In this document: piece after piece, positions 1 to 64,000 of the stretch
How positions within the stretch are numbered: the stretch's first letter is position 1
Layout: each line of letters opens with the position of its first letter
Origin: Blastocladiella emersonii ATCC 22665
Taxonomy: Eukaryota > Fungi > Blastocladiomycota
Direction: 5' to 3'
Assembly: GCA_025594325.1 (NCBI GenBank)
Contig: JANHCV010000002.1
Coordinates: 2,294,001 to 2,358,000 of the forward strand
DNA: 64,000 bases
Position numbers and translations under genes: made by a program
The notes under the pieces: model-generated
What the model was told of the DNA's origin: nothing
The model's input: only the letters and a program-made list of their open reading frames with translations
Databases searched by the model: none

Positions 1-98
1 ACGCGCGGGCCCTCCGCGAGCAGCGCAAGCAGCGGGCGACGTTTCACGCGCACCTCCACGATGGCCTGAACCACAGCGGCATCAAGGCCGGGCTCGCC

Positions 99-3000
99 AT
101 GACGGACCTGACGCTGTCGCTCATCTGCGGGCCGTTCTCGCCCAAGAACGCGGTCACGGCGGCGTTCGGCCCGTACGTCAAGCTGTGGAACCGGCTCTAC
201 GAGCAGTTTGCCACGACGCTCGACCTGGCCAACGAGATCGAGCGCCGCGCCATCGACCTGATCGAGCTGTCCACCATTGTGCTCGACGTTTACGCCGACC
301 GCACGATCGTCGACCTGATCGGCGCCGTGCAGCGCAGCGAGATCGTTAAGCTCATCCGCACAATCGAGGAGAAGGTCAGCAACGCCACCGCCGTCCTCGA
401 GCGCATCGACCAGTCGAGCAGCCTGCGCATGATGGCCACCAGCACCGCGGGCTTCAAGTTTGAACTCGGCCAGATCAACGCGGTGCGCCAGCTGCCTGCT
501 CACACTCGAGTAGAACGACCGCTTCACTCACTCACTTGCCTTCCACGCCATGGATACAGACCATCACGTCGGCCCAGGCCCAGCTGCACGCGCACATCAC
601 CTCGTCCATGGCGGCGCTCCTCAACAACCAGGACGAGCGCATCCGCAAGCTCAAGGGCGCGCTGGCCATCCAGAACGCCGCGCTCAAGGACACGGGCAAC
701 CGCCTCGAGGAGATCTTCAACCTCGCCCGCGACCTCTGCGAGCGGGACGTCGTTATGGGCAAGGAGCTCGCCGAGCTGCTCGCCGTGGTCGAGAAGATCA
801 ACTTCCGCGCCGGGTTCTGGGCCGACATCAAGAACCCCGAGGTGGCGTCGCTGTGGGACACCATTGTCGGCAAGCCGGGCGGCATGACGTGCACGGTCGG
901 CAGTTTCCTTCTCATGTTCAAGGAGCAGCGGGACGCCAACCCCGAGAAGGCCAAGCGCGCCGACCCAATTGACGGCTGAATCGACCTCGTGGACCGCGAG
1001 GACAACGCCCTCATCACGCTCGCCGACCTCGGGTACACGAGCAAGCTGTCCGCCGACCATGTCAGCGTGCACGCCCTCAACGCGCTGTTTCCCGACGTCC
1101 TTGTCGCCCAGGGTCGGACCCGCGCCAACGTGCTGCTTGGGTGGCGCGCCTACTCGTGGGTCCGCCCCGCCAACTGGCGCATCAACCGCATCGCCGACCT
1201 CGCCAGGCGGTGCAACATCTTCGAGTCCGCAGCCCGCCGCGCGCATGTCCTCGCGCTCTGCGCCGTCAACGGGCTCAAGGCGCCCGCCGCGTGGAACATC
1301 ATGCCCGAGCTCGAGGGGCGCCTAAATGGCGCGGGGCTGAGCCCGGCCGTGACGAACGCGCTGCCGCCCAAGTACGCGACGTTCATCCACGCCCTCATGA
1401 ACGTGGAGAAGGCGCTCAAAAACTGCTACACGGTGACCGCGGAGCCGGCCTCGCTCGACAACGACACGGCTTCGAGACTCGCCACCGACTTCACCGCACG
1501 ATTCAGCAAGCTGCAGGACGTCGTGGTCGCCGCCGCGGTCGCGCTCGGTCTGCCCGCCGAGGCCGCGCGGCAAGCGACGTGGACCCCGCATGACGTCGAG
1601 TCGTGCACGGCCAAGGCGCAGCGCGCCTTCACCGCGCAGCTCGAGTACTTTGACACGCTCGGTCGTGCGCTTGACGATCGTTCCAACGACACGCTGGCGT
1701 CGCTCGCAGGGCTGACGTGGGGCGACGTCGGCGCGGCCGCCACGCGCGCGATCCCGTGGGGCAACGCGACGCTGTTCGAGGTCAAGCCCGTCGTCATTGT
1801 TCGGGTCCCCGCCAACGTCGCGCCAGCGGCCATCATCAACCTCGCGGGCCTCCACGCGTGCGCGTCCGCCAACGTGCTTCGCGTGTACGGCGTGCTCCCG
1901 CCCACGCCCGCAACACGCGGCGACTGGGCCGTGGTCGTCGAGCGGTTCAACCCGCACGTCGTGTTTGACGAGCTCGACCTGCAGTCCAAGCTCGCCGCCG
2001 CCGAGGACCTGGTGCGCGCCGCGCAGGTGATCCACGGTGTGCTCCTCGATTGTTCCGGGGACGCGGTCGCGCAGCCGTTTGACTCTGACCACGTTGTGTT
2101 CACGCGCAACGTGCTGGGTCACGCCACGACCAAGCTCGTGCCGCCGGGTCTCGTCATGAACGCCACCGACGCGTCGCCCGCGTCGCTCACGGCGCAGAAC
2201 GACACGTCGGAGGTGCGGAACGCCAACTTCAACGCGCTCATCAAGTTCATCCAGCACGCGGTCCTCGACGGCCACCTCGGTCCTGCGCACGGCGGCGCGT
2301 TTGGCCACTTGGCGGGCAACCTGTTGCGCGCGCTGCACCGCCGCATCGAGCAGCACCTGGCGGGCAACGCGCCGTCGCTCACGTTCCCCGAGTTGATCGA
2401 GGCCCTGCAGCTCGCGCAGTCCAAGTACCGCCAGGCGCTCGAGGTCAAGCCCGGATCGGCGCTCATGGTCATGGACGCGGCGGGCGGCAACGACGAGTCG
2501 GTGATCGCGTTCGAGGCGCTTGCCCGCAGCACGCCCGCGGCGTCGTCGAGCACGGCGCAACTCGGGACCATGTCGGTCGACGAGGCGACGCGCAAGTACT
2601 TTGCCGCGCGCGCGACGATCCGCGACTCGCGGCACCGGCTGGTGACGCAGCCCAACTACGACGTGCACGACGTGTTCCAGAAGCTGCTCGAGATCGGGCA
2701 GTCGGGCCACCAGCCCATGGCGTACGTGACCGCGGCGGACCTCGTCTACTATGGCGCGGTGCCACGGACGCCCGAGTCGTGGCGCGTCGCCATGCGCCTG
2801 TACCACATGGCCGCCAAGCAGGGCGCCGTGTACGCGCACGTGGGGCTCGGCGACCTGCTCTACTTCCAGCTCGTCGAGGACCCAACAACGGTGCGGTCGC
2901 GCGACGAGGTGCTCGCGTCCGCCGCCGAGCAGTACGAGCTCGCGCAGGTCGCGCTCGCCGACCCGAGCACCCGCGCGCTCCTCGAACCGCACGAGATTGC

Positions 3001-3364
3001 GCGCGTCGACTGCGGCCTCGGCGACGTGCTGTTCGAGCGCGCACAGATCGCGGCCGACGAGGGCGACGTGCATCTCTCGGAAGGTCTGCTGCGCCGCGCC
3101 CGCGCGCACTACCACGAGGCCAAGAACCAGGACCCGCGCGCCAAGCGCGCGTTCGCGCGGCTCGCGCTGTTTGCGCTGTACGGGTACGGCGGCGAGGCCA
3201 GGTCGATGCACAAGGTCAGCATGTACCTCGCGTCAGCGCGCAGTGTGGATAACCCGGCGCGCGAGCTCGCGGCACGCACTGAGATGCTGGCTGCCATCGA
3301 TAACGAGGAGGCTCTCGCAGCGTGTTACGCCGAGATGGAGGCTTGTATCACGCCCGAGCATTGA
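99..3364 (+). CDS. Putative MLKL-like N-terminal helical bundle + EF-hand-like region + pseudokinase + Sel1-like repeats; interrupted by one in-frame TGA at 977-979 (possible null allele or pseudogene)
   Basis: Exon 99-482, GT-AG intron 483-559 (phase 0), then one reading frame from 560 to 3364 broken only by TGA 977-979 (ADPIDG*IDLVDRED). Degenerate kinase motifs: ANVLRVYGV, WAVVVERF, KLAAAEDLVRAAQVIHG, PFDSDHVVF, TKLVPPGL, with no HRD or DFG. C-terminal Sel1-like motifs: AMRLYHMAAKQGAVYAHVGLGDL and ARAHYHEAKNQD...ALYGYGG. Confidence 0.7.
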
Positions 3365-4341
3365 TGATGATGTCCCGTGCGTTAAATACATCTCGCTTGG
3401 TCGTACCCTATTGTTTTCCTGTCATTCGCTTTCTTGATCGTCGCTATTCACGAGTGTTCAATATATTACGGTCGTAATCGACGTGGAGGGCTCGCTTCAG
3501 GAGTGCCGAGCGCTCTCGAAGACGCGTTGTTCACGCGCACGTGATGCGTTGTCATGGTGGCCTGACGCCAGCAAGCGGGCTTGCCGCCGGCCACGTTCAT
3601 CCCTCGCGGTCGCGGTCCTCGCATACCACCAGCTGGGCCATAAAATGCACAAATTACAGTGACGCCCTTCCCTTCCCGTCGACCGTAGCATTCATGAGCT
3701 TCCAAAACTGGCTCGCGGTGGCCGCGTGACTTCTGCGTGACAGCTGAGACGCGACGCGACGCGACCCAGCGATCACGTCGACTTCCGACCCGATTCAAGC
3801 TTTAAGTCTCCCCAGTCAGTTGTGCACGGAATATACTTGAGGAGGGTTGTCGTGGGTCACGTGCGCATGAACGACGCGTGTTTCGAAGCCGCGGACATGA
3901 ACCCCAAACGGCGTCACTCAATTGTCTCCTTTTTGTCCGCCTCGCCATCATGAAAATAAGTTGTTTTCGGCACTTGGGGCCGGGTGCCGCAAGCTGCAAG
4001 CTGCAAACTCTGTGCTTGCGCGGCCGATTGTGACGCGAAGCGCGCTGCGCTGATAGACCACGCATAGCTGCGGAGAGATTTATAAGCAATTTATTATGAG
4101 CTGCGGATTCGTTTATTCACGCGGCCTCAACTTCGCCGATGAATGACGAAAGGCAGATAACGCGCGGGTCGTCCGCATGCGCTTGACAGGGCGCGCGACG
4201 GAGCAATCGCCGCCAGCACTTGGTGCATTGCGAGCGGTGTCGAGAGCGGCTGAAGGAGAAAAACATCACGAAAAGTCATGGTTCAAAGAGGAGGGTTGGA
4301 ATACGGGGTATAATTAACACGGTCCGCTCAACGAACGAAGA

Positions 4342-7113
4342 TCAATCACCCGAAGTGCTCGCACCGGCATACGTGTAACCAGTCGGGCTGGGCGCTGCGA
4401 GCACGGAGGTGGGGTCGGACTTGACGTCGGTCTGGACGGCGGGCGGCGTGTAATAAGCGAGCTTGACGCCGACAATCGACTCGAGCTCAATGGTTGGGAC
4501 CATGGCGAGCTTGCCGTCCTTGAAGCCAAGTGCGAACTTGGCGTTGGTGGCGGACACAAGCGAGTAGACGCCGGGCCTGCCCTGCAGTTCCTACTTGGCG
4601 GGTTGAGTGTGAGTCGCTGATGGTGAACCGAACTAATAAATCTCGGAGAATACGTACAGAAAGCGTCCATGCTTGGAGCGAGAACGCGCGCATGTGGCTG
4701 AACAGCTTCTGGCCACCAACGTTGGCGAGGTAGATCCGCATGCCGGGGAAGTAGATGGCGACAACGGCCTTCTCAGCAGCGAGACGCGGCAGATCAGCGG
4801 GCTCGGCGGCGTTGAGGACGGCGTTGCCGGCCATAGGCCGCAGAGACGCGTTCATGGTGGGCTGCGACCAGTCGGCGCGCGCGGCGAGCTTCGGCACGTT
4901 GCGGTCGAACTGCAGCAGCGTTCCGGGCACGAAGAGCGTCGAGACACCCATCGCGAGCACGGCGAGGTACGAGTAGCGCTCGGCGGGCGGCGGCGCCTGG
5001 TATTGCGGCAGCGCGGGGCCGGTCGAGAGGTTGGGCGGCTGGTGCGGCAGCGTCTGGTACGGCGGCGGCGCGGTACCGCATGTGGCCTGCTGCTGCTGCT
5101 GCTGGGCGGGTGCGGCAGGTACGGCGGGCGCGGCGCCAGTGGGGCGGGCCTGCGGCAGCGAGGCGAGGGCTTGATGAGCAGGACTGGGCGCGAAATCGAC
5201 GTCGACCTTCGGTACGGGCGACCCGTAGTAGGCGAGCTTGACGCCGGTGAGCGACTCGCGCTCGGCGATGGAGACCATGTCGAGCTCGCCGTTCTTGAAG
5301 CCGAGCGCAAACTCGGGCTTGATGTTGGACACGAGCGTATAGACGCCGCGGTTACCCTTCAGCTCCTGATGAAAGGATTGAGCAAGTAGGGTGAGTCGTT
5401 GAAAACGAGGCGGACAGAGGAGGATCGTACTGAGAGCGTCCAGGCCTGGTGAGGAAACGCCTTTATGTTGCTGTACAGCTTCTGGCCGCCGACGTTACCA
5501 AAGTACATGCGCGATCCGGGGAAGTAGACGCCGACAACGGCCTTCTTGGCGGCGAGGTGCGGGAGGTCGGCGAGCGTGGGGGCGTCCGTGACGGCGCCAG
5601 CGACAATGGGCCGCAGCGTCGCGTACATGGTGCGCTGTGCCCAGTTGGCGACGTTGGCGAGCTTCGGAGTGCCGCGGTCGAGCTGCAGCAGCGTGCCGGG
5701 CTCGACGGGCGTCGAGGAACCCGCCACGGCCACGGCGAGGTACGAGTAGCCGTTGGCGGGCGGTGCGGGGCTAAGCGTGGCGTAGTTGGTTGGGACAGCA
5801 GCGGCGGAGGCCTGCTGCTGGTGCTGCTGCGGGGCGAGAAGTTGGTGAGCAGCGGACGCGGCCTTGGGGTGGAACTTGTAGACGGGCTGCATCAGGTCGG
5901 TGAGCTTGATGCCGACAAGCGACTCGTACTCGGTGACGGGGACCATGGCGAGCTCGCCGTACTTGGAGCCGAGCGCAAAGTCGGGCTTGGCGTTGGACAC
6001 GAGCGCGTAGACGTTGGGTCGGCCCTGCAGCTCCTACTTGGCGGATCGAGTGGGTGAGTTGTTGAGGGCGAACTGGACAAACGAATGTGAGAAAAAACGG
6101 ACGGATAGCGTCCAGGCCTGGCTCGAAAACGCGCGCCTGTTGCCGAACAGCTTCTGATCACCAACGTTGCCGAGGTAAATGCCCATTAGAGGGTAGTGGA
6201 TTGCGACCACGGTCTTCTCAGCGGCAAGGCGCGGCAGGTCGGCGAGCGTGACAGCGTCCATGACATCGCCAGCGACCAGCGGTCGCAAGCTCGTGAGCAT
6301 ACTGAACAGCGCCCAGGGGGCAAGCGTGGCGAGCTTTAGGGAGCCGCGGCCCAGCTGCAGCAACGTGTCGGGCTCCACCACTGCAGCAGCGCCCGCCGCG
6401 ACCACGGCGAGGTACGGGTAGCCCTCGGCGAGCGAGCCCCGCTCGAACGGCGGCAAGTGGTACGCGACCTTGATGCCGACGAGCAAGGAGGGCTCGGTGA
6501 CGGGAACCATGGCAAACTCGCCGTCCATGAAGCCGAGTGCGAACTTGGGGTTGGCCTCGGACACGAGCGTATAGGCGTCGGGCTTGCCCTGCAGCTCCTG
6601 TTTAGCGGATCGACAGGGTGAGTCGCTGATGGCTAACCGGACAAAGAAAGTTCGGAGGAAACGTACGGAGAGCGTCCAAGCCTGGTTCGGGAGCTGCTTG
6701 GTGGTCGCAATGAGCTCGCAGCCGCAAACGTTACTCAGGAAGAAAGCGAGGCGCGGGAACTGCATGGCGACTACAGTCTTGTCGGCGGCGAGCCACGGCA
6801 GGTCGGCCGGCCTGGCGCTGTCCGCGATGACACCGTTGACGACCGGGCGAAGCACCGCCGTCATGCCAGGCAGCGCACGGTCGGCGAGCTTGGCCGAGTT
6901 CGGCACGCCAATGTTGAACAGGAGCATCGTGTCGCGCTCTGCGGGCGCGGAGCCCACCGTGGCCACGGCCAGCGACGAGAAGCCCTCGACGATCGGCGCG
7001 TGGTCCGAGGCCAGATGCAGCGGCGGCGGTGGCGGCGGCACGAGGCCGAGGCCGGGTCCGGGCGCGACGGCGGTCGATGCCATTGTGACTGCGGGTGGCT
7101 TCCAGAGCCCCAT
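4342..7113 (-). CDS. Uncharacterised 833-aa protein with four tandem ~150-aa beta-trefoil-like repeats and P/Q-rich linkers
   Basis: Five exons: 7113-6667, 6597-6103, 6033-5431, 5365-4658, 4590-4342, all multiples of 3. Four phase-0 GT-AG introns: 6598-6666, 6034-6102, 5366-5430, 4591-4657. Repeated motif YLAV...GTLLQL...KLA...LRP...ADLPxLAAxKxVVxxYFP...GNVGGQKL...QAWTLS|ELQG.P.VY.LVS...FALG...G.LAMVP...GVKLAYY. Confidence 0.8.
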
Positions 7114-7307
7114 GGTGATTCGTTGCAGTGTACGAGGAGCAAGGTCAGGAGAGGAACAGAGGGGAGGGCGGCGCTGGCTTTGAGGCGGGCGGCGCGCAGG
7201 GCGGCGCGTTGGCCACACGCTCGTGCCCGGCCCGCTCGCTTCTACTGTCCATAGCTGCCCTCGTGCCCACTCTTGCAACGCATCAACCACTCCATCAACT
7301 CCCTGCA

Positions 7308-8288
7308 ATGACCGTCGAGACGCGCCAGGAACGCACCGACCGCGCGTCGCGCGAGATTGGCCGCCTGCTGCTCCAGGGCTGGGTCCGTCACGGCATCCTT
7401 GCTGTTCAGCTTGAGCCCGCGGGCTGACCCCTCCTACTCCGTCTAGTGCATGCTCAGCGAGTCGTGCCCCGTGCGCGGCTGCGGCTGCGTGCTCATGCAG
7501 GCGCCCGGCCAGGGCCGAAAGATGTGTGTGATCTGCGGCGACGCGAGCGCCGCTGCGTCCGCCCCCGCCCCCGCCCCCGTCGCTGCAGCTGCTCCCGCCA
7601 TGCCTAACGGCATCGCCCACGCCGACAATGCCGACGACGCCTCTTCCGACGAGGACCTTGAGCGGTCCCTCGACGAGGAGATCGAGCGCCAGCGCCGCCG
7701 CCTCGTCGCCGCCCACAGCGCGCCGGCGCCCGCCTCGCAGTCGAGCGTCGTCGCCCCCACCCGGCTGGCGGGCCCCGAGCCGAGCCAGCTCATCGGCCAG
7801 CGCATGCTCCAGGGCTGGACGCTGCTCAACGAGACGTGCCCGCAGTGCGACGCTGTACGCGTCCCCGACCCGCTAGTTCTGTCGTGACGTGGCTCTGATT
7901 TTCAACTCCGCTGTAGGTCCCGCTCGTCGGCAAGGGCAACGACAAGGAGTGCGTGAGCTGCGGTCCGGCCGTCCTCGCCGCGGCTGAGCCGACGCCCGTC
8001 GTCTCGTCCGGCTCCGCTCGCGCGCCGACTCCGGCACCTGCACCTGCACCTGCACCCGCTGCTCGCGCCGCGTCGCCCGTGCGCTTCCCAGCAGCAGCTC
8101 CCGCCCCGGTTGCCCGCTCCGTCGTGCACCTCGCCGAGCCCACGCCCGCGCTCGGCCAGCTCGCCGCCGTCGTCGACCGCAAGATCGCTCAGCTCACGGC
8201 GCGCCTCGACGCCGCCGACCACGTCGCCGATATCCAGCAGTACACGCAGGCGCTCGCGGGGCTCGTCGCGCTCGCCAAGCAGGTCTAA
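7308..8288 (+). CDS. Autoantigen p27 / SSSCA1 (ZNRD2)-like zinc-ribbon protein with duplicated domain
   Basis: Introns 7383-7446 and 7855-7916. Two copies of IGxxLLQGWxxLxExCP followed by CxxC (SREIGRLLLQGW-CMLSESCP; SQLIGQRMLQGWTLLNETCP). C-terminal helical segment. Confidence 0.75.
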
Positions 8289-8395
8289 CTCGTTCACTGT
8301 TCCTGTAACCACACTCCCGACAATGTAATGTAACTGTGACGACGGCCTATTGAAGCTTAAGATCTATTGTGCGTGACCGCCAGCAGCCAACCCCT

Positions 8396-11300
8396 TCACT
8401 CGCCGTGCGCCGTGACGGCGACCGCCTCGGCGCCCATGACCACGGGCACCCAGCACCGGCCCTCGTCCCTCCGCGGCACGACGACATTCCAAGCCTGCGT
8501 CACCACCGCCGCTCCTGCGCCCGCGACATCCTCGGCGGGCCCGTGTGTGACCGTGAACTGGTACACGCCCGGTTCGTCGGCCTCGCTGAGCCCCGCATGC
8601 ACGACGACGGGCGTCGTCGCCGCGGGCTCAACCACGTCCGGCGGACACTCGGAAACCGCCGCGTCAACGAGCGTCATATCCGAGTACGCGTCGCCCGCCG
8701 CCGCCGTCGTGGTGCCCGGCGGGAACGCGCTGATCGTCCACCCGGCGGCCTCGGCGTACGCGAACACGAGCGCGGACCGCGGGAGGAACCGGCGTTTCGC
8801 GAGCAGCGCGGCCGCGAGCGCGGGCAGGTCGAGCGTCCACGCCGTGTGCGTGGCGAGGTCCGGCGAGTCGATCGTCACGACGCACTGCACGCCGTACGCG
8901 AGGACTAGGAGCACGTGCGCGGTGCCGAGGCGCCACCCGACGGCCGCGAGGCCAAGTGGGGATGGGGTGAAGCGCGCCGTGTACGCGAGCGTGGTGCGGG
9001 ACAGGGACGCGGGCCGCTGAGGGTCCGCCGATTCGGCGGGCGGAGGGACCGGGGTGTACGTGATCGCGCCGAACGGCTCGCTCGGCTGCGCCCCAGCACC
9101 CGTTGCGGGGAGGTACTCGGCGGGGACCGCCGCGTCGAGCTCGACCCGGACCGCGGTGCGCGGCGGGTGCCGGACGACGGGCGTCCACGGGTACGCGGCG
9201 TTGAGGCCGGACACAACGACGGTCGATGCCGCCCTACCGGGCGCGTGGAACCCGACCTCGCCGGCGTCCGGATCGATGAACACGGCGACGGTCGCGGGCA
9301 GGTGCGCGATGCCCGGGAACGTGCGCGTGGTGCCGCGGAACGACGCGGTGCCGGCGACGAGGTCGAGGAGTGCCGCGTCGCCGTCGGGCGTCGACTGCGC
9401 CCACCCGACGCACACGCCGCGCGTCTCGCGCGTCAGGTGCACCGTGAACGCGTACCGCCCGGTCCCGCTCACCTCACACGACGACGCGCGTGCCCATTGC
9501 GTTGTACGCGAAACGTTGACGAGCTACACGCGCGCGGGATCAGGTTAGCTCACTGCGATGGCCAGGTGGGGTCAGTGAACATGTACCTCGGTCCCAGCGC
9601 CGCCAACGAGCAACCGCGCCGCGTCGTCGGGCACCCACCGCGCGCGAGCCGCGGCAACCTGTGCCCTGCCGCATGTTGCGACCGCGGTCGCGAGGTACCG
9701 CAGCGACGCAGCCTCGATGGCCGAGACGGGGCCCGTCGACCCGGCGAGAAAGTAGTTGGCGAGCAGCTCGTCGGCTTCCGCGGCCGCGAGCGAGGCAAGG
9801 TCACCGCCCGCACCTGCGGCCGCGGACTCGCCCTCGAACCGCGCACGCACCGCGAGGTAGCCCGGGATCCCGACGGGGTCCATGAACCGCGCGGTCGCGA
9901 GGTTGAGCGAGGTCCGGTGCGCCGCGACGCTGGGCCAGGTTTCGTCTACACACGTCGCCGTCAGGTCAGCGCCGCTCCCCTCGTGGAGATCCCGAGCAGA
10001 TCCGTACCGTATTGCGCAAGCGGACACACGACCCGGATAACGAGCGCAAGGACCGCAGCGCCGAGCCCCGACTTTTCCGCGAGGTTGACGTCCGCGAGAA
10101 ACTCTTCAGCAGCCTCGGACACGCCTGCGGCGTGCGCGGCGCAGTACCGCTGCAGGGCGCGCGGGACGTGGACGAGGTCGAACACGTTGCCGTGCGAGTC
10201 GCGCGCGAACAGGTCGACGAGCGCGACGGCCGCAGCGACGGCAGCGTGCAGGTTCGCGCGGTGGGCGGGGTCGGCCCAGAGGGCGGACAGGGCCGTGGTG
10301 GACAGGTGGTCGGTGACGAGTGACGCGTCGGCGAGCGCGGCATGGGCGAGCGTCACGGCGGCTGCGGCCGCGTCGTGGTCGAGCACGCCCGAGCGCGACG
10401 CGGCGATCACGGCGCGGACTTGCTCGACGAGGTCGCCCAGGCGGGACGCGAGGCGCGTCAGGACCGGGCCGTACACGTCCTCGGCGACAGCAGCGACCGC
10501 CGTGGGCTCGGCGTCGATGATGGCGGCGAGGACGAGACCGAGCGGGGAGAACGCGTCGTCAAGCTGCTGCCCCGACTCGACAAACCGGTGCAGCAGCGCG
10601 AGCAGGTCACCATCGCCCACAAGCCGCCGGAACACGTCGCCCGCGACGCGTGGCGGGACCTGCGCCGCGAAATGCGCGAGCACCCTTACGAGCGCCGCCG
10701 CGGGAGCCCCGCATGCCGCGTCGTCGAGCTGGCCGAGCATGAGGCACAGGTCGACGAGCCGCTGCACGAGGCGGTCGCGCGGGGCCTCGAAGGCGAGGAG
10801 AAAGTCGAGCGCGAGCGTGCACCCGTTGGGCTCGAGGAGCTGGTCGTACGCGAACGCCGTGGCCGAGGTGCCGCGCAGCTGCGCGCGTACGGCCTCGGTG
10901 ACGGGGAAGGCAAGCGCGAAGCGGAGGAGCGGGAGGCCCGTGGTGGGTGTGGAGAAGGCGTGTGGCGACGCGAGCGCGGCTTTCAGTGCGGCGCAGTCGA
11001 CGGCGCGTGTTGCGAGGACGGCTACGGGAGGTGGGAGTGTGAGTACTAGCCCGGAAGTATCCGGTGCGGAAAGGAAACGTACGGCTGGCGGAGATGAGCG
11101 ACCCGAGCGCGAGCAACGACAGGTCCGACGGCGGTCCGGGCTGGACCGTGCTGATGACAGCCGCGAGCACGTCGGCGTCGGGCGCCTCGACATGACGAAC
11201 AAACGAGCGCTCGCCGAGACACCCGGCGACGAGCAGCGACAGCCCGAGCTCGCTCGCGGCCGCCGCAAGATCCCCATCCCCCAAATCCGGCGCCGCGACG

Positions 11301-12044
11301 AGCAGCGCGAGCGCGAGCCGTGCGGTATCGGCGACGTCAAGGCTGGCGAACAGCGGGGTCGCGACAGGGTCGACGGCGGGCGAGAAGAGCCCCGCAGCAA
11401 GGGCGAGGAGGGACAGGAACACCGTGGTATTGTCGGGCCCCGACTCTTGCGCAAGCGTGACCCGCACGCGCGCGAGGACCTGGCCGGGGAGGTCGTGCAG
11501 TGCGGCGGCTGCGGCGACGGGGCACGGCGAGTGGCCGGCTGCCGCCGCGAGGATCCCGGCAAGGACGACGAGGGCGCGCGGGTCCTGCGTGTCGAGCAGG
11601 CACGAGACGCACTCGCACAGCACGTTGAGAGCGGCCGCGTCCTGCACGAGCAGCGCGAGGGTCGCGTCTACACAGCGTGCGGCGGTTGGTTGGTCCGGGT
11701 CTCCGCGCAAAGAACCCGCGAGAGAGCGTACCATCGCGGACGAGGTGCTGGAGGTACAGTGCCGGCTTGACGTCGGGCGCCGAGGTGGCAATGGCCTTGA
11801 GGACCTGGCGCAGGTAGACGGAGGGGACGGGGGCCTCGGGCGCCTGGGCAATCAGGGCGTCGAGGTCGTGGCGGGAAATGAGGGCGGCGACGTCGGCGCT
11901 GCTCCGGCGCGACGAGGAGGACGAGCCCTTGAAGCTCATGGTCGACAGCTTGCGGAGCATGCCCTTGACGTTGACGGGCTTGGCGCCGTTGGCCACTGCG
12001 CGCTGGCGCAGCGCGATGAGCGCCACGACGCTGGCGGTTATCAT
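8396..12044 (-). CDS. Large multi-exon protein: long helical (ARM/HEAT-like) region plus SPRY/B30.2-like domain; 5' end uncertain
   Basis: Successive minus-strand ORFs (11337-12044, 10607-11851, 9961-11562, 9572-10027, 8396-9472) separated by short intron-like gaps. SPRY-like motifs GRYAFTVHL...VCVGWA and TVAVFIDPDAGEVGFH. Exon junctions were not all resolved. Confidence 0.55.
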
Positions 12045-12449
12045 GGTCTGCTACGTGTTACTTTGGCAGAAAGGAGAGGGGAGAGGAGAGGTGGGGGCAG
12101 CCTGAGGCGGAGAAGCCGAGCTGGCGTGCCGTGCCTTGCCGACTTCAGCCGCCGCCGCGGGGCCTCCGGCTATGGAGCGCTTCGCCGCACCACCCGCCTA
12201 CTCGCCTTCGCCGTGGCCAGCGTGGGCCGCGCTCCCTCTCGCGCGACACGTTTGTGATGCCGGCCACCGACTGCACCGAGTCTGCCGGCGACCACGCGGG
12301 CAGGGATCTCTCCCCGCGTCGCCCGAACGAGGGCCGCGCCACATGCGCCACAGCGGTCTTATTCCGGGCGCTGTGCTCGCGCTACGCTCTCCCGAGGGCG
12401 CACAAGCGGGCAGGGATGGAGAAGGTATACATTTGCTTTGGACGATAAT

Positions 12450-13350
12450 CTAGTCCGAGTCGGATCCGGCGTCGCTGTCGCTCGCGGGCGCCGCGGGCGG
12501 CGGGTTGGACGACGGCTCGAGCGGGCCGAGCAGGCACGCGTCGAGCGTGTACTCGATGTTGACCCATGAGTGGATCGCCACTACACGCTGGACGGGTTAG
12601 CCATGCGCCCGTCTACCGGTTCAATGCAACGTACTGAACATCTTGGTCGAGTCGCGCCCGGCGCCGCGCATGATCTGCTTGATCCCGCCCGGGTGGAACT
12701 TGAGGTAGGCCGTCATGTTGTACACATTGCCGTGCAGGACCGTCCACGCGTCGTCGACCGTCTTGTGCTTGGCCACCTCCTCCATGGTCAAGCGGATGCG
12801 CGCGGCGCCCGTCTGCCGCAGGTCCTCGCCCGACGACTTGAGCCGCGCCCAGTCGAGCGGCGAGTGGCCCGGCTCCAGCGCCACCTTCTTGCGCGCGCTC
12901 GTCGACGTCGTCGACGACACCCGCTGCGCCGAGCTGACCGACGGGAACATGGGCGACAGGAGCGCCCGGTCTACAGTCACCGGGAGGGGTTCAGCACGCG
13001 CTTTCTCCGACCACCGTGCAGCTCTACGTACTCTGGTTGCGCGGCGGCAACGCAGCGCTATGTGCCGCCGCCCGCGCTGGCGGGAGCGGTGCACTGAACC
13101 CAGACCCGCCCGCGCCGCCCGCCGTCCGTGTGTTGGCGGACGCCACGCGGGTCGGCGACGCGGGCGGGCCGGTGGGCAGAACCACCTTGACGGACGGCCC
13201 GTTGCTAGCGGTAGCGGCCGGTGCGTTCGTCTTTGCCGCAGCGAGAGCAGCTGACGTCTTGGCGCCGTCGTTCTCGGTGCACACGGCGGGCGGCGGCGTC
13301 GGCGCCGTGAACACGGACGACGCCTTGGAGTAGAAGTTGGAGAAGCTCAT
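12450..13350 (-). CDS. Cytochrome b5-like heme-binding domain protein (IRC21-like)
   Basis: RKKVALEPGHSPLDWARL, EEVAKHKTVDDAWTVLHGNVYNMTAYLKFHPGG (HPGG heme motif), GRDSTKMF, and a last exon SWVNIEYTLDACLLG. Spliced gene. Confidence 0.85.
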
Positions 13351-13933
13351 AGATAGTTCAGCGAGTTGCGCTAGGTGTGATTCATGGGTTGCTGTTGCAG
13401 GGTGAGGGTGGAGAGGCGGACTGGTTCGTCAGCGTCAGCAATCGGCGCCGACTTCGAGTCGGTCGGCTGCGCCACCTCGCCCCGATCCGTAACGCTCTCA
13501 CGTGGGCCTGACCCGCACGTGCGCGCCGCCGCGACGCGTCTCGCACCTGCCACCGCGCGTCTCCCGCCGCGGTCGAGTCCCTCCGCCCTGATGTTGGCGC
13601 TGTGATTCAGCCCCGGCCGGGCCCTGCACTTGACGAAACGAGCCCGTCTCCTCTCGCCCCTTGACGTGAACAGCCGCTCGGGACACGCGCGATTCCTGAT
13701 CTCGCCCTGCTCTCCTCTCCTTCCCGCACACGTGCGTCCTCGACGACGCGTACACATCCTCCTCCCCCGTTCATTCAGCAGCGATACACCCTCCGACTTG
13801 TCGCATGGCCCCGCAACCTCGCTGCTTTGCATGGAGCTGACTCTTTGATCGAGTGCCGAACCGTCGGCGAACCCCCCCTCCACCGCCACCGCCACCGCCC
13901 CCTCCCGCACCACCCTCTCCTGCCGCCGCCGAC

Positions 13934-16619
13934 ATGCCGCTCATCGGCCCGCCGCAGTCGGGGCCCACGTCCCCGATGCCCAACATCCTCGACCCGGGCC
14001 GCGCGCGCACGCTCGACCACCTCAACGCCAAGTACGACGTCGGCGATGTCATTGGAACGTACGTCCTCCCACCGCAGTTGCTTCGAGTGACACCACGCAC
14101 TCACATTGCTTGAGACGTGTAGCGGCGCCTTCTCCGAGGTGCGCAAGGCCACAGAGCGCGCGACGGGCGTGCAGTTTGCCGTCAAGGTCATCGACAAGGC
14201 CAAGTGCAAGGGCAAGGAGAGCATGATCCAGTCCGAGGTGGCCATCCTGTCGCGCGTCAAGCACCGCAACGTCATCCGCCTGTTTGAGATGTACGAGTCG
14301 CCGACCAAGATCTACCTCATCATGGAAATGTACGCCACGCCCACCCTCGCTCTCTCGCGAGAACGCACCACCCACTCACCCCCTGCCGTACCTGCACGTA
14401 GTGTCACGGGCGGCGAGCTGTTCGACCGGATCGTGGCGCGCGGCTTCTACACGGAGGCGGACGCGGCCAAGCTCGTGTGCGAGATCCTGCTGGGCGTGCG
14501 GTACCTGCACAGCCTCAACATCTGCCACCGCGACCTCAAGCCCGAGAACCTGCTCTTCTACGACGCGTCGCCCACGTCGCGCATCATGATCAGCGATTTC
14601 GGCCTGTCCAAGATCTTCTCGGACGAGCAGGTGATGCGCACCGCGTGCGGGACCCCCGGGTACGTGGCGCCCGAGGTGCTGCGCCGCGAGATCTACACCA
14701 AGCAGGTCGACATGTGGTCGATTGGCGTCATCACGTACATTCTGCTGTGCGGGTACCCGCCCTTCTACGAGGAGAACAACCACGCGCTGTTCCAGCAGAT
14801 CATGCGCGGCGAGTACGAGTTCGACTCGCCGTACTGGGACAACATCTCGTTCGAGGCCAAGAATTTCGTCGCGCGCCTGCTCGTCGTCGACCCCAAGATG
14901 CGCATGACCGCCGAGGAGGCCCTGAACCACACGTTCCTCGTCAACAACTGCGCCGAGGCCCTCGCCCTCGCCCGCGGCATGTCGCACCTGCACCTCAACG
15001 AGTCCGGCTCGCTGTCCCTGTCGCGCCGCCACGCCGAGCAGAGCAACCTCGCCCCCGCCATCCACGATAACCTGCGCAACTACACCCAGCGCCGCTCGTC
15101 CGACAAGCTCACGGCCAAGTACGCGGCCGCCGAGGCCGTGGCCGCCGTCGCGGCCGCCAACGCCGCGGCTGCTGCGGCGGCCGCCGCGACGCGGTCGAAC
15201 CCGGCGCTCGCCGCTTCCGGCAGCAGCGGCACCTCGTCGCTGTCGTCGACCAGCTACACGGAGCCCGGCATGACGCCGCTGCGGCCCAAGACCGAGCACC
15301 GCGACGTGGACGACTCGGGGCTCGTGGCGTCGAACCCGGACGTGCGCCGCGGCAGCGTGCCCGCGACGGCGGTCGCGTCGATCCTGGCCGCCACGGCGCC
15401 GCCGCGGTCGCCCGCGGCCATGGACGTCGACGACGACGACGAGTGCAGCGAGAGCGAGCAGTACTACTCGACGATGCTCCCGCCGGGCACCGTGCCGGGT
15501 CTCCCCGCGCCGGTCCCGAGCTCGCCGACGCGCACGCAGACGCAGACGCGGACCGTCAAGTTCCTCAGCTACTCGATCTTCATGCGCGTTCCGGGGGTCA
15601 AGAACCTGAACCACTCGGACCACAAGAACGCGCGGCTGCACCACTTCATCGAGCACGTCTTGCCCGAGTACGACGTGGTGTGCCTGCAGGAGATGTACGC
15701 GTACGGCAGCTCGCGCGTGACGCGGCTGCTGCAGCTGGCCAAGCAGCAGGGGTTCCACTGGGCCGTGACGTCTCCCTCGAAAGGCCTGCTGAACGGGTGC
15801 ACGGACGGCGGGCTCGTGGTCCTGTCGCGGTACGAGATCGTGCGCCAGTCGCGCATCGCCTACAAGCGCAGTGCCTACAACTGCCGATTCGTCTCCAAGG
15901 GCGCCCTGTACGTCAAGGTCAAGCTCGCCGACGGACAGCACGTCCACCTGTTCAACACCAACCTGCAGAAGTCGGCCGGCCACGACCTCACCATGCACTC
16001 GCCCGAGGTGCTCGTCCGCCAGACCCAGCTCGCGCAGCTCCGCGCCTTCGTCGCCCAGATGACCGCCGACCGGCTCCGCGGCGAGCCCGTGCTCGTCGTC
16101 GGCGACTTTAACCTCAACGGCCGCGCGCGCGTCTCGCCTTCCACCGGCGGCTCGCCCACGCGGCCCGCGTCGCCCGCGGCCGGCATGAACACGACTGAGG
16201 AGTACCGCCAAATGATGCACCTTCTGCGCGGCGACTTTGGGGCGGTGACGCACGCGCGGGTCATCGACGAGTTCCTGGGGTCGGACCGCGACCGCGTCCC
16301 GCTCAAGCTCATGGACCTGCTGTACGTGGCGTACGGCGGCGCGCACCCGGTCACGTACGGCGACGTGGTGGTCGACGCCCACGGCAAGCCCCTGGCGCCC
16401 GCCGAGACGGTGCTCACGGACCGCGCCGACCAGGGCGCGTGCCACTGCGTCGACTACGCGCTGTGGTCGCCGCCCGAGGATGGTGGCGTGGGGGTGGATC
16501 TCGCCCCGCACGGCGCGGTCGGGGTGCCCAAGTTTGTGGTCGAGGGAGGGGGCGAGACCGAGTTCACGCACCTCTCGGACCATTACGGCGTCGAGGTCGT
16601 GTTGCGATCCAAGTGCTGA
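13934..16619 (+). CDS. CaMK1-like Ser/Thr kinase fused to a C-terminal EEP (neutral sphingomyelinase/ISC1-like) domain
   Basis: Introns 14059-14122 and 14330-14401. Intact kinase motifs: GxGAFSEV, AVKVI, HRDLKPEN, DFG, ACGTPGYVAPE, DMWSIGV. After a low-complexity linker, in the same frame: KFLSYSIF, VVCLQE, DGGLVVLSRY, SKGALYV, VGDFN, VDY, LSDHYGV. Confidence 0.85.
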
Positions 16620-16762
16620 TGGCAGGCGGTTGTGTACGATGATTGAGGATGGTGGTAGACGGGGACTATTATACAAACACTTGCGAAACCGACCGACCGC
16701 GACGTGCTAGTGAAAACGAAGCTATGTATATGTATCTCTTTCGCGCTCCCCGCGCACCATCA

Positions 16763-18442
16763 TCAGTAGGACGGGTAGTGCTTGAGCTTGTACAGGAGCA
16801 CGCGGCCCTTGTCGTTGCCGATAGCGACGAGGCCCGAGTGTGGCGAGAAATCGACGCACTGCACGTACGACAGCGGTGTCCGCTGGGTTGGCCAGTTGCC
16901 AAACACCTGGCATGTTGGCAGGTGCACGAGCTTGAGCTGGTCCTTTTTCGCGCGCGAGATGATGCCGAGCACCTGCGCGTCGTGGTTGAACCGCAGGTTG
17001 TGGATCGGCGTCGTCAGGTTGTCGACGGCCTTGGCCAGCGTCATGGACGCGAGCGGTGATGCAGTCGACTCGGATGCAGCGGAGAACGTCGCGGCGGCGG
17101 GGCCGTTGAGCTCGCGGAACCGGGTGTCGAGTTCGCTGGCGTTGGTCGAGTACACGTTGACGATGCCCGACGGCGAGCCCGTCGCGAGGTAGTTGGCGTC
17201 GCGCGACACGGCAATGGCCGTGTTCTTGAACCCGCCGACGTCGCCCCACTTGGCGATGCACCGGCGCGCCGCCACGTCCCACACGTACACGACGCCGTCG
17301 CCGCCAATCGACGATAGCGTGTTGTCGTCGGCCCACGCCACGGACCGCAGGCTGCCGTTCATCTTGAGGTTGCACACCCACTTCTTGGTCTTGCCGTCGA
17401 GCAGGATGATGTTGCCCGACCCGCCGACGAAGGCGAGGTACTTGCCCGACGGCGACTGGTGCATGTTCTCGAGCGACGGCAGCACCGCGTCGCCAATGTG
17501 CGTGATGGGCGGCAGCTTGGTGATGGCGCCCGTCTCGAGGTGGTACTCGTAGGCCCAGTTGCGGCGGCCCGTGGCGAACACGTGGGTGCCCTCGGGGTGC
17601 ATGGCGAGGGCGTGCACGGGCAGGTCCTTGAAGAAGACGCGGCCGAGGACCGGGTTCTCGCGGCCGTCGATCTGCGACAGCCGCACGGTGCGGTCGAGGC
17701 CCGCCGTCACCAGCACGTTGGCCGTCGGGTGGAACGCAATGGCCGAGGTAATGGACGAGTGCACGTACTGCAGGTTCGGGATGCGCGCCACGGCGAGCGA
17801 CTCCTTGGGCAGCACGGTGCGCGACCGCTCGATCAGCGAGGCCGTGGACGCGAGCACGCCGCCCGTGAAATCGTCGTCATCGGCGCCGACGTCGAACAGG
17901 TCCGCGTCGTCCTCGTCCTCGGAGTCGGACAGGCTCGCGCCGTCGCCGAACACGTCGAGCTCGTCCTGGTCGAGCCCCTCGCCGCGCGTCGCGCCAAACA
18001 CGGCGGCCTCGTGGTCCTTCTTGCCCGATTTCTGGGCGGTGCGCAGGGCCTCGGCGAGCTTGCGCTTCTTGGCCTTGGCCAGCTTCTCCTCCTTGAGCGC
18101 CTGCTTGACGGACGGCGCCTGCGCCCACGCGGGGGTCCCGTTGGCGGCAAACTTGGCCGTCAGCCGCGCCGTCAGCTCCGAGCCCGTCACGACATTGTCC
18201 TCGACCGTCGCGCGCAGCTTGCGCAGGCGGTTCGCCGACGTCAGGTCGACCTCGATCTCGTCGTCATCGTCGTCGTGCCACTTGCCCTTCTTCGCGGGAG
18301 GGGCCGCGGACGCGTCGTCCTCGGCCTCGGCATCGGACTCGGGCCGCACGCCCTCCGTGTCCTGGAAAAAGAGCGCGTCGTCGTCTGAGTCGGCGGCGAG
18401 CGCGGCCGCGGCGGTCGCGGGGTTCGCGAGTTTGCCCTTCAT
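16763..18442 (-). CDS. UTP18: U3 snoRNA-associated protein 18 (WD40, SSU processome)
   Basis: Acidic N-terminus with W.DDDD.EI.VDL...RLRKLR. WD40 repeats. Diagnostic C-terminus HDAQVLGIISRAKKDQLKLVHLP...VFGNWPTQRTPL...FSPHSGLVAIGNDKGRVLLYKL. Confidence 0.92.
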   Translation of the reverse strand: MKGKLANPATAAAALAADSDDDALFFQDTEGVRPESDAEAEDDASAAPPAKKGKWHDDDDDEIEVDLTSANRLRKLRATVEDNVVTGSELTARLTAKFAANGTPAWAQAPSVKQALKEEKLAKAKKRKLAEALRTAQKSGKKDHEAAVFGATRGEGLDQDELDVFGDGASLSDSEDEDDADLFDVGADDDDFTGGVLASTASLIERSRTVLPKESLAVARIPNLQYVHSSITSAIAFHPTANVLVTAGLDRTVRLSQIDGRENPVLGRVFFKDLPVHALAMHPEGTHVFATGRRNWAYEYHLETGAITKLPPITHIGDAVLPSLENMHQSPSGKYLAFVGGSGNIILLDGKTKKWVCNLKMNGSLRSVAWADDNTLSSIGGDGVVYVWDVAARRCIAKWGDVGGFKNTAIAVSRDANYLATGSPSGIVNVYSTNASELDTRFRELNGPAAATFSAASESTASPLASMTLAKAVDNLTTPIHNLRFNHDAQVLGIISRAKKDQLKLVHLPTCQVFGNWPTQRTPLSYVQCVDFSPHSGLVAIGNDKGRVLLYKLKHYPSY

Positions 18443-18860
18443 GGTGTTACGTGTGCGTTTGGCGTTTTCCTGGCCACCGTCACGGCCATCGCGTGTGTTC
18501 GCGGCGGCGTCCGGCGGCGCGAGTGGCCGAGTCGAGGTGCGCGGTGGTCGGGTGATGCGGCGTGACCCGCTGCTAGGCAGATTGCACGTGGCCTCCTCCC
18601 TTCGCGCGGACAGGCGTGCCACGCCGAGCGGGCCGGCGAGGGCGAGTGCGAGGCATTCCGGCTTGGCGGCCTCGGGTCAGCCGTTTCGTCGCTGGGAGAG
18701 GGAGAACTGATGCAGCAGACGGCGACGGAGACGACGACGACGACGCAGCTCACGGATTCACTCGCGACTCGGCGCATTTGCCCCGCGCTACCATCCACCG
18801 GCCCACCGCGGCCCTGCACCTGATTTCGTTTGATTCGAACCAACCCGACAAGAAACCATC

Positions 18861-21800
18861 ATGGGGTGCGTTCCGGTACACTGCGCGAGTGCGACTCCCA
18901 GCGACTCACCGCCATCATCTTCCCCCACAGAGTCCCGGCCCTGTTCCGCTGGCTGTCCGGCAAGTACCCGCGCATCACGTCGGCGGTGCTCGAGGAGAAG
19001 GAGGTGGTCGTCAACGGGCACGCGATCCCCGTCGACTGGTCCAAGCCGAACCCGAACGGGCTCGAGTTCGACAACCTGTACCTCGACATGAACGGCATCA
19101 TCCACCCGTGCTGCCACCCCTCGGACAAGGACGCGCCCGCGACCGAGGACGACATGATGATCGCCATCTTCGAGTACATTGACCGCATCATGGCCATGGT
19201 GCGCCCGCGCAAGGTCGTCTACATGGCCGTCGACGGCGTCGCCCCGCGCGCCAAGATGAACCAGCAGCGCTCGCGCCGGTTCCGCGCCGCGCAGGAGGCC
19301 GCCGAGGCCGCTGCCGCCGAGGAGGAGATCCGTGCCGACGTGCTCGCCCACAACCCGCTCGCCGGCGCCGAGGGCGCTGACGAGGAGGAGGGCGAGCCCA
19401 AGGAGCCCTTCGACTCCAACTGCATCACGCCCGGCACCCCGTTCATGGCCAACCTCGTCGTCGCCCTGCGCTACTACGTGGTGCACCGCCTCAACACCAA
19501 CCCGGGGTGGCGCAACCTCAAGGTGCTCCTGTCGGACGCGTCGGTCCCCGGCGAGGGCGAGCACAAGGTCATGGACTACGTGCGCCGCCAGCGGCTCGAG
19601 CCCGGCTACGACCCCAACACGCGCCACGTGCTGTACGGGCTCGACGCCGACCTCATCATGCTCGGCATCGCCACGCACGAGCCCAACTTCCACATTCTGC
19701 GCGAGGACCTGTTCAAGCAGGAGGAGAAGAAGCGCCAGAACGGCGGCAACAACTGCCACAAGTGCGGGCAGCCCGGCCACCGCCGCAACGAGTGCACGTA
19801 CGAGGCCAAGAAGCCCGAGATCACCGACAACTCGGAAAAGGGGTTCGGGTCCGACCACGAGCGCGACCCGTACCTGTTCCTGCACGTCGGCATCCTGCGC
19901 GAGTACCTCGAGGCCGAGCTCAACTTCAACGAGCGCGACGTCGGGTTCCGCTTCGACCTCGAGCGCGCGCTCGACGACTGGGTGTTCCTGTGCTTCTTTG
20001 TCGGCAACGATTTCCTGCCGCACATGCCCGCGCTCGAGATCCGCGAGGGCGCCATCGACCTGCTCATCGACATCTACCGGTCCAACCTGCACGCGCTCGG
20101 CGGCTACATCACCAACGACGGCACCGTCAACCTCGACCGCGCCCAGATCATCTTCAACGAGCTCGCCACGTGCGAGGCCGACATCTTCCGCCTGCGCCAG
20201 CAGCGCGAGAACCGGTACCTCGCCAAGACGCGCCGCCGCCAGAAGCTCGAGTCGCTCAAGAAGGCCGGGTTCACCGGCCAGCAGATCAACGAGCTCATGT
20301 CCGCGTTCGAGCTCGAGGAGCAGGAGCGGTTCCTGCGCATCGAGGAGGAGGAGTTCGGCATCGAGGAGCGCGAAAAGTCGATTGCCGCCGCCAAGCGCGC
20401 CGCCACGGGCAAGAGGTCCACCACCAACAACAACAACCCCGAGCCCAAGATCGAGAAGCTCGACGACCTCAGCTCCAGCAACGTCCTCCGCCACCGCAAC
20501 GCCAACTTTGCCGAGGGCGCCCTCGCCCAGCCCCTCCTCCGCCGCGAGGAGCGCGAGGCCAAGGAGCGCGAGGAGAAGGCCGCCAAGAAGGCCGCCGCTG
20601 CCCAGGCCAAGGCTGCTGCTGCCGCTGCTGCGGCTGCCGCTGCGGCTCCTGCCTCGGCCGAGGGCGAGATCGCCATGGACGTGGATGATGACGTCGACGA
20701 GACCGCGGCCGAGCCGCTCCCCGCCGCCGGCACCAAGCGCACGGCCACCGAGGCCGAGGCCGACGGCGGCGACGACGCCATGGACGCGGACGCGCCCGCG
20801 GCCAAGAAGCTCGAGGTCGACAACACGCCGTCGTCCGAGGACGTCGAGGACGCGCCCGCGACCGTCGACGCGGCGGTCCCGCCGCCGGCCACCGGCGAGG
20901 TCAAGCTCGAGGAGGCGCCCGTCGACACGGTCAAGCTGTACAAGGAGGGCTGGCTCGACCGGTACTACGCGCAAAAGTTCGACAACACGACCATCGAGTT
21001 CCGCACGCAGGTGGCGCACGACTACATGGAGGGTCTGTGCTGGGTGCTGCACTACTACTTCAAGGGGTGCCCGTCGTGGAAGTGGTTCTACCCGTACCAC
21101 TACGCGCCGTTTGCGCGCGACTTCACGGACCTGGCCAAGCTCGACATCAAGTTCGAGCTCGGCGAGCCGTTCAAGCCCGTCGAGCAGCTCATGGGCGTGT
21201 TCCCCGCGGCCAGTCGGCAGCACATCCCCGACGTGTTCCACGACCTCATGACCGAGGAGGACTCGGAGATCATCGACTTCTACCCGACCACCTTTGAGAT
21301 CGACATGAACGGCAAGAAGGCGTCGTGGATGGGCGTCGCCCTGCTGCCCTTCATCGACGAGAAGCGCCTGCTCAACGCCATCGTCCCGCGGTACGCGCAC
21401 ATGACCGAGGAGGACCAGTGGCTCAACCAGCGCGGCCAGGAGGTGATCATGGTCTCGCAGCACCACCCGCTGTTCCCGTCGCTGTGCTCCGTGTACACGC
21501 CGCCCGAGGTTTCGGACGCGCGCGAGCTCCCGCTCGACATGCAGATCGGCCAGATCGGCGGCACCGTGCGTCGCGACCCGCGCGCGTGCGTCCCCGGCGC
21601 CACGCTCGAGTCGCCGTTCCCGCGCCACGCCGACTCCCAGCGGCCCGTCAAGAACAACAAGTCGCTCAGCGCCGTGTACGCGCACCCGCAGCACGACATG
21701 GCCATGTTCAAATCGGTCATCCTCCCCGGCGCGCGCATGCCGCCCCGCGTCCTCAACTGGGGCGACGTCACCTTCGCCTTCAACCGCCACCGCCGCAACA

Positions 21801-22675
21801 ACGCGCACATCCTCGCCCACAAGTTCGGCGAGAACCTCAACCTCGTCCGCCCGACGACGTTCGCCGGGGACTCGCGCGGCGGGTACGGCGGCGACCGCGG
21901 TGGGTACGGCGACAACGGCGGTGGTCGTGGTGGCTACGGCGGTGATCGCGGCGGCCGAGGTGGCTACGGCGGTGACCGTGGTGGCCGTGGTGGTCGCGGC
22001 GGCGGTCGTGGCGGCTACGACAACCGCGGTGGCTATGGCGACAACGGTGGTGGTCGCGGTGGCTACGATGACCGCGGCGGGCGCGGCGGTGGCGACCGGT
22101 ACGACCCGCGCAACGGTGGCGGCGACCGGTACGACTCGCGCGGCGGCGATCGCCGCGACGGCGGCGGCAGCAGCTACCGCGGCGGGTACCACCAGCAGCA
22201 GAACAACGGCGGCGGGTACGGCAACCAGCGCAACGACCGCGGCCACGCGCCGCCGCCCCCGCCCCCGCGCGATGGCGGCTACCAGACGCGGTCGCGCGGT
22301 CCAGCCCCAGCCCTGCCGCCCATGCCCTCGATACCGCAGCTCAACGTTGGCGGTAGCAGCGGCAGCGGCCACGGGGCGCAGCACGACCAGATGATGCAGC
22401 TCCAGCTCCAGATGCAGATGCAGGCGGCCGCGCAGGCCCAGGTCGCGCAGATGCAGGCGCAGCAGCAGCGCACGTCGTACGCCAACACGCGCGGCACGCC
22501 CATCTCGGTGCCCACCATCGCGACCGCGGGCCCGCGCCCCGGCGCCGGCCTCCCCTCGCGCCCCGGCCAGCCCCCGCAGCAGCAGCACCAGCAGGCGGGC
22601 AACATGGCGTGGAACCGCAACCTGCGCCGCGGCGCGCCTGGTGGCGGTAGTAGTAGTGGGTCGTCGCGTCGCTGA
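18861..22675 (+). CDS. XRN2: 5'-3' exoribonuclease 2 (Xrn2/Rat1/Dhp1)
   Basis: MG|VPALFRWLS after intron 18866-18930. FDNLYLDMNGIIHPC, DGVAPRAKMNQQRSRRF, PGEGEHK, GLDADLIML, CCHC knuckle (CHKCGQPGHRRNEC), GNDFLPH, SWKWFYPYHYAP. RGG- and Q-rich tail. Confidence 0.95.
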
Positions 22676-23522
22676 GCGCAGTGACCGAGGTTGAGCTCGT
22701 GTTTTGGAATCTAGCAAGTTATGATATAGTACATCCATTGTATTTTGCTAGCAACCGTCCCACACGATGTCTCCACGGACATGAGCTGGTTGCCGGCGCC
22801 CTCGAGGACCTGGAACGCGGCATCGCGTCCTGTCGAGTCACCGCGGGGGACTCGAGGTTCATGGCCGCGCGAGGCGGCACGGGCGTTCTCTCCACCAACC
22901 CCCATGAAGCTGATGAACGCACACGAGAGAGCGCGACGCAGAACTTGATGAAACGAGCATAATCGTCAGCCGCGATGATCATGCAGCGCGGCGGGGGTTG
23001 TTCCGCGAGTCGCGTGAGTTTGACGTTGGGGACCCAGAGCGCCGCCGCCGACCGTGGTCTCTGTCCCGCGCTCGGCTAAGCCCATACAACTCGAGCCTGT
23101 ACGAGGTCAGAAAGCTCCCGAAGTTTGTGATGGAGCACTGAACGCGCCCAACGACACGCAAACGCATGTAGAGTCAGCTCTGGCATCGCCATGGGCTTCA
23201 GTGTACGCGCACGCCTCACGCTCTCATGGTCAAATCATGTACTGCCTAACACACCGTGATGCTGCTCGGCTGTTAGGCTGATCGCGTTGAACGTCGGACT
23301 CCCTGAATGTGGCTCGCCCTGCTCAAAACCTTGGACTGACTCCTGGATCGATTCCACGGTGCGTGACAGCCTCCACTCCCTCGGCTCGTTTTTACGCCTC
23401 GAACTAACCTGACCCTGGTTGACAACAATTGTCGGCCCAGTGGTAGCGCTTACTCCGAGGCTCTCACTTGCCCTGCTGCAGATGACGTTTGAGCGTCAGT
23501 CGCACGCGCGCTACCGTGCGTT

Positions 23523-23855
23523 CGAGCGAGGAATTGCCAAATCTTTGCAACTTGTTTGATAGAGCTCTGCCGCTGCAGCTCAAGTCTTGCCCGCTTCCGC
23601 ACGCTGCGCTGCACGGGCCGTACTCGCCCGGGCGCCGTGAAAAGAACGCGTCGCCCGCGCGATTGCGGCCTTCAGTACGATGCTCGTCGTCGCGGCGCAA
23701 TGCGGGATGGCTGTGGTGGGAGCGTGGGCGGAGGGTGGTGAGCTCACCGTGCTGTTGCTTTGATTCTTGATATAGAAAACAAGTTGCTCGAGACCTTGTA
23801 CTCGGTGAAGTTTGCGAGTGTCTACCGCTGCGAGCTGACGACGCGCCGCGCCACT
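23523..23855 (+). repeat. Copy 1 of a degenerate ~330-bp direct repeat (copy 2 at ~24669-24985)
   Basis: Collinear shared blocks: ctgcgYtgcaSgggccgYactcgc, gtgaaaag, cagtac, tcgtcgcggcg, gggatggYtgtggtggga, and identical gacgcgccgcgccact at 23840-23855 and 24970-24985. Confidence 0.7.
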
Positions 23856-24354
23856 CACGTTGCATAAACCAGCCTGTCGCCTGCAAAAGCGCCTCAACTC
23901 CTTGCCGACCACCGTAGTTCCGAGCTGCCCACGAACCTCGACGTGATCAACATCCGGTTCGTGATGCTGTAAGCGCGCCGCAGCATAGCGGCGCTAGTCA
24001 AGCGCAACCAGCTCGAGCGCCATGTCATGTCCAGCAGCGACATCCACGAGGAGGAAAACGACAAGCCGGTGCTCGGCGACGACCCCGCCCAGCGGCGTAC
24101 CTGCGCCATGGATATCATCAACCTCGGGTGGTCCAACCCTTCGCGCGGCGCTGGCAAGTCGACTTGGAACCTCCGCGGGTCAGCGCTAAATATCGCTGAG
24201 GACGTGCGCGTGTTGCTCGGGAGCAGGGTGAAGCTGAACGACTGAGATACGGCGCACACTCGAATTTGCGTCGTGTCGAGTCATCGGGGCGGACGCGCGG
24301 GCCACATCAGCGTGACGCGCACGACGCCGTGGACTCAACATGAGAACCCCAAGC

Positions 24355-24414
24355 TCAATCCGTTAACGCTGCTGCACGTGCTCCTCAATCCGTTGACGCT
24401 GCTGTACGTGCTCC
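24355..24414. repeat. Two-copy 30-bp tandem duplication
   Basis: ctcaatccgttaacgctgctgcacgtgctc followed by ctcaatccgttgacgctgctgtacgtgctc (2 mismatches). Confidence 0.85.
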
Positions 24415-24668
24415 ACCGCTTCGACTGTCCGAGGGACAGAAGACATCAATAACCCAAACGTTTGGCGGGTAGTGATCGATCGCAGGATGCGACGGGCAAC
24501 TAAAAAGTTCACGGGGTACTCGCGACCACGCCTGTCGCTCTCGATGATCTCCACCTGGTCTGTACGCCGCGTCTCTGCCGTAAGCGCGCTTCTATTTTAC
24601 AAGTGCACCTACGTTAACGTTTCCCGCCTCAAGCCCAACAATCTGCTGCACACACTTCCCCCTGCTTA

Positions 24669-24985
24669 TGAGCGACACAACCGCCAAACCCTTTCAACCC
24701 CGTGGACGGTCTCCGCTGCTGCTGTGCAGGCCTCGCCTTCCTTCCCGCCCTGCGTTGCAGGGGCCGCACTCGCTTGGGCGACGTGAAAAGTCCGCGTCGC
24801 ACGTGCGAGCGCGGCCCTCAGTACAACCCGTCGTCGCGGCGGAGGGCAGGGATGGTTGTGGTGGGAACTTGGGCTGCAGAGCGGCGGTTCCTTCGTGATA
24901 TTTAAGACAGCAAGCAATTTGCTTGAAGCTGTATCCAATGAGGTCCGACCATTCGCTGCTGCAGGCCAAGACGCGCCGCGCCACT
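24669..24985 (+). repeat. Copy 2 of the degenerate direct repeat
   Basis: Aligns by eye to 23523-23855 with an offset of about 1130-1146 bp. Confidence 0.7.
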
Positions 24986-25034
24986 ATCGTTTCGCGTTCT
25001 CGCACGCAGCGGTTAAAAGTCGCCACTAGAATAC

Positions 25035-25500
25035 ATTCAAAACTGATAAATCTCCTCCATGGCTCGCAGGAGCAGACCCTTTATCTTGACCGTCTCGCCC
25101 TCGGGCGTGCGCCGCTCGCTGAGGTGGACGCGCGCGAGCGACCCGCCACCCGCCACCCGCAAGTCGCAGCTGTTTGACGGCCACGCACTCTTCTCGGTTC
25201 GCAAGCTTCTGGATCTCGTTGTTTGGGCCACCCATGACGTTTTGGATTGCCACGCGTTCGTTGGCTTACAGGTGCCACAACGCCTCGTTGTACGTGGACG
25301 GGATTACGACGCAGAACGCGGACGCGGTGCCGCGGCCAACCAGCGACTTGATCGTGTCGATGATAGACCTACGCCACACGGTTCTCGTCAGCGTGGGGAG
25401 CGTCAGTTCCGCGTCGTGGTCGTCGTGGATCTGCCACGAGTCGCGCAGCAGCTCGGTGCTCCGAGCGAGGGCTGGACGAGCGCAGAAGGGAGGGCGAGCG
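25035..25500 (-). pseudogene. Degenerate coding-like fragment with a stop and a frameshift
   Basis: Minus strand reads STELLRDSWQIHDDHDAELTLPTLTRTVWRRSIIDTIKSLVGRG...NEALWHL*ANERVAIQNVMGGPNNEIQKLANREECVAVKQLRL, then shifts frame to RVHLSERRTPEGETVKIKGLLLRAMEEIYQF. Codon usage is gene-like; family not recognised. Confidence 0.4.
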
Positions 25501-26416
25501 GGTCAAGGGCAGCATGAGAAGGGCGGGTCGCGTGGTCGCGGGCGGGAGTCGATGGCAGCGACAGGAAGCGAGGCTGATAATGGCCGTGGACGCACTGTTC
25601 GCAGAACTGTAAAAGATGTGAGTCGTGGAGCAAGCCATTTGCGCCGATCAGCGTCTATGAAGCGAGATCGCCATCGACTCGTTGCCGTCCGCGAACAAGC
25701 CGAGTTGCGCGCAAGTTTCAACGCGCCAGGCGAGCCCAACGTCTTTAGTGACGAGGGAAGAAAAAATATGGGACTTGCCCCTGAACGAACGAACGCTGTC
25801 ATCCCGCAATACCCCAGGAATCGAACACCCGCCCGATGGAGGCTGTAGCGAGGGCTCTTGCCGGTCTGCTTACATCCCATATTTGTGTATTCGTCAACGT
25901 TGGATATGCACCCATGCAATTCCCTGCCCTTGTTTACTGCCCTTCGACGACGTGCGCGAGGGAGGAAGCGGCGCTGCTGACCACGCTGCCGACGCGTCGT
26001 TCAAATCCGCGTGAGTGGCGCAGGCCGGTGCGTGAGCTCGCCGTCCGCGGAGCAGCTGCTTCTGCACCTGAACGCACCCGGCTCACTCATGGAAAGCACG
26101 GATAACTCTATGCAATGCCGAGCCACGGTAGGTTCGCAACCGTTACGTGCGCTCGAGCCTGCTATTCGAGAATTCGGGTGAACAAGCGGTGCCCTAGTCA
26201 CTTTGTCCCGCTGTTCAGCGAGGCACTGCGGTAAGGTCCAGGTCTGGCTTCTAAGCAGCGTGAGACTCGAGAGCGGCCTCGGTGTACTCCGTCTTGCGCT
26301 TCGTCGCGACCCGAGCCGGCCGCATCCCCACCGCTGCTTGCGAGTGGACAGCAGGTGTAGCAGCGACCTTACAATCCGCGCATCGCAAAACACTTCAACT
26401 AATCAACCATCTCCAT

Positions 26417-27264
26417 TCACTCGACTCGATCCACGTACTCCTTGGCAAAGAACACCGCCTCGCCCCACTCCATCGGCGCAACGCCCGTCCTCGCGTACCC
26501 GCGCTTCGTCTCGTACATCTTGACGTTCCGCTCATTCGCGAGCTCCGTCGCCAGCGTGATCCGCTTCACCACATTCTCGCCCTTAGCCTCCCACCCCTCG
26601 CACCCCTTGAACCCGACGCGCCACGCCCACCCGCTCTCGGCGAAATCCAGCAACGCGCGTGCGTACCCGTTCCCCTCGAGCGGCGGGACGACCGCGAGCA
26701 TCGCTAGCGCGACGGTGCGCGTCGCGCGGCACGCGTACCGCGCCTGCATCGCGGCGACGTCGCCGCCAAAGTGCGCATCCGCGTCGTACTCGTGGTTCGC
26801 CCAGTCGATCGCGATCGTGCCCGCGGGCCGCCACGTTTCGGACCCAACCGCCAAAATGAAGGGCGCGAGCGCGGCGGGCAGGTCGTACTCGAGCCACGCC
26901 TCGTGCTCGATCGAGTACACGCGGCCGGCGCCGTGCTTCGCGGCGTACGCGGCGGTGCGCGCGGTCCAGTGTGCGGACGGGACCCACAGGGCGTACATGG
27001 TCTTGTCGCCGGCGGCCTGGTGCACGAACCATGAGGGAACGGCGTCGGGGCACCATAGCGGGACGCGGGTCGCGGCGAGGAAGGGAGCGAGGGCGGGGAT
27101 CAGCGGGGTCTACTCGATCGACGACGGGTGAGGCGCTGGTCGGCGTGGGGCCGGCGGCGGTTGGTCTCACGGCGTACGATCAGGACGCCGTCGGTCCACT
27201 GGACGGCGGGCAGCGCGGTGCCGCCCGGCGAAAGGGTGCCCGTGACGGTCGGTTTGTGTTGCAT
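26417..27264 (-). CDS. GNAT-family N-acetyltransferase
   Basis: Exon 27264-27178, phase-0 intron 27110-27177, exon 27109-26417. Acetyl-CoA motif A (LAMLAVVPPLEGNGYARALL) and motif B (NERNVKMYETKRGY). Confidence 0.8.
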
Positions 27265-27457
27265 CTAGTCTAGTTTTCTAAAGCTTCATGGGTAGTCGAG
27301 CAAGGGGGAGAGTTGGGTCGGCGGTGACCAGGTCGGCGACTGAGCCACCCGGCACCCAACCCGGCGCATCGAACCGAGAGCGAGACAAAGGGCGGAGGGG
27401 TAGCAAGCGTCCATTATAGAAAACACAAGAGATACACGCGCCGCGACATCGCATCCG

Positions 27458-29212
27458 CTAGAAGAAGGGGTTGTTCTGCTGCTGAGGCTGCTGCTGCTGC
27501 TGCGGGGGCTGTCCAAACGGCGACGCGCGGCCGGCCGCGGGTCCGCCGAACGGATTCATGGCGGCTGGCCCGGTCGCCATGGGCATCATCATCCCCATGC
27601 CGGCGCCCGTCGGGTTCATCCCCATGGGCTGCTGCTGCGGCGCGCCGAACCCGGCGGGCCCCGTCTGCGCCATGCCCATGGGCATCATCCCCATCCCCTG
27701 CTGCTGGCGCTGCATGGCGAGCTCGGCGAGCGACAGCTTGGGCTGCTCGGGCTGGCCGGACCAGTTGAACGGGCCGGCACCGTTGCCGGTGGCCGAGGTC
27801 GAAACGGACGACGTCATGGCGAAGGGGTTGCGGTTGGGCGGGCCGAGATTGTCGAGGTCGACGGACGGGCCCTTTGGCATGGCGGATGGTGGCGTGGACG
27901 CGGGCCGTGCGGGGCCGCCGGCGTTGGCGGCGGCAAAGGGGTTGAAGGCGGCAGCGGACGCAGCGCCCGTCGGCATCATGGGCATCATGCCGCTGCCCGT
28001 GGCCGAGGCGCCGAGCGGCATGCTGAACGTGGACCCGGTCTGGTGCGTGGCGGCGAACGGGTTGCCCGTGGGCATGGCGGGCATGGGCGCGGCCGCGGCC
28101 GGGTTGCCGAACGGGTCCATGGCGGAACCGGCGCCGCCGAACCCGGTCATCTGCGACGGGACCTGCGAGTAGCCCGTGGCGTTGACGGGGATCATGTTGA
28201 AGGGGTTCTGCGCGGGCATGCCGAACGGGTCCGAGACGCCCGTCGGCTGCAACTGCAGCGGGTACCCCGTGGACTGCGGCTGCTGCATGGCGGGCGCGAT
28301 GGGCATCTCCTCGCCGCCGAGCAGGTCAATGAGCTCGTTTTTGGGTTTTTGGGTCGGCGCGGGGGACGAGGTGGAGAAGCCCGAGTTGCCGTACGACAGC
28401 GAAGCCGAAGCGGCGCCGTACCCGCCGCGGCCGCGGCGCTGGCGCTCCTCCTCCTCGCGCTTGGACAGCTCGATGGCGCGCTGCAGCTGCTCCTCTTCGG
28501 AGAGGCCGCCGGTCACGTCGGTGCGGGCGGCGGGGGCGGGGGCCGAGGTGGACGAGGGGAGGTTGCGCGGGACCGAGTGCGAGCGGTGGGCGGACCCGTA
28601 GGCGGACGCGGACCCGCCGCCCGAGCGGTACTGCTCCTGCTCGGCAGTGCGCAGCGACTCCTGGATGGCGCGGCGCACCTGCTCCTCCTCCTCGCGGGCG
28701 GCGGCGGCGGCGGGGTCCGAGTAGGGCGAGGAGGCGCGGCCCGAGACGCGGTCGCCGGCGTGGGCCTGGGCGGCCTTTTCGCGCTGCAGGGCCTCGTCCG
28801 ACGACAGCAGCGTGGTGATCTTGGTGGCCTTCTGGCGGACCGACTGGCCGTGGTCGATGCCGGCCTCGTCGCGGTACTGGAACTCGCGCAGGGTCTTGAC
28901 GACAAAGAGGTTGTCGCGGGCGTACTGCAGGATGCGGTCGGACCCGTGCAGGACCATGAACTCGAGCAGGGCCAGGGCCTTGTAGACGTGGCGCCAGTTG
29001 CGGCCGTCATCGTTGAGGCGCTTCTCCATGATGATCATGATCTCGACAAACTGCTGGTCGTAGTGCGAGGCGGCGGCGATCTCGCGCATCAGCGCCACGT
29101 TGGCGGGGCCCGGGTCGTTGCTGGTGGCCTCGCGCACCTTGGCCTGGATCTCCGTGTAGCCCTTGGCCACGTTCTTGACCTGGCGCAGGGCGCCGCGCGC
29201 GGCAAAGGACAT
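27458..29212 (-). CDS. ENT2: Epsin (ENTH domain, two UIMs, multiple NPF motifs)
   Basis: KGYTEIQAKVREATSNDP, RNWRHVYKALALLEFMVLHG, FQYRDEAGIDHG. UIMs EEEQVRRAIQESL and EEEQLQRAIELSK. Several NPF motifs and terminal NNPFF. Intronless. The ENT1/ENT2 paralogue name is not resolvable. Confidence 0.9.
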   Translation of the reverse strand: MSFAARGALRQVKNVAKGYTEIQAKVREATSNDPGPANVALMREIAAASHYDQQFVEIMIIMEKRLNDDGRNWRHVYKALALLEFMVLHGSDRILQYARDNLFVVKTLREFQYRDEAGIDHGQSVRQKATKITTLLSSDEALQREKAAQAHAGDRVSGRASSPYSDPAAAAAREEEEQVRRAIQESLRTAEQEQYRSGGGSASAYGSAHRSHSVPRNLPSSTSAPAPAARTDVTGGLSEEEQLQRAIELSKREEEERQRRGRGGYGAASASLSYGNSGFSTSSPAPTQKPKNELIDLLGGEEMPIAPAMQQPQSTGYPLQLQPTGVSDPFGMPAQNPFNMIPVNATGYSQVPSQMTGFGGAGSAMDPFGNPAAAAPMPAMPTGNPFAATHQTGSTFSMPLGASATGSGMMPMMPTGAASAAAFNPFAAANAGGPARPASTPPSAMPKGPSVDLDNLGPPNRNPFAMTSSVSTSATGNGAGPFNWSGQPEQPKLSLAELAMQRQQQGMGMMPMGMAQTGPAGFGAPQQQPMGMNPTGAGMGMMMPMATGPAAMNPFGGPAAGRASPFGQPPQQQQQPQQQNNPFF

Positions 29213-29821
29213 GGTGGGTCGGTGGGTAGTCGCGCGGCGATGGGGGTATGAGAGTGTAGCAGCTGCGCCGCCGAGTGTGCTCCGTGAATGTGCGCCGCGA
29301 TCGCGGGCTGGCTCCGTTGCAGGGTGTGTAGGGTGCGTCGCGATGCGTAGCAAGCTGCGTCGGTGGCGCTCAAAGGAGAGGAGGAAGCGAGAGGTGCGTG
29401 GGCCAAGAGCGACGCGCCTTCGAGAATCGGAAACCTGGCCGCCTGCACGTGCCGCGCCACGCCGCAAAACCAGGCCGAAACTCGGCGTATCACGGCACGT
29501 GGAATCGTAAATCTGTGGCGCAGTGCGTCACGATGACTCAAGACGCGGCGCGAACGCGTCAAGGCGCGTCGCGAACGCGTTGGCCGCGCATGCAGTGCGG
29601 CAGCGCGCATCGGATCCGTCGGCAGTCCGACCCGCGTCTCCCGCTTGCTCGAAGCCTGTCTGTTCATGCCGCCGGCTTCGCCGCTGGATTGCGCTCGGCC
29701 GCCGTCCGCGACCTTGCAGGGTATAAGAAGCGGCCGCCCCTCCCTCCCTCGAGGGGTTGAGATCCATCTACTCCGCTACGGATCAGACTTTCTACGAATC
29801 AACCCCCTCATCACCAAGACA

Positions 29822-30550
29822 ATGGCGTCGCACTCGTCCCTCACCGATCGGCCAACGTCGCCCTCCTCGTCGCACGAGTCCGTGCGGCCCGGCAAGCGCG
29901 TGGTGGTGGCGCTCGACGACAGCCCGCACAGCTGGCACGCGCTCGAGTACTGCCTGCGCGAGCTGGTGCAGCCGCCGCACGACACGCTGGTGCTGTGCAC
30001 GGTCTCGGTGCAGTCCGAGTCGTGGCTCGAGTCGCTCGCCACGACCATGGGCGGCGTCGGCGACTCGATGGCGCTGCCCTACGTGCCCATCTCGACGTCG
30101 CCCGGCCACGGCGCACGCGACGACGACCGCCTGCGCGAGCGGTCCGAGTTCCTCGTCCAGCGCGCCCGCGAGCAGGGCGAGTACCTCCTCGGTCGCGCCC
30201 GGTCCGCGGTCCACGCCAACCCGGCGACGCGCAACCTCAAGCTCGAGCAGACGGTGCTCGTCAACGCCGATGCACGCGACGCACTCGTCGATTTCGTCGG
30301 CGCCAAGCCCAAGACGGACCTGCTCGTCGTCGGGTCGCGCGGGCTCGGGTCCTTCAAGCGCGCCTTCCTCGGCAGCGTCAGCGACTACGTCCTGCACCAC
30401 GCCGCGTGCCCGACCCTCGTCATCAAGACGGACCCCGAGACCGAGGCCAAGTGGGCCAAGCACGGCCACCCGGCCGCCGTGCCCGCAATCTCGACGGCTG
30501 CGACGTCGAACCCCATCGCGATCCCGACCAAGGGCGCCGCTGGCGTCTAG
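29822..30550 (+). CDS. Universal stress protein (USP) family protein
   Basis: RVVVALDDSPHSWHALEY; ADARDALVDF...DLLVVGSRGLGSFKRAFLGSVSDYVLHHAACPTLVIK. Confidence 0.92.
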   Translation: MASHSSLTDRPTSPSSSHESVRPGKRVVVALDDSPHSWHALEYCLRELVQPPHDTLVLCTVSVQSESWLESLATTMGGVGDSMALPYVPISTSPGHGARDDDRLRERSEFLVQRAREQGEYLLGRARSAVHANPATRNLKLEQTVLVNADARDALVDFVGAKPKTDLLVVGSRGLGSFKRAFLGSVSDYVLHHAACPTLVIKTDPETEAKWAKHGHPAAVPAISTAATSNPIAIPTKGAAGV

Positions 30551-30663
30551 TTGTGCTGTCGTGTCGTTGTGTGTGTGATTTCCCTATAAACTCGTACTCT
30601 CCACATGTCCATCGCGAACCTCGCGAGTCTCGCAGGCAGGTTCAGGCTGAAATGACTCGACTC

Positions 30664-30694
30664 GCGCGAAAATCGAAAAATCGAATTTTCGCGC
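30664..30694. promoter_or_regulatory. Inverted pair of E2F/SCB-like elements upstream of the 31108 gene
   Basis: GCGCGAAAAT (30664-30673) and its perfect reverse complement ATTTTCGCGC (30685-30694). Each contains CGCGAAA. Confidence 0.4.
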
Positions 30695-31107
30695 TCGTCC
30701 CGTGCGCGGGTGCACCGCCACCTCGCGCCCGCCGCCCGCCGCCCGCTCGCTCGCTCTCCTCTCCACCCGTCCCGCCGTCGACGCTGCCGCCCCACACCAA
30801 CCCGTTCGACCGGTCGCACTCGGTGCACTCGCCTCGCGCGTCCCACCGCTCCCGATTCCGCCCCTCCACCCTCCGACGTCCACGGTCCGCCGTGTCGAGT
30901 CATCGTCCCTCCCTCTTCTCCCCGCTGGGTCTCGGCCCTCTGCTAGTTTCGCTGCTCCGGCCGCTCCAACATTGCCCCACCTTCACCGCCCTCGCCACTT
31001 GCCGCTGGATGCCCCCGGCGTGGCTGCGATTGCCCTAGTCTCCGCCGCCAAGCACTCGCTGCTGCACCCGCTCCACCCGCCTCCCTGAAGCGCCTGTCGC
31101 CGCAACC

Positions 31108-34100
31108 ATGGCGGCCCCGCCCTCGCCAGTAGGCTCGCCCGTCTGGCACGCCGCCGCCCACTTCAATCAACACCATCCCACCCACCTCGACATGCCTGAG
31201 CTCGATCTCGGCGTCGATTTCAGCCTGTTCGACGCGTGGTCCGCAGATGCCGGCGCTGGCGCCGCGGACGACCTGCCGCCGCTCGAGATGCCGCCGCCGC
31301 CGTCGCCGCTCGGCACCCCGCCGCTCGGCGCTGCCACGGACGCCGCGCAGGGCATGCCCGACCTGTCGCTGCACGACCTCGACATGGCCGCCGACCGCGG
31401 GTTCGGCTTCGCCGCCTTCTCGGGCTTCGACTTCGACTTCGACTTCCCGCTGCCCGGAAGCGCCTCGATCATCGCCGCCGCGGCTGCTCTCGCCCCGGCG
31501 TCGTTCCTCGGCGCGCCGCCACAACACCACCACGCGCAGGAGCTCCTCGACCTGCACGCGGCCGCCGCCGGCGCCGTCAACCCGCTGCGCCGCGCCCGCG
31601 ACCTGTTCGAGGACGACGCTGAACGCGCCGAGTCGATCGAGGCCGCCGCTGAGCGCGCCATGAAGCGTGCGCGTCGTGCGCACCAGGAGTACGTGACAGT
31701 TTTACTGGCCGTTGGTTTCTCGCCACACACGCTAACCGACCTTGTACCTTTCAGGCGCGCATCGTCTTCGGCCTACGACTGGCCCGCGGCGATCCCGACG
31801 CCCCCGTCGCCGTCGCCTTCGGCCACCTCGGCCTCGGCGACGCCTTCATCGGCCAGCTCCTCCCCGCTCCTCTCCGCCAGTGACCTTGGCCTCGGCCTCG
31901 GCATGGACGAGGACGAGCAGGATGAGGACGAGGCCATGGAGGCCATGGACCTCGACGCTGTCGCTGCCGTTCCCCACGGCGAGCTGCCCGACCTCGAGTT
32001 CCCCGCCGCCTTCGACCAGCACCACGTCGGCGCCCAGCCGGCCATGGCCTTCTCGGCGCCCGCGACCGACCCCGGCGACTCCGTCACGGTCGCTGTCGCG
32101 GCGCCGTCCGCCGCTTTGGCCGGGACTTTGGGCGGTCTCGCTAGTCCGCCACTGTCCCCGACCGTCGCGCTCTACGCGCCTGCGCCGCTCTCGCTGTACG
32201 TATTCGCGCACTTTTGAGGGAAAACTGGACGGATCCTGACGCGCACGCGCCGTTTGAATAGCCCGTTGTCGCACCACGCAACAGCGGATGGCGAGCACCA
32301 GCAGCCTGCCCCCGTCGCCGCTGTCGCCGTCGCCGTTGACCAGAACGCGCCGGCTGCGGTCGACCACCAGCAGCAGCACCAGCAGCACGCCCTCGTGCCG
32401 GGCATGGACCTCGCCCAACCTGCGGTCCTCGCCCAGCAGCACGCGGTCCTTGCGCCTGCGCCTGCTCAACACGTGCTGCACCAACACGTTCAGCAACAGC
32501 AGCAGCAGTTCCTCGTGCCGGTTGCAGCTCACGTCCAACCCGCCGTCGCGGCGCATGCACCCGCTCAACAGCAGCAGCAGCACGCGCCCGACGACGACGA
32601 CCAGGACCACAACCTATACGTCCAGCAGGCCGTGCTCGCCGTTCTCGGCCCGCACCCGCCGCTCGGCTTACCCTTCGACCCGAGCGGCGCGGCCAACGCC
32701 GCCGCCGTGCACGCGCCACATGCACCGCAGCAGCAGGACGCGCTCGCTGTCAACGGCGACCCGCGACCTCAGCAGCAGCAGGAGCCCGGCCAGGTGCTCG
32801 CGGCGAATGCTGCTGTCGACCAGGCGATGGCTGCACCGGCCAACGGCGCCGTTCCGGCGCTCGTCCAGCAGTTCCAGGCTGCGGCGCCCAATTGGCTCGC
32901 GGCCGGCGAACCGCCTGGCGTGCCAGCGCTCCATGTCCAGCAGCACGTCGGTCTCGTGGTCCACGACCTACAGCAGCACGTGCATGCCGACGTTGGTGCC
33001 GACGGTGTCGCGCACGATCTCGGCCAGCAACACGCGCCCGTCCGCATCGACGGCGACGGTGACGGCCGAGGTCCGCAGCCGCAGCAGGAACCGCACCGCG
33101 ACCATCATCACCGCGACCCGCACCATCAGCAGCAGCAACAAGAAGTTCTGCCGCAGCAGCAGCGGGTCGCAGTCCGGGTCGCCGTTGCGCCCGCCGCCGC
33201 GCTCGTCGTGCACGCAACAGTGCAGCAACACGCGTCGCTGCACGAGGCGCCCGTCCAAGCCCAGGCCGGCTCGCCCACGACCGCACCGCGGGCAGCGGCG
33301 AGCACCCACCCGCTCGCCCTGCCCGACTCGCTCACGTCCTCGGCCCACCACGCCGAGCACGTCGAGCGCCCCGCGGTGGCCGTCGCCGCCGGCTCGATCG
33401 CCGCCAGTACGAGTACAAGAACAAGTACGAGTACTAGATCGGCTGCCCACGCCCACGCCGCCACCCCCACCCGTGCAGACGCTGGCGCCACCACCTTCGC
33501 CGTTCCTGCACCCGCCGATGCCGCTCCGCATCGCGCCGACCCGGCCGCGCACTTGCGCATACCGGACGGTCGTCACATTGCGGCCGCTGCGGCAGTGTCA
33601 CGCTCCCCGTCGACCGCGTCCTCGCGCACATCAAGCTCCTCGCGCGTGGACGTTGGCGCGGACGGCGTGATTCTCGCCGTTGCCGACGCCCGCCAGCTCG
33701 CGGCACCTGCCCATACCGCCGCCGAAGCGCGCGCCATTCCGATTGCGCCCGCCGCGCTCCAGCCGGCCACCCAGCTCGCGGCACCTGCTCATGCCGCCAT
33801 CGATGCGCGCGCCATTCCGATTGGCGTCGCGGCACCTGCCCACGCCGCCGCCGAAGCGCGCGCCATTCCGATCGCGCTCGCGGCGCTCCAGCCGGCCGCC
33901 CTCGATACGACCGAATCGCCGGTTACCTCAGTCGCCGCGGTGGCGACCGGGGTGGCCACGGCTACCGTCGACGTCGAGGTGCGCCAGCAGCAGCAGCAGC
34001 AGCAGGTCTTCGAGCGCATCGAACCGCAGCACTCGCCGACCGACGCCGTCTCGCGAATTACGGACTCGACCGATGCCGCCGTCCCTCGAACTCGGGCCTC

Positions 34101-34875
34101 GCGTCAGTCGATCACCACCACCACCACGCAGCAGCAGCAGCACATACATCCGCAGCAGCAGCAGCGTGCCGCGACGGTTCACGCTCATGTCGATCGCGAC
34201 GAGGCCGCGGTCGGCGCAGCGACCACTACTTCCCGCGTCAGTATGGACTCGGTCACGGTCGCCGCGCTCGGCTCCGCCAGCGTCCAGCAGCAGCAGACTC
34301 ACGCGTCCAGCACCGACACCCGAAAGCCGGTCGCGGCGCTGTCCGCGCCCTCGGCCGCGGCTGCGTCGCTCGTCGTCGTCGCCGTGTTCCTCCGCCAGCT
34401 CCTCGCCGCGGCCATGGCCCAGCTCGTCGCCCAGTTCGCCGTCCTGTCGCTCGCCACCGCCGTCGTTCACGGCACGTTCGCGCTCGCGACGGGCCAGTCC
34501 CGCGAGCAAGGCGACGTCGCGCAAGATCACCAACGCTCCGCCGCCGCCGCTGCCGCCGCCTCGCCTGGCGTGCCGCAGCAGCAACAGCAGCAACGGACGC
34601 GCGACGCGCCGACGACGACGCCGCCCGCCGTCACCCAAGCCCGTGCACCGTCCGTGTGCGGTACTTCAGCGGCGGCATCGGCCGCGTCCACGCAGACCAC
34701 GGCGTCGAAACCGCGGCTCGCTCGCGTGCCGAAACAGACCCTCGGCAAACGCGACCTCGCTGCGCTGCGCGACGCGGTCCGGCAAGCGCTCGTCGCGGAG
34801 CGGCCGTGTGGCTACTCTGCTGCGCTCGCAACGCGTGACGCCGCCCGTGGCCCCGCCGCTGCCATGGCGGCGTAG
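31108..34875 (+). CDS. Large low-complexity (A/Q/H/P-rich) protein of unknown function
   Basis: Introns 31689-31754 and 32196-32261 (both phase 2) join the 31108 and 32254 ORFs in frame. Acidic/aromatic N-terminus, poly-Q/H middle, internal AAPAHxAAEARAIPI repeats, one hydrophobic segment near the C-terminus. Confidence 0.65.
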
Positions 34876-35594
34876 CCTCGGAACGTGATGCGCTTGCGCC
34901 GCTGCTCTCGCGCGGTGCCGGTGCGCGGCCGACATCGGCTGCGCGCTGGTGCTCGCGGAGCAGGGGCATGTGTCCTCGATCTCCCTCTCCCCTCCCCCTT
35001 CTCCCCCGTGTTTGATGAGTCTCTTTCTTTTCCCTTCTCCTTTTCTCGACTTTCGCCGCCGTCGTCGTCAAGTTCTCCCACTCGTGCGCGTGTGTCGCTG
35101 CCGCTGTCGTGCGGCTCGCCTACCGCCTCGGATATCTGCCGCTCCCGTCTCGCCTCCTCCACTTCCACTTCCTACTCTCGCGTGTCCCTACTCTCCCGTC
35201 CCGTGTCCTCTACCCGCCATCTCCTGCACCACCTCCTCCTTCCCTCCCTGCCCGCCGCTGTCGACCCGTGTTCTCGCCCGTGGTGGGTGCGCGCCGATGC
35301 AATCGGTATGCCCACCCGGAGACTCGGGAAGCGTGCGTGTGCGTGGTGGCGGATGGTTGCAGGTTCGGAGGGCGCGGTACGGGCTGGATTCGCGTCGTCG
35401 TGGTGGTTGTCGGTGGATGTGGTGGGACGCCAGGGCGCGGCAACTGGTGTGCGTGCTCGTTCGTCTCGCTGCTCGCCCGCTCGCTCGCGTGTGTGTGTCT
35501 CTCTCGTCGTCGTTGGTCGTCGTTTCCTTTCTCCTCCCTCGTTTTTGTCTATATCAGAATCAAACCTATTGCTTTTGTCCCCTCCCAACCATCA

Positions 35595-37454
35595 TCACCC
35601 CCACAGCATACGGAACCACGCATCAATCGTCGCAAACTCGCCATTCCACTCGGTCGCGAGCACGAGCCGGCCGCGCTGGTGCATCTGGTGCGTCAGGTTA
35701 TGCATGCCCGCGTCGAGCCCGCCTGCCACGACCAGCGTGACGGGCGGCGCCGCCATCCCCACCCCCGACGGCCCCGCGCGCACCGCCTCGCCCATGACGC
35801 GCCACGCCATGGCGTACTCGAGCCGCTCGCGCCCCGATTTTGGCGGCAGCCCGCGCGGCGCGTACCGCGTCTTGCCCGCCGCGGGCAGCGTCGCCGCGGC
35901 CGACTTGAACAGCAGCGCGCGGTCGCGCTGCACCCCGACCGCGCGACTGCCGCCGGCCAGCGGGCGCCACGCGTCGACGGCGGCGTCCAGGACGTGCACC
36001 GTGATCCCGTGCCTTCCGGGCGCGCCCGCGACCGTCGTGATTTTCTTCGCGCGCGCAAAGTCCGCGTCGCGCGTGTAGACGTGCACGTCGTACCGCCACC
36101 GCCGCGCGGGGCGGCGCCCGGACGACGATGACGACGGGGCGGCGCGCAGGAGCGTCGCGAGCGGCGGGGTCCACGCGTCGTCGGCGATGTGCACCGGGAT
36201 CACGGTGTCGCCGAGTGGGAGCGTGGAGGGGAGCGCTGGGAAGAAGGAGAGGGTTTGTGCGGTCAGGGCCAGCCGCGCGGAGCCGTCGCTGGACGCGGTC
36301 ATGGCGGGGAGGAGCGGGGTCGGGTCGAGGCCCGCGCGGGCGCTAGCGAGGACGACGGGTCAGCGAGATCCCAGAAAAAAAAAAGGCGAGGCCGGAACGT
36401 ACACTGCAGCGAGAAAGTGTTCCAGGACCACATCCCCCGCGTGGCCCGCGGGCAGCGGGACCGCGGCGCGCGGCTCGGGGTTCTGGATGTGCGACAGGTT
36501 GAAGGCGAGGTCCGACCGCAGCGCGCACAGGCTCGCGGGCGGGCTCACGAGCTGCTCTTCCGTTGGCGGTGGTGGTGGCGACGGAGGAGCAGCGCGCTTG
36601 GGCGCGGATGGTGGCCTTGGTGTAGGCGGCGTGGAAGTGCCGAACTCGCGCCCGCTGCGCGTGATGCGCGGCGCGGACGCGACGGCGTGGCGGTCACGCA
36701 ACGACGATGAGGAAGACGGCGTGGACGCGACGGTCGCGCGGTCACGCAACGACGATGACGATGGCGTGGGCTCAACGGCCGCGCGGCGATGCAATGATGA
36801 CGATGACGATGGCAGCGGTGGCGGTGGCGGTCGTTGTGCGAAGGGATCGGCGTCGGAGAGCCGGATAAAGTCGTTATTGTTGGCGAACGGGTCCAACACC
36901 CCCGGTGGCCATGATCTCGGTGCGGGGGCGGGTTTGACCTGGACTACTTCCATCACGTCGGCCTCATCGTCGTCGCTGATCACGATCGGCTCGGCCGCGA
37001 CTGGAGGTGGTGGCGGAGGAGGTGGTGGTGGTGGAAGCGATGCCGGCCGTGGCGGAAGAGAAGCTGACACAGACGCGGGCCCCTCGCCGTGATGCGGTGA
37101 CGGTGCGACGAGCGACGACTCGGACGACGAGCGAGACAGCGGGACCGCGCGCGGATGTACTCTTCTGCGCGCGGCGGCCGCCGATGAGGGCCGGTGCGCC
37201 GCGGGTCTCGGGTCGGCTGGCCGGCCGTACGGGGCGGTCTGGCGGGCGGCCTCCTTGCGCGACAGGCGGGTCTCCTGCAGGCGCGAGTGGGTGTGCGCGG
37301 CCAGAGCGGCGAGCGACGGTGGCGGGAGCGCGGCCGAGTCCTCGACTATGATCACGTCGTCCGACGACGTGTCCGAGTCAGAGTCCGTGTCGAGCAGGCT
37401 CACGACTTCGGCCGGCGGCCGCCCTGTACCGGGTCTCGGTTGGGAAGGGTCCAT
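35595..37454 (-). CDS. Protein with clustered SUMO-interacting motifs and a C-terminal alpha/beta domain (possibly a degenerate PIN/NYN-like fold)
   Basis: Intron 36343-36402 joins the 36360 and 35595 ORFs in frame. SIM-like VVSLLDTDSDSD, DDVIIVEDS, EPIVISDDDE. C-terminal KSGRERLEYAMAW...VTLVVAGGLDAGMHNLTHQMHQRGRLVL. Confidence 0.65.
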
Positions 37455-37659
37455 TGCAGCAAGTAGAAGGTATATCAAGTTCAATCCATTCGCTTCGGGG
37501 TCTCATACATTCTGAGGTCGCGAAAGCAATGCGGCCAACGTGACGTGTTGCCGTCGCGTCGTCGCTTCGCTTCGCTGATCGAGCCAAGGGAACTGATCGA
37601 GCGGGCCTGCTCGCCGCTCCGCTCCTTCTCCCCCATCGCTCCCCCAAACAACGCATCGC

Positions 37660-38515
37660 ATGAACATGTCCGCCAGCCCCGTCATCATCGTCACCGGCGC
37701 GTCGCGCGGCTACGGCGCCGCCATCGTGCGCGAGCTGTTCGCGATCCACCCGGCCGCGCGCGTCGTCGGCACCGCGCGCGCCGAGCCCGAGCTCGCGGCC
37801 CTGCAGAAGGAGGTCGGCGGCGAGGACCGCTTCCGCTACGTCGCGGGCGACATCACCGACGCCGCCACCGCCCAGAAGGTCGTCGATGCCGCCGTCGCCG
37901 CGTGGGGCCGGATCGACGCCGTCGTGCAGAACGCTGGGTATAGTAGTGTTCACAGTGCGATGTGTGAGCGGGAGAACTGACACCAACCCGCGCCCACGTA
38001 GTGTCATCGAGCCCATGGGCGCCGTGAGCACGATCGCGCTGTCGGCGGTGCGCACCGCGTTCGAGGTGAACGTCTTCTCGGTGCTCCAGCTCGCGCAGCT
38101 CGCGCTCCCGCACCTGCGCGCGTCGCACGGCCGCCAGATCATCGTGTCGTCGGGCGCCGCGACCAAGGCGTACGACGGGTGGGCCGCGTACTGCTCGACC
38201 AAGGCCGCGGTGAACATGCTTGCGGCCTCGTTTGGCGCCGAGGAGCCCGCGGTCACCACGATCGCGCTGCGCCCGGGCGTCCTCGACACGCCCATGCAGG
38301 AGCACATCCGCGCCACGGGCGAGGGCAAGCTCGCGGCGCACGCGTGGTTCGTCGGCGCGCACAAGGACGGCAAGCTCGTCCCGCCCGAGGTCTCGGGCCA
38401 CGTCGCTGCTCAGCTCGCGCTCCATGCGCCCAAGGAGTGGTCCGGCGAGTTTATCGACTGGGAGGACGACAAGGTCGCGAAGTTCCAGCACCCGAGCAAG
38501 GGCAAGTCGGCGTGA
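37660..38515 (+). CDS. Short-chain dehydrogenase/reductase (sepiapterin/benzil reductase-like)
   Basis: TGASRGYG nucleotide-binding motif, NAG, one intron (~37938-38001), catalytic YCSTK, RPGVLDTPMQ. Confidence 0.9.
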
Positions 38516-38565
38516 AGTGGGAGAGAGGTCATCTATTTTGTATGTACAATATTGGCTTCATCGTC

Positions 38566-40019
38566 TTAGTATCCGCGCGACTTGCACTTGGGCTTCGCCG
38601 CCTTGACCTCGGCCGGCGCTGCAGGCGCACCGTACGAGTCGGCCGACGCGGGCTCGGCAGACGTGACAAGCGCCTCGGCGTCCTTGCCGTACGACTGCGC
38701 CGCTGCGGGGAGAGCGGCAGCAACGGCGGCGGGACGGCGACCGTACGATGACTGCTGAACGGGGTCAACGGCAACCGGCGCAGCGGACGCTGCAGGGCGA
38801 CGGCCGTAACCAGACTGCTGGACGGGTGCCACGGCAACCGGCGCAGCGGACGCGGTCGGGGCCGGGCGGCGACCGTACGTGGGCTGCTGTGCGACGGGCG
38901 CAGCCGACTCGGAGGCGGGACGGCGACCACCGTACGCGCTACCAGGACGGGTACGCGCCGGGTCAACGGCGGTGGCGGGACGGTCGCCGCGCCGGCCGGC
39001 GTAGCTGCCGCGCGACGGAGCAGTCTCCTCCTCCGACTCGGACTCGTCCTCCGTGTCCTCGACCGGCTCGGCCGATGGAGTGGGACGCGGGCGGCGGCCG
39101 GCGTACTCGCCGCCGCGGGACACGGGCGTCACGGGCGCGGCCGTCCGGATGGGCTGCGCTGGGCGGCCGGAAGTGACGTTCGTGAAGGCGGGGATCGACG
39201 GCGAACCGCGAGTGCGCGTGCGCTGCGCCTCGCTCGTCGCCGAAGCGACAGGCGCGACGGCCGATGTTGTGCGACCGCCGACCTGGTTCTTGCCCGGCTG
39301 CGCGACCGTCGAGGGTCCGCCGAACCCGGGCCCGATCTCGACAATCGGCTGGTTCTGGTACAAGTCGACACGGGGGTCGGCGCCCGCAGCAAACTCGCCG
39401 ATGACGGGCGCGCCGGGGATGTTGGCCGTGGTGACCTTGGGTCCACGGAGCGTCCCCGAGGCCGGCCCGTTGATGGTCACGTCAGCGCAGTTAGCGTACA
39501 TCTCGCGGTTGCCCTCCTTGTTGACCCAGAACCACCCGAACACGGCCTTGCCGCCGGGCGTGGTCGCAGGGAGGGGCACGTCGAAGTTGAGCCCCGACAG
39601 CATGCAGTCGTTGAGCACCGTCTGCAGCACGACCCACGTCTTCTCGTCGTAGCTGAGCGCGAACTGGCAGTGGCCGCCGCCGTGGATCGCTGTGCCGTAC
39701 AGCTCGACGGGGACCGAGCGGCCGGGCGTCAGCGTAGCGACCGACTGCCCCGCGGGCGAGCCGCGGCACGGGAACGGGTGCACGGTGTGCGGCGCGAGTG
39801 GCGAGTTGAGGTCGTAGTCAATCTGAGACTCGGGGACGAACTTGTTGAACTTGGACCGGCGCGGAGGCTACATGGCGTGCGCTTGGTGAGGATGCGGTTG
39901 AGGTGCGAGCGGAGCAAGGCAGGGCGTACTGGAGCCTTCATCTCCATGTGCCCGTGCGACACGGCGGCCAGGCACGCCAGGAGGACGAGGAGCGACGACG
40001 CAGTCGTGGTGATGGTCAT
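38566..40019 (-). CDS. Secreted AA11-like lytic polysaccharide monooxygenase (His-brace) with a repetitive C-terminal tail
   Basis: Signal peptide MTITTTASSLLVLLACLAAVSHG followed by His1 (HMEMKAP|PPRRSK, intron 39868-39929). AIHGGGHCQFALSYD and WFWVNKEGNREMYANCADV motifs. Confidence 0.8.
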
Positions 40020-40149
40020 TCTGATGTAGTGTAGAGGTCGTTGGTGCGTCGAGGGTCGTCCTTCTAGGGTCTAGGGCGTCCGTGGCCGCCGAAGAGTTTA
40101 TGCGATGAGCTCAGCTGGAGAGCAGGGAAGGGAGCGGGCAGAGCCGCGA

Positions 40150-40155
40150 TTTATA
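40150..40155 (-). promoter_or_regulatory. TATA-box-like element upstream of the LPMO gene
   Basis: TATAAA on the minus strand about 130 nt upstream of ATG 40019, in otherwise GC-rich DNA. Confidence 0.35.
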
Positions 40156-40401
40156 GTCCAGCGCAGACGAGCAGTGCGCAGTGAACGTGTCCGTGCTCGC
40201 GAGCAGCAATCTCCGTGGTGGCTCAGCAGGAGATGAGTGCTGCGCCACCACCACTCAGCGCGCGCGCGCAAGCACGCGAATGCGCCGCCACTGCTCGGCT
40301 TCCAGGCGTTGCTGGAAAAACTCATCGCCTCGTGAAATGACTCTCATCGCGCCGCGTCGCAGATAGTATAAACTAAGCAGTTGTATCATCAACCCACCTC
40401 G

Positions 40402-42417
40402 TTACTCAACAGCCTCAAGCTGCGCGGGCTTGACCAGCGGCGTGCGGTAGCTGACCTCGTAGCTGAAGAACTCGGGCATGAGGTTGATGCTCAGGCACGG
40501 CACCGCGACGAGGGCGCCGAGCCCCGTGTCGACGGTCGCCTTGGACACGACGGTGCCCGGCGCCGTTGACTTGTTCCCGACATTCCGCCGAGCCGCGTTG
40601 CTACCCTCGAGCGGCGAGACCGCGGGCGGCGCAAGCGGGCTGGCCTTAGCCGCGTCCGAGTCCCAGTCGCGGCGGCGCAGCGCGATGACGGGGACCGCGT
40701 ACCGCGACACGAACGGCATCTTGAACTTGTAGTGCTCCCACGCGCGCCGGTACTGGGCCCACGCCGGGTGCTGGTGGCGCCGCCGGAACACGCCGGCGAG
40801 CGCGGCCTCGTCCTCGCGGTCCATGTACCGCACGATCAGCTCGAACTGCGGCTTGGCCGCCGAGTCCTTGGCGGCGGCGGCGGTCTCGCGCTCCTTGCGC
40901 CGCGCCGCCTTGTTGGGTCCCTCGGACACGACGGCAGCGGCAGCCTCGGCCTCGCCTTCGGCGGAAACGAGCGCAATCGAGTTGCGCGGCGGCAGGTGCG
41001 ACGCGAGCGAGCGGTAGAACATGGCGAGCTGGAGCCGCGGGTCGTCGCCGCTGACCGTGGGCGGGGCGAGCTTGACGAAGAAGCGGTTGTCGAAGAGGAC
41101 GGGCGCGACGCGCGACAGCGGGATGCGGTCGCGGTTGCGGACCGAGGCAATGGGCGGCGCCCGCACAAACACCCAGTTCCCCGGCCCGTTGCGGTCGGGC
41201 CGCGGCGGGAGCACCAGCGACTTGCACAGGGACATGGTCTTGAACTCGTGCTCGCGCGGCGGCGGGACCCACCGGATCTGCGGCGGCGGGGTCGCCGGGT
41301 CGGCGGACGGTTCGGGCTCAGGCACCGCGTTGCCGTCGAGGCCGTACACGTAGTACGCGAGCATGGCGTCGCGGACCTGCGCGACCGACCCGATGGGCGG
41401 CGGGTACGCGCTGCAGTCGAGCCACCGGACGATAGCGCTGAGCGCGCTGGTCGCGAGGTGCGTGCGGTGGAACCAGTGGTCATGGTGCTTGGCGAGGTGC
41501 GGGAGGTTGAGGAACGCGGACCCGGTCAGCTCGTCCGTGAGGACCGACTCGGCGAGCACCTTGGCGGTGAACCCGTTGGCGCGCGTCGAGTACTCGCGCA
41601 TGTGATCACAGAACGTGGCGAGGCTGGCCTCGGACAGCATCGGGTGCGCGTTCGGGTCGGCGGACGCGGACGCGAGCACGCCGCGGATCACGTTGCGCTG
41701 GTAGTGCAGGTCGCGGTTCATGGGGTCCGTGACGGCGTCGATGCCGAGCGCGCGGCACGTCTCGACGAGCCGGTCCTTGGGCACCGACAGCAGCGGGCGC
41801 ACCAGCTTGACGTCGCGGTCGCGCGGGTGCTGCACCACGGGGTAGTCGGCGAGCCCGTGGGTCATGCCGCCGAGCCCGCCGAGCCCGCTGCCGCGCGCCA
41901 GCCGGTACAGGACCGTCTCGATCTGGTCGTTGAGGTGGTGCCCGACAAACAGCTTACTCGCGCCGTGCTCGCGGCACGCGTGCGCCAGCAGCCGGTACCG
42001 GTGCAGCCGCGCCTTGTCCTCGAGCTGCGCCGAGGGGAGCGCGTCGAGCGGCGTGTCGCGCCAGTCGACGGTCAGCACGTCGGCGGGGATCCCCTGCGCG
42101 CGGATCATGCCCTGCACGCGCACCGCCTCCTCGGTGCTCTCGGGCCGGATCTTGTGGTCGACGGTCAGCGCGTGCACGCGGCCCGGCGCCCACTGGTTCA
42201 GCAGGTACAGCAGCGCCATCGAGTCGGGGCCGCCCGACACGGCGACGGCTACACGCGCGCGGGGTCGTCGTTGGTGGATGTCCGTTGAAGCGAGAGGGAG
42301 GGGAGAGCCCGTACCCAGCTTCTCGGTGGGCGAGATGGCGATGCCCTTGAGCAGGCCGGCGAGCTCGCCGAGGCTCAGGGCCGTTGCGGCGGCTTTCCTC
42401 GCTGCGGCAGAATTCAT
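40402..42417 (-). CDS. tilS: tRNA(Ile)-lysidine synthetase homologue (PP-loop), probably mitochondrial
   Basis: Intron 42249-42314. AVAVSGGPDSMALL PP-loop, TVDHKIRPES, ARLHRY, GHHLNDQIETVLYRLARGSG, RPLL, DPMN...YQRNVIR. Confidence 0.88.
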   Translation of the reverse strand: MNSAAARKAAATALSLGELAGLLKGIAISPTEKLGTGSPLPLASTDIHQRRPRARVAVAVSGGPDSMALLYLLNQWAPGRVHALTVDHKIRPESTEEAVRVQGMIRAQGIPADVLTVDWRDTPLDALPSAQLEDKARLHRYRLLAHACREHGASKLFVGHHLNDQIETVLYRLARGSGLGGLGGMTHGLADYPVVQHPRDRDVKLVRPLLSVPKDRLVETCRALGIDAVTDPMNRDLHYQRNVIRGVLASASADPNAHPMLSEASLATFCDHMREYSTRANGFTAKVLAESVLTDELTGSAFLNLPHLAKHHDHWFHRTHLATSALSAIVRWLDCSAYPPPIGSVAQVRDAMLAYYVYGLDGNAVPEPEPSADPATPPPQIRWVPPPREHEFKTMSLCKSLVLPPRPDRNGPGNWVFVRAPPIASVRNRDRIPLSRVAPVLFDNRFFVKLAPPTVSGDDPRLQLAMFYRSLASHLPPRNSIALVSAEGEAEAAAAVVSEGPNKAARRKERETAAAAKDSAAKPQFELIVRYMDREDEAALAGVFRRRHQHPAWAQYRRAWEHYKFKMPFVSRYAVPVIALRRRDWDSDAAKASPLAPPAVSPLEGSNAARRNVGNKSTAPGTVVSKATVDTGLGALVAVPCLSINLMPEFFSYEVSYRTPLVKPAQLEAVE

Positions 42418-42606
42418 TCGCTAACAAGATGGTGGTGGTGAGTTTGAGAGAGGGAGCGCGAACGATCGGGCCGCTGTGCAACGAAAACAAAGCGCGCGAC
42501 AAATTTGTCTCCGATGCGGTCGTCACATGCCGCTACGTCGCTCATCTGGATGAAGTCCATGAGCGCGGAAATGGACCAAAATGAGGGGATATGTATGAGG
42601 ATGGGT

Positions 42607-43369
42607 CTACGCCGACATTTCCGTCTTCTGCGCGAGCTCGCCTTGCGCCGCGGCAGCGGTCGGGCTGCTCGAGTCGGCGACGTGCTTGTTGTACTCGAGC
42701 TTGACGATCTTCACGTCCTCGCCCTCGCACTGGTACACGTACGCCGTGACGCGGGTGTCGACCACGTCGAGCAGCACAAAGCTCGGCGTCTGGTGGTGCG
42801 CTGGTGGCGGGGCGACGGACCCGTCGTCGAGGACCACGGGGGTCGTCGGGAACGCGTTCCCCTGCGGGCCACCGGTGCCCGTGGCCGACCCGGGGTTGAC
42901 GTAGAACCGTCCCTCGAACTCGAAGCAGTCGACGCCCGACGCCGTGGATCCGGACACGAGCACGTCGACGTCGAGCTGGCGCGCGGCGAGGGCGAGGGCC
43001 TCGGTGTCGTCGACGGGGACGAGCGAGTGACCGTGGACGAGCCCGATGCGCAGCGGGCCGACGTTCACGGTCTTGCACAGCGGCGACGCGCCCGCGCCCG
43101 ACGGCTGCAGCTGGTCAAACTCGCCGTGCACCATGTGCACCTGCGGCGCAATCGACCGCAGCCACTCGGCCGTGTCGGGCAGCGTCAGGTTGCCCGTGCA
43201 CAGCACCATGTGGATCTTGCCCGGCAGCAGCAGCTTGCGGAACGGCGCCGGAATGTCGACCGCACGGTGCGGGATGTGGAAGTCGCCGATCGCGAGAATG
43301 AGCTACACGAGCATGGTGTGAGCTCGGTGGTACTTGTGAGGTTCGTTGCATCGAGATACATGCCACCAT
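42607..43369 (-). CDS. VPS29: Vacuolar protein sorting 29 (retromer)
   Basis: LILAIGDFHIPHRA.DIP..FRKLL.PGKI..VLCTGNL, IGLVHGH, LDVDVLVSG, FYVNPGSATG, PSFVLLDV. Micro first exon (ATG or ATG GTG at 43369) spliced to the acceptor at 43303. Confidence 0.92.
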
Positions 43370-43576
43370 GGCGTTGCGTTTAGAGATGGTCTTTGAGTGA
43401 GGGCAGGAGCGAAGGTGTGAGCGAAAGCTTGCGGTGGCGAGCGACGCGCTCTGCAAGCGCACGCGGCCGTCTCTAACTCGGCACGTGATATCTGAACGCG
43501 TATGAAACGTTTCCGTGTCGACGCGTTGTCGGCACGCATACGAGCGCAGGGGATGATAATCGCATGAAGTATCACG

Positions 43577-45495
43577 ATGCAATCGCGATCGACCCTGCTT
43601 CTGCAGCGCGAGCTGTATCGACTCGAGCAAGAACCCGTGTGGGTCCGTTCGCAGCGGGACTCGCTCTACCTTCCGAGGCTGATCACCGTGGTAGTGTTGC
43701 GCTAGGGCACTGAGATTGAACTGGTCGACAGCAACGTGCATCACTGGCGTGTGACGCTCGACGGCCTGCTCGAAACGTCATGGTCGGGCGCCCAGCTCGT
43801 CCTGGACGTCCAGTTCCCGTCGAGCTACGACCTCGATCCGCCGCTCGTCAGCTTCCTTACGATCCCGCAGCATCCCAACGGTACGTTACCGTTCTCACTG
43901 AACTCGGCGCACCACTAACGAACGCCCCTCCGCGGTCGCCAGTACGAGAAAAGGATGGCGCCGTCGTGTGCGCGCTGCTGCAGTACTGGGTGCCGGGAAC
44001 GACCATGGGCGCGCTGTTCACCACCATCCAACAACTACTCAGCGAACCGCTGCTCGACGACGACTGTCCCGCCAACTGGGCCGTGGCGCGCCTCGTGCAG
44101 CGACAACCCGACGAGTACCGACGGCGCGTCGCGGCCATGGTCAAGAAGAGCCAGGCGCTGTACGACCAGCGCCGGTGGGGTGCGTAACTTGCTCTCCTCA
44201 TCCCTCCGACAGCGTGCTGACCGCTCGATCGCGTAGAGGAGACGTTTTCGACGCTCGTCGCCACGCACCTGTACACCGAGCCGCCGCCTGTCTACCACCG
44301 CGCTTCACCTTCACCGCCGCCGCCCCAACGCGAGTCGCAGCAGGTGGAGACCATTCCCCCGCGCGAAGCTCCGCGCAAGCCGCGCATCCGGCGCCTACCC
44401 TTCGAGTCGTACCACGCGTCGTGGAGCAGCCTCGCGACCACTGCGCCGGGAAACGTCACGCGCATCCAGATCAAGGAGGCGGGCCGCCCGCAGTCTGCGT
44501 CCGCTGTCGACGGCTGCGGCGAGTCGGACGCGCGCACCCGGCTCGTCGGGATCCCGCGGCGGCGGGACATCGCGGCCGTGATCCCGCTGCGCGAGGGGAC
44601 CATGGTCGCGACCAAGCCCGGCACCGTGGCGCAGCGCGTCGCCATGTGTGTCTCTCGACACGATGCGGAGCGCGTGGTCGCACTGTACGTTCCATTTGAT
44701 CCCTTGGTTGGCGTGAACTGACGCTAGCGCGGGCCGTGTAGCGAGAACGAGATCCGACACGGCACCCTGCACGCGCCGACTGGCCCGCTGCCCAAGTCCG
44801 AGTCGGGCCGGTACTGGCTGATCCCCGGCCACTCGCCCGTCCCGTGCGGCACGATTCCCGACTCGCCCAAGCCGTCCGTCGCGTCGCTCGCCTCCGGCTC
44901 GGGCGTCATCCTCGAGATCCAGGGCACCCCGCCTCCACCGCTCCTCTCCGTCCTGCCCAACGCGCTCGGCCTCGACGCCAAGCTGGACCCGGGCCGCCGC
45001 ACTGTGTGCCAGCAGCACCACGCGCATCATCGCCACGGCCGGCGCGCGCCGACGCGTAAGATTCCCGCAGCGATGGCGGCGCACGACGAGTGGGGCGCCG
45101 CTGCCGCCGTGTCCGAGACCAGCTCCGATACGGGCACGTACACGCCGAGCGACCGGTGGACGCCGAGTCCGCCGGGCAGCATGCGGCGGCGGTCGCCCGA
45201 CACGGTACATCTCGCGCTTCCGCCGCTCGAGGTGCACGGCCATGGGTCGCGGTCGCCGTCACCCGTCGATGGAATGCGCCGGCGGACACGGCGCTCGAGT
45301 CGGAGTCGCAGTCGCAGCAGCACGCGGCGACCGGCAACGTTCCTCGGCCGCATCTTCCCCGAACAAAACCCGGTTGACGGATCGTTCCACTACTCGGCCG
45401 CAAAACATGACGGGATCGAGATTGAGCTCGATCACGACGAGGCGATCCTCGACTGGGCGCGGAATCTGACGCCGGAGCATGTGCTGGTTGATTGA
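43577..45495 (+). CDS. UBE2U: Ubiquitin-conjugating enzyme E2 U-like protein
   Basis: Multi-exon. MQSRSTLLLQREL, W..TLDGLLETSWSG, FLTIPQHPN|V...VVC, LLSEPLL. Downstream motifs PFESYHASWSSLATT and DEAILDWARNL resemble UBE2U-family C-terminal motifs recalled from memory. Confidence 0.7.
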
Positions 45496-45516
45496 AGAAG
45501 AGGAAATGATGAACTT

Positions 45517-48500
45517 TCATGTATGATTATCGCCACGGGTCGCCTGCTCGCGGTCGCTCCTGAGCATGAAGTATCGGCGGTGCGCCGACTCGAAGAACAG
45601 GTTGAGAACGGCTGACACGAGCGCCAGCATGAACAGCACGTTGATGGTGATGAAGATGCTCGCGTGCGCATGGTCCCAGTACAGGATCACGCGTTCGAGC
45701 AGGGCGCCCGCCAGAAACGCCGCAAGGATCGGGACGTGCACGCGCGGGTGCAGCCGCAGCGTGGTCATGGCAAGCAGCGTGGCGATGGCCTGGTGCGAGC
45801 TCGACTGGCGCAGCTCGTAGCTCGACGACACGAGGTAGATGAGCGTGTCCTGGACCAGCACCACGGCCAGCGCGATCAGAACATGGATCATGGCGTACCG
45901 GCCGAGTCGCTCGCCGTGAATCGAGGAAAACCGGAGCACGAGCAACACGGAGGAGTTGACGAGCATTTGCTGCAGCATCGGGTACCACCACTGCGTCACG
46001 ATCGGGAACGCGCCGAGGAGCCACGACCACCGTACGTGGCGGACATGGCCATGGTCGCCGCTCGTGGTCGCGGGCATCGACGTCGCGTCGCTGTTCGTCG
46101 CGGTATCCCTGGTAGCGGCGCCCTGCGTAATCCCGGCAATGATGAGCATCAGCGTGAGCGTGACAAGGTTCGACGCGGCCGTCAGCTGCATGCGCGTCCG
46201 CAGCTTGCGCAGCGAGTACGCGCGGTACTCGCTCTCGAGGGCCGGCGACGGGAACCGGTAGAAGAGCTCGCGGCGGACGTGGCGGAGCACTCGCAGGAAC
46301 TGAGCCAACACCGTTTTGCGGTGCGCGCCGTTCTGCTGGCCGCAGCGAGCACTCGACCTCGTACTGTTGGTCGCGGTTGACGTGGAGGACGACGCGACCT
46401 GCTGCTGCTGCTGCTGCCACTCGAGCGTTGCCGTCGGCGATCTCCTGTTGAGGAGCGAGACTGGTGTCGAGGTACCCGAAAACGAGCCGGGCTGCGTCGA
46501 GGCCATGGACAGGTACGTTGACGGGGCGGGCGAGATGGCCATAGTCTCGGTAGCGGTAATGATGGGCGAGCGCCAGTTGGACGTGGACCGGAGCAGGCTG
46601 CGGTTGATGCGGGGCGTGCCGACCTGCGAGCTGGTAGCGCTCGGGAACGGGGCGCTTGGGAGCGTGCCGTTGTCGGCGTTGCTGCGCGTCCCCGTTCCCG
46701 CGCGGAGCAAGGAGGGCGACGGCGGCGGCGGCGGAAGCTCGGCCTCGCTTGACGCCATGGCCACGGACGCGCCCGCCACGGACGAAACGGCATCGAGCTC
46801 GGTGCGCGAGACCGATTCGGCCGGCGTCGCCCAGATGTCGCATCCGGGCTCGCCGTTGTACACGCTTGGACACGAAGTCGCGGCGGACGAGGCCAGCGAC
46901 GACGCGGGCGCCGGCTGCATGAGCGCGCAGCGCATGTCGTCCGTCCACATGGCAAGAAACGCGCGGCCGTCGGCGTCCTGCGTCAGCGCGACGCTAGTCC
47001 ATGCTTCCGCGCTGGAGCTCCGCGGAACCGTTGGTGGCTGCATCTGCTCCTCGTCCAGCACGAGCGGCACGAGCTGCCACATGGATGCGGATGTGGGCGG
47101 ATCCGCGCGATCTGCCGCACCGTTGGTCGGCGAGCCCGAATCGGCGGTGCCGCTCGGCGGGGCAATGTACAGCAAGGCGGGCTGGAGGAGGACATGCTCG
47201 GGTAGCACCGCGCGCGCCCGATCCGACGACATGGTACCCGTGAGCCGGGCGACGACCCATGACGCATTGAGGTTGTTGAGCGGCGGATCCGAGGAGCTCA
47301 GCGGGCACGGGAACTCGGCGCTCGACTGCGAGAAGCGCGGCAGCGTCGCCAGCCGGCGAAGGCTGACAGCCGCAATGTCAAGCGTGGGACTTGGGACGAG
47401 GCCGCGGTGCGTCGCCGGCTCCTGCGTCAGGATCTCGTGGTGGTAGCGGTCGAGGATCGACAGCGGCGAGACCAGTGGGCCCAGAGACTCTTCGGATGAA
47501 AAGGCGGGGGTCTGCTGGGAACTCGGGGCCGTGGGCGAAGCAGCACCGCTGCCAGGCTCGCCCGTTGCGCTGCCGAACGCGCTGCTGATGCTGAGCGGCC
47601 GGCTCTGGATCTGCTTGAGCACGCCACCGTCATCGCCGAAGACCTACAAGCATGCCGCTATCGTCAGAAGTCGGCGAGTGATCTTGAGCGTCACCTAGTC
47701 GCGTACCTGCGCGTACACTCTGGGCGGGTCAACGCGAACGTTGGTCGTAGCGGCTCCCGCGGCGGCCGCTGGAGCATCGGGACGGCGCCGCGTGAAGTCC
47801 GCGAGCGACGAGGACTGGATGGTGATCGGCGGGACCGCGCGCGGCGGTGGGGCGGCGGCGGCAGGGACACGGCGCTGCTTCTCGGACGTCTGGCGCACGT
47901 TGAGGTAGAAGGACGCGCGGTGCAGCAGCTCGCGCTGGTACAGGGCGAAAGTCGACTTGACAAAGTCGTCGCTGAGGTTGAACGCGAACAGCCACACCCA
48001 CGCGAGCGGGTTCGACGAGAGCGAGTAGCCGAGGCTGACCGTGAACCCGACGAGGAACAGCGCGAGCGGCACCGACAGGCGGAACGGTAGGATCGACGCG
48101 GAAACAAGTAGGTACAGCGTGACGCTCGCGCTGCCCATCCAGTAGTTGCGGCCCGTGTCGATCCATTTGAGCGCGTGCTTGGCCACGGCGGCCAAGTCCG
48201 TATCGATGGCTCCGTCGCACAGGTCGTGGTTGGTGATCGGAGCGAAGAGGAGCGATTGGCCGGTCGTCGTGACCGTGCACATGATCGGACACAGCGCGCC
48301 GACAATATTGGTGATGGCGAGGCAGAAGAAGGACACGGTGACGATGATCCAGCGGCGCTGGTTCGTCCATTTGGTGAGCCTCGGAGCCAGCAGGGCAAGG
48401 ACGAGGAGGGCCGCGGGTGCCGCAAACATGGCCGTGACGATCCGCTGGCACTGGTCGCACTGGCCAACGATGGACGGACAAAGGTCGAGGACGTCGCGGA

Positions 48501-49616
48501 ACGCGCACGTCGAAAGCCACGAGATGAGCGCGGACAGGACCACGAAAAGAAGTGCACCACACTTCAAACGGTTCAGCGGTGAGTGAGTGACCTTGAGCGC
48601 GAAAAGAGACCGCGATAACGTACCGAGAGGATCGCCATCGGCAGCTTGAGGATTCGACTCGAGTACTCGGTGAACTTGGACTCAAGCACGGAGTTTTGGA
48701 ACCGTAGCGTCCTCATCGACAGAACGCGAGTCGCACCCGATGTAAGCACGGCCCATGCAGAGCCGAATAAACGCGAGCGGAGACCAGACATGAGCGCGGC
48801 CGTGGAAGCAAACGACGAGCGTCGCGAGGGCGACTCAATGCTGGACCGGCGCGGCCACCATGAAGAGGCGTCCAAGTCCTTGCGCGGGTGCTGCCGACTT
48901 GCGCGCCGTGAGGGCGGTGCCTCCGAGTGATCACGGCTCTGGGCGCTCGCAGCGGCGAGCTGGAGTTGGTTTGATTGGTCCGAGGTGCCGGGTATGTGAT
49001 TGGGCGCGGATGTCGCAGCGTCGAGACCAAGCACGGCGGGATCAAATACCTCGAGGTCGCTCAGCGCGAGGCCGGAGGTTGACAGGATGCCGGACAGCGA
49101 GCCAACAGCCAGTGGACGGCGAGCCGCCTGTCGCGCTGCAAACGACCCCGCGGATGATCGGCACGACCGAGAATGGTCAGGTGAATCGGGTGCCGTATCC
49201 CACGACGGCGTCTCGGCAAGCACGCTTTCTGACGTGGACGGCGAGGTGACGAGAGCCGCAAGCTTTTCGGCGAGCTCGTGCGGGGAGGCGGTGACAGAGA
49301 AGGAGCGAGCATAGTCGAGCTGTTCGCCGCGGCGGGCCGTGTCGAAGATGCGCGTGACGTGGAAGACGTTGTGGCCATGGTCGTCGGACGCGTTGGTCGC
49401 AATTGATCGCGTCGAAAAGTGCAAGATTGTGACCGCGTTTGGCTCATCGCGAACGGCAGCAACCGCTGCCGGTGTCCCGTCGAGCGTGCCTGGATCCGGA
49501 AGCGCACGAGTAGTGGGCGCCGTAACTCCAGCCGTGGTCAAATGTTCAAGTGGTTGTGCTGCCGCCAAATCTGGAGTAGGTTGATCCATGGCCGGGGTTA
49601 CATATGTAGTTGCCAT
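45517..49616 (-). CDS. 1324-aa membrane protein with two ~6-TM clusters resembling adenylyl-cyclase membrane anchors but no recognisable cyclase domain (paralogue A)
   Basis: Exons 49616-48624, 48561-47707, 47643-45517; phase-0 introns 48562-48623 and 47644-47706. Pre-TM motifs LRFQNSVLESKFTEY and YRFPSPALESEYRAY. Post-TM motifs RELLHRASFY and FESAHRRYFML. Confidence 0.8.
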
Positions 49617-50171
49617 GTGATGTGGCGTCTTTCCACAGAGCGTGAGAGAGCAAATCGCGACAGAGCGCACCAGGGACCCTCTCTTGATTTGAGTGCGGGT
49701 CTCCTTTCATGCGCTTGATCGGCGATAAAACGGACAAAACGCGAAGCCGCCTCGCACCCCTGCGCCCAGAGCGTCATGTCCACCCCCGTTTTGTCACGTC
49801 GGTTTTCGATGGTGAGCGCGCGTGTGTCTGTTGAACACGGGAGAGCCCCGTCTGTGCGGGTCGGCCCGGAACGCGTCTCCCAACAAACTCGCACGGCACA
49901 CGTGCTGGTTCGGAACTGCGGAACGTCGCGGAGCCGAGCGGGACCGCGCGCGTGAAAAACGGACGATCACTCGCGTTTAATCTGGGGACGCGAAGAAATG
50001 CCCTTGATACTGACGCGTTTCCGTCGGCGAGCACGAAGTGCGGCGAGGACGCGTTTCTGGTCACGTGAGTGGCGCAGCGCGTCGAAGTCGCAGCCCCGCG
50101 GACCACCGTTTCGTTGTCGACTGACGAATGGCTCGAGCGGTGCAAAATGATGTGTCATGTATGTAAAGGTG

Positions 50172-53100
50172 CTATGGTTGGACCGGGTCCCCAGCCCGGG
50201 TCCGCTGCCTGGCCACTGGCTCGCGGTCGCTCCTGAGCATAAAATACCGCCGGTGCGCCGACTCGAAGAACAGGTTGAGCACCGCCGAAACGAGCGCGAG
50301 CATGAACAGCACGTTGATGGTGATGAAGATGCTCGCGTGCGTGTGATCCCAGTACAGGATGGTCCGCTCAACCAGCGCGCCAGCGAGAAATGCCGCGAGA
50401 ATCGGGACGTGAACGCGCGGATGCAGCCGCAGCGTGGTCATGGCAAGCAGCGTCGCGATCACCTGGTGCGAGCTCGACTGGCGCAACTCGTAGCTCGACG
50501 ACACGAGGTGGATCAGCGTATCCTGGATGAGCACCATGGCGAGCGCGAACAGGACGTGGCCCATGGCGTACCGTCCGAGCCGCTCGCCGTGCATCGACGG
50601 AACGCGCAGAACCACGAGCACCGACATGTTGAGGACGAGGTGCTGCAGCATCGGATACCACCACTGCGTGATGACAGGGAACACGCCGACGAGCCACGAC
50701 CACCGCACGCGGCGCGCTTGGCTCTGACTGTCGCTCGGCAAAAGGTCGCCGTCCACGGTCCCAGCCGCGGCAGCGCCTCGCGTGCTGCCCGCGATGATGA
50801 GCATCAGCGACAGGGTAAGGAGGTTTGAAGCGGCCGTCAGCTGCATCCTCGACCGCAGCTTGCGCAGCGAGTACTCGCGGTACTCGTTCTCGAGCGCGTG
50901 CGACGGGAACGTGTAGAAGATCTCGCGCCGGATCTGGCGGAGCACCCGGAAGACCTGCACGACCGGCTTGCGCACCACGAGCAGCGCGCGATGCCGCCAT
51001 GCGTGGCGACGGCGGCGACGGGTTGACCCGGCCGCATCGGTACTGGTCGGTGGCGCGACCGATGCAACCTGAGGCTGGTGCTGTTGCCGCTCGAAAGTAG
51101 CCGTCGCCGAGACGGCACCGAGGAGCGGGGTCGGGGTGGACGCACCCGACGACGAGTCGGGCTGCGTCGACGACATGGACAGGTGCGGCGAAAGCGTAGG
51201 TGAGGTGGTCGTGGTGGTGGCCTGGATCGCGTCAACGGGCGAGCGCCAGTTGGGCGCCGACCGCAGCAGGCCCGTGTCGCTGCGCGGCGTGCCGACCTGC
51301 GAGCTGTTGCCGCTGGGCAGCGTATCAGTGCCGGGGTTACTGCGGCTTCCCGTTCCCGCGCTATACGAGAAGGGAGACAGCGGCGAGGACGCCGGCCTCG
51401 CTTCGGTCGGGGCCGCAGACGCAGCGTCCATCTCGGTGCGCGAGAGCGACTCGACCGGCGTCGCCCACATGTCGAACGCCTGGTCGCCGTCGGCCGCGCT
51501 CGATGACGTGGACGTTGACGAGGCGAGCGACGAGCCGAGCGCCGGGCAGAGCGAGGACTGCAGCAGCGCGCGGTTCACGTCGGCCGTCCACAGCGCGACG
51601 AGCGCCTGGCTGTCGTCCTGCGTCAGCGTCGCGCTGGTTCGCGCGCCGACACTCGCGTTCCGCGGCACCGTGATGGTCGTCTTGGACTTGCGGTCCACCT
51701 CCTCGCTGCCGTCCTCGTCCTCCGTGTCCTCTTCGTCGATCTCGAGCGGCACCATCTGCCACATGGACGCGGTCATGGGTTCACCAATGCGCTCCGCCGT
51801 CGCACCCGCTGCGGCCGACCCGCTCGCCGCCATGCCCAGGGTCCCGCCCTGGCTGCTCGCGGCGCGCACGCTCGACTCGTCGACGTGGCTCGCGGACGCA
51901 ATGTACAGCGTGGCGGCCTGGAGCTGCTCGACGAGGCGGCGGTCGAGCATCGTCGCCTGCGCGGGGTTCGACGCACGCGTGAAGCCCGTGTTGGGGTTCC
52001 CGTGCAGCGTCGTGAGGCCCGAGGTCAGCGTGCCAGCGAGCCCGGCGACGATCCATGACGAGTTGCTGAAGTTGTCGACCGACGGGTGCGGCGAGCTGGG
52101 CATGCGCGGGAACTCGGTGCTCGACTGCGAGAAGCGTGGCAGCGTCGCGAGCCGGCGCAGGCTGATGGCTGTGATGTCGAGCGTCGCGCTCGGGACGAGG
52201 CCGGTGAACGGGCGGAGCATGGTCGGGCCCTGCATCATCATGCTGAGCTCGTGGTGGTTGAGGTCGAGGATTGACAGCGGCGCGACGAGCGGGCCGGGAG
52301 GGCGGTCGCCGTCGGGCTCGTCCAGCGTGAACTTGAGGTGCGGGAACATGTGCTGGTGTGGGTGCGGGGCCGCCGTCCCGCTCGAGCTGCTGCCGGATTC
52401 GATGGTCAGTCCGTCGAGAAGACCGCTTCGAATCGGTTCGAGCGCAGCACCTTCGTGGCCAGGCGACTACAACGGAGAGATCCAGGTTAGGACGCAGGGA
52501 CGGAGAGGCACAGCCACCGTCGAGCGCACCGGCTTGCCCAGGAATCCTGGCTTGAACTGCAGCGCGCCGACGCGCACGTTGGTCGAGGTGACGCTGACCA
52601 CGGTAGTCGGGACGTCGAACAGGTTGCGCGCGGCGATATCAGCCGTGGACGAGGACTGAATCGTGATTGGCGGGACCGCGCGCGGCGGTGGGGCGGCGGC
52701 AGTAGAGACACGGCGCTGCTTCTCGGACGTCTGGCGCACGTTGAGGTAGAAGGACGCGCGGTGCAACAGCTCGCGCTGGTACAGCGCAAACGTCGACTTG
52801 ACAAAGTCGTCGCTGAGGTTGAACGCGAACAGCCACACCCACGCGAGCGGGTTGGACGACAGCGCGTACCCAAGGCTGACGGTGAACCCGACGAGGAACA
52901 GCGCGAGCGGGACCGACAGGCGGAAGGGCAGGATCGACGCCGAGACGAGGAGGTACAGCGTGACGCTCGCGCTGCCCATCCAGTAGTTGCGGCCCGTGTC
53001 GATCCACTCGAGCGCGTTCTCGGCCACGGCCGCCATGCTTGAGGCCTTGTCGCCGGGACACAGCTCGCCCATCGAGATGGGCGCGAGCAGCAGCACCTGG

Positions 53101-54814
53101 CCCGTAGTCGCGACCGTGCACAGGATCGGGCACAGCGCGCCGACGATGTTGGTGACGGCGAGCACGACGAAGGCCATCGTGACGAGCACCCACCGGCGCA
53201 TGTTGGTCCATTTGGTGAACTTGGGTGCGAGAAGTGCGAGCACGATGAGGGCCGCGGGCGCGATGAGCATGGCCGTGACGAGGCGCTGGCATTGGTCGCA
53301 CCGGCCCATGACCTTCGGGCAGAGCTCGAGCGCCTCACGGAACGCGACCGACGACAGCGAGGAGATGAGCATGGACAGGAGCACGTAGGTGAGTGCACCC
53401 CACTACACGTCGCGCAACCGGGTCAGAGCTGTGCGGAAGCTGACGACCATGCATCGCGTACCGCGAGAATCTCCATGGGCAGCTTGAGAATCCGGCTCGA
53501 GTACTCGGTGAACTTGGACTCGAGGATGGGCCGCAGGAACCGCAGCGTCGACATGGACAGGATCCGCGTGTTGCCCGCCGCGAGCACGGTCCACGCCGAC
53601 CCGAGAAACCGCGACGGCAGCGCCGACACGAGGGCGGCCGTCGACGCAAACGACGAGCGCCGAGACGGTGACGTGGCGCTGGACCGGCGCCGTCTCGAGG
53701 TCGCGTCCGAGTCCCTGCGCGACGACGGCGGATGCGGGTGACTGGTGCGCCGCGACGGCGGCGCTTCCGGGTGCTCGCGGCGCGTAGCAGCGTGGTGAGG
53801 CGGGCTCGCTGGCGCGGCCGCCTCGATGAGCTCCGGCTCCACGGCCCCGAGCCCGAGCACGGCCGGGTCGAGCACTTCGGGATCGCTCAGCGCGAGGTCC
53901 GGCGTTGAGAAAATGTCGGACAGCGAGCTCGCCGCCGAGGTTGCGCGGGTGTTGGGCTCGGAGAGCTGGGCGGCGAACGAGCCCGCGGACGACCGCCGCG
54001 ACCGAGCGGGCGGCGAGGCGCGAGCAATGTCGGGCGAGTCGGGCGCCGTCTTCCACGTCGGCGACTCGGGGAGACCGCTACCGGCTTCGGACGACGGACA
54101 CGTCGAGAGCGAGGTGGGCGTCACCGGCAGCATGCCCGAGAGCTCGAGCGGCGACGCGGTCCCAGACAGCGAGCGCGAGTAGCCACCGCCCAGCTGCAGC
54201 TCGGCGCCGCGGCGGTCGACGTCGGCGACGCGCGACACCTGGACCGTTTCATGGCCGTGGCCGCTGGACGCGTTGGTCATGATCGACCGGGTCGAGAAGT
54301 GCAGCACCGTGGCCGTGTTGGTTTCGTCGCGGACAGCAAAGACTGGGCCAGTCAAGGCTTCGGGGGAGTGCGATGCCGCCGTGGCCGTGGACCGCGTCGA
54401 TGGCCGCCGCGGCGGGACGAGCGATGGCGTGGTCCCGCTGCGCGGCGGGCCCAGGTTCGGGACACTCGATGTTGTCGTCGGGACGTTAACCGAGCCCACC
54501 AGCTCCTTTGCCGATGCGCGATGGGCGGGAACGGCCAGAGAGCGGACGTGGCCAGCGGAGTTGTTGAGCGACGCTCCGCCGCTGCCGCCGCCGCCATACG
54601 ATCCAGCGCTCACGCCGAGGCGAACGGCCGCCGTGGCCGAGACCGCGTCCGTCGCGACAGCCGTGCCAATCACGCCGTCGGAGCGGATCGCGCTGGCACG
54701 GCGCAAGAAGACATGCCGGATCCGCGCAGCCGCGCGCGTCGCCCGTGGCGGCAGCGCCGGTTCCGCTGGCTGCATCTGGTGCGCTGACGCCGGGGCCGGG
54801 TCAGGTCGATCCAT
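50172..54814 (-). CDS. 1506-aa tandem paralogue B of the 2x6-TM cyclase-anchor-like protein
   Basis: Exons 54814-53462, 53402-52530, 52466-50172; introns 53403-53461 and 52467-52529. Same intron placement and near-identical TM segments as paralogue A. Confidence 0.8.
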
Positions 54815-55269
54815 GGGCGCAAGTACATGCTATTTTTGCTTGGGAGATGTGCAGTGTCATCAGACGGAGGGCGGACGGACGGGCGGGCGGGGGCGGCGGC
54901 GGCCAGGTCGCGACGAAGCGGGCCAGGCAGAACTCGCTTTCGGGTTGACACCTGCGTGTGTGATCCTGTCGCGTTAGCACATCCAAAGACAAGATCGGCG
55001 ATTTTTTCACGGCATTGTCTCACACCAGGTGCGCGTCCTTCTCCTGTTGAGCTGCGCGGTGTCCGATGGCGAGCTCGGGCAAGCGGTCGACAGTTGGCGG
55101 GGGTCCGATTCCGCGCGCGCATGCGCCGCGGACGCGTCTCCCACGCTTCCGCGCGCCGCTCAATTCACGTGGCAAGCTGGGACAGGTGAGTCCAGGAGAG
55201 CAGAGTGTGGGGGAGCCGAAAACTGTGTGTATACGTGTGGCCCAGACTGGCCATCTCTCGGCCCCCGAA

Positions 55270-56499
55270 TCACGCGGGAAGCATTCGCCCGCGCACGACC
55301 TGGGCAATATCCTCGGCGCTCTCAACGAGGCACACGCGGTCGGCCGGGTAGTCCTTTTTCAGGAGGCTGGAGAGGGCGCGATTTGGGCCGAAGACGAGAA
55401 AGTCGTGGACGCCGCGGTTGCGGCAGAAGGCGATTGAGTCGTGCCACTGGACGGTGCCCGTGATCTGCTTGACAAGGAGGTCCGGGATTGCGGCGGCCGA
55501 CGCGAACGGCTGCACCGTGACGTTGGACACGACGGGCACCTTGGGCTCGGACCATGAGGTGGCGTGCAGGGAGGGCAACATGGTGTCGGCGGCGGACTGC
55601 ATCAGCTTGCAGTGGAAGGGCGCCGAAACGGGCAGCTCGACGGCGCGCGCGGCGATGCGCGCGGCCTGTAGCGACTTGCACGTGCGCTCGACCGCGTCAA
55701 ACGAGCCGCTGAGCACGGCCTGTGTTGCCGAGTTGACGTTGGACAGGTCCACCACCTCGCCTGGCTGCAGCGTCGACTGCACGGCCTCGACGTGCGCGGC
55801 GAGCTCGCCGAGCTTGTTGGGCCGCATGATGAGCGCGACCATGCTCGTCTTGAGGTTGGACTGGAGCGACTCTTCCATGGCTTTGCCTCGCTTGTGCTAC
55901 GCGCGGTTCGGATGGTGGGTGAGCAGGGCAGCTCGCAGCGGGAGCGTTTGGCGCGCAGATAACGTACCACCAGCCGCACCGCGTCGGCAAACGACAGCGC
56001 ACCGGCCGCGTACAGCGCCGTGTACTCGCCGAGCGAGTGGCCGAGAATGAAGCTCGTCTGCTTGGTGATGTCGAAGCCGGCCTCCTCCTTGAGCACGGCA
56101 AGAATCGCGGCCGACGTGACGAGGATCGCGGGTTGTGCGTACGACGTCTGCTTGAGTGTTTCCTACACGTTCGGGCTGTGCGTCAGCGAACTCTCGCGGT
56201 CCACAGACGTAGCAGGAACCAGCGTACTGCGGGACCGTTGAAGGCGACGTCGGTGAGCGACAGGCCGAGCGCGTCGTTGGCCTCGTCAAAGGTGCGGCGC
56301 GCGGCCGGATACCGGTCGACGAGGTCCTTGCCCATGCCGACGTACTGCGACGCCTGACCGGGGAACAGGGCGGCGACGGGGCGCTTCAGCGGACACGTCT
56401 GAAGACCAGAGGAGGTGTTAGGCTCATGCCACGCGGATCAGTGGCAGTCGAGCGGGGAACACATGCCCCGAGAAAGCGCTTGAACACGAGTTGCTTCAT
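55270..56499 (-). CDS. MCAT: Mitochondrial malonyl-CoA:ACP transacylase (FabD/MCT1)
   Basis: LFPGQASQYVGMGKDL, AQPAILVTS, catalytic GHSLG, LPVSAPFH, QITGTVQW. Multi-exon. Basic N-terminus MKQLVFKRFLG. Confidence 0.9.
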
Positions 56500-57126
56500 G
56501 GTAGTGCGTGGGGTGGTTGCGAGGCGGAATCAGAGCGAGATGGGAGGGAGCAGTTGCGTGGAGGAGAGGGAGGGCGGGGAGAAGGCCGCGGGCGAGAAGG
56601 GGAGGGTGCGGCGAGGCCCGGGTCAGCTGGCCGCGCGGACACCGCCACCGCCGGGCCGCGACACGCGGTCATGCGGCGCGCGGAACGCGTCGCGCTTCCA
56701 ACTTTCACCTCGCACCTTTCGTCCACGCCAAGCCGCACACCACTCGGACGGCGAGCAAGTCGCGGTTCGTGCTGGAGTGTTCCTGCACGGCCCCAGCGCC
56801 GACGTAAGCAACAATCCTGCACCCTGCTGCAGGACAGGATGCCGTGGCGGCGGTCCCTTGCATCAGAGAGCAGCGAGTGCCGGTCCCTGGTGATCCCCGA
56901 CGACCGCGATCATCGGCCTGCTGACCCCGGCTCACTCGGCTGCACCAGCAGCAGCAGCTGCGCCACCAGCGTGAAAGTGTGATGGAACGGGTTTCGTATT
57001 TTTGAACAGGATTCGCTTGTATATTTCACAACGGCGCTCGCCAGGACGGGCGCGACGGTCGGAGCAGGACGAGATCACAGACAAAAAGCTTTCTTTTACT
57101 AGTTGGTGGGGCAAGAAAAAAAGCTT

Positions 57127-57879
57127 TTAGTTGGCCTTGGGGCGGAACGACGAGCCCTCGGTGAGGCGGGCCTTACCACCGGTGGGGGTGGCGAGGACCG
57201 TCTGGCACGACGAGCACAGGACAACGGTCTGGGCGTGCGAGAACACGGTGTTGATGGCCGAGCAGCCCGAGGCTAGTTGTGCGGAAAATTCGGGGTCAGA
57301 TCAGAGGTTCGCTGGGAGGCTGCAAAACAGAGGAAAACGTACCACCGCAGCGGACGTCCATGAAGTAGGAGTTGGGGGCCTGCACAAGGCGCTTGAGCTT
57401 GTGCTTGCGGAGCTCAGCCTCGCGGGAGGGGTTCAGGAGATCGACGGCAAGCTAGCGTTCGCGGAACGACGGTTTGATCGTTCGGACGAGCGTTTCGGCG
57501 AGGCAGCGCAGAAATCCGTCGAGCAGAGGTCCGTGGGGATTTTCGGGTAGCGCATAGACGAGGCGAGTGCAGGGACGAGCGGGGCGTCACACGGTGAGTC
57601 GGCCGTCCGTTCGCGTGGATGGTTCAGCGTGACCACGGCCGTGCAGCGCTCGCCCACGCAGTATTTCCACGCCGCACGCGCGCAGAGGGACGGCATACGG
57701 CCGTCAAGGCGTCAAAGGTTCATGGTGTTGATGCATAGCTTCGCCGTGACGGCGGTACAGGCGCTCTGTGCGCGGCGTGCGGGCGTGCGGGTGGTCGATG
57801 CATGGGGCGCGCGGGGCGAGTTTCGTCTGCATGGCCGTGGTCGCAGCGGGCGTGCGTGCGGGCGTGTACTTACGACCAT
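57127..57879 (-). CDS. RPS27: 40S ribosomal protein S27 (eS27)
   Basis: MV|LAVDLLNP...[20 protein letters not shown]|...[41 protein letters not shown]. Introns 57452-57873 (GTAAGT donor) and 57273-57342. Confidence 0.95.
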
Positions 57880-58342
57880 GGTGACGGCTGCTTCGTGGAG
57901 TCGGAGAGGTGGCCAGGCAACGTCGGTCGGGCGGTAACGAGCACGGCGGCGGAGGCGGCGGGGAGCGAGCGCGAGGCGGCGGGGCGCGGCGGGCCGCCCA
58001 GCCGGCGTCGACCGTGTGGCGCACACGATTCGAAGGTTTTGCGCCACGGCGTGACCGCGGAAACCCCCCTTTTCTCACCTCCCCTCTCCCTTGCGCCACG
58101 CTGACCACGCCGGCGACCAGCGGGCCGACGCCGCCGCCAAGGCCTGTCTGCATCCCGAGGGCCCCTAGCACGGCGCCCGCCCGTCACCACCATGAAGCAC
58201 TAGCGGCATCGCCCGCCCCGCCCATCAGCCCGTTGCACATTCATCACCTGCGGCCCCGCTCGCCCGTGCACCCTCGCCCGTCGCGCGACGACTCCACTCG
58301 CGCCCCCTCCTGGGCACCCGTACCCGCACCCGCACCCGCGCC

Positions 58343-61300
58343 ATGGCGACGCTCGACCAGGTCCGCAACTACAGCACCAGCCTGACGGGCCTGGCGCTGC
58401 AAGTGTCCCTGACCGCGTTCCTGTCGGGCGCCTGCATCGTCGCCTTTGCCTACCTGCGCCACTCGCGCACCTTCAAGCACCTCTACGACGCCCGCAGCCG
58501 CCTGCACGAGTACGCCTCCCCTCGCATTGCTAGCTTATCGTACGTGTGCGGAGCGCTAACCAGCGCGCGTGTGCCGCGTACCAGAGGCGCCCAGTGCACC
58601 ACGGGCAACTGCTGCTCGTGCGCGTCCAACCCGCACGACCCGTCTCATCCCAATGATCCGCCACAACACTCTCAGTCGGACGCCGAGCGGCGACGGCCCT
58701 CGTCGTCTGCTGCCGCCACGGCGCAAAAGCCCAAAGACGAGGCGTGCCCGCGGCACCCGCCGCCCACCTTCTGGGCGCTCGTCAAGTCCGTGTACCGCGT
58801 GCCCGAGCGCGACATTGTGCGCGAGCTGGGCCTCGACGCGGCCGTGTTCCTGCGCTTCAACCGCATGTGCATCCAGATCTGCGCCATCCTGTGCCTGACC
58901 GCCTCGATCGTCCTGATCCCGCTGCACGTCTCGTACACGCGCCCGCCCGACGCCATCTCGCAGGACGCGGCGAGCGTGCTCAACAGCTCGCGCGCCAACA
59001 GCGCTGCATCCACGACGCCGCTGCGCGCGCTCCCGGCGACCGTCATCTCGACCAACGCCACCGCGGGCGGCAACTCGACGAACACAACCACGCCCGACGG
59101 CAAGATCCCGCTCGCGCTGATCGGCGCCCTCGACACCTACTCGATGCTCAACCTGCCGCCCGGCGCGTCGGCCTTCTACTTCCACGCCGTGTTCGCGTAC
59201 CTCGTGACCGCCGTCATCATCCTGCTCGTCTACCGCAACTACCTGTGGTACGCCGACGCCCTGCACGCCGCCATGCTCGACCAGGCCCGCCGCGACGACG
59301 TGCACATGCGCACCGTGCTCGTCAAGGGCATCCCGCTCGAGCTACGGTCCGAGGAGGCCCTGCGCGCCTACTTCTCGCAGCTGCGCCTCGGCCAGGTCGA
59401 GGCCGTCGTCCTCAACCGCCGGTTCGGGAAACTCGAGCGCCGCGTCGACCGGTGCGCCATGTACCTCCGCCAGCTCGAGATCGCGCATATGGAGCTCGCC
59501 CGGAACTACTACAAGGACCGCGTCCAGGAGGCGTGGCGGCCCACGCGCCTCACGTCCGCCGCGCTGTCGCCCTTTGGCCTTGCCATGCAGTGGATCGCGC
59601 GGCACTTTCTCCGCCTCATGGCCGCCATCGGCCGCCGCATCCCCGGTGTCGGCCGTGGCCCGCCTGGCGCCACCGCGGCCGCCAACAACCGCCGCCGCCG
59701 CCGGCGCCGCCCGCAGCGCAACACGGCGTTCCTGTCGGACCGGTTCAACTGGCACAGCCAGTATTTCGCCAACGAGGAGGACGTGCTGACGTCCGACTCG
59801 GACGAGGAAAACTCGTTCCCGCTACCGTCCGAGCGCGGGTCGCCCGACCAGTCCGAGTCGTCGATTGACGTCAACGGCGACGCCGCGGTCGTCATCGACG
59901 GCCAGACGCTCCCGCCGCAGCCCGGGTGCATGCCGCCGCCCATGAACGCCGCGTACGCGTCGATGCGCAAGGACCCGGCCACGTCGACGCTCGCGCCCGT
60001 CATTGTCGGGCTCACGTCCGCGTTCGCCAACCCGTCGCCCATGCCGTCGCGCGAGCCGTCGCTGTTCGAGTTCCCCGTCGAGGACGATCCGGGCGTTGAC
60101 AGCGCGTCCGCCGCGCTCCCCTCGCGCACACACCAGCAGCAGCAGCGCACGTCGTGGCTGCAGTACCCGTCGCTCCCCGCGCACCGGGCGTCCATGGCGT
60201 GGGACCGGCTGCTGCACCCGCGCAACCGGCGTGAGCTCGACCCGTACCAGCCGACGCACATCACGCCGAGCGGCAAAGTGGTCAAGACCATCGACTACTC
60301 GCTGCGCAAGCTGCTGTACCACGAGTACCGCGTGGGCCACGGCCGCGACATTGCGCGGGTCGCCGAGCGGTACAAGGCGAACCCCATGGCGTTTGTCACG
60401 TTCCGGTCGCCCGTCGCCGCGGCCATCTGCGCGCAGACGCTGGTCATGAAGTCGCCGACGACGCGTATCGTCATGGCGCCCGAGCCGCGCGATATCATCT
60501 GGTCGGCGTTCGCGTGGTCCGACTCGTCGCGGCGGAGCCTGGCCAAGTTTGCGACCAACGGCGTGGTCGGGTTCCTCATCTTCATCTGGATCATCCCCAT
60601 CTCGCTCGTCGTCGCCCTCGCCAACCTCGACCAGATCATCCGCATCGTCTACTTTCTGCGCCCGCTGTACGAGCAGAGCACGCTGTTCCGGTCGTTCCTG
60701 TCGTCGGTCCTGCCCTCGGTCACAGCCACGCTGTTCAACGTGCTCATGCCGTACCTCATCATGGCGCTCCTGTCGATGCAGGGCATCTACACCAAGTCCC
60801 GGTTCGATGACAGTATCACCCGCAAGTACTTTGCGTTCCTGTTCATCAATCAGCTCGTCTTCTTCGGTACGCTTATTGGCCCTCGCCCGTCCGAGGCCGA
60901 TCTCTGACGCTGCCCACCGCTGCGTGTAGTCGTCGGCCAAACCATCATCACCACGACGCTCAACCTGTTCTTCTTCGTGCCCATCGAGCTGCCCGGTCTC
61001 GCGCGCGGCGGCGGCGGCGCGGCGTCGAGCTTCGACAACATCGTGCTGCTGGCCGCCAAGTCGATCCCGCTCGGCGCCAACTTCTTCATCAACTACATCC
61101 TGTTCCAGGCGGTGCTGCACGCGTGCGAGCTGCTGCAGATCAACTGGAACATCTTCGTGGTGCTGGTGCAGACGTCTCGCTGGGTCGCGCGCACGCCGCG
61201 GGACCTGTTCCAGGCGCGGCGGCCGTGGTCGTTCACCTACTTTTACTTCTGGTGCTCGAACGGGCTCGCCCTGGTCATCACCACGCTGTACTCGCTGATC

Positions 61301-62686
61301 CACCCGCTGCTGGCCTGCGTCGGCCTCTTCTACTTTTCGTTCGGGTACATGGTCTACAAGCACAACCTGCTGTACTGCTACGTGCCCGCGTACGAGACCA
61401 ACGGGCAGACGTGGCACCAGGCCGTCGGGTGGACGCTGCTCGGCCTCGGGCTCTTTCAGGTCACCATGGCCGGCCTGTTCGCGACCAACGGCATCTACGC
61501 GGGTGCGCTCATGATGCTGCCCCTCCTCGGCGCCACGCTCGTGTTCCGCTCGTTCCTCGCTCGCACCGTGCGACCGCGGTGCCGCCACGTCCCCGTCGAG
61601 GCCCTCACCCGCCAGGCCGTCGAGATGAACACGGTCACCCCGCGCGCGTCCGAAAACGACCTCGCGCGCCGGCTCAGCGCGGCGCGGATCGCCGGGCTCC
61701 AGATGATGTTCCAGTCGCAGCAGTCAGCCAACCGCGCTGCGGGTGCGGCGGCGGCGGCGGCCACGCGGTCAACGACCGTGACCATCGACGACCCGTCGGC
61801 CGCGTCGTCCGCGACCAACTCGCCGTCGCCACTCGTCCCGCGCGACCTCACCTCCCCCTCTCCACACCCGCGCCCGCGCCGCGCGTCGTCGACCGAATCC
61901 CTCGCGTCGTCGCGCAACACGGTCGAGTGCATGTCGGCGTCGCTGGGCGCCGACTTCAACGAGACGCGCGACCCGAACCCGCAGACCTACTACCCGCCGT
62001 GCCTGTGGGCGCCGCTGCCGTCGGCCATGTGGCTGCCCGCCGACCCGCTGCACGCGGGGCGGTTCGATCTCGCGCGGTGCCTCCACGTCGACGCGTACTG
62101 CCTCTCGGCGTCCGCCGAGGATCCCGCCGCCGAGCGGGATGTCCGGCGCGACTTTTCGGCGACGCCGCCGATTTCCGAGATGGGCGGCGGGAGCGGGGTC
62201 GGGGTGGAGCGGCCGAAGCGGTTCCTCCGCGATATCGCGGGGAGTCTTGGGCGGCCGACGTCCCCGCTCGCGTCGTCGACGGTCTCGGTCACGCCCGCCG
62301 CCGCCGCCGGGGTCAAGTCGCCCACCGCGCTCCACTTCCACCACGAGGTCTTCATCCCGGACCCCTCCGCCGCCGCGCCCGCCGGAAAACCGCCCAGCCA
62401 GCCGGCCTCGACCGCGGCCCGCACCCCCGCGCCCGCCGCCGCGAGCCTAAGGTCGCGCGACTCGGGCGGCAGCGGCGCCCTGCGCATGTTCGCGGCGCTC
62501 GGGCTCGGGCTGTCGCGGCCCGGGTCGGCGTCGGGTGATGTGCCGCTGGGCGAGTTCCGGCGCGGGAGCGAGATGACGGGCAGCGGCGCCGCGACGCCGG
62601 CTTCGGAGGAGGCGCCGTCGACGGCGTCCGCGTCCGTGTCGGGGTCGGATATGGCGTTGCCGATTCTCAAGCCGGTTGCGAGGTGA
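58343..62686 (+). CDS. CSC1/OSCA/TMEM63 (RSN1/PHM7, DUF221) calcium-permeable channel
   Basis: HLYDARSRL, GLDAAVFLRF, RTVLVKGIP, AFVTFRS..AA..CAQ, MAPEPRDIIW, many TM helices, LAAKSIP..ANFFINY, YKHNLLYCY. Multi-exon. Confidence 0.9.
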
Positions 62687-62955
62687 GGTGATAGATGTGT
62701 TTTGAATAGATACCCATGGAGGGATGATGAGACGCATGTTTGTGTATCGAATGAATTCATTGGGGTTGGGTCGGGTACATGACGAGGGAGGGAGGGAGGG
62801 GAGAGGGTGCCGCGCCAGCGCGCGCAGAGGACGGAGAGGAGGTGCCGTACGAGGCGTGAGATGGAGATGGTGGAGGAGAAGGGAGACGCGCCCATAGTCG
62901 AGGCGCCCGAGGAGGAGGATGACGAGGGGAAGGGAGAAACAAACTTGGACCGGAC

Positions 62956-64000
62956 CTACGCTTGTGGGATCGACGCCGTAGACGACGCTGCCGACCCACT
63001 CCCGTTGGTGTTGGCCTTCTTCTTGCGCTTCTTGGGCCCGGGCGAGCTCGTCGCCGAGTCGATGCGCCCGGGCTCCTCGACGAGGTGCCCGTTCTCGAGG
63101 ATCGTCGCGGTCTCGTCGACGTGGTAGTGTTGTGGCACCGCAGCGACGCCGCAGTCGGGGCACGCGCACGCGCCAGCCGCCGGCGGAACCCCGGCGGCCG
63201 CGAGAGCGTCGAGCGACGCAGCGCGCGAGGGGAGCGGCGAGAACGTCGCCGTGTCGACGCTGCTGGCGGCCGCGTCCTCGTTGCGGCGCTTGCGGCCCAT
63301 GGGCGGCGCGTCGATGTGCGGCGGGTGCAGCGGCGGGTGGTGCATCGACGGGTGCTCGTCGAAGGAGCCGGGGAGGATGTGATGAGGGTGGTGGAGGTAC
63401 TGCGGGCCGAGGTGCGGCGACGGCGCGGGCGACGCGAGCGTCATGTTGGCCATGCCGCGCGACAGCGTCGGTGAGCCGGGCGCGGGCGACGCGTGGTACG
63501 GGTGGCGCAGGTGCGAGTGCTGCTGCTGCTGCTGCGCGTACCCGGACGATGCGCCGGCCGTGGCGTGGTGCGGGACGAGCGAGTTGACGAACGGCACCTT
63601 GCCGAGGGTCCCGAGCCACTGCTCGGCCGTGTTGATGGACTGACCAAAGACGCCCTGGATCGACTGCAGGATATCGCCGGCCTCGGCGGCAAAGGTCAAG
63701 ACGCGCTCGGCGTCCGTCGACTCGGATGCGGGCGCGCCCGCGGCCTGCAGGTTGGCCCACCGGTTGGGCAGCGACAGGATGAAGACGCGGACGCGGGTGC
63801 GCGCCTCGCCCGTCAAAAAGTTGCCGGCGTACCGGCCGACCACGTCGACGACGCGGCGCAGGGTCTCGGCGATCTCGCGCTTGATCTCGGCGAGCGGCGG
63901 GAACGGGTTGCCCGGTAGCGCCACGGCGGTGGACGCCGACGACGTGATGCTGCGCGACGCGTCGTAGAGGACCGAGGCCAGGAAGTTGCGCAGGTGGATC
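62956..64000 (-). CDS. Opi1-family transcriptional regulator (3' part; 5' end lies beyond the window)
   Basis: IKREIAETLRRVVDVVGRYAG..L..EAR..VR.FILSLP.RW and RVLTFA.EA.D.L...AEQW match the Opi1 C-terminal domain pattern. Confidence 0.8.
   Translation of the reverse strand, partial: IHLRNFLASVLYDASRSITSSASTAVALPGNPFPPLAEIKREIAETLRRVVDVVGRYAGNFLTGEARTRVRVFILSLPNRWANLQAAGAPASESTDAERVLTFAAEAGDILQSIQGVFGQSINTAEQWLGTLGKVPFVNSLVPHHATAGASSGYAQQQQQHSHLRHPYHASPAPGSPTLSRGMANMTLASPAPSPHLGPQYLHHPHHILPGSFDEHPSMHHPPLHPPHIDAPPMGRKRRNEDAAASSVDTATFSPLPSRAASLDALAAAGVPPAAGACACPDCGVAAVPQHYHVDETATILENGHLVEEPGRIDSATSSPGPKKRKKKANTNGSGSAASSTASIPQA

Follow-up and report, generated by a model that had tools for sequence, protein, structure and literature searches.

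The two genes in tandem at positions 45517-54814 of the DNA analysed here raise the question of whether the membrane part of an adenylyl cyclase can occur as a protein of its own. The window, which is the whole 64,000-nucleotide stretch of the Blastocladiella emersonii genome that was analysed, carries in this interval two paralogous three-exon genes on the minus strand, as judged from open reading frames (ORFs) and splice sites. The interval fits them exactly, with the stop codon of the distal gene (gene A) at 45517-45519 and the ATG of the proximal gene (gene B) at 54814. All six exons are open, and the four introns are phase-0, have GT..AG boundaries and are 59-63 nt long. The identity between genes A and B is 77% in exon 2, about 85% in transmembrane (TM) cluster 2, and 55% in both exon 1 and the whole of exon 3, a sequence likeness far above chance level. 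The pair of neighbouring paralogues in the original prediction was thus recovered from ORFs, splice sites and exon identities. Only about 550 bp lie between the gene B stop and the gene A start, and the transcript ends of both genes are inferred. The features are as follows.

43577..45495, plus strand: UQ_con gene (E2 ubiquitin-conjugating enzyme), from UQ_con matches on plus-strand ORFs; public call of 544 aa, PF00179
45517..49616, minus strand: gene A, distal paralogue, about 1,324 aa, from ORFs and splice sites
48624-49616, minus strand: gene A exon 1 (alternative ATG at 49589), followed by intron 1 at 48562-48623
47707-48561, minus strand: gene A exon 2, followed by intron 2 at 47644-47706
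45520-47643, minus strand: gene A exon 3, followed by the stop codon at 45517-45519
47857..48701, minus strand: gene A TM cluster 1 (TM1-6), spanning intron 1; pre-TM1 helix motif at 48663-48701, post-TM6 helix motif at 47908-47931
46330..47856, minus strand: gene A cytosolic linker, about 490 aa, S/P/T/A-rich, spanning intron 2
45520..46329, minus strand: gene A TM cluster 2 (TM7-12); pre-TM7 helices (motif at 46216-46254), post-TM12 helix motif at 45568-45591
50172..54814, minus strand: gene B, proximal paralogue, about 1,506 aa, from ORFs and splice sites
53462-54814, minus strand: gene B exon 1, followed by intron 1 at 53403-53461
52530-53402, minus strand: gene B exon 2, followed by intron 2 at 52467-52529
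50175-52466, minus strand: gene B exon 3, followed by the stop codon at 50172-50174
52698..53539, minus strand: gene B TM cluster 1, spanning intron 1; motifs at 53501-53539 and 52749-52772
50175..50984, minus strand: gene B TM cluster 2; motifs at 50871-50909 and 50241-50264
48714..50246, minus strand: "intron" of the public model H9P43_002691, 1,533 nt, junction mapped

In GenBank, genes A and B are merged into a single model (H9P43_002691; 2,504 aa) through an unsupported 1.5-kb intron, which takes in the last 24 codons and the stop of gene B, the spacer (about 550 bp) and gene A up to codon 301. The public protein P0001 agrees exactly with gene B through exons 1 and 2 and as far as codon 740 of exon 3, and with gene A over the last 30 codons of exon 1 and all of exons 2 and 3. 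Two genes are favoured over the fused model because of the selection analysis and the architecture of the family, both given below.

No PF00211 or other Pfam cyclase domain was detected at E ≤ 1 in any exon of genes A and B, and no cyclase match was found in the ORFs downstream of them. No Pfam domain of any kind was found in either gene or in 15 relatives, in agreement with the claim that no class III cyclase follows either cluster. A missed cyclase exon, which had been named beforehand as one of two findings that would overturn the reading, is argued against by the genomic DNA. The UQ_con gene is convergent with gene A and its 3' end lies 21 bp from the gene A stop, so that there is no space for a downstream cyclase exon; gene B is followed by the short spacer, and no downstream ORF has a cyclase match. 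The layout of the genome excludes a hidden catalytic exon. Without a catalytic domain, proteins A and B are unable to make cAMP or cGMP themselves.

The layout described from the sequence alone, with two six-helix clusters per paralogue, each bracketed by two motifs, and a stop about 20 aa past the last helix, held in every part. Six long helices were present in each of the two gene A clusters modelled with AlphaFold2, and the clusters are motif-bracketed in both genes. The motif F-x4-LE-x2-[FY]-x2-Y occurs once ahead of each of the four TM clusters, E-x3-R-x2-F occurs once behind each, and neither occurs elsewhere in those exons. An alignment of 10-15 family members has few invariant columns, and they include the E, R and F of these motifs. 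From the last motif to the C-terminus there are 18 aa in the gene A product and 24 aa in that of gene B. Lysines and arginines on the inside outnumber those on the outside by 14 to 4 and by 20 to 3, in line with the positive-inside rule and with a topology that has the N-terminus inside. TM6 and TM12 each run on into the cytoplasm as a conserved helix of about 20-25 residues, which is less than the full helical domain of animal-type transmembrane adenylyl cyclases (tmACs). The strongest conservation is found on the cytoplasmic face, where it falls on the juxtamembrane helices and on the TM10-11 turn (TTLRLHPRVH in gene A), and the predicted outer loops of TM cluster 1 carry six conserved cysteines. 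The N-terminal regions show an enrichment of RRxS sites. Across the family, the linker can be aligned only at one short motif, L-x-TLPR-x4-S; no conserved globular island was found in it, and the gene A linker had no Pfam match.

The AlphaFold2 models of gene A, built from shallow alignments of 10-15 sequences, were confident, with a pLDDT of 79.9 and a pTM of 0.72 for cluster 1 and a pLDDT of 84.7 and a pTM of 0.75 for cluster 2. Each was compared exhaustively with 48,161 representative solved PDB chains, and the same three best matches were obtained for both: the ImcA membrane domain, AC5 and AC9. AC8 was likewise ranked among the first for each cluster. Over the two clusters together, Z was 14.8-15.7 for ImcA, 12.6-13.7 for AC5 and 12.9-15.6 for AC9, where a Z near 13 for helical bundles is barely above the range of common arrangements. 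For cluster 1, the values were 15.7 for ImcA (rmsd 2.9 Å, 204 aa), 13.7 for AC5 and 12.9 for AC9, and designed four-helix bundles get to Z 11. For cluster 2, AC9 scored 15.6 and 13.4, ImcA 14.8 (212 aa), AC5 12.6 and AC8 12.1, and the next unrelated chain was at 8.6-9.1. Overall, the tmAC matches (AC5, AC8 and AC9) had Z values of 10.9-15.6 and rmsd values of 3.1-4.6 Å over 184-217 residues. A Foldseek TMq of at least 0.4 was reached by AC5, AC8, AC9 and ImcA only. The match to Rv1625c/Cya (PDB 7yzk) was weak (Z 6.5-7.0 over about 155 residues). Since the alignments to the cyclase anchors (about 200 residues) span all six helices together with both juxtamembrane helices, each bundle is predicted to have the hexahelical membrane-anchor fold of nucleotide cyclases (AC5/8/9 and ImcA). 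The expected superposition of the TM clusters on cyclase anchors was therefore seen in the predicted models. The bacterial GGDEF anchor fits the predicted fold as well as the tmACs do.

The profile searches called for by the original prediction gave a different result. No match to AC_N (PF16214), Adcy_cons_dom (PF06327) or MASE8 (PF20968) was obtained by hmmscan in the exons and 10 family members, and the family profiles had no cyclase match among PDB sequences, in both searches even at E ≤ 10. Language-model neighbours include AC_N clusters, and MASE8 clusters at 0.86-0.92. The proposed resemblance to animal-type tmACs thus stands for the predicted fold and the 2x6-TM layout and fails for a sequence or profile link; kinship of the family with tmACs is not detectable at the sequence level, and the link is one of predicted fold only.

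Like the tmACs (AC1-9), the fungal proteins have two six-helix clusters per chain with the N-terminus inside, and the predicted bundle superposes on the tmAC structures (AC5, 8sl3/8sl4; AC8, 8buz; AC9, 6r3q/7pd4/9u3q), a match that takes in the cytoplasmic helix ahead of TM helix 1 of each bundle and the helical extension beyond TM helix 6. The positions of the bracketing motifs around each cluster presumably agree with those in tmACs. In contrast to tmACs, the C1 and C2 cyclase domains are absent, the cytoplasmic helices are shorter than a full helical domain, only about 20 residues follow the second cluster, about 470-500 aa of disordered linker take the place of C1, and cluster 1 has a conserved cysteine-rich outer cap. 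Rv1625c/Cya of Mycobacterium tuberculosis and MASE8-type anchors likewise have a six-helix anchor N-terminal to a signalling helix, but Rv1625c has a class III cyclase domain, and the fungal proteins have neither this domain nor a Pfam MASE8 match. Mycobacterial Cya is the proposed ancestor of tmACs. For both clusters, the top structural match, or one close to the top, is ImcA of Pseudomonas aeruginosa (PDB 8wcn). It differs in being a bacterial, homodimeric six-TM diguanylate cyclase with a single module and a GGDEF output domain, whereas each fungal chain carries two modules that have diverged from one another and lacks an output domain. The TM domain of ImcA is required for its activity and for binding of its partner IsmP (PMC10904736).

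The search of 1.84 billion proteins recovered 15 relatives, all from Blastocladiomycota, all annotated "hypothetical protein" and none with a cyclase domain found. The family has been retained in Blastocladiella, Allomyces and Catenaria, three genera in all, and has grown to about 11 copies in B. emersonii. Each full-length relative has two clusters, and most of these relatives end 15-45 aa past the RRYF motif. No paper on the family was found. The family, whose proteins are predicted to have 12 helices, appears specific to Blastocladiomycota and, as had been suspected, undescribed. The dN/dS ratio between genes A and B was 0.25-0.36 in the TM clusters (dS about 0.5), 0.50 in the gene A linker and 0.28 over 294 codons of gene A exon 1, indicating purifying selection on the TM clusters and on exon 1.

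These data bear on whether the genes are correctly delimited and functional. It is very improbable that the public annotation is correct and that one 2,504-aa protein with four six-helix clusters is spliced across 1.5 kb. The GT..AG pair is present at the junction and the reading frame is kept, but the annotation is ab initio only, made without RNA, and its intron is about 25 times longer than the four clear local ones. The donor, GTATTT, falls within the most conserved C-terminal motif of the family, and over the 9 codons past it, gene B has only synonymous differences from gene A. The 294 "intronic" codons of gene A exon 1 that are under selection are open and homologous to gene B exon 1, and the two-cluster architecture of the relatives also speaks against fusion. 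Still less credible is that the genes are decaying former cyclases, functionless pseudogenes in the making. This would account for the missing catalytic domains and for linkers that are long, of low complexity and relatively high in dN/dS; it conflicts with the six open exons, with the low ratios in the TM clusters at that dS, and with a family that survives in three genera, its motifs and cysteines invariant, and numbers about 11 copies in B. emersonii.

The proteins might instead be unrelated, lineage-specific 12-TM proteins, such as a transporter, a channel or a structural membrane protein, with a generic six-helix-bundle similarity to cyclases. The missing sequence and profile link would then be expected, helical bundles often score middling Z values, and the best Atlas match was a bacterial six-TM GGDEF cluster with a TM-score of only 0.55, no AC cluster being among the matches listed. 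However, two independently modelled domains picked the same three cyclase anchors from all chains compared, with a gap of 3.5-7 Z units above the next chain for cluster 2, and alignments of more than 200 residues with both juxtamembrane helices were obtained for cyclase anchors alone. Transporters were missing from the upper ranks of both exhaustive fold searches, the exons and the 15 relatives had no match to a transporter Pfam domain, and the bracketing motifs are the most conserved positions; a generic similarity is therefore improbable. A role as trans-acting regulatory subunits or decoys is unlikely, though less so. Such proteins would oligomerise with real membrane cyclases and tune or sequester them, not signal alone. 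The shared predicted fold, the dimers of AC5 (PDB 8sl4), the binding of IsmP through the TM region of ImcA (PMC10904736) and the conserved juxtamembrane coiled-coil stub are compatible with this, and the cyclase repertoire of B. emersonii is diversified, including multi-TM tandem-domain adenylyl cyclases (PMC9730499), with 17 PF00211 genes, some with many TM helices. On the other side, both halves are already in one chain, so that no unpaired half remains, and no cyclase gene is co-localised within the window.

The conservation on the cytoplasmic face and the six conserved outer cysteines suggest a non-enzymatic sensor or scaffold. On balance, genes A and B are probably separately transcribed tandem duplicates encoding non-enzymatic 12-helix sensors or scaffolds with the cyclase-anchor fold. 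Each protein would consist of a disordered, RRxS-rich cytosolic N-terminus, a six-helix bundle, the long disordered linker and a second bundle, at which it ends. The proteins may read a cue inside the membrane, or at the outer loops of bundle 1 with their cysteine staples, and hand it on to the strongly conserved cytoplasmic face. Four juxtamembrane helices, two of them being the cyclase coiled-coil stub, would make up this face together with the TM10-11 turn. This face, together with the phosphorylatable disordered regions, may engage partners in trans.

The membrane domains of tmACs have been argued to be receptors in their own right (PMC11606603, PMC4821796, PMC12414865). Two neighbouring enzyme-less membrane proteins of the cyclase type offer a natural test of this poorly understood membrane part alone. 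As a more tentative proposal, which we consider possible but doubtful, the cyclase-type 12-helix domain may in blastoclad fungi be an autonomous receptor that needs no covalently attached cyclase and senses a lipid or another small cue, either at the membrane or at the outer cap with its disulfide staples. The conserved cytoplasmic helix stub and the phosphorylated disordered arms would carry the signal to partners in trans, among which may be cyclases or phosphodiesterases of the fungus itself. In that case, what serves as the "anchor" in animal adenylyl cyclases would descend from, or be able to revert to, a free-standing receptor.

The tandem pair consists of a distal paralogue, gene A, and a proximal paralogue, gene B, each built from three long ORFs separated by short phase-0 introns of 59 to 63 nt, with GTACG or GTGCG donors and AG acceptors. 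The spliced junctions come from sub-ranges of the public product H9P43_002691, which agree exactly with the exon models of both genes.

Features of the locus (window positions)
40402-42417, minus strand: TilS-like PP-loop ATPase (ATP_bind_3)
42607-43209, minus strand: VPS29-like gene (Metallophos_2)
43577-45495, plus strand: E2 ubiquitin-conjugating enzyme gene (UQ_con), convergent, annotated as 544 aa with a long tail
49616-48624, 48561-47707 and 47643-45520, minus strand: exons of gene A (distal), about 1,324 aa
48100-48400 (gene A exon 2) and 52940-53240 (gene B), minus strand: six cysteines, in the TM1-2 and TM3-4 loops
48714-50246, minus strand: intron of H9P43_002691, 1,533 nt, GTATTT donor to AG
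54814-53462, 53402-52530 and 52466-50175, minus strand: exons of gene B (proximal), about 1,506 aa
55270-56100, minus strand: malonyl-CoA ACP transacylase-like gene (Acyl_transf_1)

Each protein carries two hydrophobic clusters (cluster 1, TM1-6; cluster 2, TM7-12) joined by a disordered linker. The bracketing motifs of the original prediction were confirmed: F-x4-LE-x2-[FY]-x2-Y occurs once ahead of each of the four clusters and E-x3-R-x2-F once behind each, and neither occurs elsewhere in those exons. In the family alignments, few columns are invariant, and they include E, R and F of these motifs. The predicted count of about six helices per cluster was borne out by AlphaFold2 models showing six long helices each, and the end of the protein, placed about 20 aa past the last helix, was found 18 and 24 residues after the final motif in the two proteins. 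Lysine plus arginine counts, inside versus outside, were 14 versus 4 and 20 versus 3, which by the positive-inside rule places the N-terminus, linker and C-terminus in the cytosol. The paralogues share 77% identity in exon 2 (TM cluster 1), about 85% in TM cluster 2, and 55% in both the N-terminal exon and the whole of exon 3. Both genes are intact and under selection.

GenBank joins the two genes in one model, H9P43_002691 (KAI9188300.1, 2,504 aa, "hypothetical protein"), which would make them a single spliced gene. The model, whose annotation source is ab initio only, exits gene B at ...ESAHRR and re-enters gene A 30 codons before the end of exon 1, omitting 24 codons from the end of gene B and 301 from the start of gene A. 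However, 294 of the skipped gene A codons form an open frame that is homologous to gene B exon 1 and evolves under purifying selection (dN/dS 0.28), and the nine codons past the GTATTT donor differ from gene A only synonymously. The long intron is also about 25 times the local norm, and the full-length relatives have two clusters, most of them stopping 15 to 45 residues past the RRYF motif. The single-gene reading is thus very probably wrong and H9P43_002691 very probably an ab initio mis-merge of two genes, whose transcript ends we infer. A correction of this public annotation is a by-product of the analysis.

The original prediction held that no class III cyclase motifs follow either cluster, and at E<=1 none of the six exons matched a Pfam domain. 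A set of ten downstream ORFs beyond gene A also had no match. A catalytic exon missed downstream was sought in the ORFs and the genome layout and was not found: about 550 bp of AT-richer sequence separate the gene B stop from the gene A start, and the convergent UQ_con gene ends 21 bp from the gene A stop codon, so that no room is left for such an exon. Genes A and B encode no catalytic domain. The 21-bp gap also means that the 3' UTRs of gene A and the UQ_con gene must overlap. Beyond gene A, the next genes on the same strand are the VPS29-like and TilS-like genes. The neighbours are of housekeeping type, and no signalling gene was found clustered with the pair. The public record also places a channel gene of RSN1/OSCA type upstream of gene B, at a distance of about 3.5 kb.

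The clusters of gene A were modelled one at a time with AlphaFold2 from family alignments of 10 to 15 sequences (cluster 1, pLDDT 79.9 and pTM 0.72; cluster 2, pLDDT 84.7 and pTM 0.75), and both models were structurally aligned with each of the 48,161 representative PDB chains, with no Foldseek prefilter. For cluster 1, the top match was the six-TM diguanylate cyclase ImcA (8wcn; Z 15.7, rmsd 2.9 A, 204 aa), followed by human AC5 (8sl3; Z 13.7, 209 aa, residues 217-434) and AC9 (6r3q; Z 12.9, 203 aa). The rows below these three aligned over just 146 to 155 residues or so, and alignments of more than 200 residues across model residues 1-272 were obtained with cyclase anchors only. For cluster 2, ImcA again led (Z 14.8), ahead of AC9 (Z 13.4, rmsd 3.3 A) and then AC5 (Z 12.6), with the next chain at Z 9.1. 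When the top Foldseek chains for cluster 2 were re-aligned, 12 consecutive cyclase entries (AC9 up to Z 15.6, ImcA, AC5, and AC8 at Z 12.1) preceded a drop to Z 8.6. Foldseek E-values were flat for these bundles (0.04 to 2) and uninformative; the cyclase anchors were separated from the rest by the Foldseek probability and TM-score columns and by an independent aligner. In Foldseek, only AC5, AC8, AC9 and ImcA reached a TMq >= 0.4. The expected superposition on cyclase anchors was thus obtained, with AC5, AC9 and ImcA leading for both predicted models, and both halves are predicted to adopt the hexahelical cyclase-anchor fold, twice per chain.

The fold match is common to eukaryotic tmACs (transmembrane adenylyl cyclases) and bacterial six-TM GGDEF anchors, and the fold alone fits either as the nearest kin. 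In having both bundles in one chain, the fungal proteins follow the tmAC layout. The mycobacterial Cya/Rv1625c (7yzk), the proposed ancestor of tmACs, matched both fungal clusters far less well, at Z 6.5 to 7.0, in contrast to Z 11 to 15.7 for AC5, AC8, AC9 and ImcA. No AC cluster was among the matches listed by an Atlas shape search, the best of which was a six-TM GGDEF cluster at a TM-score of 0.55. By protein language model, AC_N and MASE8 clusters are among the neighbours.

The original prediction had also looked to AC_N-type and cyclase profiles, and these gave no sequence-level link to cyclases: in ten family members neither AC_N nor MASE8 was matched by Pfam at E<=10. PDB sequence searches with both clusters and family profiles returned noise only (beta-lactamase, herpesvirus gL). 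No kinship to cyclases was found in these sequence comparisons. The motifs flanking the clusters presumably resemble those of real tmACs. Comparison of cluster 1 with cluster 2 by hhalign aligned the 29-column pre-TM motif alone (probability 37%), which suggests an internal duplication of the two halves.

A profile of cluster 2, run exhaustively with HMMER against 1.84 billion representative proteins, yielded 15 proteins in all, each a "hypothetical protein" of Blastocladiomycota and none with a Pfam domain. B. emersonii accounts for ten gene models, most of them in tandem groups (H9P43_005694-96, 005802, 005812-13, 005816, 002658 and 002691, the last being the pair studied here), and has about 11 family copies; Allomyces javanicus contributes one and Catenaria anguillulae five. 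Word-indexed searches, whose length window and word cut are ill-suited to such proteins, gave 0 matches with exon 3 and four proteins, all already known, with the family alignment. The published survey of B. emersonii cyclases was searched by the cyclase domain PF00211 and could therefore not have seen an anchor-only family (PMC9730499). No literature description of such catalytic-domain-free proteins was found, in keeping with the suggestion that the family might be undescribed; the family is narrow and appears undescribed. Two members on another contig are irregular. H9P43_005816 (1,781 aa) has the post-TM12 motif twice, at residues 1265 and 1484, suggesting another mis-merged or partly duplicated model. 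H9P43_005694 (274 aa) has about 20 residues between the post-TM6 and pre-TM7 helices, so the linker is either dispensable or lost through annotation.

Family-wide conservation is highest on the cytoplasmic face. It peaks at the end of TM6 and its extension (FNL-DD..KS...LYQRELL-R--F), the pre-TM7 helices (E-FY-FP ... E--Y--YY--KL--RM), the TM10-11 turn (TTLRLRPR-H) and the TM12 extension (FES--RRYF-L). In cluster 1, six cysteines are near-invariant. They all fall on the predicted outer side, in the patterns CP-x5-C-x2-C after TM1 and CP-x2-C...C after TM3. Since the model also forms a small beta bridge at these loops, cluster 1 likely has a disulfide-stapled outer cap.

The linker, of about 470 to 500 aa, lies at the position of C1, the catalytic domain that follows TM6 in true tmACs. 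This stretch is conserved between genes A and B, but family-wide it is unalignable except for one short linear motif, L-x-TLPR-x4-S, the sole linker element kept in all ten full-length members (about 47150-47200 in gene A and the corresponding stretch of gene B; RRLATLPRFSQSS in both). We examined, and discarded family-wide, the possibility that the linker holds a degenerate C1 domain. The L-x-TLPR-x4-S motif is a candidate docking or phosphorylation site. In the N-terminal disordered regions (48624-49616 and 53462-54814, minus strand), PKA-type RRxS sites are enriched, with three in gene A (shuffle P 0.016) and eight in gene B (shuffle P<0.0005); most lie no more than about 100 residues from TM1. 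The linkers of both genes have no RRxS sites.

The products of genes A and B may be non-enzymatic sensors or scaffolds, with the conserved cytoplasmic face and the phosphorylatable disordered arms as their output. In a closely related alternative, they would regulate true cyclases in trans, of which B. emersonii has 17. A receptor role for the family is plausible, because the membrane domains of tmACs and Rv1625c have published evidence as ligand receptors (PMC11606603, PMC12505454, PMC4821796, PMC12414865). Chimeras of CqsS and Rv1625c have been made in such work (PMC4821796). The role of the 12-helix adenylyl cyclase membrane domain beyond anchoring has been open since 1989, a "signal transduction blind spot" (PMC12414865), and this domain was recently claimed to be a lipid receptor (PMC11606603). 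A predicted fold kept under purifying selection in about 11 copies without a catalytic domain implies an independent function for the membrane module. The family is natural material for seeking ligands and cytoplasmic partners without an enzyme attached, and it enlarges the signalling repertoire of B. emersonii, a source organism for optogenetics.
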